In this document: positions 1-43,256 of the stretch, piece after piece
How the letters are laid out: every line of letters starts with the position of its first letter
Numbering within the stretch: the stretch's first letter is position 1
Virus record (IMG/VR): IMGVR_UViG_3300032289_000612
Span: 1 to 43,256 of that record
Strand: one strand, 5' to 3'
DNA length: 43,256 nt
From: a virus
Lineage: Duplodnaviria > Caudoviricetes
Position numbers and translations under genes: made by a program
The notes under the pieces: generated by a model
The model's input: the letters and a program-made list of their open reading frames with translations, nothing else
Told to the model about the DNA's origin: nothing
The model's database searches: none

Positions 1-119
1 GGGGGTAGGAATAACAATACTATTCTTTACTTTAAAATCTTTATTTGCCAACTCAGTTCACGTATCCCCTAGTTATATATATATATTATATCAGTATTAA
101 ATTAAAGACCTGCTTTTTA

Positions 120-1700
120 TTAAAAAGTTATACTGCCTGATGCGTTAAATGTGTAAATATAATATGAGCCAGATGTTGTGGATACTGGAGATCCTGTTGT
201 AGCTGCTGCTGCTTGTAAAGCACGAATAATTACTACCCCGCTACCACCACCTCCATTGCTAGAAGTATATGCACCACCACCGCCACCTCCTGTATTATCT
301 GTTCCACTTGTTCCAGGATTGCTAGCTCCATTACCAGCTCCTCCGCCTCCAGCTCCACCAGGATTTGAACCAGTATCAGAACCACCACCACCGCCACCAC
401 CAGCACGAGTTACAGAAGTTCCTGTAATTGATGATGCAGCACCAGCACCTCCAGCACCTCCTCTACCTGAAGTATAACCACCGCCAGTTGAATCTACACC
501 TACAGCGCTGGCACCACCTCCGCCACCGCCACCAAGTCTATCATTACTTGAAAATCCACCAGCAAAACCTTGACCTGCAGTTCCTGCGCCACCTATAGAA
601 CCTGCACCTACTCCACCTGAGTTTCCACCACGACCACCACCTGAACCGCCTACACGTCCGTTGCCTGTATTAACGGAACCACCGCCACCGCCACCTATTG
701 TTGTAATTGAAGAAAATACCGAACCAGTTCCGTCGCTTCCTCCAGAATACTGGCCACCACCACTACCACCACCACCAACAGTAATTGGATATGCTAATCC
801 TGTACCTATTGTAAGGGATCCTGTTAGGTAACCACCTGCACCTCCTCCTCCGCCGTAAGGAGATGCACCTCCACCTCCGCCAGCGATAACAAGATAGTCA
901 ACTGAAATGTTAACAAATGGAGAAATAGAATTTGATGCAGAACTGTATAAACTATTTCCATTAGCGTTTGTAGCCCTTGCTGTAAATGTATAAGCTTGTC
1001 CTTCTATAAAAGTACCACTTACTGCCATTGGGCTAGAAGTTCCAGAATAAGTAAGTGCCACTGATGGACTGCTTACAATATTATAAGATGTAATTGCTGA
1101 TCCACCATCATTTACTGTAAATGGAATAGAAACTTGTGTAGAACTAACTTTAGTTACAGTTCCTAATACTGGAGCTTGCGGAACTGTAGTAACTGTAACT
1201 GAATTTGATGCAGATGAAGCCAATGAATTTCCATATCCATTAGTTGCAACTGTTGTAAACGATGCAGAAGTTCCAGTTGGTATTCCAGTTACTAAAATTG
1301 GTGAAGATGCCCCTGACCCTGAATATCCACCAGAAAGAGAAGTTGCGGTAAAAGATGAAACTAATCCGCCTCCAGCACCTGGTGTTAATGTTACTGAAAC
1401 TGCTCCATTATTATAAGGCCTATCTGTTCCAACGTTTGTAGCTGTGCCAATTGTTGGTGATGTTGGAATTACACCAAGTTGTGACCAACCACTAGCAGTA
1501 TAAACCTCAATATATCCAGTTTGAGTATTTGAATATAAATCTCCTAATGTTGGAGATGCTGGCTTACTTGCTGTATTTCCTCTTGTTGTATGACCATTTG
1601 CAGCTGTTGCATGATTAGAGATTGCAGTAGCAGTTTCAACGTCCGTGCCTAATACGCTGGCGGCAGTTAAAATTGATGCTACATCTCTAGCTCTTGTCAT
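120..1700 (-). CDS. Glycine-rich tail fibre/virion protein with fibronectin type III domains
   Basis: 526 aa; FN3-like segments (VPQAPVLGTV...YTFTARATNANG) and a C-terminal 'VDYLVIAGGGGG...GGSGVVIIR' Gly-rich domain typical of aquatic phage tail proteins. Confidence 0.75.
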   Translation of the reverse strand: MTRARDVASILTAASVLGTDVETATAISNHATAANGHTTRGNTASKPASPTLGDLYSNTQTGYIEVYTASGWSQLGVIPTSPTIGTATNVGTDRPYNNGAVSVTLTPGAGGGLVSSFTATSLSGGYSGSGASSPILVTGIPTGTSASFTTVATNGYGNSLASSASNSVTVTTVPQAPVLGTVTKVSSTQVSIPFTVNDGGSAITSYNIVSSPSVALTYSGTSSPMAVSGTFIEGQAYTFTARATNANGNSLYSSASNSISPFVNISVDYLVIAGGGGGASPYGGGGGAGGYLTGSLTIGTGLAYPITVGGGGSGGGQYSGGSDGTGSVFSSITTIGGGGGGSVNTGNGRVGGSGGGRGGNSGGVGAGSIGGAGTAGQGFAGGFSSNDRLGGGGGGGASAVGVDSTGGGYTSGRGGAGGAGAASSITGTSVTRAGGGGGGGSDTGSNPGGAGGGGAGNGASNPGTSGTDNTGGGGGGAYTSSNGGGGSGVVIIRALQAAAATTGSPVSTTSGSYYIYTFNASGSITF

Positions 1701-1707
1701 TTAATTA

Positions 1708-2109
1708 TTATGCAGGAACATCATGGGATTCCCATGATACTGTTTCTTCATTCCATGTAAAGTACTTGCCTTCTTCAACAGGCATTTCTGTTGGTGCCTG
1801 CCAATTACATGTATCCTCATTTAGAATCCATGAAGCGAATGGCTTTGGCGGAATAAATGCGTCTCTCTGTGAATCATATGAATAACCAATTCCTGCGTAA
1901 TTCTTTCGGAATCCCGCCTCATCTGTAATTTCATTTGTCTCAGGATTTCTACGCTTTCCTGCAATTGAATTGTATGATGTCTTTACCCAAGTTCCACCAA
2001 GATTGTCAATTAACCATTGGTAACCTTCGTCACCATTTGGATCATTATTGTCTCCTACTAGAACTCTTGTTACTACATTATTTTCGTCTAACTCGGCCCA
2101 ATGTGCCAT
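1708..2109 (-). CDS. Conserved phage protein adjacent to tail fibre (MAHWAELD...DAFIPPKPF family)
   Basis: 133 aa, SD-like GGAGG upstream; paralogous to 2167-2556. Confidence 0.7.
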   Translation of the reverse strand: MAHWAELDENNVVTRVLVGDNNDPNGDEGYQWLIDNLGGTWVKTSYNSIAGKRRNPETNEITDEAGFRKNYAGIGYSYDSQRDAFIPPKPFASWILNEDTCNWQAPTEMPVEEGKYFTWNEETVSWESHDVPA

Positions 2110-2166
2110 ATTTATTACCTCCTGTTTAGTATGTCTTATTTTATCATTTATTAAATGATAAGTCTA

Positions 2167-2556
2167 TTATCTATTTACTAAAACTTTAATCCACTCTTGA
2201 TTAAGCTCTGACCATTTCCAGAAATAGCCGTCTGTGTATTCTGGTTGAGGAATTGGTGGCTCCCATTTAAAGGTTTCATAATTTAATTTCCATGATGGAT
2301 AAGGCCTTGGAGCAATAAACGCATCAAAGGTTGAGTCATAAGTATATCCTATAGAAGCAAAGTTTCCTCTGAATGGCACCCCGCCATTTGTATGTGTATT
2401 ATAAAATGTGTTGTAAGAAGTTCTTAAACATTTTTGTTTACGAAAATTACCATACCAAACTTCAGGTCTTTCTCCGTCAATTAGTTCATTTTCATCAATA
2501 CCAGTAATGACTTCTGTAACTATATTATTTTCGTCTAAAAATGCGTAATGTGCCAT
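2167..2556 (-). CDS. Conserved phage protein adjacent to tail fibre (paralog of 1708-2109)
   Basis: 129 aa, shares MAHxAxLDENN, TSYN and DAFIxPxPxxSW motifs. Confidence 0.7.
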   Translation of the reverse strand: MAHYAFLDENNIVTEVITGIDENELIDGERPEVWYGNFRKQKCLRTSYNTFYNTHTNGGVPFRGNFASIGYTYDSTFDAFIAPRPYPSWKLNYETFKWEPPIPQPEYTDGYFWKWSELNQEWIKVLVNR

Positions 2557-4034
2557 TATGAAAAACTCACCGTCCCTGTTCCTGCTGTGAATATTGTTGT
2601 TTTAAAACTTCCAGAAGTAGAAGTAGTAAATGTGAGTCCAGCCCCACCGCCCATAGTTCTAGTAGAATCGTATTTAATTACGACAATACCAGAACCGCCA
2701 GCTGATCCTGCTTGTCCTCCGCCACCTCCATTTGCTGAAGGTCCAGAACCAGTGCCATGTGTAACTGGAGATCCATTGCCACCACCACCACCAGCACGAA
2801 CTACTGCTGTTCCAGTAATGCTACTTGTTAAACCATTGCCGCCAATACCACCAGCATCAGTAACACCACCACCACCTGCGCCTGAACCACCAGCACCACC
2901 TGCGCCGCCTCCGCCACCGCCATAACCTGCAGAATTGCGAAGTTCTCCTCTACCTCCTCCAAAACCTTGACCAGATGTACCGCTACCACCAAAAGTTCCA
3001 GCTGAGCCTCCTCCACCTCCAGAACCACCACTATTTCCATCACCGTTAATAGAAGCACCTCCACCTCCAGCGCTAGATATTTCAGCAAACTGAGAAAAGC
3101 TGCCATTGTTTTTGCCACCAGCTGCGCCACCAGCGCCAACAGTAACAGTATAATTAGTACCTAAAGTTATTGGTGCTTTTGCTTCTGGACTTGAGTTACC
3201 ACCTGATAATTCTCCAGTGACAGAACAGCGATAACCGCCTCCGCCACCGCCTCCGTATGCACCATCACCTCTATTACCGCCTCCACCAGCAACAACTAAA
3301 AAGTCAACAAGGATTAAATTTGGAATTGTAACTGAGTTAGTAGCACTACTTTCTAAGCTGGTACCGTTAGCATTTGTTGTTTTTACTTTAAAGGTATAAG
3401 CACTATTTAAATTTAATCCTGTAATTACTAATGATGTAGAAGATATGCTTGCAGCATTAACTGGTGTTTGTGCAGTTGTTCCATTTAAATACGGAGTTAC
3501 AGTAATAGAAGTAAGCGTTTTGCCACCATTTGAACCCAAAGTCCAAGTTACTGTTACATCTGTATTAGAAGCGTTTGTTGTTGCAGTTCCAATTGTTGGA
3601 GATTGTGGAACTGTGGTTAATGTTACGGTAGACTGTGATGCTGCACTTGTTCCAAAAGAGTTACTTGCTGTTCCAAAAAAAGTCCAACTGCCATTATTGC
3701 CAACTGTAATAGTTGAAGTAGTTGATTCACTACTTGCTGCATATCCACCAGTGCTTGAAGTTGTATTAAATGTAGTTACCTTGCCCCCAAGAGTGCCTGG
3801 TGTAAATGTTGCAATTCCTTGTGCTGCTCCATATGCTACACCAGTTCCTACGTCTGCAACTGATATTGTTGGTTGTGATGCTGGAGCAGAAGATGGTAGC
3901 CAATTAGAGCCATCATAAATTTCAAGATATCCTAGTGCTCCGTTATAAAACACTTGACCTACAGTTGGGCTGCTTGGTCTTGCGGCAGTATTCCCCTTTG
4001 GAACTCCTCCCAAACTTGATAGACTAATTGCCAT
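2556..4034 (-). CDS. Glycine-rich tail fibre/virion protein with FN3 domain
   Basis: 492 aa, same architecture as 120-1700. Confidence 0.75.
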   Translation of the reverse strand: MAISLSSLGGVPKGNTAARPSSPTVGQVFYNGALGYLEIYDGSNWLPSSAPASQPTISVADVGTGVAYGAAQGIATFTPGTLGGKVTTFNTTSSTGGYAASSESTTSTITVGNNGSWTFFGTASNSFGTSAASQSTVTLTTVPQSPTIGTATTNASNTDVTVTWTLGSNGGKTLTSITVTPYLNGTTAQTPVNAASISSTSLVITGLNLNSAYTFKVKTTNANGTSLESSATNSVTIPNLILVDFLVVAGGGGNRGDGAYGGGGGGGYRCSVTGELSGGNSSPEAKAPITLGTNYTVTVGAGGAAGGKNNGSFSQFAEISSAGGGGASINGDGNSGGSGGGGGSAGTFGGSGTSGQGFGGGRGELRNSAGYGGGGGGAGGAGGSGAGGGGVTDAGGIGGNGLTSSITGTAVVRAGGGGGNGSPVTHGTGSGPSANGGGGGQAGSAGGSGIVVIKYDSTRTMGGGAGLTFTTSTSGSFKTTIFTAGTGTVSFS

Positions 4035-4463
4035 TTATGCCATCCTCCATCCATATGTTGATCCTGTGTATAAAAATAATGCTGCTCCGCCATCTACATC
4101 AATAGTTGCGTCTTGTGTTACTCCATTGATCTTCCCGCCACTTACTATTGTAATATTATACGTTCCCGACGTTCCTGATGCATCAACAATTTGTATTTCA
4201 TTTCCAACTAAAGGAGATGTTGGTAAAGTTAATGTTCTTGCTGCTGTTGTATCTACAAAATATCTTGTTCCCGCCACTAATGTTATATTTGAATTAATTG
4301 AAGAGTTTATTACTGCTGGTGCGCCTGCAGCCCCTTGTGCTCCAGTAGTTCCTTGGGCACCAGTTGTTCCCTGTGTGCCAGTAGTTCCCTGAGCACCGAC
4401 GGGGGTAGAAATAGCAAGATCTTGCCATGCTGTTCCATCATATACTCTAACAACTTTACCCAT
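4035..4463 (-). CDS. Short collagen-repeat tail fibre-like protein
   Basis: 142 aa; G-x-Q/G-T-T triplets then an 'RYFVDTTAARTLTLP...GDxI' type tail-fibre repeat. Confidence 0.65.
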   Translation of the reverse strand: MGKVVRVYDGTAWQDLAISTPVGAQGTTGTQGTTGAQGTTGAQGAAGAPAVINSSINSNITLVAGTRYFVDTTAARTLTLPTSPLVGNEIQIVDASGTSGTYNITIVSGGKINGVTQDATIDVDGGAALFLYTGSTYGWRMA

Positions 4464-4467
4464 GATA

Positions 4468-4647
4468 TTATTCAGTCACCTCTACTGGAATTGGAAAGTA
4501 TACTCCGCCATCTATACCATTATTATAATCCCACCCATTTGTATATTCAATATACTTGTCAGGATTAGCAGCAACTACTTCATCTTCTACGCCAACAATA
4601 ATGTTGACTACTTTGTTATCTTCAATAACTGCAAATACTCTTTCCAT
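4468..4647 (-). CDS. Hypothetical protein (59 aa, MERVFAVIEDNKVVNIIV...), not in ORF track
   Basis: Manual translation; GGAGA SD upstream; fills the gap between neighbours. Confidence 0.75.
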   Translation of the reverse strand: MERVFAVIEDNKVVNIIVGVEDEVVAANPDKYIEYTNGWDYNNGIDGGVYFPIPVEVTE

Positions 4648-4656
4648 AGTTATCTC

Positions 4657-5151
4657 CTATACCCAGTATTCAATTTCAATTTTGCCTGCGCCACCATTAC
4701 CACCACTGGCGGTGCTGCCACCACCAGGACCACCACCATTACCAGCACCTTGTCCAGCAGCAGCAGTAGCACCTCCACCATTAGCAGAACCACCACCATT
4801 ACCACCAGCAGCACTTGTCGCGCCAGCAAATGTTGTTGAACCACCACTATTACCAGCAGAACCACCAGGATTAGCACCAGCACCACCACCACCACCAGCA
4901 CCAATGGCATAGGTAATTGTTTCACCAGGCGTGGTTGCTAAATTAGTTGCAATAACACCTCCACCAGCACCAGCAGTACCACTGGCACCAGCATTGCCAG
5001 CGCTTCCCCCGCCACCACCACCAGCACCAAATAAAGTTACATTAACATAAGTAACACCAGCAGGAACAGTCCAAGAAGTACCAGAGGTAAGTGTTGTTAC
5101 ATATCTAGTTTTACTTGCTGCGCTTGGCGCAGGAAATACTGAGATACCCAT
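4657..5151 (-). CDS. Glycine-rich tail protein
   Basis: 164 aa, 'SWTVPAGVTYVNVTLFGAGGGGG' Gly-rich domain. Confidence 0.7.
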   Translation of the reverse strand: MGISVFPAPSAASKTRYVTTLTSGTSWTVPAGVTYVNVTLFGAGGGGGGSAGNAGASGTAGAGGGVIATNLATTPGETITYAIGAGGGGGAGANPGGSAGNSGGSTTFAGATSAAGGNGGGSANGGGATAAAGQGAGNGGGPGGGSTASGGNGGAGKIEIEYWV

Positions 5152-5468
5152 TATACAATTTCCATTCCGCTAATATGAAGATTAATTGTTGTAGCAGATG
5201 CTCCGCCTGTAATTGTTTTTGGTGTAGCATTTGCTGGAATAACCTGCTTACAATCAATATAAATTGTTGTCTTTGCTGCAATGTCTGTTGTTGTATGTAA
5301 TGCTACTCCATCGATGGCAAGTGTGAATGTTCCTGCTGATGAGGCAGTATTTGTTACAGCAATGTTTGTTACAACTGTTGTTGTTGATGTAGTTGGAACT
5401 GTGTATAAAACTGTAGCGGTATTTGTTGTAGCCGCTCCTCTAAATAATGATTTTGCTGTATTTGCCAT
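5151..5468 (-). CDS. Virion structural beta-rich protein
   Basis: 105 aa, overlapping stop/start coupling within the tail operon. Confidence 0.6.
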   Translation of the reverse strand: MANTAKSLFRGAATTNTATVLYTVPTTSTTTVVTNIAVTNTASSAGTFTLAIDGVALHTTTDIAAKTTIYIDCKQVIPANATPKTITGGASATTINLHISGMEIV

Positions 5469-6271
5469 TAGTATGCTCCCATTATATTTGCTATTTCAAT
5501 ATCGTTAACTCTTGTAATTGTAGCATAAGTTGAACCTGCATTTGATTGTGTCAAATATGTAGATGCTGCAGTTGAAGATGTTAGATAAGATGATAAATCA
5601 ATTGTGGCCCAAGATGATGCTGTGCCATTTGTTGTTAAATATTTGCCGTTATTCCCAGTTTGGGAAGGGACGGCAGTTAAAATTCTTGAATTAATTTCTG
5701 CCTGTGTATATGTATTAGTAGGAGAAAGAAGAACTATTGTTACTACATCAAGGATATCATTTACTGCCGCCCCAGATCCTAATGTAATTGTATTTGAATT
5801 TGAGGTTGTATAATCAGATGTTCTAACAAGTAAAATACCATTAAGAAATACCTGCTCATATCCGTCTGTAAATGTATTTGTAGTTGTAAATACAGTCTGT
5901 GCTGCTGTAGCAGTAAATGTCTGACGGCTATAAATTGATGGGCTAAATGCATCTGAAGATGAATCTGAATCCACCCAAATTTGTCCAGTTACTGGATTAG
6001 ATGGTTCAGATGTTTGATAAACTGGAGATAATACTTGATTCCATTGTGTAGTTGTACCATTTGTCTGTAGGTAGTAATTTATGTTATTTGTTTGAAGGGG
6101 TAGCAGGGCGTTTAAGGCGTTTCCAGCGGTTGTCTGTCCTGTTCCACCCTCTGAAATTGCTAGGGTGGCAGAAGAGCTTATAACGCCAGATGAATCAGTT
6201 TTTACAATTCCCGCTGTAGACAGTGAGGGAATAACTAATCCATTCTTTACCTTAAAGTCTTTATTAGACAT
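5468..6271 (-). CDS. Tail fibre-like protein
   Basis: 267 aa; 'PSQTGNNGKYLTTNGT' repeats and a 'VFLNGILL...DYT' domain. Confidence 0.65.
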   Translation of the reverse strand: MSNKDFKVKNGLVIPSLSTAGIVKTDSSGVISSSATLAISEGGTGQTTAGNALNALLPLQTNNINYYLQTNGTTTQWNQVLSPVYQTSEPSNPVTGQIWVDSDSSSDAFSPSIYSRQTFTATAAQTVFTTTNTFTDGYEQVFLNGILLVRTSDYTTSNSNTITLGSGAAVNDILDVVTIVLLSPTNTYTQAEINSRILTAVPSQTGNNGKYLTTNGTASSWATIDLSSYLTSSTAASTYLTQSNAGSTYATITRVNDIEIANIMGAY

Positions 6272-6281
6272 TAGTTACCCC

Positions 6282-8819
6282 TTAAAGTGCTACTTTGCTG
6301 AATTTAACCGTTACATTTGTACTTGAAGCATCTGTTGCTGTTACCTGCAATACTGCATTCGTTGAAGATACTGCTGCTGAAACAACTACTCCTGCAATTG
6401 TTCCACCAGTTTCTGTAATTGCAAATTCTGTCATATCTACAGAAGTTCCGTCAGTCTGAACAATTACCTTAGATGTTCTAACCTTTGAACCCTGCTTTAA
6501 TGAAACCATATATTCAATTGATGTAAATGCTGACAATGCTGTGGTGTCTACAGTTTCTACTGTATTTCCAGTAACAGTGTCTGTTCCAGTTACAATTGGT
6601 ACTACTAATGTTCCCCATGAAGCAGATGTTCCATCTGTTGTTAGGTACTTACCTGAATTTCCTGATTGAGAAGGAAGACTGATTGGTGCTGCCGCCCACT
6701 CAACTCCATTAGTTGCAGCTGAGTTTGCTGTGAGCAGATACCCGTTTGTGCCAACTGCAAGTTTAGCTGGTGTATTGTCAGCTGAAGCAACTAAGATATC
6801 TCCCTTAGTATCAAATAAGGATTCGTCTACCTTTAGGTCTAATGCTGTTTGAGTTGCTGTTGAAACTGGCTTGTTAAGATCTGATGTATTATCTACATTA
6901 GATAAATCTGCTAATGCCTTATATGTTGCAAAGGTTGTTCCAGTAACTACTGATCCCGCCATTGATGAATGATATTGGCAGGCGTAATATAATTGTGGCG
7001 CATTAGAAGCAAGTTCTACAATAATGTGTCCACTTTGTGTTCCATTATTTGTAATTCCCGTGCTATATACGCTTCCAGAATTATATGCTCCAGAAGAAGT
7101 TTGAATCCAGAAAGGGTGTCCAGTAGCGTTTACATGAACTCTATATTTCTTACCCTTTTCAAAATAGATAGTTCCGTTAGAAACTCCATTTACTAAATAT
7201 GCTCCAGATCCAGAATTAGTAATATAGTAATCTACTGCAGGATCTGCAATATTTACTCTGCTATCTAATTGGGTTTGAATTGCAGATGTTACTCCGTCTG
7301 TATAGTTAATTTCTGTTGATGTGGCTGTAATTGCGACATCCTCATTTATTTTTGGAGAAGTAAGAGTTTTCCCTGTAAGGGTTTGTGTATCTGAGGTTCC
7401 AACAATGTCTCCTGATGGAACTGATTTTCCTAAAACTGTAGTAGATGTTAAAACATTTGTATTATTTATTTTAAATGTTTTTCCAGTAGCAAGGTCTATG
7501 TTTTCTGAAGAAGTCCAAGAATCACTTGCGTCTACCCAGTTAAATGTTTTATCTGTTGCGCCCTTAAGAGTAATACCGCCACCATCAGCAGTTGTATCTG
7601 TTGGTGTTGCCGTATCTCCAAGAACAATATTCTTGTCTTCTATAACAAGGTTAGTTGAGTTAAGGTTTGTTGTTGTTCCGCTTACAGTTAAGTTACCTGA
7701 AAGAGTTAGGTCTGTTCCAGATACTGCTCCTGTAAATGTAGCGCCTGCTAAAGGAGCGTATGAAGATAATGCAGATGTTAAGGCAACTGTTCCAGATGCA
7801 TCTGGAAAAGTAATTGTTCGGTCTGCAGTTGGGTCTGTGAATGAAAGAGTTGTTTCGCTTGAATCTGCTGTAGCACCCTCTACAATTATTGATCCGTCTG
7901 TAACTGTTAGTCCTGAAATTAATGGAGATGTAAGAGTTTTATTTGTAAGTGTTTGTGTGGCTGTTTCTGTAACACTTCCCCCTGTTGCCGCAGAAATATC
8001 TCCCAGTAGGGCAACTGTTCCAGTTACGTCTTGGAATGTAATTGTTCTGTCTGCAGTAGGATCGGTAAAGGCAAGCGTGGTTTCAAAACCATCTGCGGTT
8101 GCTCCCTCAATAACAATTGATCCGTCTGTAATCTGCAAGCCTGATACTAATGGGCTTGTTAAGGTCTTGTTGGTTAATGTATTTGTACTTGATGATGTTA
8201 TAAAAGATGTTAAGTCTGTGGTTAATGCTAAAGTGCCTGTTGCATCTGGAATTGTAATTGTACGATCTGCTGTAGGCTCTCCTACAGTTAATGTTGTCTC
8301 AAATGAATCTGCTACCGCACCTTCAAAGACAATGCTTGCATCAGATAAAGATAATCCAGAAACTGTTGGATTTGTTAAAGTCTTGTTTGTTAGTGTATTT
8401 GTTGAATCTGCCAATACTACTGTACCAGTAGCATCTGGAAATGTAATTGTTCTATCTGCTGTAGGATCTGTGAATACTACAGTTGTTTCATTTGTATTAT
8501 CTGTTGTACCTTCAATAATAAATCCTGGACCTAGAATTAATGCATTTCCGCTTGCATCCATTTCTACTATCCCGCCCTTTACTCCTACGCTTGTGGTTTC
8601 TACGTAGTCTCCAAGAGAGCTTGCTAATCCTGCTGGGGTAACATTAGAATATGATGAAATGCTGTTCCATGCTGTTCCAACAGTCGGGGCAGTTACTGCA
8701 GGACCAATTTTAAATTTACCTGTATCTGTTTCTATTCCCATTTCACCTGGATATAGTAGTGGATTATTTGTTGTCCAGTTACTTGCGGTGTCTCTTCTTA
8801 ATTGAATTCTAATTGCCAT
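6282..8819 (-). CDS. Long tail fibre with Mtd-N-like N-terminus, internal repeats and a cupredoxin-like domain
   Basis: Start moved to MAIRIQLRRD (8819); RIQLRRDT...GEMGIETDTGKFKIG matches the major-tropism-determinant N-terminal motif; four ~76-aa repeats; GHPF...YYACQYHSSM. Confidence 0.75.
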   Translation of the reverse strand: MAIRIQLRRDTASNWTTNNPLLYPGEMGIETDTGKFKIGPAVTAPTVGTAWNSISSYSNVTPAGLASSLGDYVETTSVGVKGGIVEMDASGNALILGPGFIIEGTTDNTNETTVVFTDPTADRTITFPDATGTVVLADSTNTLTNKTLTNPTVSGLSLSDASIVFEGAVADSFETTLTVGEPTADRTITIPDATGTLALTTDLTSFITSSSTNTLTNKTLTSPLVSGLQITDGSIVIEGATADGFETTLAFTDPTADRTITFQDVTGTVALLGDISAATGGSVTETATQTLTNKTLTSPLISGLTVTDGSIIVEGATADSSETTLSFTDPTADRTITFPDASGTVALTSALSSYAPLAGATFTGAVSGTDLTLSGNLTVSGTTTNLNSTNLVIEDKNIVLGDTATPTDTTADGGGITLKGATDKTFNWVDASDSWTSSENIDLATGKTFKINNTNVLTSTTVLGKSVPSGDIVGTSDTQTLTGKTLTSPKINEDVAITATSTEINYTDGVTSAIQTQLDSRVNIADPAVDYYITNSGSGAYLVNGVSNGTIYFEKGKKYRVHVNATGHPFWIQTSSGAYNSGSVYSTGITNNGTQSGHIIVELASNAPQLYYACQYHSSMAGSVVTGTTFATYKALADLSNVDNTSDLNKPVSTATQTALDLKVDESLFDTKGDILVASADNTPAKLAVGTNGYLLTANSAATNGVEWAAAPISLPSQSGNSGKYLTTDGTSASWGTLVVPIVTGTDTVTGNTVETVDTTALSAFTSIEYMVSLKQGSKVRTSKVIVQTDGTSVDMTEFAITETGGTIAGVVVSAAVSSTNAVLQVTATDASSTNVTVKFSKVAL

Positions 8820-8820
8820 T

Positions 8821-9120
8821 TTATGCTGTTCCCCCATCTATTGAATCATTAAATTCTGTTGTTGCTCCCCCACCATTTATTGAAACTACATAGTCATTAT
8901 TTTCTGCGTAATTTCCATAATCAACGGTTCTAATATCACCATCTGTGTAGTGTGTATGGCCCAAAATTGCTTTTGGGCCAGCCACATCATACCAAACTTC
9001 TCCGTTATATGCCTTAATAGTTCTTTCTTCTGTATTATAATACATTTGACCAGTTATTGGATTAGCTGGCGGTGTAGCCATATTAACCAATACTATCGGA
9101 GTTAAGAACTTTTTGGCCAT
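8821..9120 (-). CDS. Small tail-associated protein
   Basis: 99 aa, 'PANPITGQMYYNT' motif shared with adjacent fibres. Confidence 0.6.
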   Translation of the reverse strand: MAKKFLTPIVLVNMATPPANPITGQMYYNTEERTIKAYNGEVWYDVAGPKAILGHTHYTDGDIRTVDYGNYAENNDYVVSINGGGATTEFNDSIDGGTA

Positions 9121-9124
9121 ATTT

Positions 9125-12004
9125 TTATGCCTGTACTACTACTCTGTATGTTTCTCCTGAAACAGGAGCTACAGCAAATCCGATTGTTACAGCGGATGTA
9201 GTTATTCTTGTAATGTCTGTCTCAACCTTAGCACCTGTTGCAACTTCATAAACAGCAACTTGAATATCTAATGTATCAAGACCGTGTGTTATTGCAAATT
9301 CTGTTGCACTAAATGGGTTTGTTGGTGTAATAGTAGTTGCATACTTTCGTACAACAACTGCTGTATTAATTGCAACATCATCAGCATTTACTGTAATACC
9401 TGTTCCAGCGCCAACATTAAATGTTGTTCCAGATTGTGTAAGACCAGAACCTGCTGTAAATGCTCCAGCTCCTGAGAACTGTGTAAACGTTAATGCTGTT
9501 GTGCCTAATGTTATTGCATCATCTGTTGTAAGAACCCAGCCTGTGTTTCCATTTACTGTACCTTCTGATACAAATGTAAACATTCCTGCTGTAACTTCTG
9601 CACTTAGATTTGCATCTTCTGCACGATCTGGTGCTCCAGATGCCTTTACAACGTAGATACCATTTTCAGAACCAGTTGCTTGATTCTTAACAAGTACACG
9701 GTCACCAGTAACAAGAGTTACTCCGTCAAGAGTATCCCCGTTTTCAAGTGCTGAGGCTAATGTTACTGATTCAGTAGTTGCTAGACGAACTGATGCTTTA
9801 ACATCTAATCCACTTGCAGTTGCATCTACATAAGCCTTTGTTGCAATTGTTGTTGTATCAACTGTTAGTTCTCCGCCACCTGAAAGTGATAGACCTGAAC
9901 CAACGCTTAGGATTCCTGCATTAGTACCTTGAATACCCTGAGAACCTGTAGTTCCTTGAGCACCAGTAGTTCCCTGAGAACCAGTGTTACCAGTTGTTCC
10001 CTGAGATCCTGTTGTTCCTTGTGTTCCAGTAGTTCCTGTTGCACCTTGTGCACCAGTATCTCCTACTGCTCCTTGTGCACCTGTAGAACCAATTTCTCCT
10101 TGGCTTCCAGTTATACCTTGGGCTCCTGTAGAACCCTGAGCACCTGTTGTACCCTGAGAACCTGTTGTACCCTGCGTACCAGTTGTACCAGTAGTTCCCT
10201 GTGACCCAATGGCACCCTGTGTACCAGTAGTACCTTGTGCTCCAGTAGATCCTTGAGCACCAGTTTCGCCTTGTGCACCAGTTGTACCTTGAGTACCTGT
10301 TGTGCCTTGTGCTCCAGTTTCGCCTTGTGCTCCAGTTGTACCCTGAACACCAGCGATACCAACAGCACCAGCAAGATTTACTGACCATGTTGTGTGAGCG
10401 CCTGAACCAATGTGACGGGTCTTGTCAAAGCTAAGTACACCAGTACCAGAGTTGTAGCTTGATACACGAGCATATTGAATGTTATCCACATCGTAAGCAA
10501 GGGTGATGTCTTGACCAACTGTATAGTCAACCGCTGTATCAGATACTGTTACTGAACCAGTGCCATTGTTAGAAAGTGTTACTGAACCAGTTGCAGAAGT
10601 TGAATACTTGTCTCCAGCTAAACCATCAGTTCCTTGAGCACCAGTAGTTCCCTGAGAACCTACTGCACCTTGTGTTCCAGTTGTACCTTGTGAACCAGTT
10701 GTACCTTGTGCACCGACTTCTCCCTGAGTTCCAGTAGTTCCCTGTGACCCAATGGCACCCTGTGTACCAGTAGTACCTTGTGCTCCAGTAGATCCTTGAG
10801 CACCAGTTTCGCCTTGTGCACCAGTTGTACCTTGAGTACCTGTTGTTCCAGTATTACCTTGTGCTCCCTGTGAACCAGTTGTACCTTGGCTTCCAGTGGA
10901 ACCAATAGCACCTTGTAAGCCAACTTCTCCTTGTGCGCCAGTAGATCCTTGAGCACCAGTTGTTCCCTGAGAGCCAGTGTTACCAACAGCTCCTTGTGCA
11001 CCTGTTGTTCCCTGGGCTCCTACATCACCAGTTCTAGCAAAAGTTATAAGTACAGGATCTGCTTCTCCAAATGATCCTGAACCACTGAGGTATGTAACAT
11101 CAATATTGAAATAAGTGGCTTGATCAACCATCGAGTTAATTACATACATCGCAAATACTGAAGGGTTAGACTTCTTTGAGATCTTTACGTGACCCTTAAT
11201 AGGGGATGTAGAGTCATCAATAGTTGCTAAATATGAAGAGATGTTTGTTGTATTTACATCTTCATCATCAATTAATAGTTTTGTTGCAGATGCAAGTGTG
11301 TTGTTAAATCTAACAATACCTGACCCTGGGTCTGCAATAGACGTGTCAGTGTAATAAGCATACTCAACTGTTACACCGCCAAATGAACCTTCGGCTCCTT
11401 GTATACCAGTTTCACCTTGTGTACCAGTGGTACCTTGTGATCCAGTAGTTCCTTGTGAGCCTGTTGTTCCTTGTGTTCCTGTTGTTCCTTGAGAACCAAT
11501 TGTGCCTTGTGTACCTTGTGTACCAGTAGCACCCTGAGAGCCTACAGCACCTTGTGTACCAGTGGTACCTTGTGCACCAGTAGTACCCTGTGCACCATCA
11601 GAACCAACGTATCCGTCTGTACCTTGAGCACCAGTTTCGCCTTGTGCACCAGTTGTACCTTGAGTACCTGTTGTGCCCTGTGAACCAATAGCGCCTTGTG
11701 TACCTGTTGTGCCCTGTGAACCAGTTTCGCCTTGTGTTCCAGTAGTTCCTTGTGCGCCTGTTGTTCCTTGTGACCCAGTTGTACCTGTTGTTCCTTGAGA
11801 TCCTGTTGTACCAGTAGCACCTTGTGCACCTGTGCTGGTATTAATCCAAGCGGTACCATTCCATGATCGTAAAAACCCTAAAACTGTGTCAAAGTAAATC
11901 TGTCCAACGACTGGTGAAGCTGGGGCCGTTGATAAATTTTGAATTCTTGCATTTAATAGCTCATTTTTATTGAGATCTATTCCTACCATATACTTTCTTG
12001 CCAT
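9125..12004 (-). CDS. Collagen-like tail fibre protein
   Basis: 959 aa; three long G-x-Q-G-T-T blocks separated by globular domains; C-terminal 'GDRVLVKNQ...ENGIYVV' tail-fibre domain. Confidence 0.85.
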   Translation of the reverse strand: MARKYMVGIDLNKNELLNARIQNLSTAPASPVVGQIYFDTVLGFLRSWNGTAWINTSTGAQGATGTTGSQGTTGTTGSQGTTGAQGTTGTQGETGSQGTTGTQGAIGSQGTTGTQGTTGAQGETGAQGTDGYVGSDGAQGTTGAQGTTGTQGAVGSQGATGTQGTQGTIGSQGTTGTQGTTGSQGTTGSQGTTGTQGETGIQGAEGSFGGVTVEYAYYTDTSIADPGSGIVRFNNTLASATKLLIDDEDVNTTNISSYLATIDDSTSPIKGHVKISKKSNPSVFAMYVINSMVDQATYFNIDVTYLSGSGSFGEADPVLITFARTGDVGAQGTTGAQGAVGNTGSQGTTGAQGSTGAQGEVGLQGAIGSTGSQGTTGSQGAQGNTGTTGTQGTTGAQGETGAQGSTGAQGTTGTQGAIGSQGTTGTQGEVGAQGTTGSQGTTGTQGAVGSQGTTGAQGTDGLAGDKYSTSATGSVTLSNNGTGSVTVSDTAVDYTVGQDITLAYDVDNIQYARVSSYNSGTGVLSFDKTRHIGSGAHTTWSVNLAGAVGIAGVQGTTGAQGETGAQGTTGTQGTTGAQGETGAQGSTGAQGTTGTQGAIGSQGTTGTTGTQGTTGSQGTTGAQGSTGAQGITGSQGEIGSTGAQGAVGDTGAQGATGTTGTQGTTGSQGTTGNTGSQGTTGAQGTTGSQGIQGTNAGILSVGSGLSLSGGGELTVDTTTIATKAYVDATASGLDVKASVRLATTESVTLASALENGDTLDGVTLVTGDRVLVKNQATGSENGIYVVKASGAPDRAEDANLSAEVTAGMFTFVSEGTVNGNTGWVLTTDDAITLGTTALTFTQFSGAGAFTAGSGLTQSGTTFNVGAGTGITVNADDVAINTAVVVRKYATTITPTNPFSATEFAITHGLDTLDIQVAVYEVATGAKVETDITRITTSAVTIGFAVAPVSGETYRVVVQA

Positions 12005-12016
12005 CTTTTTATCTCC

Positions 12017-12472
12017 TTAAGACAGGTACGCTGTCCCTGAAAATGGTTGAGCCATTGTCAGCGTTATTTGGTTAATACTATTATAATCTATTCCTGTTTC
12101 CAATACATTTCCTGCACTATCCTTAATTGTTACGTTAGGATAGAAACCTAAATTGTGTGCTATTACTTTTGAATAAACGCCATCTACTGGACCTGTTACT
12201 GATCCGATTTCCCATGTTACATAATATGCATAAGTTCCAGCAGCAGCAGCACCTAAAGTAACTGTCTGTGCGCCAACCCATGTTGTGTTAGATAATTTTG
12301 GACCATAAAATATTTTTGATACTGTATCATAATAATAATCATCTTGTAGTCCAAGGTTATTCGCTGGAGCCCCAGATCCATTTAATATTGTTCTTCCTCT
12401 TAGACCTTGTGGGCCAGGAACTGTTACTGTAACTTGATTCTTAGAAGATATCGATGTTACTAAATCTACCAT
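12017..12472 (-). CDS. Tail/baseplate-associated protein
   Basis: 151 aa, GPQG collagen stub and an HNLG motif shared with the fibre C-terminus. Confidence 0.55.
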   Translation of the reverse strand: MVDLVTSISSKNQVTVTVPGPQGLRGRTILNGSGAPANNLGLQDDYYYDTVSKIFYGPKLSNTTWVGAQTVTLGAAAAGTYAYYVTWEIGSVTGPVDGVYSKVIAHNLGFYPNVTIKDSAGNVLETGIDYNSINQITLTMAQPFSGTAYLS

Positions 12473-12819
12473 TATATTGTCACCGACCTTGATAATGTCA
12501 TAAATCCTTCAAGTATTTTTACTTTGTTCAGATTAGAATCTGTAAGCATGATATCGTATGAGGATTTTGGAAAAAACAATTTATTTGTTTGGGTAGGGGT
12601 CATTCTAATTGTTAACTGGCCATTAGTAGGATCAATCGTTATTCCACCATTTGGTGATGTAAGTGTAAATGCTAATTTGCTTCCGCCTTTTGTATCACGG
12701 ACCTGCATTTTAGCTGATGCACCAGTAAGATCTATGGCAACGCCATCTGGATCTTTGTAATCAACGATAAATGAGAAAGTAGCATTTTGATCTACTTCCC
12801 AATTCTTTTGTCCTGCCAT
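12472..12819 (-). CDS. Baseplate/tail Ig-like protein
   Basis: 115 aa, 'DLTGASAKMQVR...YDIML' pattern common in phage tail modules. Confidence 0.55.
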   Translation of the reverse strand: MAGQKNWEVDQNATFSFIVDYKDPDGVAIDLTGASAKMQVRDTKGGSKLAFTLTSPNGGITIDPTNGQLTIRMTPTQTNKLFFPKSSYDIMLTDSNLNKVKILEGFMTLSRSVTI

Positions 12820-12844
12820 TTGCTAGTACTCCTAAATAGGAAAA

Positions 12845-12870
12845 CTCCTATGCTTATTTTAGCATAGGAG
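12845..12870 (-). promoter_or_regulatory. Inverted repeat enclosing an extended -10 (TGcTAAAAT) upstream of the tail operon; may double as terminator
   Basis: CTCCTATGCT-N6-AGCATAGGAG. Confidence 0.5.
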
Positions 12871-12900
12871 CAATCCTAATCGTATATTAAATTGTTGTAA

Positions 12901-13128
12901 TTACTTGGCTGACTTAAAGCCAAATTCTTTGTTGCTTGGGCTAAGAGCCTTCAAAATTACTGGAGCAATAGCGGCAACGCCACCCATTAACAAATCCTTT
13001 GGATTCGTATTTCCAGTCATGTACAAAGCAATTGCTGCTGAAAGAAATGCTCGTGCATATGTTCCTAGCGCTGCTAAAATTTCCTCTGTCATTGTAACCT
13101 TTCCGTCCTTGTTTAGATCTCTGTTCAT
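12901..13128 (-). CDS. Small membrane protein, holin-like
   Basis: 75 aa, two hydrophobic helices. Confidence 0.5.
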   Translation of the reverse strand: MNRDLNKDGKVTMTEEILAALGTYARAFLSAAIALYMTGNTNPKDLLMGGVAAIAPVILKALSPSNKEFGFKSAK

Positions 13129-13140
13129 TTGATCATCTCC

Positions 13141-13166
13141 AATTTTGGGCGCTGTGCCCAGAATTT
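13141..13166 (-). terminator. Hairpin downstream of nrdJ
   Basis: AATTTTGGGCGC-T-GTGCCCAGAATT inverted repeat. Confidence 0.45.
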
Positions 13167-13200
13167 TGAGGGTATATCCCCCAATACTATTATTCTACCA

Positions 13201-15135
13201 TTAAGCTGAAATATCTACAATCTCGCAGTTTCCGTCAGAAGTACAGGCTAGCGTTTGTGTTCCGCTAGTCCCGTCCTCTGTCTCGTAGAAAGATAAATCT
13301 TCCCAACGAATACTCTTAGGCATTTTTGCCAATAAGTCCAGATACTCTTCTTTTGTTACTTCTTGATAAGGTGCTTGCTTATATGAATGATCTGAATGCG
13401 GCAAGAATGAAATTCCAGACACTTCGTCAAAATGCTTGTATACCCAAGCCCCAACTTCCATCCATTCATCTTCTTTTACAGATACAGTAATTGATGGTTT
13501 GTGTTCACACCATGCACGTTGATATACAAGCCATGTATTTAAATGATCCAATGCTGTTAAATCATTTCTTACAATTGCACCTTCTGGTGCTTTAACTGGA
13601 AATGAAAATACATATGTGTCGTTTGGCTTCATCACATCATCTTCTACAGGAATTCCGACTTCCTTTAGGAATGTTGAAATAGGATCTTTCTTGTCCCCAC
13701 GAACTGTTCTAATATAATAATCAGAATGCCATGGATGCATTCCTGAAGATACTCCAACAAGCTGCGACACAGTTCCAGAAGGTTTTACACATGTAATTGC
13801 AGCAGATTCTTGAATACCAATATTTGCTGCTTCTTCTGAATTAGTTGTTCTTGCATATTCACGAAGACCAACTAAAACATCTTCCAACTTCTTAAGATTT
13901 TCTTTACCAGAAAAGAATTTGTGTCCAAATTGTCCTGTTAGTGAAACTCCTAATAAGCGTTCTTCTTCTGTATTGTCTTTCCAGATTTTACGTAGGTATT
14001 TAAAATCTGTTAATGTTGATTGCCATGTACCAAGAATTGTTGCAAGACGTACTTTATTTGCAACATCTTCAACTGTGTCTTTTTCACGTAATACGACTTC
14101 TGAAAGATTACAAAACTGATAAGGACGTAAAATAATCTCGGAACATGGGTTTGTTCCGTAATGTATTTCTGGATCTCTGCGTCCATACTTTGCCGCTTGC
14201 TTTTGCGCTGCTGCCACATTATAAATTCCACGTTCGCCTGACTTTGAGTCATATAAAGATTTCCATTCTGCAATAAATTGCTCCATCTCTGGCTTGCGTG
14301 AATAGGCAACAGAGTTATTTGATAGGGCACGCTGTGAGTTATTTTCCCACCAGTTACCTGATTTGGCTTGAGCCATTTCAATATCATTAATATTTGAAAG
14401 AGAAATCATTGCTGAGCGTCTAACTCCACCAACAACAACGATCTCACCAATTTTGCACATCATGTCATGAGCTTCGATTGGCTTAAATTGTCTACCTGCT
14501 GCTGATTTAAATTTTGCAATTGTAAAATCAAATAAGTTAATAAGTGGCTGTGGTCCAGATGATCGACCACCCATTGTCTTAAGTCTTGCACCTGCGGGAC
14601 GCAACTTGCTAACGTCAATTGCTGGAACTTGTCCAGACCATAGCAATGCAAGAAGTTCACGATATGCTTTTGCCCAACCTTGTTTTGAATCTTCTACAGT
14701 AATAACAGTTGTAGACTTTTCAAATGTTTCGGGGACAGAAGGAAGTTTATTAACATACTTATACTCAACAGAGAATCCTACTCCCGTTCCACACATAAGA
14801 ATATACATAGTCTCGTCAAATGATCTTGGTGAATCAACTGGAACAAATGAGCAGTTGTATCCTGCAACATGATCTCTATCTAATGCAGCTCCTGCAGTCA
14901 TTACTGATCGCATTGATGGCATAACATCTCTGTTAAACACAGCTGTCTTAAGTTCTTCAACTATCTTTTTATTTGGAAAATACTTATGTTCTTTCTCAAG
15001 GTGTGCGAGCATGAAGTCAAAATATCGATCTACTGTTTCTCCCCATGTTTCTCTGCGATTTTCTTCAGGCATCCATCTTGCATAGCGAGATAAAGCAATA
15101 AAGTTTTCATACGGATTTTCAATAGTTTTTGACAT
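13201..15135 (-). CDS. nrdJ: Adenosylcobalamin-dependent (class II) ribonucleoside-triphosphate reductase
   Basis: 644 aa; YNCS, GGVRRSA, GTNPCSEI (catalytic NxCxE), TCVKPSGTVS and C-terminal CTSDGNC redox pair. Confidence 0.93.
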   Translation of the reverse strand: MSKTIENPYENFIALSRYARWMPEENRRETWGETVDRYFDFMLAHLEKEHKYFPNKKIVEELKTAVFNRDVMPSMRSVMTAGAALDRDHVAGYNCSFVPVDSPRSFDETMYILMCGTGVGFSVEYKYVNKLPSVPETFEKSTTVITVEDSKQGWAKAYRELLALLWSGQVPAIDVSKLRPAGARLKTMGGRSSGPQPLINLFDFTIAKFKSAAGRQFKPIEAHDMMCKIGEIVVVGGVRRSAMISLSNINDIEMAQAKSGNWWENNSQRALSNNSVAYSRKPEMEQFIAEWKSLYDSKSGERGIYNVAAAQKQAAKYGRRDPEIHYGTNPCSEIILRPYQFCNLSEVVLREKDTVEDVANKVRLATILGTWQSTLTDFKYLRKIWKDNTEEERLLGVSLTGQFGHKFFSGKENLKKLEDVLVGLREYARTTNSEEAANIGIQESAAITCVKPSGTVSQLVGVSSGMHPWHSDYYIRTVRGDKKDPISTFLKEVGIPVEDDVMKPNDTYVFSFPVKAPEGAIVRNDLTALDHLNTWLVYQRAWCEHKPSITVSVKEDEWMEVGAWVYKHFDEVSGISFLPHSDHSYKQAPYQEVTKEEYLDLLAKMPKSIRWEDLSFYETEDGTSGTQTLACTSDGNCEIVDISA

Positions 15136-15224
15136 TTTTTAGTGACACCTTTTCTTCCGCCTAACGGATTAATAATTTTTAATGATGTCTAAGTGTATCA
15201 AACTTTGTTTTAGCGGGGAAGAGG

Positions 15225-16217
15225 TTATGAAAACTTTTTAAAAATGTGTTCAAAAGCTTTATTAGTCAACCGATCCCAATTATACTCTTCATGTATCTTA
15301 GTCGACTGAGCAAAGTAATAGCCTGCATAAGCATTAAAGTTAATTGAAACGTCTCTTATAAGTTCAAGTAGGTGTTTATACTCTGGTTCAAAAACTTTAC
15401 CATTATGAAATGGCCATGGAGAATCTATCATTTCAGATTTTAATCTTAATGGACCTAAAAATTTATCATACTGTGCCCAACTTTCTGTACAAATGACGGG
15501 CATGCCAGTAGCTAAAGCTTGTAATGGAATAAATCCAAATCCTTCTCCATAACTAGGATAAATTAAAACATCATGATCATGATATAGCTTTACTAATTCT
15601 TCATCTGACATTGATTCTGTAATTACTGTAATATTATTATAAAGTTCATTTGGAATACCAATAATATTTTTCTCTATGTAGTTATTATATATACGTGTAG
15701 TACTAGGTCCATATGATTTTATTGTTAAAGAATAAAAAGGATTGTTTCCAAACATTGAGGTGAATGCATCTACTACCATCTGCCCGCCTTTTCTAGGCGC
15801 TGGTTCTCCTACATGTAAAAATTTTATTGGTCTTCCATGTTCTAAATTTCTTTTTTTGGGTCTCCATATTGGATCTATTCCATGAGGAAAAACTTTAACA
15901 TCTTTAAATCCATTATTTTCAAATACGTCTTTACACCAATCTGAAGTTGTCCATATCTCATCACATGCTTCTAAATACTCAAACCAATCTTTTGGGATAA
16001 CAGTAGATTCCCATGGAGTATAACTAATTTGATATTGATTTCTATGCAGCTTATAATAAACAGGCTGAGAAAAATTTAATTGTACTTTAGCTCGTGCATC
16101 TTGAAAAGGAACATTATGTCCTAATCTTTTTAATGAATCTATAATTTTTGAAGATGCATGACCATAACCATTAGAGGTTTTTAAATTAATAATGGGTGTT
16201 GAAAATGAAATATCCAT
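15225..16217 (-). CDS. Glycosyltransferase, GT4/group 1
   Basis: RKGG and 'PSYGEGFGFIPLQALATGMPVI' GT-B motif. Confidence 0.88.
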   Translation of the reverse strand: MDISFSTPIINLKTSNGYGHASSKIIDSLKRLGHNVPFQDARAKVQLNFSQPVYYKLHRNQYQISYTPWESTVIPKDWFEYLEACDEIWTTSDWCKDVFENNGFKDVKVFPHGIDPIWRPKKRNLEHGRPIKFLHVGEPAPRKGGQMVVDAFTSMFGNNPFYSLTIKSYGPSTTRIYNNYIEKNIIGIPNELYNNITVITESMSDEELVKLYHDHDVLIYPSYGEGFGFIPLQALATGMPVICTESWAQYDKFLGPLRLKSEMIDSPWPFHNGKVFEPEYKHLLELIRDVSINFNAYAGYYFAQSTKIHEEYNWDRLTNKAFEHIFKKFS

Positions 16218-16296
16218 AATAACTTTCTGGTCAACTGACTTGACAGTAACTTACTGACAATGTTAAGATTATAGTTCGTTATCTCTAAAGGAGGAA

Positions 16297-16854
16297 ATGC
16301 CAATGGAGAATATAAAACAAAAGTTGAGCGATTTTGCTCATAGTACTACTGTAATAGTAATGATAACATTATTTTTATTTACAAACAACACTGTGATCAC
16401 CGCTCAAGCTTTAAAAGTACAACCAAAGACAGAAGTACAACTTAAGCAAGAAACCTTAGAGAAGTACAGCAATACTGTTTACAAGCCTTCGGAAAAGCTT
16501 TCAGACATTGAATTGAAAGAACTACTGGCAGCAGTAGGTTTTGAAGGAAAAGCCCTTAGAACGGCTTGGGCCATTGCAAAGACGGAGTCCAGTGGACGCC
16601 CTCTAGCTTATAATGGTAACAGGAAAACTGGAGACAGTTCCTATGGAATTTTTCAGATCAACATGTTGGGAAACCTAGGTGTTGCTCGTAAAGAAAAATT
16701 TGACCTGAGATCAAATATTCTATTATTTGACCCAGTAATAAACGCAGAGATAACGTATTATATGACCAATGGCGGAACTAATTGGTCGGCTTGGAAGGGT
16801 TTAACCCAAAGAGCTAAGGAATTTTATTTAAAGTTCCCAACTACTCAGAAGTAG
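16297..16854 (+). CDS. Membrane-anchored lytic transglycosylase (SLT-like)
   Basis: N-terminal TM; catalytic 'AKTESSG' and 'YGIFQIN', 'WSAW'; TTGACA promoter and GGAGG SD upstream. Confidence 0.85.
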   Translation: MPMENIKQKLSDFAHSTTVIVMITLFLFTNNTVITAQALKVQPKTEVQLKQETLEKYSNTVYKPSEKLSDIELKELLAAVGFEGKALRTAWAIAKTESSGRPLAYNGNRKTGDSSYGIFQINMLGNLGVARKEKFDLRSNILLFDPVINAEITYYMTNGGTNWSAWKGLTQRAKEFYLKFPTTQK

Positions 16855-16860
16855 GAGAAA

Positions 16861-17076
16861 ATGCGTAGGATACAGCAAGTATCTCAATACATAGCACTTT
16901 CTGAAGAAGGCCTTGTTCCTAGACTGGTTTGCCCACTAGATCAAGGCTTTCTTCTTCCTAACCAATCAATAGATGATGAAGTATACTTATACTGCCTATC
17001 CTGTGAATATAAAAAGTTTATAGGGTTTGGTTTTTATGACGATATTATAAAGACTATGGAAAAGGTTAAAAAATGA
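16861..17076 (+). CDS. Hypothetical Zn-ribbon protein
   Basis: CPLD...CLSC; GGAG SD. Confidence 0.6.
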   Translation: MRRIQQVSQYIALSEEGLVPRLVCPLDQGFLLPNQSIDDEVYLYCLSCEYKKFIGFGFYDDIIKTMEKVKK

Positions 17077-17180
17077 CATGTGACAAAGATTGCCAGTGTG
17101 AAAGTACCCCTATTATTCCTATTGATAGTATGGGGCGGGAAAAATTTTGGGAAGACTTAGGTAGACCAGATGACAAATGA
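17073..17180 (+). CDS. Hypothetical 35-aa protein
   Basis: Manual translation MTCDKDCQCE...; ATGA overlap with the upstream gene. Confidence 0.45.
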   Translation: MTCDKDCQCESTPIIPIDSMGREKFWEDLGRPDDK

Positions 17181-17391
17181 ACCAACATCTTCAGATTTAG
17201 AAGATAACTTACCAATGGTTAACTATATTATGCTACACCGTATATATGACCTTTTAACAATTATTGCAAACAAACTAGTTGGACCAGAAGATACATCCAA
17301 GATGGTTTCATATCATGAGGATGGATACCTTCTTGGGCCTGCCCCTTCATATTCTGCTGTAGATGAAGATGGCCAACAAACTTTATTTTAA
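17170..17391 (+). CDS. Hypothetical protein
   Basis: 73 aa ORF in operon. Confidence 0.65.
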   Translation: MTNEPTSSDLEDNLPMVNYIMLHRIYDLLTIIANKLVGPEDTSKMVSYHEDGYLLGPAPSYSAVDEDGQQTLF

Positions 17392-17397
17392 AAACAG

Positions 17398-17426
17398 TTG
17401 ACTTAGAATAAAAGCTATTTTACAAT
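17398..17426 (+). promoter_or_regulatory. Sigma70/SigA-type promoter with no downstream ORF
   Basis: TTGACT-N17-TACAAT. Confidence 0.65.
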
Positions 17427-17431
17427 TAAAC

Positions 17432-17525
17432 TGTACGTAGTTGTAGCATCCCACATGTTCCTGCGTACATATATCGCAAGATATAAAGAACCCAATCGGA
17501 TCCGCCTCTGATTGGGTTTCTTGTT
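17432..17525 (+). ncRNA. Candidate ~90-nt sRNA
   Basis: Own promoter; stem TGTACGTAG/CTGCGTACA, GCAA-tetraloop hairpin TATATC-GCAA-GATATA, terminator hairpin CCCAATC/GATTGGG followed by a T-rich tail. Confidence 0.6.
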
Positions 17526-17562
17526 ATATATGCATAAAATATAGTACATATCGGTCATATAG

Positions 17563-17598
17563 TGCAATTAGTGCGAAAAAAGTGCTTCGGCGAGAAGA
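17563..17598 (+). repeat. Left copy of imperfect inverted repeat (partner 30110-30146)
   Basis: GCAATTAGTG..CGAAAAAAGTGC..CGGCG.AGAAGA. Confidence 0.6.
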
Positions 17599-17745
17599 GA
17601 CCATATTTTCAACATCTTAGCTATTTGCTGGAATACCCCATAAAAATACCCTGAGAGGGGTTTAAGGCCCTAACAGGGTAATTCTGTACCTTCGGTACTA
17701 ATGCCCCTTTAAAAGGGCGGGAGATAAAAAGTTATCCCTTTTCTA

Positions 17746-17940
17746 TTAGCTAGCGCTTCCATTATATAAAGCAACAGAATCCATTAAAGTAACTTCTCTA
17801 TTTGTAACATAGCCACCAGATTTTTCTAATTGTTCCAAAGCTGTTGGTTCATCCTTAGCAAGGACTTGAATTAACATCTCTACCTTATATGTGTAGCAAG
17901 TGGTGTTTTCTGCTTCTTTTCCCGCTTTTTTTGTAGCCAT
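17746..17940 (-). CDS. Hypothetical protein
   Basis: 64 aa, purine-rich upstream. Confidence 0.65.
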   Translation of the reverse strand: MATKKAGKEAENTTCYTYKVEMLIQVLAKDEPTALEQLEKSGGYVTNREVTLMDSVALYNGSAS

Positions 17941-18456
17941 TGTTTTACTTCTCTCTATTATTCTAGTTGACTAAGATTTTAGTCTTATATAATGTTAATA
18001 TAATATTTTTTTTAATAATGATACTTCCAGATTTTTTGCATACAAACCCTATACCCTTAAATAACTTTTTAAGGTACCCCGAAATTGTCAAGTTATAAAT
18101 TCGCAATTCATCGGTTAAAGCTGTTGCCTTTATCTGAAAGAAATTATACACTTCCGTCATCATGCACTTGGAGTTTAAACCCTTGATGTGATCTCCTAAA
18201 ACTGTCCAAGGTTATTATGATAGCATTACAAAATTTATTAGGTCAAGAGTTATGAAAACTTTTATTTCCCGCCCTATGTTTTGGTCAACTAGGAATCATA
18301 TTTCATAAAATGTTAATAGAGTTTTAATTTGTATGATACACACTATAGAAATGTCCGTTTTGTCTGTATAGTGCCCCCATATGTGACCCTTATCACCTAC
18401 TTTTTTTCGATTTCTTTTGTAAATGTCCGAATTGTACCTAATGGGGGGTTGCAATT

Positions 18457-18478
18457 TGTCAGACCCCCCCTGTAGAGT
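18457..18478 (+). promoter_or_regulatory. Early promoter, TGTCAG-N10-TAGAGT
   Basis: Copy 1 of 13; followed by an A-rich leader and GAAAGGAG SD. Confidence 0.75.
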
Positions 18479-18524
18479 AAAGTTATAGAAAGTAAGAAAC
18501 ACTTACTAAAGAAAGGAGTTCTAA

Positions 18525-18662
18525 ATGAACTCAATACATGAGAATAGAAACTCTCTAGAAAGCAGAGAGCAACTCTTAGCACGACTAGGAGACGCTATCT
18601 GTTCAGAGTGTGGATGGCTATCTATCCACAAAGATGTGTGTTCTAAATCACACGCTAACTAA
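18525..18662 (+). CDS. Early microprotein (45 aa, CSEC...H...C)
   Basis: Manual translation; strong SD. Confidence 0.7.
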   Translation: MNSIHENRNSLESREQLLARLGDAICSECGWLSIHKDVCSKSHAN

Positions 18663-18680
18663 TAGCGTATCTCCCCAATT

Positions 18681-18702
18681 TGTCAGACCTATACCCTAGT
18701 AT
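18681..18702 (+). promoter_or_regulatory. Early promoter, TGTCAG-N10-TAGTAT
   Basis: Copy 2 of 13. Confidence 0.75.
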
Positions 18703-18739
18703 TATCACCATAAGAAACTAACAGAAAGAAGAACAGTAA

Positions 18740-18883
18740 ATGACACTAGATGAATTCAGAGAATACCAGCAAGCCCAATACGCTAAACAGCGTGAGGCTA
18801 ACAAGGCTAAGATAGAGGCTATGTTCTCTACTACTAACCGCTCTCTAAATAACGATTACCTACTAGCGAAAGAAGAAAACTAA
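18740..18883 (+). CDS. Early microprotein (47 aa)
   Basis: Manual translation MTLDEFREYQ...; TAATG coupling to the next gene. Confidence 0.7.
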   Translation: MTLDEFREYQQAQYAKQREANKAKIEAMFSTTNRSLNNDYLLAKEEN

Positions 18884-19050
18884 TGACTATCACTTACTCA
18901 ATTTGGCAAGGCTCTCGCCTACTATCTATCGACAATGTAGCGAATGAGGTAAAGGCTATTGACCACCTAATCGCATCACTTAACGATAGCGAACTAGGAA
19001 AGAAACTAAAGTTCTCCGCTAACATTCAAAAGATTGAGGTAGGTAAGTAA
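18883..19050 (+). CDS. Early microprotein (55 aa)
   Basis: Manual translation MTITYSIWQG... Confidence 0.7.
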   Translation: MTITYSIWQGSRLLSIDNVANEVKAIDHLIASLNDSELGKKLKFSANIQKIEVGK

Positions 19051-19236
19051 ATGACTAAATGGGATACTATTCAAGCAGATGTTGCAGACCAATACGCACA
19101 CCTAGATGAAGAAGAGGCACTTATGGAATGGTTAGGAGAAGAGGACGACATGTTTGGATTTACTAAGGCTATTGAGATTGACCACTTAACAGATGAACAA
19201 CTAGATGAAGTGTTTAACATGTTTGGAGATAAGTAA
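19051..19236 (+). CDS. Early acidic microprotein
   Basis: 61 aa, very D/E rich. Confidence 0.7.
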   Translation: MTKWDTIQADVADQYAHLDEEEALMEWLGEEDDMFGFTKAIEIDHLTDEQLDEVFNMFGDK

Positions 19237-19391
19237 TGATTACTAGTGGAGTACAACTACAACTAAATGACTATGGTTTAGAGTTTGATAGTTTCTTAGG
19301 GGCTATCTATTTACCTTGGCATAGTATTGCTATTGCTACCGCCGTCCTAATTGCATACAAGATCTACAAGGTAAGGCGAGACAAATGGTAG
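19236..19391 (+). CDS. Early membrane microprotein (51 aa)
   Basis: Manual translation; one TM helix followed by a basic tail. Confidence 0.6.
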   Translation: MITSGVQLQLNDYGLEFDSFLGAIYLPWHSIAIATAVLIAYKIYKVRRDKW

Positions 19392-19495
19392 TGATACTAT
19401 GCGCCATGATAGGCTTTGGTGTGGCGTATCTCATAGCTAACTAACGGCGTGTCCCCTTGACATTAGGGGGATCCGCCCCTATCTTTTGTGGGGGC

Positions 19496-19525
19496 TGTGG
19501 ATAACTTAAGAAGATCTGTGGAAAA
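19496..19525 (-). promoter_or_regulatory. Pair of DnaA boxes 21 bp apart
   Basis: TGTGGATAA (19496) and TGTGGAAAA (19517). Confidence 0.55.
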
Positions 19526-19537
19526 CCCCTGGAATTT

Positions 19538-19553
19538 TGTGAGATTTATCACA
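19538..19553. promoter_or_regulatory. CRP/GlxR-type palindrome
   Basis: TGTGA-GATTTA-TCACA. Confidence 0.7.
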
Positions 19554-19602
19554 TGTCTTGAGCGTCTCACATTGTGAAATTACTCGCTAGTAATTAGATA
19601 AA

Positions 19603-19624
19603 TGTCAGACCCCTCGTGTATAAT
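19603..19624 (+). promoter_or_regulatory. Early promoter, TGTCAG-N10-TATAAT
   Basis: Copy 3 of 13. Confidence 0.8.
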
Positions 19625-19658
19625 TCCATACATAACAACAAACGAAAGGTGACAACTA

Positions 19659-19868
19659 ATGTCAGCAAGAACTCTATCTATCCCGTCCCTACTAGTAGGA
19701 AAACACTATCGCTCACATTCTCGAAATGATGAGGGAACTATCGTTCATGCTGAAAAGCGTGACGGCATTTGGTACGGTGAAGGGCTTGAAGCCTATGTCG
19801 TACAGGTTAGCCCAACTCATGGCATAAATGATTTTTGGGCTACTGTTGCGGTTAAGGTGTCTGACTAA
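19659..19868 (+). CDS. Early hypothetical protein (SH3-like beta pattern)
   Basis: 69 aa; AACGAAAGG leader. Confidence 0.7.
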   Translation: MSARTLSIPSLLVGKHYRSHSRNDEGTIVHAEKRDGIWYGEGLEAYVVQVSPTHGINDFWATVAVKVSD

Positions 19869-19870
19869 TT

Positions 19871-19892
19871 TGTCAGACCCTTACGCTATAAT
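19871..19892 (+). promoter_or_regulatory. Early promoter, TGTCAG-N10-TATAAT
   Basis: Copy 4 of 13. Confidence 0.8.
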
Positions 19893-19926
19893 TTCAACCA
19901 TAACAACAACGAAAGGAAAACTAATA

Positions 19927-20070
19927 ATGGGAAACATTCTAGATGAACTAACTAATGTAACCGCTATCGAATGTGATGATTGCGGTGGTGCTGGATTTAT
20001 TTTCTTTGGCGATAACTATGATTTCGACATTGAACCTTGCGATTGCGTAATAGATGAGGAGTTAATTTAA
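19927..20070 (+). CDS. Early Zn-binding microprotein (CDDCGGAG...CDC)
   Basis: Start moved to MGNIL after the SD. Confidence 0.7.
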   Translation: MGNILDELTNVTAIECDDCGGAGFIFFGDNYDFDIEPCDCVIDEELI

Positions 20071-20273
20071 TGTACAGAGTTACTTGTGCCTATGATGGTT
20101 TTACACCACACTTTGCAGTTGAATTTGATAATGCGTTAGATGCTGTTAATTCTTACCGCAGTTTTATAGATTGGGGATTTGCTAATGAATACTCAACTGT
20201 AAATCTGTCAGAGCCTAATGGTAAAATGCATACCAAAACACTATACAGAACAGGAATGGTATCAGTTAAATGA
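20070..20273 (+). CDS. Early hypothetical protein
   Basis: 67 aa, coupled to neighbours. Confidence 0.7.
   Translation: MYRVTCAYDGFTPHFAVEFDNALDAVNSYRSFIDWGFANEYSTVNLSEPNGKMHTKTLYRTGMVSVK
20206..20227 (+). promoter_or_regulatory. Intragenic early promoter, TGTCAG-N10-TAAAAT
   Basis: Copy 5 of 13, inside a CDS. Confidence 0.55.
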
Positions 20274-20461
20274 TGACAAGAAAAGATTATGTGGCAGTAG
20301 CAGAAATTCTAAAGTTTGCTAGCGATAAATCTCATCCCGCTTTATTTTCTAAAATCGTAAATGATTTTGCTGTGATGTTTGCACAAGATAATCCACGATT
20401 TGATGTAAATCGTTTTCATGAAGCCAGTGGATACAATGTTCCAAAATTCACTACGAGATAA
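20270..20461 (+). CDS. Early hypothetical protein (TRKDY...DNPRFD family)
   Basis: 63 aa. Confidence 0.75.
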   Translation: MMTRKDYVAVAEILKFASDKSHPALFSKIVNDFAVMFAQDNPRFDVNRFHEASGYNVPKFTTR

Positions 20462-20570
20462 AGTAAAACGCATACAGGAATTGCGTCGCAGTAATGCGGC
20501 GCAACCTGTACGCAATAAAAAAAAATACACACGTAAAATAAAACATAAAAAGGATTCTGATCATGATTGA
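20436..20570 (+). CDS. Basic microprotein (44 aa, ...RNKKKYTRKIKHKK)
   Basis: Manual translation. Confidence 0.6.
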   Translation: MFQNSLRDKVKRIQELRRSNAAQPVRNKKKYTRKIKHKKDSDHD

Positions 20571-20655
20571 TTTGATTGCAACAATTATTTCTGTAATTGG
20601 TTTTGGAATTTTAGTAGCGCCATTTTATATCGCATTTAAAATATTTAAAGGTTGA
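20563..20655 (+). CDS. 30-aa membrane microprotein
   Basis: Manual translation MIDLIATIISVIGFGILVAPFYIAFKIFKG; AAGGA SD. Confidence 0.55.
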   Translation: MIDLIATIISVIGFGILVAPFYIAFKIFKG

Positions 20656-20730
20656 CAAAACTGCTAAGCTGCCCCCAAAAACGTGGGGGCAAAACTTCGC
20701 TTACGGCAAGCACCAAAACACCCTGGAAAT

Positions 20731-20746
20731 TGTGAGGTTTATCACA
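20731..20746. promoter_or_regulatory. CRP/GlxR-type palindrome
   Basis: TGTGA-GGTTTA-TCACA. Confidence 0.7.
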
Positions 20747-20773
20747 AAAGTTATGCGTAAATGAATTAGGTTA

Positions 20774-20795
20774 TGTCAGTGGCCTATGCTAAAAT
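20774..20795 (+). promoter_or_regulatory. Early promoter, TGTCAG-N10-TAAAAT
   Basis: Copy 6 of 13. Confidence 0.8.
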
Positions 20796-20824
20796 ACTCT
20801 TATCCAACCAACGAAAGGCAAAAA

Positions 20825-21028
20825 ATGCTAGTAGAACACAATCTAAAGTTTGTAACAGAGTTTGCAGACAATCACCCAGTAACGGCACAAATACTTAACA
20901 TGGACGAGAGTACTCGTATCTTTATGCTAGAGTCAATGCTAAAAGATTTAATTGCACCCCGCCTGCAACCAATTCTTGATGAGATTAACCTTAACGGGTC
21001 CTATGCAATTCTTAAGGTGGCAGAATAA
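20825..21028 (+). CDS. Early hypothetical protein
   Basis: Start moved to MLVEH after the SD. Confidence 0.7.
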   Translation: MLVEHNLKFVTEFADNHPVTAQILNMDESTRIFMLESMLKDLIAPRLQPILDEINLNGSYAILKVAE

Positions 21029-21304
21029 ATGGGATACTCAACAGCACAAGCACTTGTAGATGATTTATCACTAGAGGCAGGACTTGCTTATCACTTACAG
21101 GGTAATCATTACCCACCAGTTCCCGTCTCAATGGTGCAACCTTGCATAGATGCTATAGATGCGTTCTATGATGAGGAGTATAGTAGAGAAATTAATCTGC
21201 CTGAAGGTATCACTTGGAGAGGCCAGACTTCATGCCCAGCGTCTGCAATAGTAGATGCTCACCACTTAGATGCTTGGCTAGTACAGGAGGACTATGATGA
21301 GTAA
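21029..21304 (+). CDS. Early hypothetical protein (HLxGNHYPPVP family)
   Basis: 91 aa. Confidence 0.75.
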   Translation: MGYSTAQALVDDLSLEAGLAYHLQGNHYPPVPVSMVQPCIDAIDAFYDEEYSREINLPEGITWRGQTSCPASAIVDAHHLDAWLVQEDYDE

Positions 21305-21437
21305 TCTTTATTCTATCTTATCTGAGTGGTATCCTGATGGAAATTACAGCGAAGCTGAATTGTGGGACGCCGTTGCTGAGTCTGAAGGCGTAGATGTCTA
21401 TTCAATTATGGACGGCGATCTAACAGAATACTTGTGA
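21297..21437 (+). CDS. Early acidic microprotein (46 aa)
   Basis: Manual translation; GGAGG SD. Confidence 0.65.
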   Translation: MSNLYSILSEWYPDGNYSEAELWDAVAESEGVDVYSIMDGDLTEYL

Positions 21438-21448
21438 GGCAACTCACA
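21433..21448. promoter_or_regulatory. CRP/GlxR-type palindrome
   Basis: TGTGA-GGCAAC-TCACA. Confidence 0.7.
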
Positions 21449-21464
21449 CCAGGGGCTTGATAAA

Positions 21465-21486
21465 TGTCAGACCCTAATGCTACAAT
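21465..21486 (+). promoter_or_regulatory. Early promoter, TGTCAG-N10-TACAAT
   Basis: Copy 7 of 13. Confidence 0.8.
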
Positions 21487-21512
21487 AACACCCTAAACAG
21501 AAAGGAAGCAAA

Positions 21513-21689
21513 ATGACAGTAAATGGATACACTTACAAGGTTGGCGATTTATTCACCACTCTAAAGTCAAAGAAAACTGGAGTAATCAAGGAGATTATTC
21601 CTAACGCATCTGGCTCGGTGCGTGTGCTACTGGAAATGCCAACAAAGGAAACTCGTTGGACAACAGTTAGCAACGCAAACCTAGTATAA
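21513..21689 (+). CDS. Early microprotein (58 aa, YKVGDLF... SH3/KOW-like)
   Basis: Manual translation; GAAAGGA SD. Confidence 0.75.
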   Translation: MTVNGYTYKVGDLFTTLKSKKTGVIKEIIPNASGSVRVLLEMPTKETRWTTVSNANLV

Positions 21690-21711
21690 GGAAGTGGAGG
21701 GGTCGCAGAAA

Positions 21712-21733
21712 TGTCAGACCCCTCCGCTATAAT
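21712..21733 (+). promoter_or_regulatory. Early promoter, TGTCAG-N10-TATAAT
   Basis: Copy 8 of 13; embedded in the GGAGGGGTC/GACCCCTCC inverted repeat. Confidence 0.8.
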
Positions 21734-21769
21734 ACAACTAACCAAACCAACTAACGAAAGAGGAAACAA

Positions 21770-22192
21770 ATGGCTAGAGGAAAAGCAATCAGCGTTAAAA
21801 TCGCAACACCTAAAATCATCAAGGCACTAGAAACTCGCTTAGCGAAACTAGAACTTGATTGGACTAATCAAGAAAGCAACGAAGCAAAGTATGAAAAGTT
21901 ACGCAAGGCTTGGCAGAAAGAGATTTCTGACTACGCTATTGCCAACATCAAGAAGGCAGAAAACTTCCGTACCAACTATCGTTCATGGAACAATACTCTC
22001 AACATTGACTATGACCTAACAGTATCAGAGAAGGACTTGCCTAAAGAGCCTGAGAAGGACTACGAAGTTCTCCATCGCCACTCTTATTCAGAGATGAAGC
22101 AGGAACTAGAAAACGCAATCCGTATTCTCAAAATGACAGATGAGGAAACAGTTTCCACATCAACATACAACGCAGTAGCGCAGTATCTATAA
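21770..22192 (+). CDS. Early helical hypothetical protein
   Basis: 140 aa. Confidence 0.8.
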   Translation: MARGKAISVKIATPKIIKALETRLAKLELDWTNQESNEAKYEKLRKAWQKEISDYAIANIKKAENFRTNYRSWNNTLNIDYDLTVSEKDLPKEPEKDYEVLHRHSYSEMKQELENAIRILKMTDEETVSTSTYNAVAQYL

Positions 22193-22208
22193 TTCCTAAT
22201 AAGGAAAA

Positions 22209-22250
22209 TGTCCTGAGCATGACAACTAAAACTGCTCACACCTTCGGGTG
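22209..22250 (+). ncRNA. Pseudoknot + UNCG hairpin motif, copy 1
   Basis: TGTC-CTGAGCAT-GACA...AAAAC-TGCTCA-CACC(TTCG)GGTG. Confidence 0.65.
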
Positions 22251-22273
22251 TCCCTACTAACAAAGGTAATAAA

Positions 22274-22537
22274 ATGCGTAATCGTTTTAGAATTGAAATC
22301 TATGACGCTAACAAACTAAATGATTTAACTATCTACTCTGAGCAAGGCGTTGATAAGGAATACTTAACTGAATTAGTATTTTCTAATCTCCGCCGCTTTA
22401 ATGGTAAAGTAAGTGCTTATGTAGTTGATACGTTAAAGAAAAAGAAAACAACTGCAATGTTTATTAACGAAGACATTGTAAATAAAGTAAATAACAAAAC
22501 AAAAGTTATTACTGCTAAAGAGTTACACTTAGCATAG
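22274..22537 (+). CDS. Early hypothetical protein
   Basis: 87 aa. Confidence 0.75.
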   Translation: MRNRFRIEIYDANKLNDLTIYSEQGVDKEYLTELVFSNLRRFNGKVSAYVVDTLKKKKTTAMFINEDIVNKVNNKTKVITAKELHLA

Positions 22538-22543
22538 CACGTT

Positions 22544-22568
22544 GGGGCGGGACCTTTCTCCCCGCCCC
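22544..22568 (+). terminator. GC-rich hairpin after the gene
   Basis: GGGGCGGG-N9-CCCGCCCC; no U tract. Confidence 0.5.
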
Positions 22569-22593
22569 AGCTGCTGCCCCCATAGTTGCGGGG

Positions 22594-22623
22594 TTATCCA
22601 CAGCCTTACGGCAGTTATCCACA
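22594..22623 (+). promoter_or_regulatory. Pair of perfect DnaA boxes 21 bp apart
   Basis: TTATCCACA at 22594 and 22615. Confidence 0.65.
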
Positions 22624-22637
22624 ATGCCCTGAAAATT

Positions 22638-22653
22638 TGTGAGAATGATCACA
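22638..22653. promoter_or_regulatory. CRP/GlxR-type palindrome
   Basis: TGTGA-GAATGA-TCACA. Confidence 0.7.
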
Positions 22654-22690
22654 CCAAATTTGTCGACATAAGACTATCTAATCTTGTTAA

Positions 22691-22712
22691 TGTCAGCCTC
22701 CTATGTTATACT
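22691..22712 (+). promoter_or_regulatory. Early promoter, TGTCAG-N10-TATACT
   Basis: Copy 9 of 13. Confidence 0.8.
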
Positions 22713-22743
22713 CAGTTTAACAACCAATCGAAAGGAAATAAAA

Positions 22744-23748
22744 ATGGCTCATAATCTCGAAATGGAAAACGGCGAAGTTGCATTCGCTTTGCGTGGCGCA
22801 CCTGCATGGCACAATCTTGCAAATCGCATCTTTGCACAAGATGAGGAAGTTACAACGGCAACAATGCTTGAAGAAGCAAAGTTGGCAAATTGGAATGTTC
22901 GCTTATCTCCAATCACAAATCACATTGACGAATCATGGAATGATGTTTCAAATGCATCTTTGGTTATTCGTGACAACCCATTCAATAAGGGGACAGATGT
23001 TCTTGCTACTGTTGGCAAGCGATACAAGCCTGTACAAAATGAAGAATTGTTTGCATTTGCAGATGCAATTCATGATGCTAATGCAGACTGTCGCTGGGAA
23101 TCTGCTGGCTCATTGCGTAGCGGTAAAGTTGTATTTGGCACAGTGGACATTCCCCGCACAATGGTGCTTGACCCACAAGGTGCAAATGACGAAACCAAAT
23201 TGTATTTGATCGTTTGGACTTCACATGACGGCTCAGTTGCTGTTCAGGCAGCCGTTACTCCTGTTCGTGTTGTTTGCCAAAACACATTGAACCTTGCAAT
23301 GAAGAATGCTAAGCAATCTTTCAAGATTCGTCACACACAATCTGTTGAAGGTCGCATTCAGGTTGCTCGTGAAACTCTTGGACTTGCTCTAGGATACTTT
23401 GATGAATTTGAAAAAGAAGCGCAGGCTCTTTATTCTCAGTCAATTACTGATGCACAATTTTCACAGTTGATTCGCACAATCTATCCTAAGCCTGAGAAAG
23501 ATACAAAGGGCGCATTGACTAAGTGGGAAAACAAAGTTGTGTTGCTTGATGATTTGTATCATAACTCACCAACCAACTCTACAATCAAGGGCACAAAGTG
23601 GGGTGCGTTTAATGCGCTTACTGAGCGTTTGGATTACTACCGCACAGCCCGTGGCAATTCTGAATCACTAATGGCGGGCGCATCAGGATTTGACCCTGTT
23701 CTAACTGCTGAGAAAAACAAAATCAAGAAATTGGTTTCTGCTTTCTAA
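22744..23748 (+). CDS. DUF932 (phage/plasmid-like) family protein
   Basis: Start at MAHNLE; PAWH, Y.PVQN, ESAGSL, SHDGS, TPVRVVCQNTL, IRHT, GTKWGAFNALTE motifs. Confidence 0.88.
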   Translation: MAHNLEMENGEVAFALRGAPAWHNLANRIFAQDEEVTTATMLEEAKLANWNVRLSPITNHIDESWNDVSNASLVIRDNPFNKGTDVLATVGKRYKPVQNEELFAFADAIHDANADCRWESAGSLRSGKVVFGTVDIPRTMVLDPQGANDETKLYLIVWTSHDGSVAVQAAVTPVRVVCQNTLNLAMKNAKQSFKIRHTQSVEGRIQVARETLGLALGYFDEFEKEAQALYSQSITDAQFSQLIRTIYPKPEKDTKGALTKWENKVVLLDDLYHNSPTNSTIKGTKWGAFNALTERLDYYRTARGNSESLMAGASGFDPVLTAEKNKIKKLVSAF

Positions 23749-23754
23749 TAAATA

Positions 23755-23793
23755 AAATCCTGAGCATGATTTAAAACTGCTCACGCTACGGCG
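23755..23793 (+). ncRNA. Pseudoknot + UNCG hairpin motif, copy 2
   Basis: AAATC-CTGAGCAT-GATTT-AAAAC-TGCTCA-CGC(TACG)GCG. Confidence 0.65.
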
Positions 23794-23891
23794 TTTTGAT
23801 TTGACAAAGCTGCAGAGATGCCCCCAATTTTGAAGGCGGCGGGATCATGTTACGGACAATATAAAAAAAGCCCTGAAAAACTGTTGACATT

Positions 23892-23913
23892 TGTCAGTGG
23901 CTACCCCTATAAT
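23892..23913 (+). promoter_or_regulatory. Early promoter, TGTCAG-N10-TATAAT (also TTGACA at 18-bp spacing)
   Basis: Copy 10 of 13. Confidence 0.82.
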
Positions 23914-23941
23914 AATGGCATCAACCAACGAAAGGAACAAT

Positions 23942-24595
23942 ATGCCAAACTGGGTATATAACGGATTAACTGTAGAAGGTAATCCAGATTCTGTAAAGAA
24001 AATGATGGCTCAATTAAATAAGCCATTTACACAAACACATGACTCATGGGATGTCAGCACTAATACATTCATGAAGAAGAATACTCTATATGCAGAGCCT
24101 ATCTTTGCATTTCACAATATCTATAACTATGTAGATGCAGGTATTAGTGAGGATGTATATCTTTCACAACCCGACCATTCCATCCCAATTCAAGAAGCAA
24201 TGAAGTGTCTTACTAATGATTGGTATAACTTTAATTGCCGTGAATGGGGAACAAAGTGGGATGTTGCCGTATCTGTAGGTGATAAGTATCCTGATACTAC
24301 AGTTGAAGATACTGCTAATGGCGATAACCATGTTGTGCATTACAACTTTAATACTGCTTGGTCTCGTCCAATGGGTGCATTAACTAAACTGTCTGCACAA
24401 TACCCTGACTTACTATTTACTTTATCATATGAGGAGGAAACAGGCTGGGGTGGGGAACTAGAAATTCTTCGTGGTGTAGTTATCTCAGAATCAGAATATG
24501 ACAACATGTGTCGTGAATGTGATGGCACAGATTGTGTTGAATATAATGATGAGAAGGGCGTAGACATATGCCAGAAGTGTGGGTATGAATCATGA
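23942..24595 (+). CDS. YubB/DUF1281-like ferredoxin-fold protein
   Basis: MPNW.YN, WY...WGTKWD, FNTAWS.P, YEEETG motifs; C-terminal CxxC...CxxC. Confidence 0.8.
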   Translation: MPNWVYNGLTVEGNPDSVKKMMAQLNKPFTQTHDSWDVSTNTFMKKNTLYAEPIFAFHNIYNYVDAGISEDVYLSQPDHSIPIQEAMKCLTNDWYNFNCREWGTKWDVAVSVGDKYPDTTVEDTANGDNHVVHYNFNTAWSRPMGALTKLSAQYPDLLFTLSYEEETGWGGELEILRGVVISESEYDNMCRECDGTDCVEYNDEKGVDICQKCGYES

Positions 24596-25206
24596 CAGAT
24601 TTAGTCTCATCTAAATATACATTTGTTTGCGATCCAAATGAATGTGATTCTTTAATCGAACTAACATCATCAGATGGATTTGGATTCCCATCTGGTGTGA
24701 CGGAGCTCACATGTCCATGTGGCCGTAAAACTACATTATTGTCAGTGGAGCATGCTACACTACCAACAACAAACCAAACGAAAGAGGAAAAAATGGAAAC
24801 AACAACAGATAACCACTACATGACAAGAGAATTTCTTGAGTCACAGTTAGTAGAAAACAAGGCACGTATCACACAGTTGGAAGAACATGTACAACGTGTG
24901 ACTCAGCGTGACTTCAGCACATCTGCAGAATTAAACAAGATGCGTGACAACATGAAAGAATTTACATTAGAAGCATTAGATGATGATTCTATTTCAGAAA
25001 GTCAAGCAGAGGAGATTGCAAGCATCTGTGGATTCGAACTAACAAACGAGTTTGAACTAGAAGTTACAGTTATGTATTCAATTACAGTTAATGCTCGTGA
25101 TGAAGAGTCTGCACATAACTTAATTCATGATATTGATTTTGATTCTGTATCTTATCCTGAAGGTGTAGATTATTTATCATCATCTGTAGATAGAATTGAG
25201 GGTTAA
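24592..25206 (+). CDS. Hypothetical protein with internal second start at 24793
   Basis: 204-aa frame; internal promoter + SD precede METTTDNH (24793). Confidence 0.7.
   Translation: MTDLVSSKYTFVCDPNECDSLIELTSSDGFGFPSGVTELTCPCGRKTTLLSVEHATLPTTNQTKEEKMETTTDNHYMTREFLESQLVENKARITQLEEHVQRVTQRDFSTSAELNKMRDNMKEFTLEALDDDSISESQAEEIASICGFELTNEFELEVTVMYSITVNARDEESAHNLIHDIDFDSVSYPEGVDYLSSSVDRIEG
24696..24711. promoter_or_regulatory. CRP/GlxR-type palindrome inside a CDS
   Basis: TGTGA-CGGAGC-TCACA. Confidence 0.6.
24740..24761 (+). promoter_or_regulatory. Intragenic early promoter, TGTCAG-N10-TACACT
   Basis: Copy 11 of 13; typical A/C leader and GAAAGAGG SD. Confidence 0.75.
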
Positions 25207-25418
25207 TGTATTTTGAACTTCGTGCACCAGACCAGTTGGCCATGGAGATGGCCTACTGGGATGCACAAATTACTGGCCTGGATCCTGAAGCAATGGATTC
25301 ATTGACATTCAACATTGGAACTGGTAGTATTGAGAAAGTAACACGACTTCGTGAAAAACATAACCTAGAACTAATTCATGAAAGCGATTCAGAACCAACG
25401 GGATATAGGAGAGATTAA
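25206..25418 (+). CDS. Hypothetical protein
   Basis: 70 aa. Confidence 0.7.
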   Translation: MYFELRAPDQLAMEMAYWDAQITGLDPEAMDSLTFNIGTGSIEKVTRLREKHNLELIHESDSEPTGYRRD

Positions 25419-25419
25419 A

Positions 25420-25569
25420 ATGGGCGACACATACCAAGATGGCTTTACAGATGGGGCACGCTGGGCTCGTGAGGAAATCACAGAGAAGTTGCGTGAAATT
25501 GATGTGATGGACATCGATTCTTGGTTACTAGATAAATTAGCAGACATGATTGAAGGTGGGCACCTATGA
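25420..25569 (+). CDS. Hypothetical protein
   Basis: Start at MGDTYQ after the GGAG SD. Confidence 0.65.
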   Translation: MGDTYQDGFTDGARWAREEITEKLREIDVMDIDSWLLDKLADMIEGGHL

Positions 25570-25775
25570 CCGAAGATCTAAATCGATGGATTGCTTGCGA
25601 TAAATGCGGCATTTCTGCCCAAGCTATGTGGTTAATTAAACTAGTTGAAGGTGAACTATATTTCTGTGGACACCACAAGAACAAATTCGAAGGGGCCCTA
25701 GACAAAGTGTCCTATGAGATGATAGAATTAAATAAAACCGAAGAAGTACCTACATTAGAAGAGGCGGAACTATAA
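25566..25775 (+). CDS. Zn-binding protein (CDKC...LYFCGHH), actinobacterial type
   Basis: 69 aa. Confidence 0.7.
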   Translation: MTEDLNRWIACDKCGISAQAMWLIKLVEGELYFCGHHKNKFEGALDKVSYEMIELNKTEEVPTLEEAEL

Positions 25776-26176
25776 TGGGAGACAGAGCAAACTTTGCATT
25801 CAAGCAATCAAACGGTGAAACAATTGTGTTGTACGGACACTGGGCTGGACACAACATGCTAGCAAATCTAGCAAGTGCTGTAGACACCGCCCGTGGACGT
25901 TGGGCAGATGAATCATATGCAACACGTATTTGTATTTCACAATTGGTTGGCGATGACTGGAATTCACAAACAGGCTGGGGCCTGCAGGTAAATTCAATTA
26001 GCGATAATGAACATAAGATTCCATTAATTGATTGGGCAACGCAAACGTTTAGTCTGCATGAGGAAGCGCCTTGGTCTGAGTCGACTGAGTACAAGGTCCG
26101 TGGGATGTTAGACATACCAATGTTTGAAATGTCCCTAGATAGTTTTGTAAAGAAATATTCACCAGCATTAGTTTAA
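25775..26176 (+). CDS. Hypothetical protein (MGDRA...LYGHW.G family)
   Basis: 133 aa. Confidence 0.75.
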   Translation: MGDRANFAFKQSNGETIVLYGHWAGHNMLANLASAVDTARGRWADESYATRICISQLVGDDWNSQTGWGLQVNSISDNEHKIPLIDWATQTFSLHEEAPWSESTEYKVRGMLDIPMFEMSLDSFVKKYSPALV

Positions 26177-26180
26177 ATAA

Positions 26181-26306
26181 GTAAAGGTGCCTCTATCAGT
26201 TGATTTATTAGCCAGGGGTTAAATAAAGCAGAGTTTTTACTTTCGTTGGTTACCTCTAGCAGCCTTAGTAAGAACCCCTGGATCTAATCATCCAGGGTTT
26301 TTTATT
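26181..26306 (+). ncRNA. Candidate trans-acting sRNA with anti-RBS loop, ending in an intrinsic terminator
   Basis: Outer stem AAGGTGC/GCAGCCTT; hairpin TTTATTAGCC/GGTTAAATAAA; AGAG/CTCT stem presenting CTTTCGTTGGTT (26240-26251); terminator CCCTGGAT/ATCCAGGG-TTTTTT. Confidence 0.65.
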
Positions 26307-26369
26307 GCCCGCAAAGACGGAGGGTAGCATAATCTTCTTACGAGATCAATATAAAATCCCCTGAAATTT

Positions 26370-26402
26370 TGTGAGATGCGCCACAATGTGGCGGGAATCA
26401 CA
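26370..26402. promoter_or_regulatory. Two tandem near-consensus CRP-type sites
   Basis: TGTGA-N6-CCACA and TGTGG-N6-TCACA. Confidence 0.55.
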
Positions 26403-26420
26403 CAGCTTTTCTATTCCATT

Positions 26421-26442
26421 TGTCAGTCCCCTAATATATAAT
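26421..26442 (+). promoter_or_regulatory. Early promoter, TGTCAG-N10-TATAAT, driving a leaderless gene
   Basis: Copy 12 of 13; ATG 6 nt after the -10. Confidence 0.8.
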
Positions 26443-26448
26443 AATCAC

Positions 26449-26595
26449 ATGAGAACAATTGATGAACTAGTAAATGAGATGTACATGGATAATGAACAAC
26501 ATCTTGAATATATGGAGAACATGAACGGTGGGGATTGCGATTGCAATATTCACACCACATTAAACACTATTGTAAAGTATTGGTGGGATGAATGA
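26449..26595 (+). CDS. Leaderless microprotein (48 aa, CDCNIH)
   Basis: Start at MRTIDE. Confidence 0.65.
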   Translation: MRTIDELVNEMYMDNEQHLEYMENMNGGDCDCNIHTTLNTIVKYWWDE

Positions 26596-26750
26596 TGTTA
26601 GGATATACATTAGATCAATTAGATGAAATGATTAGGGCTATCTGTCTTTCTAAGAAATCCGTCCCAAATACACAAATAAGAATTCATGCTGGATTAGATC
26701 AAGCAGAGGAATTTTTAAAGGGACTATGGGCGGAGGGTTATTTTGACTAA
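26592..26750 (+). CDS. Hypothetical protein (52 aa)
   Basis: Manual translation MMLGYTLDQL...GLWAEGYFD. Confidence 0.7.
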   Translation: MMLGYTLDQLDEMIRAICLSKKSVPNTQIRIHAGLDQAEEFLKGLWAEGYFD

Positions 26751-26958
26751 ATCATCTGTATTCCTTGCTTATATAAACTTACATCTAACTAGTTTAGAAC
26801 AGGATTTAGAAAAGCTACTTTATAATAAATCTGTTATATGGTCAGACGGGAACAATGATCAAGAGATGTATTTAAATGGACAGATATTCGCAACCAAGCA
26901 TTTATTGTCAGTGGCTACTGATATAATGAACTCTACTAACGAAAGGTTATATCGATGA
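26743..26958 (+). CDS. Hypothetical protein
   Basis: 71 aa, TTG start; 3' end carries a promoter. Confidence 0.6.
   Translation: MTKSSVFLAYINLHLTSLEQDLEKLLYNKSVIWSDGNNDQEMYLNGQIFATKHLLSVATDIMNSTNERLYR
26906..26927 (+). promoter_or_regulatory. Intragenic early promoter, TGTCAG-N10-TATAAT
   Basis: Copy 13 of 13. Confidence 0.78.
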
Positions 26959-27239
26959 ATAATACTATTCAACTCCCGCCTCATTTGCAACGCATGGTCA
27001 ATGCAGGTGTAAGCGGTATTGATATCATGCACGGCGAACTAAAGAATCTAATGCTAATTGCTGAGCAAAACTTCCAGGCTGCTCAAAATGGTGACCCATT
27101 GGCTGTCAATGAACATGATGAGTCAGATGATTATCATAATGGCAGACTTGACGCATTAGTAGAACTATATAAACTAACATATGACTTATCATTTGCGATT
27201 GGACTAATCGAAGAAAATCGAAAGGACGGGCACCTGTAA
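26955..27239 (+). CDS. Hypothetical protein
   Basis: 94 aa. Confidence 0.75.
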   Translation: MNNTIQLPPHLQRMVNAGVSGIDIMHGELKNLMLIAEQNFQAAQNGDPLAVNEHDESDDYHNGRLDALVELYKLTYDLSFAIGLIEENRKDGHL

Positions 27240-27493
27240 TGGCAACATTCAGAGTTATTGGTGAAAAGCCAGTCATGTATTGGGTGGAGTTGGAAGCAAA
27301 AGATTCATATGAGGCATATGACAAAGCAGATCAACTTGATTCAATTGATTGGAATGAAATAGAAACAGACAATAATATTGAACCAGTAGATGTGTATCTA
27401 ATTGAAGGTGAAGAAGATGTTCCTTTAATTGAAGATGAAGAAGAGTTTGTATTTGACCCAATTAATGTAATAGGAGTAAATGATGAAGCCTGA
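27239..27493 (+). CDS. Acidic hypothetical protein
   Basis: 84 aa, D/E rich. Confidence 0.7.
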   Translation: MATFRVIGEKPVMYWVELEAKDSYEAYDKADQLDSIDWNEIETDNNIEPVDVYLIEGEEDVPLIEDEEEFVFDPINVIGVNDEA

Positions 27494-27809
27494 TGACAAA
27501 GATAAGTTAAATAAGTGTCTAGAGATTCTTGATACCACCGACCTTGGTTTGTCCATGGTCTGGCTATGGACCTGGTCAACAATCAACAACATCCTAGAGG
27601 ATGAGACATACAAAGCCAACGTAACTAAGGATCAGATGTGGGACCACCTGTGTGAGGCTGTAGAGGCTGGCATGGGGTTCTCCCTGGAATACGGTGCCGA
27701 ACAGCACCACGAAGATGTACAGGACTGGATGCTAAGCAGGGACTACATTGTCGACACAATGTTTGAAGAGGAAGAAGACGAAGAGGAGGAAGAAGATGAA
27801 GATGAGTGA
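27480..27809 (+). CDS. Hypothetical protein with poly-acidic tail
   Basis: 109 aa. Confidence 0.75.
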   Translation: MMKPDDKDKLNKCLEILDTTDLGLSMVWLWTWSTINNILEDETYKANVTKDQMWDHLCEAVEAGMGFSLEYGAEQHHEDVQDWMLSRDYIVDTMFEEEEDEEEEEDEDE

Positions 27810-27942
27810 TAACTACCTGAACGATCAATTAGATAAAGCACAAAAGCTACTGTGGGGTGGCAGCGAAACCGAAAACATTGAGGCCCACAACATCATTGCT
27901 AGATTAATTAAAGATCGTGAAGGTTTAATTAAAAATTCGTAG
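27802..27942 (+). CDS. Hypothetical protein (46 aa)
   Basis: Start at MSDNYL. Confidence 0.65.
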   Translation: MSDNYLNDQLDKAQKLLWGGSETENIEAHNIIARLIKDREGLIKNS

Positions 27943-28053
27943 GGGCAAGCAAGCGCTGTTACGACACAATTAAATATCGGCTGGGACTATTTACAAATTC
28001 GTAAATAGTTGATATAATAAATATAAATCAGATCTCTTGAAAGGGGACAACAA

Positions 28054-28203
28054 ATGACAACAAAGCGTGAATATCTAAAGCAGCAAGGCATTACAGTAGG
28101 AGCTCGTGGCCGTTTCTCAGGCGCAGCAAAGGTAGCTCTACAAGAGGCAGTAGCTAAGGGCGTAACATTTACTGCAGAGACAAAGGTCAGCAAGGCCAAG
28201 TAA
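28054..28203 (+). CDS. Mini Lsr2-like DNA-binding protein (49 aa), not in ORF track
   Basis: MTTKREYLKQQGITVGARGRFSGAAKVALQEA resembles the Lsr2 C-terminal 'R.W....G..V..RGR' AT-hook domain; own promoter TTTACA-N17-TATAAT (27990-28018), SD and terminator. Confidence 0.72.
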   Translation: MTTKREYLKQQGITVGARGRFSGAAKVALQEAVAKGVTFTAETKVSKAK

Positions 28204-28215
28204 CAACCATAGATC

Positions 28216-28250
28216 GAAGGGGTGGCTGAGTACGTGCTTGCCACCCCTTC
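28216..28250 (+). terminator. Hairpin after the mini-Lsr2 gene, overlapping the next promoter (TTGCCA-N17-TAAAAT)
   Basis: GAAGGGGTGGC/GCCACCCCTTC. Confidence 0.6.
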
Positions 28251-28296
28251 CCTATTGTGGTAAAATAGCAGGTTACAACTTAAGAAAGGCGGAACA

Positions 28297-28584
28297 ATGA
28301 AAACAACAGAAATGAAGTTAGCAGAACAAATAGCAAATGCAACAGATGACCATTACTTTAATTCATCTATCGTTGCACATTCATTAGCAGACCAACCTTA
28401 TCACACCATTGACCGCATTATGGAAATGATAGTTAAAACAATCAGATACCAAGCACAACGACATAACAATGACTGGGAAAACGGGCGGACATCAGAAGGC
28501 CTATTTCTTGCTAATGAACTAAATAACTACATACAACAGATAACAAAGAAGTATGACTTCAAGAACTTATCCTTGCCAAAATAA
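28297..28584 (+). CDS. Hypothetical protein
   Basis: 95 aa; GAAAGG SD. Confidence 0.75.
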   Translation: MKTTEMKLAEQIANATDDHYFNSSIVAHSLADQPYHTIDRIMEMIVKTIRYQAQRHNNDWENGRTSEGLFLANELNNYIQQITKKYDFKNLSLPK

Positions 28585-28593
28585 AGGAACATC

Positions 28594-28818
28594 GTGTCGT
28601 TGATAAAGAAAGTCAAAGGTCCATTCCCAAGTGACAAGCAGCTAGCTAAGTTTGAAAAGTCATTACCTGATGATCTTCCAAAAGGACTAGGGCGGGCACC
28701 AGATATCCAGGCGGATAAAAGAAATCACCCCTTGTCTATATCAAGACATAGAAGGAGATTTGGAATAGCTCAAAAGTCATCAGATAAATTAAGGCCAATA
28801 GGATATATATCTAACTAA
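28594..28818 (+). CDS. Basic hypothetical protein
   Basis: 74 aa, GTG start with AAGGA SD. Confidence 0.5.
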   Translation: MSLIKKVKGPFPSDKQLAKFEKSLPDDLPKGLGRAPDIQADKRNHPLSISRHRRRFGIAQKSSDKLRPIGYISN

Positions 28819-28833
28819 ACATATCTCTCAAAA

Positions 28834-28890
28834 TTATCCACATCCTTATCCACAGGGTGTGGATTTTTTGTGGATAAAATCTGTGGACAT
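28834..28890. promoter_or_regulatory. Cluster of DnaA boxes (origin-like or ejection-stop-like region)
   Basis: TTATCCACA at 28834 and 28846; TGTGGATAA at 28869; degenerate boxes at 28858 and 28882. Confidence 0.7.
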
Positions 28891-29337
28891 GTGGGCCAAA
28901 TTCTCCCTTTACGACTACATGTAAAAAATCCCTGAAAGTTGTAGACAAATGTCGACAAATCTATTTAAATACATATAGAATGTATACTAAATCTAATAGA
29001 ATGTATGCAGAATCTCCCCAAATTTTGTCACAAATTGTCGACATTTATATTGACAGATTGGGGGCATATATGCCTATTTACGAGAGCATTGACAAAATCC
29101 CTGAAATATGCAGAGCATGTGGGTGCATGTGGAGCAAAATGGAGGATTATGGGGAGTTTATTAAGGTCGCCCAATTACTCATATAACTATTTGTCGATAA
29201 ATAGATAGTAATCTGACACTAATTAATAGTAATTTATTTCATCTCTATCTATATCTATGCAGTCAAATAAGCCTTCTAAGGGGGTTTTAAGACCATATAA
29301 AGGGCGGGGGGATATAGGAGTTAAAGGGTATTTTGAT

Positions 29338-29529
29338 CTATTTGCAAGCTAGGCAGTAAAAGGGTGATCTCATATTGTCTATGTGGATCACAATTGTTTG
29401 AGCACATTTGCTGCAAGTTGCTTGCATCAGATCATGCTGCTCTAAATCATACATTGAGACTTTTAGAGTCTTTGTGTAATATACCTTGGTTAGATACCAT
29501 GTAGTAAGTATAGCTAGTATTGTTATCAT
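29338..29529 (-). CDS. Membrane-anchored Zn-ribbon microprotein, leaderless
   Basis: TM + CSKC...CLAC; TGaTACAAT-N6-ATG. Confidence 0.7.
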   Translation of the reverse strand: MITILAILTTWYLTKVYYTKTLKVSMYDLEQHDLMQATCSKCAQTIVIHIDNMRSPFYCLACK

Positions 29530-29654
29530 TGGTCTATTGTATCATTTCTCTTGGTTCCGCCCGTCATGATCTGCCCATATGTTCTAATTCTTCCAGGCAT
29601 GGCTCACATTCACAGTCCAGTAGATCTGTTGAAACACTTGTCATCTCTGTCATA

Positions 29655-29837
29655 TTAATCTTCCGCCCCATCTAATAGCAATGCCTTGTTCATCCATACC
29701 GCCCCCTGCGGATCTATGGAGTACATCATAAACATTAAATCACCACATAATAGACATTCTGGAATGGATATTAGTTTTATTATATCCATGGTCATCTCTG
29801 ACCCACATTTACATCTCCAACCATATCTATGGTTCAT
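29655..29837 (-). CDS. Zn-ribbon microprotein
   Basis: CKCG...CLLCG; start at MNHRYG. Confidence 0.6.
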   Translation of the reverse strand: MNHRYGWRCKCGSEMTMDIIKLISIPECLLCGDLMFMMYSIDPQGAVWMNKALLLDGAED

Positions 29838-29965
29838 TGAGAACACATGAGGCAGATAAATGGATCATCAGTTGATTTGATAAATAGCTTATTACATTTA
29901 CTACATGCCACCTTATATGGTTCTTCAAACTCTATATATCCTTCTAAGTTGTCTAATATGCCCAT
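29834..29965 (-). CDS. Zn-ribbon microprotein (43 aa)
   Basis: Manual translation MGILDNLE...CSKC...CLMC. Confidence 0.65.
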   Translation of the reverse strand: MGILDNLEGYIEFEEPYKVACSKCNKLFIKSTDDPFICLMCSQ

Positions 29966-30108
29966 TATTCCGCCACCTGAATTGGAATCATTATCAGACA
30001 TCTGGTGCACACATCATAGGTTGATCCAGTATATGGGCAGGTTCCTGCTTCTCTCAGGATATGGCCCTTAAATCTGCATATGATGCCATTTAAAAAATTT
30101 TCAAACAT
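29965..30108 (-). CDS. Zn-binding microprotein (47 aa)
   Basis: Manual translation ...CRFKGH...CPYTG...CTRC. Confidence 0.65.
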   Translation of the reverse strand: MFENFLNGIICRFKGHILREAGTCPYTGSTYDVCTRCLIMIPIQVAE

Positions 30109-30109
30109 G

Positions 30110-30146
30110 TCTTCTACCGCCGCACTTTTTCGCTTCACTAATTGCG
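30110..30146 (-). repeat. Right copy of imperfect inverted repeat (partner 17563-17598)
   Basis: Minus strand GCAATTAGTGAAGCGAAAAAGTGCGGCGGTAGAAGA. Confidence 0.6.
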
Positions 30147-30281
30147 ATCATATATGTCAGAATCTTCTTCATCATCATATAATTCACTAAATTTTATATC
30201 TTTAAACTGTAGTAGATAGTTGTAGGCAATAGCTCCAATGCCTATGATTGATAGGATAAGTATACTTAGTTTCTTACTCAA
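30138..30281 (-). CDS. Small membrane protein
   Basis: TTG start MSKKLSILIL...; TM + acidic tail. Confidence 0.55.
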   Translation of the reverse strand: MSKKLSILILSIIGIGAIAYNYLLQFKDIKFSELYDDEEDSDIYDRN

Positions 30282-30438
30282 AATCCACCTGATTCTCGTA
30301 AATGCTGGAGTCAATATTTGATCCAATCCACATTGCTGACCCGCCACAAACGCATCCTATAGACTTGGACATACTAGCATGTGTTTCAAAGGTCATCTTT
30401 GTATCACAAACTCTACATACATAGATATACTTATTCAC
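30274..30438 (-). CDS. Zn-ribbon microprotein (54 aa)
   Basis: Manual translation; GTG start, CRVC...CVCG. Confidence 0.55.
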   Translation of the reverse strand: MNKYIYVCRVCDTKMTFETHASMSKSIGCVCGGSAMWIGSNIDSSIYENQVDFE

Positions 30439-30613
30439 CCTTAGCCACCTTAATTGCCATCATTTTCATGCCTAGGGCATTTGTGAATGCGTACTCTACT
30501 GGAAGGGCTTCTAATCCCTTTACAATCTCTTCTCTGACCGCCTGAACTACCTTGTGTGTGCCGTTACACTTATTATCTGGATCTCTTGTGAATCCACACT
30601 TACATTGTGCCAT
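30431..30613 (-). CDS. CDGSH-type iron-sulfur domain protein
   Basis: CKCGFTRDPDNKCNGTH fits C-x-C-x2-T-...-C-[DN]-G-[ST]-H. Confidence 0.75.
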   Translation of the reverse strand: MAQCKCGFTRDPDNKCNGTHKVVQAVREEIVKGLEALPVEYAFTNALGMKMMAIKVAKGE

Positions 30614-30839
30614 CTGCCTTTATCCCCTTTTCTGATTCCCGTCTCCATAAAAGATAGGATTTAATATATACAATTCCGTATGCTATAGCTGCAAATATAA
30701 AGCCGTACTGCTTAGTTGTTATGGCATAAACAATCCATAAACATTCATTTACTAATAGGACTAGCCATCCCCATATTGTCTTGCGACCAACAAAGAATAT
30801 TCCTGTTACGCCAATTGCTGCTAATACATAGGACCACAT
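30600..30839 (-). CDS. PnuC-like (half-size, 3-TM) membrane protein
   Basis: 79 aa; 'WGWLV..VNE.LWIVYA', terminal 'Y..W'. Confidence 0.6.
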   Translation of the reverse strand: MWSYVLAAIGVTGIFFVGRKTIWGWLVLLVNECLWIVYAITTKQYGFIFAAIAYGIVYIKSYLLWRRESEKGIKADGTM

Positions 30840-31084
30840 TATTTATTATCCAACCTTTGAGTTAAAAGATCAAGCAAGTCATCATGCCCAATGTCATCGA
30901 AATAATAACGTCCTGCATTACTATCATAAGAATATCCATACCATAATCCGCCTTCTTCCCAAGCTAAATTATTTGTTGGCTCATTAATAACCTTATCTAA
31001 TTCATCATACATGTGAACCTCAGCAAATATGGCGTTCCTAAATGGTGCCCACCAGAATAGTTTATTAACTAACCAATAAATCAT
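30839..31084 (-). CDS. Hypothetical protein
   Basis: 81 aa. Confidence 0.65.
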   Translation of the reverse strand: MIYWLVNKLFWWAPFRNAIFAEVHMYDELDKVINEPTNNLAWEEGGLWYGYSYDSNAGRYYFDDIGHDDLLDLLTQRLDNK

Positions 31085-31477
31085 TTAGAATGGAACTTCT
31101 GCAAACTTTTTATATGATGGAAACTGATCTCCTGATGAAGCGTTATTCTTAGATAAACTAAATGTAGTTACTGCAATTGATTCAGCATTAATCTCATATG
31201 AGGTACGCTTAGCACCTTCTTTATCCGTCCAGTTTTCTTCATACACTTTACCTACGATTATTACTTCCTGCCCCTTTTTCAAAACGTCCTTAGACTGCTC
31301 TGCAAGGCGCTTCCAAGCTTTTACTGTCCACCATGAGGTATTCTTGTCTTCCCATTCACCTGTCGAATCATTCTTTACACGATCATTTGTTGCAACTCGC
31401 AAACGCAATCCATTTGAGCCTACCGCCTCTGGGTCTTGTCCAATTCTGCCCACAATTGTTACTGTTGGATTTGACAT
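31085..31477 (-). CDS. ssb: Single-stranded DNA-binding protein
   Basis: VTIVGRIGQDPE, W.V.AW..LAE, KG..VIIVG, C-terminal VPF. Confidence 0.92.
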   Translation of the reverse strand: MSNPTVTIVGRIGQDPEAVGSNGLRLRVATNDRVKNDSTGEWEDKNTSWWTVKAWKRLAEQSKDVLKKGQEVIIVGKVYEENWTDKEGAKRTSYEINAESIAVTTFSLSKNNASSGDQFPSYKKFAEVPF

Positions 31478-31776
31478 TACTGCTCCTTAATAGCTAAAAC
31501 ATTCTTGCAATTTACAAGAATATACTTTGTTCCGTCTTCATCTTCAATATCTGTTCCCGCATGATCTGGGAAAAATACTATATTGCCTACATCAATATCA
31601 TTAATTGGTATTACATCTCCCTTGTAGTTAGCCTCACCATTTCCAACTGCAATAACGATTCCCTGGCTTGGCCCTGTGTCTGTAAATGCTGCTGAAATAA
31701 CTAACCCTGTCTTTGTAGTTTTTTCTGCGCTTTCAATCTTTTTGACAAGCAAAATATTTCCTAGTGGTTTAATCAT
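31477..31776 (-). CDS. groES: Co-chaperonin GroES
   Basis: IKPLG..LLVK, TKTGLVI, G.VIAVG.G; leaderless. Confidence 0.9.
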   Translation of the reverse strand: MIKPLGNILLVKKIESAEKTTKTGLVISAAFTDTGPSQGIVIAVGNGEANYKGDVIPINDIDVGNIVFFPDHAGTDIEDEDGTKYILVNCKNVLAIKEQ

Positions 31777-31807
31777 ATCTTAATGATACTAAATATATTT
31801 GTTTACG

Positions 31808-31990
31808 TCAAGCACTTTTTTTAATTGGTTTTATATTGGGTCTTTTCCAATTTCTATATATCTTATGTTCATCTAACCATAAGACTATCTTTTCTCTAGG
31901 TATTTTTAAATCTTCTGCTATTTCTGTAACTGATCTTTCTTGAACTACATACTGTTGATACAGCCAATCTTTATCCATATATTTGGACAT
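31808..31990 (-). CDS. Small helix-turn-helix protein
   Basis: 'KDWLYQQYV..ERSVTEIAEDL.......WL'; GGAGG SD before MSKY. Confidence 0.7.
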   Translation of the reverse strand: MSKYMDKDWLYQQYVVQERSVTEIAEDLKIPREKIVLWLDEHKIYRNWKRPNIKPIKKSA

Positions 31991-32051
31991 AAGCCTCCTT
32001 AAATAATGAAAACCCACATAATTAAATGTGGGCTGTCATTAAGATAATCAA

Positions 32052-32255
32052 TTAGTCTTTCTTCCGTCCAAATTTCTTTGGTGGCTTTGGTACTAAGCTT
32101 GTTTCTCTACGAATTCCATGCTTATTTGTATCTACTTTGATTCCAGGCCTAAGTCCTTGCTTCGGATTCTTTCTGGTTGCTTCTCTACTAGTTACAGCAC
32201 CTGCTGGTGTTGGGTTTGGAGGAGCTTCCATTCCAGTTCCATTAATATCTGACAT
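32052..32255 (-). CDS. Basic disordered protein
   Basis: 67 aa. Confidence 0.65.
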   Translation of the reverse strand: MSDINGTGMEAPPNPTPAGAVTSREATRKNPKQGLRPGIKVDTNKHGIRRETSLVPKPPKKFGRKKD

Positions 32256-32443
32256 TAATTAATTCCGATCTGTGGGGCATTGGTAAGTGGAAGATTACGT
32301 TCCACTCCAATAGTGTCTTGTGATTCTGTTCCAAACATTGTTGGCTTTGAAACAAGTCCTGTTGCGCCTACGTCATAAACATTTTGATTAGGCATTTCTA
32401 CGCCCATGAATGCTTCTTTACCGCATCCACACATAGCGCACAT
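32255..32443 (-). CDS. Small protein with MCAMCGC N-terminus
   Basis: 62 aa. Confidence 0.65.
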   Translation of the reverse strand: MCAMCGCGKEAFMGVEMPNQNVYDVGATGLVSKPTMFGTESQDTIGVERNLPLTNAPQIGIN

Positions 32444-32445
32444 GA

Positions 32446-32637
32446 TTACTTACCTGTGCCGAATGCTGATGTTTCTGCTGCGCTGTGAACCATCTTGTCA
32501 GTAGTTCCTACTGGACCTTGCTGTGACACGTCCTTTGCTGGAAATGCTGATGCTGGGTTTGGAGCGTATGCTCCATCAATGTTATTTGTTCCTGCTGGCT
32601 TTGTGTTAGCAAATCCGTCTGTGTTAATTCCGTCCAT
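32446..32637 (-). CDS. Small disordered protein
   Basis: 63 aa; GGAG SD, extended -10 upstream. Confidence 0.7.
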   Translation of the reverse strand: MDGINTDGFANTKPAGTNNIDGAYAPNPASAFPAKDVSQQGPVGTTDKMVHSAAETSAFGTGK

Positions 32638-32713
32638 TTTGTTTCTCCTATAGGTTGTTTAATTTAGATGGGTCTAGAAGTCCATCTATGAATCTATTAT
32701 AGCATTTAGTTGA

Positions 32714-32836
32714 TTAAGACTTATACTGCTCATACCAGCAGTCATCACATATATCTATGACTACTCCGTTTAATTTACCAGAAATTCTAGTTGCCTTATT
32801 ATTACAGTCTTTTATTTCACAAAATCCACTAAACAT
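32714..32836 (-). CDS. Zn-finger microprotein (40 aa)
   Basis: Manual translation CEIKDC...CDDC. Confidence 0.6.
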   Translation of the reverse strand: MFSGFCEIKDCNNKATRISGKLNGVVIDICDDCWYEQYKS

Positions 32837-32979
32837 TATTTGGGGCCTTTAGCCTTTTGTCCTCTATATCCAGTCTTCTTTTTATTCATGCTGCCAGGCT
32901 TTTTGTAACCAGCCCCATTTGGTGTTGCAGCAATTCTTTGTTCTAAAGCTTTTTTAACTTTATCTAAATGTTTTCCCAT
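32836..32979 (-). CDS. Basic microprotein (47 aa)
   Basis: Manual translation MGKHLDKVKK...YKKPGSM; AAGGA SD. Confidence 0.65.
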   Translation of the reverse strand: MGKHLDKVKKALEQRIAATPNGAGYKKPGSMNKKKTGYRGQKAKGPK

Positions 32980-32997
32980 AATTCCTTCTTAAATAAA

Positions 32998-33021
32998 TGG
33001 GGCGGGAGTTTATCCCGCCCC
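32998..33021 (-). terminator. Intrinsic terminator
   Basis: TGGGGCGGGA/TCCCGCCCCA, followed by TTTATTT on the minus strand. Confidence 0.75.
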
Positions 33022-33033
33022 ACCGTAATTTAA

Positions 33034-34173
33034 TTACTTAACTAAGGTAACCTTAGCCTTTGGGTTCTTTGCATTCCACTGCTTTGCAAGTGCATTGAAA
33101 GAAGCCTTTATTGCCTTAAGTGCTGCAGCATTATCTGCAGTCAACTTAGCAATTGTTGCATCATAAGCAAGCTTTGCATCGGCAAGAGCCTTATCTGAAG
33201 CAGTCTTTGCATCCGCAAGAGCCTTAACTGAAGCAGCCTTTTCAGCAGCAAGTGCTGCATCTGCAGCTACCTTAGCTTCTGCAGCATCAGCAGCAGCCTT
33301 TACAACTGCAGCATCTGAAATTGCTTTAGCAGCAAGAGCAGCATCCTTAGCAGCCTTTTCAGCAGCAAGTTCTGATACTAGATCACGAACTGTGATTTCT
33401 GCAAATGGTGCAAGTGTACGAGCAGTTAGACCAACTACGTCTGCAGATGATGCATCAGAAGATGTTGTTGGAGCAAACATAATTAGTGAACGTGTTCCAG
33501 TTGCTGGAAGTGTTGCTGTAAACTTTGCAACTCCAAAATCTGAAAGAGTGGCACCAGTTGTTGCTGTTGCTGAATCAAGTGTTGCTGTTGCAGCAAATAC
33601 TGTTGCAGTAATAGACTTTGCAGAAACCTTGTTTCCAAATACGTCTGTTGCTGTAACCAAGATGTCCTGCTTTGTTCCAGCAGCACCTGTTGCAGGAGCT
33701 GAAACTACTAGATTATTAATCTTACCAGCAGTACCCTGAACATAATATGTAAAGGTAGTACCCTGGTTAGTAACAGTTACTGTTCCAATTGCTGTTGTCT
33801 TTGTGTAGACCCAGAATGTTGCAGTTGTTCCTGTACCAGTTGCGATTGTCAAAGATGATGATCCTGACGATGCTCCTACTGGTGCAGCAGATGTGTGTAG
33901 TGCAGACACGATTGTTGCGTTTGTTGCTACAACAGAAACTGATGTTCCCGTGTCAACTGTTGCTACGAACTTTAATGCGTCAGCAGCATCAACTGAATTA
34001 TCTGCAGGGACTGGTAGTGAAGCTGGTGTAGCAATAGCAGATGCCGTTGTGTTGGCAGTTCCATCTAGAGATACAGCAACTGTCATTACAGCAGCACTTG
34101 CAGGTGTTGCTACGATTGTGCCCAAAGTCATGGCTGCAACCATGGCTAGAGCAATTTTCTTAAATGAGTTCAT
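33034..34173 (-). CDS. Secreted Ala/Thr-rich surface protein with C-terminal coiled coil
   Basis: Signal peptide (MNSFKKIALAM...ASA), Ig-like beta region, Ala/Lys helix. Confidence 0.75.
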   Translation of the reverse strand: MNSFKKIALAMVAAMTLGTIVATPASAAVMTVAVSLDGTANTTASAIATPASLPVPADNSVDAADALKFVATVDTGTSVSVVATNATIVSALHTSAAPVGASSGSSSLTIATGTGTTATFWVYTKTTAIGTVTVTNQGTTFTYYVQGTAGKINNLVVSAPATGAAGTKQDILVTATDVFGNKVSAKSITATVFAATATLDSATATTGATLSDFGVAKFTATLPATGTRSLIMFAPTTSSDASSADVVGLTARTLAPFAEITVRDLVSELAAEKAAKDAALAAKAISDAAVVKAAADAAEAKVAADAALAAEKAASVKALADAKTASDKALADAKLAYDATIAKLTADNAAALKAIKASFNALAKQWNAKNPKAKVTLVK

Positions 34174-34221
34174 TTAATTTATTCTCCTTAATTTCTCTGT
34201 GTTTCTTGTGATCACAGAAGT

Positions 34222-34524
34222 CTATAACCATTCTTCAAGTTCTTTAAGCATCAAATGCTTTGGTTTTGCCCCAACTATGGTTTTGATTGGGATACCATTT
34301 TCAAAAAGAATCATGGTAGGAATTGATACAACTTTGTATTCTCCAGCCATGATAGGGTTTGTATCAACATCAAGCTTTGCTATAGTCAATCCAAATTCTT
34401 GAGAGATTTCTTCTAAAATTGGAGCAACCCTTTTACATGGTCCACACCAATCCGCCCAGAAATCTACCAATACTAAATCATTTTCTTTAATTGTTTTCTC
34501 AAAATCACTATCGGTAATATTCAT
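34222..34524 (-). CDS. trxA: Thioredoxin
   Basis: VDFWADWCGPCK, SIPT. Confidence 0.93.
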   Translation of the reverse strand: MNITDSDFEKTIKENDLVLVDFWADWCGPCKRVAPILEEISQEFGLTIAKLDVDTNPIMAGEYKVVSIPTMILFENGIPIKTIVGAKPKHLMLKELEEWL

Positions 34525-34991
34525 TTGCCCTCCATATGTGTTGGCCAAAAATAACTACACGATTCGCAACAAGTATACCCTAATTCACGGTAGTCCGCAA
34601 ACTCTTGGTAGAACCAATAGTGTTCTGGATCCTTTTCGTATAATCTTCCCTTGTGAGTGTAATGAACCTTGTTATTTCCAAGCCACCAAGGTTTATCTGA
34701 CTCTAATCCCAAGAAGTTCTCTTCATATATCTCATCAAACAAGGCACGGGTTGTATTCTTGTACCCGCGTAGGATTATATCTCGTATGATAGCTTCATTG
34801 TACAGGAACAACCAATCTTCATGTCCCCGCCACATTTTAACTGCTGGATGATTACTCCATGCACCACTTTCATACATTCCTGAAAGTGATTTGAGAATCT
34901 GTAAATTCTCAACGCTTTGCTTAATTAATCTTTTACGATCAAGATGTTTTGCAGTATCTTGAAAGTCCGCCTCTGGTAAGAATGTTTGCAT
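34521..34991 (-). CDS. Pyrimidine-dimer DNA glycosylase/endonuclease V family (MSMEG_6728-like)
   Basis: MQTFLP, LDRKRL.KQ.VE, W.NHPAVKMWRG, PWWLG, KDPEHY. Confidence 0.85.
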   Translation of the reverse strand: MQTFLPEADFQDTAKHLDRKRLIKQSVENLQILKSLSGMYESGAWSNHPAVKMWRGHEDWLFLYNEAIIRDIILRGYKNTTRALFDEIYEENFLGLESDKPWWLGNNKVHYTHKGRLYEKDPEHYWFYQEFADYRELGYTCCESCSYFWPTHMEGK

Positions 34992-34995
34992 AACC

Positions 34996-35238
34996 CTATT
35001 TTACTATATGTGGTTCAGGTGTCAAGACCTCTTCTTGATCCTTTAATTCTTCTGCTGCTGCATTAAATTTATTCATAAAGGTTTGAATTACAAAAAGTGT
35101 TGTCTCTCTTGAATTAAGCCCAATTGCTCTAGATGAATCTTCAGTTTGTTCTTCTGCTGGAATTGCATTCCAAAGCTTTTGATAAAGTTCTTGTGAAACT
35201 TCTTCAACAATTTCTTCAAGTACTGTCATATTAGCCAA
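34996..35238 (-). CDS. Hypothetical protein
   Basis: 80 aa. Confidence 0.7.
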   Translation of the reverse strand: MANMTVLEEIVEEVSQELYQKLWNAIPAEEQTEDSSRAIGLNSRETTLFVIQTFMNKFNAAAEELKDQEEVLTPEPHIVK

Positions 35239-36376
35239 GTTTTGCTACCTCCGCTGCAATTGTTTTCTTTAACGTATCAATAGAAGAATCTTTAGCTTTA
35301 GATAGTTCTAATACAGAAGCATTATATTTTTCTAAAATTTGAAAGATTTCCTGTTCTTGTTTCTTCATTAACAAATCAATTGCTGCAGCCTTTGCTGCTG
35401 CCCTAGCCGCTTCTTCTGCAGCCTTTTTCGCAGCATCTGCTGCTAAATATTTAACTGCAGAATCAAAACTAATTAACTTAGCAACTATAGTACTCGTGCT
35501 TTTTGCTGGTATTGCACTGTTTCGCATTAAAGCATATAGATCTTGATAAGAAATTCCTGGACGAATCTTTTTTACTGCCAACCAATTTGCAGCAGCAATT
35601 TGTGTTGATGCAGATGTTCCACGAACACTAACTTGTTTTCCTGTAATTGGAGACGAAGCAACTGTATTTCCAAGTGCTACAAAGTCAATTCTATTTTCAT
35701 CATAATTGCTATAAATTGCTAACTCATCTTGTGATGTGGATGCTCCAACTGCTATTGAATCATCAATGCATGAAGGCCAATCAATTCTTTTTAGATCTCC
35801 AGCATTTCCTGCAGCAAAGAATACTGGTATACCAGAGGCTACAAAAGTCTTTAATTGTGACTGTGTTGATGGAGTGTTTGGGCAATAGTTTGTTGAAGAC
35901 CCCAAATTATGATGTCCTTGAGCCATTGTAACAGCCTGAATATTTAACAAATCTTTATTTTTATATACCCAGTCTAAAGCTCTTGTAATTGTAACTTCAT
36001 TTGCAAGTTGTCTTTCTCCAGATGCAGTGTTTCCAATAATACGAACAAAAACAATGTTTACATCCGTGCTGTTTGCTACAAAAATAGAAGACATTTGCGT
36101 TCCGTGGCCGAAACCGTTCTTTGTAATAATGCTAGAAGGAAGGCTTGTAGACCCTGGGCCCTCCATAAAAGACTTACCATTTGGACATGAATTCCATTCA
36201 AGAATACATACCTCGTAGGCAATTCTTCCGTTAAAAATTGGAAGCGATGAATCCAATGCTGTATCTAAAATAGCAACAGTTGGTGTGATTGTCTTATTAG
36301 ACAGATTTGCCGCATGTGATGTAGCGGGTACAATGAGTGTTAAGGCAATTAATGCCGTGATTATTTTTTTGTTCAT
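35231..36376 (-). CDS. Secreted subtilisin-like (S8) serine protease
   Basis: Signal peptide MNKKII..., VAILDT, HGT, AAGN, GTS; leaderless promoter TTGACG...TAGAAT. Confidence 0.88.
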   Translation of the reverse strand: MNKKIITALIALTLIVPATSHAANLSNKTITPTVAILDTALDSSLPIFNGRIAYEVCILEWNSCPNGKSFMEGPGSTSLPSSIITKNGFGHGTQMSSIFVANSTDVNIVFVRIIGNTASGERQLANEVTITRALDWVYKNKDLLNIQAVTMAQGHHNLGSSTNYCPNTPSTQSQLKTFVASGIPVFFAAGNAGDLKRIDWPSCIDDSIAVGASTSQDELAIYSNYDENRIDFVALGNTVASSPITGKQVSVRGTSASTQIAAANWLAVKKIRPGISYQDLYALMRNSAIPAKSTSTIVAKLISFDSAVKYLAADAAKKAAEEAARAAAKAAAIDLLMKKQEQEIFQILEKYNASVLELSKAKDSSIDTLKKTIAAEVAKLG

Positions 36377-36415
36377 GTGGTCTATTCTACTAAAAATACA
36401 AGTATCCGTCAATAG

Positions 36416-36583
36416 TTACTTGTTGTCTAACTTAGCTTTATACCATTTACCAGCGTCCATATCTGGCGCCTTCACCTTTCCTTGATCCAAAAGCATATTG
36501 ACTGCAGTTGTCAAGTATTCGATTTGAAACTGAGATCTTAGTAATTCCATCTCAAGTAATCTTAATCTTTCTGATTTTCTCAA
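36416..36583 (-). CDS. Hypothetical coiled protein (55 aa)
   Basis: Manual translation, TTG start overlapping the upstream stop. Confidence 0.6.
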   Translation of the reverse strand: MRKSERLRLLEMELLRSQFQIEYLTTAVNMLLDQGKVKAPDMDAGKWYKAKLDNK

Positions 36584-36894
36584 TTTTCTAATCCTTCTCT
36601 ATCTAAAGGGGTTGGTGCGGTTGCAAGGCTTCCGCATTGAGCGCATTCCATATCTAAAAAGTATGTTGCTATCTCGTAATTGTCAAACACGGCTCTTACA
36701 TTCCAAACTTCTGAACCACATATGCATTGGTGTGTTGGAGTGCCACGTAAATCCATTGCATCAAAACCTTCTTGGGTTTCCCCTAAGTCTTCTTTATCAA
36801 ATATAAGCAATGTGTACTTATCAAAGAACTGTTTTACAGCACCGACTGAAGCTAATCCTAATAGGACTGTAATTAATCTACTTAGCCACTTCAT
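36580..36894 (-). CDS. Membrane-anchored Zn-ribbon protein
   Basis: TM + CICGS...CAQCG. Confidence 0.7.
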   Translation of the reverse strand: MKWLSRLITVLLGLASVGAVKQFFDKYTLLIFDKEDLGETQEGFDAMDLRGTPTHQCICGSEVWNVRAVFDNYEIATYFLDMECAQCGSLATAPTPLDREGLEN

Positions 36895-36908
36895 AATATA
36901 ATTATACT

Positions 36909-37466
36909 CTAAATCTGAATGTATGTAAAGGGAGGAGCGACGCTCATTGAAAACTCTGAAGCAGCCTCTAATGCAGCTTTAATCCTAAGTCTAGGGTTCT
37001 TTTGATTCTTTGTAGCATGTAAAGCTCCTAGTGCAAACATTGAGCCTGATCCTTCTGCCATATAATTAACTACATTTTCACCTACGTGAAAATCTTCATC
37101 TATCGTAAAAATTCTTCCTTCTAACCCAACAATAAAAACTCCGCCCGTATCTTCTTCTGAATTTTGCCCTATTGCTCCAAACCCTCCGTCTTTAAAAGCA
37201 ACCTTTACGGAATCAATAAACTTAGTTCTCATAAATTTATCTAAACCTGAGTTTGTTTTTGTTGGAGTGTACTTTGGTGGACTCCAGGAATACTGAAGTA
37301 TTTGTCCCATGCGAAATGAATCTGTGAAAGCAACACCATACTGACCAACTTTAAAACACTTTGGCTCTTTTCTTGCAATGATCCATCCAGTTTTGTCATC
37401 TGATGCGGCATGGTCGGAACCCATATAAACGGTTCCATTTTGAGCTATAGCAACAATACAGGTCAT
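36909..37466 (-). CDS. HslV/proteasome-beta-like Ntn hydrolase
   Basis: N-terminal (M)TCIVAI...GSD, Lys33-like PK, 'AEGSGS.FALGAL'. Confidence 0.8.
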   Translation of the reverse strand: MTCIVAIAQNGTVYMGSDHAASDDKTGWIIARKEPKCFKVGQYGVAFTDSFRMGQILQYSWSPPKYTPTKTNSGLDKFMRTKFIDSVKVAFKDGGFGAIGQNSEEDTGGVFIVGLEGRIFTIDEDFHVGENVVNYMAEGSGSMFALGALHATKNQKNPRLRIKAALEAASEFSMSVAPPFTYIQI

Positions 37467-37498
37467 ACTACTAGTATACTATTTATAAATTCGATGGT

Positions 37499-37807
37499 CT
37501 AGTCTTCTTTATGCTCAACATGTATAATTGATAATTTAATTAATGTTTCTTCTAATTCCGCCTTAACCTCAATTAATTGCTGAATGGCATCATAATACTT
37601 GTCTTTCCATTCAGTTAGGTCTTTTTCAAGCTGGTAGAGAGCTATCTTTAAATCCTTTAATTCTAATTTAAGCTGGTCTTGATATCTTTCTAATTTTCTG
37701 GTTTCTTCTCTTTTTGCTTGGGCTACTGCATTAACAATTGCAGTTCCAAATCCACCTAAAACTGCGGCGGAAATTGAAATTATAATAGTAGTTATATCAA
37801 TAGACAT
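37499..37807 (-). CDS. TM + coiled-coil protein
   Basis: 102 aa. Confidence 0.7.
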   Translation of the reverse strand: MSIDITTIIISISAAVLGGFGTAIVNAVAQAKREETRKLERYQDQLKLELKDLKIALYQLEKDLTEWKDKYYDAIQQLIEVKAELEETLIKLSIIHVEHKED

Positions 37808-37837
37808 TATATGCTCTATTATACAGGAAAATGAATA

Positions 37838-38074
37838 TTAAACTAATAATTCAGAAGCAGATATCTCATTGCCCACATATCGCTTCTTTAGTACATAATC
37901 TCTTACATAGTCTGCCCCATTGGATCTTCCCGCCAAAATAATTAGCCAGCGTGGTTCAAATTTAGATGTTATGCAACTTTCACACATTAGTAAATTTATT
38001 GGTAGCAAGGATGATCTTTTAGCATTTAGCTGGTTCTTGGTTTTACTGCATGAATAGCATAGAATTTTTTCCAT
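37838..38074 (-). CDS. Zn-finger protein
   Basis: CYSC...CESC. Confidence 0.7.
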   Translation of the reverse strand: MEKILCYSCSKTKNQLNAKRSSLLPINLLMCESCITSKFEPRWLIILAGRSNGADYVRDYVLKKRYVGNEISASELLV

Positions 38075-38283
38075 TAATTTTCTTCCTCAAAGTGCTGAAA
38101 TACGATTTCTTCTACAATAGCGAATTCGTCATTTTCCATTAGGACAACATGTTCTACATCATCCTTTTGATAACTTACTTCTGAAGCAAATGCTCCCATT
38201 TTCTCAACTTTTCCATATACATTTTCATCATGTATATAAACAATGGTCACTCTGTCATAATACTCTTTCACTTGGCACCCCAA
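38074..38283 (-). CDS. Hypothetical protein
   Basis: 69 aa; start uncertain. Confidence 0.6.
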   Translation of the reverse strand: MGCQVKEYYDRVTIVYIHDENVYGKVEKMGAFASEVSYQKDDVEHVVLMENDEFAIVEEIVFQHFEEEN

Positions 38284-38572
38284 TTAGTTCGCATCTTACT
38301 CCATATGACTCAATTACCTTCTTAACCTTATCAACATAATCAATAACCATTTCTTTTTTAATTCCTTCAAAAAAGATAAAATTATCTTCATACAATTTAA
38401 TAGCTAAGAAATCTGGATATTTGGCAATATCCATCTGCAATCCCATTACTGGCACTTTAATCTGTTTTATTTTCTGTGCCATCTCATTGTTATAAAATAC
38501 TGGCTTATTTGGATCACCAGTCCACTGGTTAATTCCGTGCTTAAAATGATCTTTGTCTTTATCAATGAACAC
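38255..38572 (-). CDS. Hypothetical protein
   Basis: 105 aa; GGAG SD. Confidence 0.7.
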   Translation of the reverse strand: MFIDKDKDHFKHGINQWTGDPNKPVFYNNEMAQKIKQIKVPVMGLQMDIAKYPDFLAIKLYEDNFIFFEGIKKEMVIDYVDKVKKVIESYGVRCELIGVPSERVL

Positions 38573-38873
38573 CTTTGCTCCTTAACCGCTTCCAAGTTTC
38601 TGATGTCTTATGTAAATTTCTAGATTTATCTGTTGTTCCTGCGTTTAAATAAATGCCGCCCCAAATTCCATACTCTGAATTTTGTACTCCAGACTCATGA
38701 CACATTTTAATTACTGGACAACTTAAGCATGCTTCATCTATACTCTTGGCTATGTTAGAATCTGCTTCATACTTTTCGTAGAATAAATTTGTATCCATTC
38801 CACGACATATTGCTAGATGCCACCAATCAAAATCGTCTTTATCTATTCCTAGATCATTTAAAATATTTGACAT
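38562..38873 (-). CDS. whiB: WhiB-family Fe-S transcription factor
   Basis: W...A.C...D...F, CLSCPV..MC, YGIWGG; start at MSNIL preferred. Confidence 0.9.
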   Translation of the reverse strand: MSNILNDLGIDKDDFDWWHLAICRGMDTNLFYEKYEADSNIAKSIDEACLSCPVIKMCHESGVQNSEYGIWGGIYLNAGTTDKSRNLHKTSETWKRLRSKGVH

Positions 38874-39084
38874 ATTTTTTAGGTAACTTCCAGATCCCTT
38901 GTTCATTGACAGCTATTTTTTCTGCCAATCCCCATTCGTCTCTAAACATGCCATTTTTATCAGTGAATCCATTAGCATTTCTTTTCCAGATTATAAGGTC
39001 GTAATTATTCCAAAAAGCTTCTTGAGTTTTTGTCTTTGATCTATTTATAAATATCTCTACACCACGAAGGTTTAAATTTAACAT
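38854..39084 (-). CDS. Hypothetical protein, first gene of the whiB operon
   Basis: 76 aa. Confidence 0.7.
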   Translation of the reverse strand: MLNLNLRGVEIFINRSKTKTQEAFWNNYDLIIWKRNANGFTDKNGMFRDEWGLAEKIAVNEQGIWKLPKKYVKYFK

Positions 39085-39122
39085 ATTTTCCTAAACACTA
39101 AACCGTAGCATCCCTATGTATT

Positions 39123-39152
39123 ATTATACAGGAACAGCTACGGCTGTGTCAA
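39123..39152 (-). promoter_or_regulatory. Consensus promoter of the whiB operon, overlapped by an inverted repeat
   Basis: TTGACA-N18-TATAAT; CCGTAGC...GCTACGG arms at 39103-39143. Confidence 0.75.
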
Positions 39153-39164
39153 TTAATTTTTATG

Positions 39165-40241
39165 CTATTTTTTAAATTTAAAAGATCCAGCCCAGAATGA
39201 TTTTGTAACCATATCTGCTTCTGTTAAATCTTCTGCTTTTTCTATAGGAACGCAATTAGGGACCATTCGGCCACCCTTTTCTTTCATGCCATCTTGTCTG
39301 TATCCAGTCCAGCAGGCCTTCTCCATATTATTCCATTTATCTTCTTCTTCATTATCTGACTCGTAATGTTCCGACTTATACATATTGTCATGGCCTTTGC
39401 ACATTTTCATATCACACCCGCCAGATGCCTTACATTCCATACAACCATTGCATTTGCAGCCCATTGTGTCTGTCATATCTGCTTTATCCATTTCGCCCTT
39501 TGAACATATAGGACAATTCTCGCATGACACATCTAATCTCTTGCATGTCTCACAACCACAACCTTGGTATTTCTTTTCAAAGCTGTCTTCAATTTCTGAT
39601 TCTTCAAATCCGTCTTCAATTCCCTCTGACTTGCTTACATTATATTTACCACCACGGCGCTTGTATTCTTGTACCACCCAACCATTTGCATAAGCTGAAG
39701 GATAAACATCAAATTTTCTTTTTGCTTCAGCAACAATTTTTGCATACAAATCTTTATTTGATGGTTCGCCTTTTCTTGGCTTAATAACATCTTTAAATTT
39801 ATCTTTTGCTTTTTCTAGATCATCTGAAATTTCAATTACTGTGTCGATAGGAGTTATTGCCTCTGTCAACATATCTTTAATTTCTTCTACTACTTCTTGT
39901 ACTTCTAAGTTCTTTTTCATATTTTTCTCCCGTGTTACTATTTTTTTAGACCATGAGAACCCTGCGTCCCCACCCCAGGCCAACCACATAATCTTACCAT
40001 TAGATGGGTTTTCTGCGTTATTAAAATCTTTTCCTTTTTTATCTACTTCATGACGTGAAAAAAAAGAATACATTCTTTTAACTGTCGATAAGCTAAGAGT
40101 TTCTCCTCTAGAAAGCTGTCCTGCACGAGTCCAACCTACCACTGTTCCAGCGCCTTTGGCCTTGCCTTCTTCTTTTAATTTAATTGCACGTCGGGCAGCT
40201 GCTTGCATACCTGCCGTTGGCTTATATCCTTCTGTTGCCAT
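39165..40241 (-). CDS. Multi-module, probably head-associated protein
   Basis: 358 aa; modules 'STVKRMYSFFSRHE', 'YPSAYANGWVVQEYKRRGGKY', Cys clusters, 'CWTGY...MVPNCVP'. Confidence 0.65.
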   Translation of the reverse strand: MATEGYKPTAGMQAAARRAIKLKEEGKAKGAGTVVGWTRAGQLSRGETLSLSTVKRMYSFFSRHEVDKKGKDFNNAENPSNGKIMWLAWGGDAGFSWSKKIVTREKNMKKNLEVQEVVEEIKDMLTEAITPIDTVIEISDDLEKAKDKFKDVIKPRKGEPSNKDLYAKIVAEAKRKFDVYPSAYANGWVVQEYKRRGGKYNVSKSEGIEDGFEESEIEDSFEKKYQGCGCETCKRLDVSCENCPICSKGEMDKADMTDTMGCKCNGCMECKASGGCDMKMCKGHDNMYKSEHYESDNEEEDKWNNMEKACWTGYRQDGMKEKGGRMVPNCVPIEKAEDLTEADMVTKSFWAGSFKFKK

Positions 40242-40384
40242 TATTTCTCCCTCACGCTTAATAATTTAACGTTTTTAACTTCGTCATCAACTCCAAAAAT
40301 ATCACTGATATAATCTTTTGCATCATCTTCACTAAAAGCCTGTATATGTGCTTCTACTTCTAGTTTAATAACATAAGTATTCAT
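40241..40384 (-). CDS. Hypothetical protein (47 aa)
   Basis: Manual translation MNTYVIKLEVEA... Confidence 0.65.
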   Translation of the reverse strand: MNTYVIKLEVEAHIQAFSEDDAKDYISDIFGVDDEVKNVKLLSVREK

Positions 40385-40963
40385 TTACTTACCGCAGGTA
40401 GGGCACTTCTTTGACTTAGATGTAGTTGGCTTGGCTACTGGCTTATCTGCAGATTTAGTCGCTAATCCAAACTTTGGTCTTCCAAATCCTACTATGGAAA
40501 TCATTACGCCCGCCTTGTTCTTCTTAAAGGCACGAAGTTGCTTGCACACTTCTCCGCCATTTCTTTGGCTTCCAGATTTCTTTGAAGATGTATTTCCTTC
40601 AATACACCAAACTGTTCCATCTTCATTATCTTTAACAACAATACCTACGTGAGAAATTCTATCGACACCGTCTGATGGGAAATCAAAATATACTACATCT
40701 CCTGGTTCTGGGTCAGCTAGGTCTCCATCAATCCATTGTCCAGCTTTTTTAAAAGCCTGTGCCCCACCTGGAGTGTAAACAGTATTAGGAATCTTTACTC
40801 CTGCTTCATTTGCACACCAGTTCACAAAACTTCCACACCATGGTTGAAAGTTTGCCTTCATAAAAGCACCGTACTTAGTTTCGTTATCTTTAGGGCCTTC
40901 AATAGTTCCTAGTTCTGCTGTGGCAACTTCGATAAAACGTGCTGCTGTTCCTTGATCTGCCAT
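40385..40963 (-). CDS. CHAP-domain endolysin
   Basis: PWCGSFV, PGD, SHVGIV, IEGNT, GFGRP. Confidence 0.88.
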   Translation of the reverse strand: MADQGTAARFIEVATAELGTIEGPKDNETKYGAFMKANFQPWCGSFVNWCANEAGVKIPNTVYTPGGAQAFKKAGQWIDGDLADPEPGDVVYFDFPSDGVDRISHVGIVVKDNEDGTVWCIEGNTSSKKSGSQRNGGEVCKQLRAFKKNKAGVMISIVGFGRPKFGLATKSADKPVAKPTTSKSKKCPTCGK

Positions 40964-41124
40964 TACTTCTTCTCCTTACAAGAGCAATCAACTTTGTTTT
41001 TTAGTCGGTAGTGTTGATACGCCATAATAAGATTCCACCCAAACATAAGAACCATTAGAAACCACATGATTTGCATCTCAGTGATTCCAGAACCTGCTGT
41101 AATTACTGTATGGTCGTGAGTCAT
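40963..41124 (-). CDS. Single-TM microprotein (53 aa)
   Basis: Manual translation; coupled on both sides. Confidence 0.6.
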   Translation of the reverse strand: MTHDHTVITAGSGITEMQIMWFLMVLMFGWNLIMAYQHYRLKNKVDCSCKEKK

Positions 41125-41531
41125 TCTTTATCCCAATCTGTATCAACAGGCTGTTCCTCTGGCATTGCACCAGATGGCTTTGCTGCAAGACGTTCTGCTG
41201 TAGCATCAATATCGGCTTCTAACTTTTTATCGGCTTGAGTATTTTTAGCGTCCATCTCTTTGTTAGCCAACTGTGCAGACATTATGTCTTTAGCTCCAGA
41301 ATTACCAATTAAAATTCCAGCTAAAGTTCCTGTAATAAAAGTAGCAATACTTCCAAGAACATTGAAGAACATCTTGTCATTTTCTGACTGTGCACCAATT
41401 GGTTGTGAGACAAATAGAAGTCCGTATAGGATTCCTACTGCTGTGCACAACAAAATTGCCCCAAGTGTTACTCCAAGAATAAATTTTAATCTTGCATCTA
41501 AATCTTGGGGAGTTAATCTTTCTCTAGCCAT
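41121..41531 (-). CDS. Two-TM membrane protein (holin candidate)
   Basis: 136 aa, upstream of the endolysin. Confidence 0.6.
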   Translation of the reverse strand: MARERLTPQDLDARLKFILGVTLGAILLCTAVGILYGLLFVSQPIGAQSENDKMFFNVLGSIATFITGTLAGILIGNSGAKDIMSAQLANKEMDAKNTQADKKLEADIDATAERLAAKPSGAMPEEQPVDTDWDKE

Positions 41532-41742
41532 TATTAGTACCTGTTTCAGTTGTAGTCATTACATCTGTACCAAATACGTCTTTGGTACATGTTCCGCTTG
41601 CTTCACATACTGGAGGATTACATTCAACATTCTTCCAGTTTTCTGGGTTTTGGCAGGGATATCTATAAAAACCTTGATACCCGCAACCAGTCAATAGTAT
41701 CACCAGTAGGGCTGATAAAGCAATAGGGATTATTCTTTTCAT
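41524..41742 (-). CDS. Lipoprotein
   Basis: Lipobox LTGC; Cys-rich 'RYPCQNPENW...CNPP.C...GTC'; leaderless. Confidence 0.75.
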   Translation of the reverse strand: MKRIIPIALSALLVILLTGCGYQGFYRYPCQNPENWKNVECNPPVCEASGTCTKDVFGTDVMTTTETGTNNG

Positions 41743-41756
41743 AATCCAATTATACC

Positions 41757-41966
41757 CTATTCGTTATCTTTTCTTAATGGTATGGTTAATAGCCATATTG
41801 CTAGGGCTGCGACGGTTGCCAAGCCCACTATGTCTCGTGCAGTCCCAGTTAGGGTTAGCCAGGCAATAAAAAAGCCCAGGATTGTAAATACCTGATTAAT
41901 GCTTTCCATAATTGCGTCTTTAATCCAGCCTAAAAATCCCTTGATAGCTTTGATTATTAGTTTCAA
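41757..41966 (-). CDS. Two-TM membrane protein
   Basis: 69 aa. Confidence 0.65.
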   Translation of the reverse strand: MKLIIKAIKGFLGWIKDAIMESINQVFTILGFFIAWLTLTGTARDIVGLATVAALAIWLLTIPLRKDNE

Positions 41967-43255
41967 TTTATCCTCCTCATAACCGCACCAGCAATTTGTG
42001 ATGCAATAATTACTGGCACAATAACTTCTTGTGCTTTTTCTCTCTGGTCATCTGTCATGTCGCTACCTAATTCAGAGAAATTAGATAGTAATTCTTGAGC
42101 ATCAATATTTCCTATAGCCGCCAGCGGATCTGATAAAAATTCTTCCATTTGAACCTCAGTAACAACATCTGCAAGGGTGTATGGGGTTGCTGATCCTGCT
42201 GCAGATTCTTTTGCTCTATCATCAAACTCTACAAAAGCTGAGGCTAGTGCTGGATTAGATTTCATTTGTTCTGCTACCTTTGCTACTTCTGCTGTAGAAA
42301 TACCAAGATCTGCTGCAACTTCAGCCTTTGCCTCTTGTGTTAAAGACTTAAGTGTTTGGCTAACTGCTGCTGTTTGCTCAACAGAAAGCTTAACTAATTT
42401 ATTATCCTTGCTTGTAAGGTTTGCTATAACTCCAGATAAATCTTCTGAATTTCCTGTACCCTTTTGTGGTATCAATGCTGCTAACTCTGCATCCTTTATA
42501 ACTGGATCAATATTTTCTGCTGGCTTAAAGTCTGGTCTTGGCAATGGCCTGGGTTCTGAAGATGGCTCAACAGTAGGTTCTGGAGTAGGCTCTGGCTTTG
42601 GTTCAGGGCTTGGGGCAGGTGTAGGCTTAGGCTCTTCTGGTTTTGGCTTATCAGTAGGCTCTGGCTTTGGCTTGTCTGTTGGTTCTGGTTTAGGTCCAGG
42701 CTCTGTAGGCTTTGGTCCTGGCTGTGTAGGCTTTGGTCCTGGTTCTTCTGTAGCAGTATTGTTAGTTGGCTTTGGTTCTGGCTTCTCTGTTGGTGGTGGG
42801 GAAGGCTTTGGCTTTTCTGGCTCAACAGTTGGCTTTGAAGATGGCTCTGGCTTTGGTTGATTTGCGGCTGCAGCAGCAGCCTGTGCAATTGCTCTTTGAA
42901 TTTCTCTTTTTGATTGTTCATCATAGTAACGCCATGCGTCATCAATTGCGCTATTCATATCATTAACTGCATTATTAAAATCATTGATTGTATTATTCTT
43001 TTCAGATAAAGCATCCTCTGTATCATTTACTGCGTTATCATATTCAGATTCTTTGTTAATTAATGTTTGGCTTAATGAGTTTAGTGTTGCAGCCTCTTGA
43101 TTATATACATTTAGTTTGTCATTATATTCCTGTTGCGCTGACTGCTTTGCACTTAATGCTGCTTGATACTCAGCAGTCTGTGTTGCAGTTGGTTCAGATC
43201 CAGAGGAAAATGTATTTAGATCACAACTAAATCCTACTCCCCAACCACCAGTATA
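41963..43255 (-). CDS. C-terminal part of a large coiled-coil/Pro-rich membrane-anchored protein (5' end beyond the window)
   Basis: Frame is open to the window edge; PKPT/PEP repeats; hydrophobic C-terminus. Confidence 0.75.
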   Translation of the reverse strand, partial: YTGGWGVGFSCDLNTFSSGSEPTATQTAEYQAALSAKQSAQQEYNDKLNVYNQEAATLNSLSQTLINKESEYDNAVNDTEDALSEKNNTINDFNNAVNDMNSAIDDAWRYYDEQSKREIQRAIAQAAAAAANQPKPEPSSKPTVEPEKPKPSPPPTEKPEPKPTNNTATEEPGPKPTQPGPKPTEPGPKPEPTDKPKPEPTDKPKPEEPKPTPAPSPEPKPEPTPEPTVEPSSEPRPLPRPDFKPAENIDPVIKDAELAALIPQKGTGNSEDLSGVIANLTSKDNKLVKLSVEQTAAVSQTLKSLTQEAKAEVAADLGISTAEVAKVAEQMKSNPALASAFVEFDDRAKESAAGSATPYTLADVVTEVQMEEFLSDPLAAIGNIDAQELLSNFSELGSDMTDDQREKAQEVIVPVIIASQIAGAVMRRIN

Positions 43256-43256
43256 A

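Follow-up and report, generated by a model that had tools for sequence, protein, structure and literature searches.

A structured RNA family in lake phages and the predicted pairing of its loop with a tag shared by early-type leaders

Introduction

What is encoded between positions 26181 and 26306 of this virus fragment, and why does a loop in the predicted transcript mirror the ribosome-binding regions of genes lying elsewhere in the same genome? The window, here the entire IMG/VR record IMGVR_UViG_3300032289_000612, is a 43-kb virus fragment (43,256 nucleotides, 39% G+C) that encodes WhiB, an Lsr2-like protein, a ribonucleotide reductase and a DUF932 protein, from which we infer an actinobacterial host for this lake phage. 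The DUF932 protein, which has no solved relative, finds its top cultured matches in Streptomyces phages classed as Stanwilliamsviridae (~50-52% identity). A + strand block of small genes at ~16.3-28.6 kb, flanked by minus-strand gene blocks, surrounds the interval, and we call it early-type on the basis of gene layout and of the homologous terminal-repeat block of Streptomyces phages.

An initial annotation had read the interval as a structured small RNA repressing the whole early regulon through a single loop and thereby forming a negative-feedback timer. We find that the folded RNA is a real, uncatalogued RNA family. Its function we consider likely, with confidence that stops well short of certainty, to be that of a trans-acting RNA that pairs with tagged leaders and blocks ribosome loading on the tagged early mRNAs as a set. 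This reading builds on the covariation of the fold, the complementarity of loop and leaders, the position of the tag, and the way loop and tag are present or missing together from lineage to lineage.

Table 1. Positions of the RNA element, the leader tags and neighbouring features in the window
Feature	Position	Strand	Promoter	Gene start	Remarks
Predicted small RNA gene	26181..26306	+			three-way-junction core and intrinsic terminator; predicted ends
Conserved core	26186..26264	+			three-way junction, from covariation
Closing stem P0	26184-26187 with 26263-26266	+
P1	26190-26194 with 26214-26218	+			cap is a dispensable hairpin
Junction	26219-26227	+
Y-UAA-R motif	26219..26223	+			outer bases co-vary
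P4	26228-26233 with 26254-26260	+
P4 loop, predicted guide	26234..26253	+			26240-26247 is the conserved core complementary to AACGAAAG
Terminator-like hairpin and U-run	26276..26306	+			stem 26276-26297
133-aa gene (phrog_31860)	25775..26176	+			function not assigned; directly upstream of the RNA; usual neighbour, not obligate partner
Early-type gene block	18457..26927	+			13 promoter-like sites fitting the PafBC consensus tGTCgg(N10)tA(N3)T
8-mer AACGAAAG	19641, 19908, 20810, 21753, 23927, 24777, 26938	+
Leader tag, 8 nt	19641..19648	+	19603-19624	19659
Leader tag, 9 nt	19907..19915	+	19871-19892	19927
Leader tag, 12 nt exact	20806..20817	+	20774-20795	20825
Leader tag, 12 nt, one G-U	21749..21760	+	21712-21733	21770
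Leader tag, one-base bulge	22722..22734	+	22691-22712	22744	DUF932 gene
Leader tag, 12 nt exact	23923..23934	+	23892-23913	23942	DUF1281_C/Api92-like gene
Leader tag, one bulge	24772..24784	+	24740-24761	24793	operon towards the RNA
Leader tag, 11 nt, one G-U	26935..26945	+	26906-26927	26955

Fold and family of the RNA

The interval 26181-26306 is free of overlapping ORFs of at least 40 aa, in agreement with the initial annotation, which had described an ORF-free interval able to form an outer stem with two hairpins and ending in a terminator. The terminator-like stem and its + strand U-run are present (Table 1), and the conserved fold is likewise upheld, its architecture being refined from covariation to a three-way junction. 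Across 91 distinct sequences, 93.9% of cells are paired compared with 78.9% after shuffling, and the covariation score is 0.357 compared with 0.113 for shuffled alignments (0 of 500 shuffles as high) and at most 0.078 for slid controls. Both variable P1 positions are paired in 127 of 127 distinct cores, many of them as G-U, which fixes the + strand as that of the RNA. The outer bases of the Y-UAA-R motif, which we take to be a likely lone-pair triloop or T-loop-like tertiary motif, co-vary over the 127 cores (C-G in 72, U-A in 44, U-C in 11).

The core pattern was found at 74 of 75 loci located through the upstream protein, a set chosen independently of the RNA, the 75th carrying a variant; later sets were found by the pattern itself, so that their invariant columns are circular. 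By our estimate ~230 stored viral stretches match the pattern, and the window and each of 10 records contain one strong covariance-model copy. Pattern matches without proper stems (L232, L284, L287, L297-L299, L352, L353, L372 and L374) were judged by eye to be chance, and L352, L353, L372 and L374 were excluded from context and core counts. RNA-bearing phage fragments also occur in bacterial bins labelled Bacteroidia, Polynucleobacter and unclassified (L351, L354, L355), likely as mis-binned contigs.

Folded on its own, the window RNA reaches moderate significance only (z -2.08) with part of the loop hidden. Positions 26240-26243 are mostly paired in its ensemble (unpaired 0.02-0.12 at 37 °C), which counts against loop exposure, and the covariation fold lies only 0.7 kcal/mol above the minimum. 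Over 108 cores the 8-nt loop core is predicted to be 0.65-0.74 unpaired on average. The RNA is non-coding, conserved in structure and encoded away from its predicted targets, as trans-acting small RNAs are, and it offers an accessible conserved seed against several initiation regions, the window's own fold being only partly accessible.

Searches of Rfam 15, including C4, 6C, self-cleaving ribozymes and riboswitches (circularly permuted forms outside its scope), gave no match in the window at the gathering threshold, only chance-level matches around the RNA (E 1.1-4), and tRNAs only at eight loci that include loop-less and cultured members. Hammerhead, pistol, twister and HDV-like readings lack key conserved parts and were set apart by general descriptions only, and a pairing of junction UAAGUAAA with the U-rich side of type B loops was dropped, its alignment showing no compensatory change by eye. 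A cis-encoded antisense RNA of the sar or OOP type was rejected, the RNA lying on the same strand as its targets with matches of 8-12 nt at distances of up to 6.6 kb. In type III toxin-antitoxin systems the RNA consists of tandem repeats linked to the gene of a cognate nuclease; here, by contrast, the RNA is single-copy in the window and the 10 records and its neighbour gene varies by lineage. Neither the 133-aa neighbour nor DUF932 was retained as an obligate partner, given that neighbours vary and that one record (G011, 75% complete) lacks DUF932.

Promoters of the early-type gene block

The full promoter TGTCAG-N10-TAnnnT matches 14 times in the window compared with 0.61 expected, and 13 of the matches fall in 18457-26927; the bare TGTCAG is not enriched in the window (26 vs 23.7 expected), so that enrichment is limited to the full promoter. 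Five of the 13 promoter-like sites are without the leader tag described below (18457, 18681, 21465, 26421 and 20206, the last inside a gene). At 26421-26450 a PafBC-type promoter is followed by an ATG 7 nt after the -10, and the gene is apparently leaderless, in which case the RNA could not target it; leaderless starts are frequent in the loop-less G012 lineage. Related records hold 11-17 PafBC-type promoter-like sites each, and none was found in the examined stretches of cultured Streptomyces relatives. The sites fit the consensus of PafBC-dependent promoters, which the consulted part of one report describes for host DNA-damage genes (PMC8635444). By that consensus the promoters of the tagged transcripts are putative PafBC-type: the same type of site starts the target transcripts here, whereas its known role concerns host DNA-damage genes and its use by this phage is putative.

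Other DNA elements populate the block. Palindromes of the form TGTGA-N6-TCACA, presumably CRP/GlxR-like, occur at 19538, 20731, 21433, 22638, 24696, 26370 and 26387 (9 matches when one mismatch is tolerated, 2.3 expected); most lie upstream of early promoters, often preceded by a CCCTG(G/A)AA motif. TTATCCACA boxes, which we assume to be DnaA-like, lie at 19496, 22594, 22615 and 28834-28877 (7 vs 0.47 expected); the three clustered at 28834-28877, near the gene-block switch, mark a possible origin or genome end. A repeat, TCCTGAGCA...TAAAACTGCTCAC, is found at 22210-22240 and 23757-23785, in each case behind the stop codon of an early gene.

Complementarity between loop and leaders

The loop segment 26240-26251 reads CTTTCGTTGGTT, as annotated initially, and both exact copies of its reverse complement, at 20806-20817 and 23923-23934, are present, as are the further sites that had been listed with one wobble, one bulge or an 8-9 nt core (Table 1). 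With at most two mismatches allowed, the reverse complement has 11 matches compared with 3.6 expected, a number reached in 0 of 100 shuffles. The loop core CUUUCGUU is the reverse complement of AACGAAAG, an 8-mer that occurs seven times on the + strand and once, as the loop itself, on the minus strand, compared with 0.97 expected. All eight tags overlap the GAAAG(G) Shine-Dalgarno before the first start codon after a promoter, as had been proposed for TGTCAG transcripts. The extension of this pattern to the whole early regulon was too strong, the tag being present at 8 of the 13 promoter-like sites.

The early leaders also rank first among candidate targets, a check that the initial annotation had called for. 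When the 66 heuristically called start regions of the window were ranked, the top 11 duplexes all lay in the early block, and nine of them belonged to promoter-first genes (a count that includes 18740, which has no exact tag), whereas shuffled loops averaged 1.8 and never exceeded 5 in 300 trials. This ranking was used in place of a genome-wide duplex scan with stems, which was noisy and dominated by G-U-rich coding sites. Counting against the pairing, several tags offer only 8-9 bp of A/U-rich duplex (-11.5 to -14.6 kcal/mol). The alternative reading of the 12-mer as the ribosome-binding site of a minus-strand ORF, raised at the outset, is ruled out, since a start codon follows it in only 13 of 107 cores and in the window not at all.

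Equally, it is most improbable that the motif serves as a DNA operator or minus-strand decoy instead of an antisense loop. The terminator stem does score on the minus strand as well, and the early block contains many DNA boxes, but G-U pairs, promoters and U-runs indicate the + strand, and each genome has just one reversed copy, invariably in this loop.

The duplex covers GAAAG in the window leaders and the entire GAAAGGA in relatives, and lake phage leaders are short and A/C-rich. These features bear on an activating role, in which pairing would stabilise or activate the tagged mRNAs, for example by protecting a short 5' leader against nucleases. Such an arrangement might benefit a phage that has evolved a tag on its own genes, and a similar ATCGAAAGG starts three early transcripts each in Jay2Jay and Bmoc (Streptomyces BE phages), away from the Shine-Dalgarno. 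In the lake phages, however, the duplex lies over the Shine-Dalgarno core and the leaders hold no hairpin that pairing could open, and we regard activation as improbable.

Loop and tag across relatives

The initial annotation had made its proposal dependent on conservation of the loop in relatives, and the loop CTTTCG[TA]T is indeed carried by 109 of 127 distinct cores, on P4 stems of varying sequence. In related loci the 8-mer was counted 1013 times on the RNA strand vs 9 times on the opposite strand (126 non-identical loci, 1.78 Mb, partly overlapping relatives), and a start codon lies 3-11 nt behind it in 567 of 586 distinct contexts.

Could the loop be a generic anti-Shine-Dalgarno directed at host mRNAs, with the match to phage leaders a by-product of the shared Shine-Dalgarno? 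It contains CUUUC, the complement of the GAAAG core, and type B loops cover GAAAGGAA and reach 8.1 nt even on the leaders of a loop-less phage. Against this, the invariant GUU pairs with AAC upstream of the Shine-Dalgarno, which loop-less phages do not keep (AGAAAG), and genes on the opposite strand are almost never tagged (0-1 per record), so that we give this explanation very little credence.

Three lineages possess the scaffold without the anti-leader loop and thereby provide built-in natural controls: G001, with a G-rich loop; G013/L343/L344, with a tiny hairpin at the same place in the gene block; and G012/G008. Promoter leaders with ACGAAAG number 7/14 (window), 7/16, 8/14, 11/17 and 13/15 in loop-bearing records, compared with 1/15, 1/13, 0/11, 0/5, 0/11 and 0/12 in loop-less records (G012 and G013 counted over 40 kb each), where AGAAAG often takes the place of the tag. 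A DUF932 tree was built from 40 rows: loop-bearing loci (25 of 26 selected representatives and the window, which is counted with them), every loop-less locus that has the gene, and five cultured phages. In it G009, the record with 13/15, has the G013 group as its sister, and 26 loop-bearing rows share a single starred clade with G001. The contrast between loop and tag accordingly comprises two starred sister pairs, both as predicted, and one unplaced lineage; it is not statistically significant and depends on a quick single-gene tree of mosaic genomes.

Of the co-variation between loop and leaders that was to be checked, the presence or absence of the two is near all-or-none in the two sister contrasts, and the fine co-variation is not significant. 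An upstream C is found in 86/203 type A and 95/175 type C leaders vs 27/172 of type B, and a downstream GAA in 112/172 of type B vs 32/203 (A) and 16/175 (C); loop variants follow leader flanks in these counts, with only 3-4 independent pairs and no significance, and the leaders of type A phages are better matched by type B loops than by type A loops (8.8 vs 7.9 nt). Overall, comparative support for the predicted pairing with a phage-specific early-leader tag is good.

The clade-wide distribution of the 8-nt core also raises the possibility that pairing mainly strikes incoming related phages, as superinfection exclusion, and not the timing of the phage's own cycle, since the RNA of one phage would match the leaders of its relatives. 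RNA-based exclusion is known for STnc6030 and sas, according to the portion of the literature consulted (PMC12197685). A competitor could nevertheless escape by one base change, and all loop-bearing lineages examined retain the tag, its loss being confined to phages that lack the loop themselves; exclusion as the main role therefore seems to us a poor prospect.

For the other loops, those of G001 and G006-G008, no repeated target was found. The G-rich-loop variant of the scaffold stands directly upstream of a gene in L096:8001-8071 (G001), L408 and L415; one may speculate that its G-run pairs with C-rich loops of the kind found in host 6C RNA.

The scaffold beyond the lake phages

The scaffold recurs with other loops in 13 cultured Streptomyces phages (Stanwilliamsviridae). 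The lake-phage covariance model matches all 10 loci examined from BE-type Streptomyces phages (E 7e-7 to 0.017) and also Karimac and the Loccivirinae phages Comrade and Faust (E ~1e-6); these homologues were detected by the covariance model only, BLASTN of the RNA region and of the type B RNA giving no match among cultured phages. In BE phages the early terminal-repeat block ends with the RNA, which follows a TTGACA-type promoter; its P1 and junction sequences are nearly identical to those of lake members, and its P4 loop is a conserved GGUCGG. A 51-nt core lies 11 nt before the tRNA heading a 25-tRNA array in a 150-kb record (75% complete) of an apparently unrelated phage, which has neither DUF932 nor WhiB nor a PafBC-type block.

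No repeated leader target for the cultured-phage loop was found in Jay2Jay (120 of 133.5 kb) or in Comrade and Faust (~42-44 kb each), and the scaffold therefore has a function beyond the leader-pairing model. Given its occurrence with other loops in soil Streptomyces phages and at the tRNA array, the scaffold probably predates the guide, the anti-leader loop being an apparent later addition.

The scaffold may contribute stabilisation, protein binding or catalysis. The loop may act as guide and the scaffold as effector, by protein recruitment or catalysis, so that tagged mRNAs would be cut or degraded and not merely masked. The junction is conserved far beyond the need of passive display, it persists with a 4-nt P4 loop and before the tRNA array, and its spacing of one, 8 and 1-2 bases between helices resembles that of small ribozymes. 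On the other hand, Rfam returned no ribozyme match even for loop-less and cultured members, some junction bases that are invariant in lake phages are altered in Streptomyces phages, and no constant partner gene lies alongside; we consider cleavage or decay of the targets unlikely. A broader version, unlikely too, is that lake actinophages have equipped a portable three-way-junction effector, protein-recruiting or catalytic, with a guide loop and have evolved the matching address before their own host-sensing early genes. If it were true, the RNA would be a reprogrammable module and a phage-built RNA-guided regulon switch, the cultured Streptomyces phages would carry the same effector with another guide, and the family would be a candidate for what reads the unexplained start-associated motifs found in actinophages.

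Further elements were observed near these scaffolds. A second long hairpin-like element without an Rfam match lies just upstream of the minimal scaffold at the tRNA array (L342:9940-10000). In the early blocks of Jay2Jay and Bmoc (L356, L357) several early transcripts start with CATCGAAAGG and a hairpin, away from the Shine-Dalgarno, and the conserved 3' tail of the RNA, CCTTTCAAT, is a near complement of CATCGAAAGG with one mismatch. The predicted RNA 5' leader of Comrade and Faust (L455, L456) contains TTCGTT as well as a run, CCTTT(T)CT, that looks like an anti-Shine-Dalgarno, and in the early-type block of Comrade AAGCTT follows many hairpins.

Promoter, terminator and expression

A SigA-type -10 lies at most 110 nt upstream of the RNA in 117 of 140 loop-bearing contexts, 96 of which have the extended form, against a background of 156 in 3380 windows; a PafBC-type promoter lies within the same distance in 0 of 169 contexts. 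A terminator was recognised in 113 of the 140 loop-bearing contexts by a crude rule and is truly absent in some. Many relatives (L026-L073) carry an extra short hairpin between the -10 and the core, making the predicted transcript 30-45 nt longer at its 5' end. The canonical -10 is absent in the window and its nearest relatives, where the RNA is plausibly the 3' end of the 24740 operon, reached by read-through; it could also start from sigma-70-like sites at 25302 and 25699, the number of such sites being at chance level.

These observations leave the negative-feedback timer of the initial annotation unproven. Feedback is plausible for the clade of the window, in which the RNA has no canonical -10 and may depend on early-operon read-through; for most relatives a constitutive gate on leaky early transcripts fits better.

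One freshwater RNA library yielded a contig spanning 26171-26357, the sole listed one outside an acidic low-complexity stretch. It was found through the RNA region, runs past the terminator and carries no information on strand or ends, and we take it as a weak hint of discrete RNA expression. The RNA libraries each contain less than 1/10 of the window's words. Library X1 covers most of the window with contigs of up to 29.9 kb and may for that reason be DNA, and the RNA region is uncovered in libraries X6 and X7.

Discussion

In the reading we favour, a discrete RNA would be made from 26181-26306, its scaffold would stabilise it and display the P4 loop, and the loop would pair in trans with the leader tags in vivo, the duplex masking the Shine-Dalgarno (GAAAG; GAAAGGA in relatives) and repressing translation. 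The purpose may be a post-transcriptional gate or shut-off on the PafBC-type early block; acting before early expression the RNA would set a threshold, acting after it a timer. If confirmed, the recognition by a phage RNA of a single tag shared among several of the phage's own early mRNAs would represent an RNA route to early-gene control. Since cultured Streptomyces phages carry the scaffold as well, its expression, ends, partners and mutants can be studied in laboratory strains.

Several known systems resemble parts of this proposal. In T4, RegB and RegA shut off many early phage mRNAs post-transcriptionally through their ribosome-binding regions by means of protein effectors, whereas the reader predicted here is an RNA. 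The c4 antisense RNA of P1/P7 and the P4 CI RNA are phage-encoded multi-helix RNAs in which short loop segments pair with repeated sites in phage transcripts; each governs a single operon, for immunity or an antirepressor, in a temperate phage, compared with eight separate leaders of an early block here, and the Rfam C4 model gave no match at the gathering threshold or at E up to 5.

A literature search, in which few subscription papers were covered, returned no description of the window RNA or of a phage RNA reading a tag shared by its own early genes. The fold may be among the candidate viral structured RNAs of PMC10690425, although four of its supplementary files contain no match to the motif. 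The phage RNAs sar, OOP, aQ, sas, PreS and VpdS act by base pairing on translation or decay, and in the part of the source consulted (PMC12197685) they are cis-antisense to one gene, or Hfq-dependent and largely host-directed; none of those described there uses one tag to reach several early leaders of its own phage, in contrast to the eight leaders sharing one tag here.

The actinobacterial setting is shared by 6C, a structured RNA whose single-stranded loops pair with many mRNAs, reportedly without a chaperone, as far as the consulted sections describe it (PMC6486639). According to the same sections, 6C itself is host-encoded and uses two C-rich hairpin loops against heterogeneous targets (PMC6486639), whereas the present RNA is phage-encoded, combines one U-rich loop with a three-way junction, has a purpose-like shared tag and gives no Rfam 6C match. 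The tag, in turn, is reminiscent of the start-associated sequences of cluster K mycobacteriophages, short oriented motifs over the Shine-Dalgarno of many non-structural genes, with conserved bases that 16S rRNA cannot explain and an RNA or protein reader left open in the portion of that report consulted (PMC3203893). If the proposed pairing is true, it would provide a concrete answer to the question of what reads such conserved sequences. The two systems differ in that the start-associated sequences read GGGATAGGAGCCC and have no cognate RNA described in that portion of the report (PMC3203893), whereas here a candidate reader lies in the same genome as the tag.
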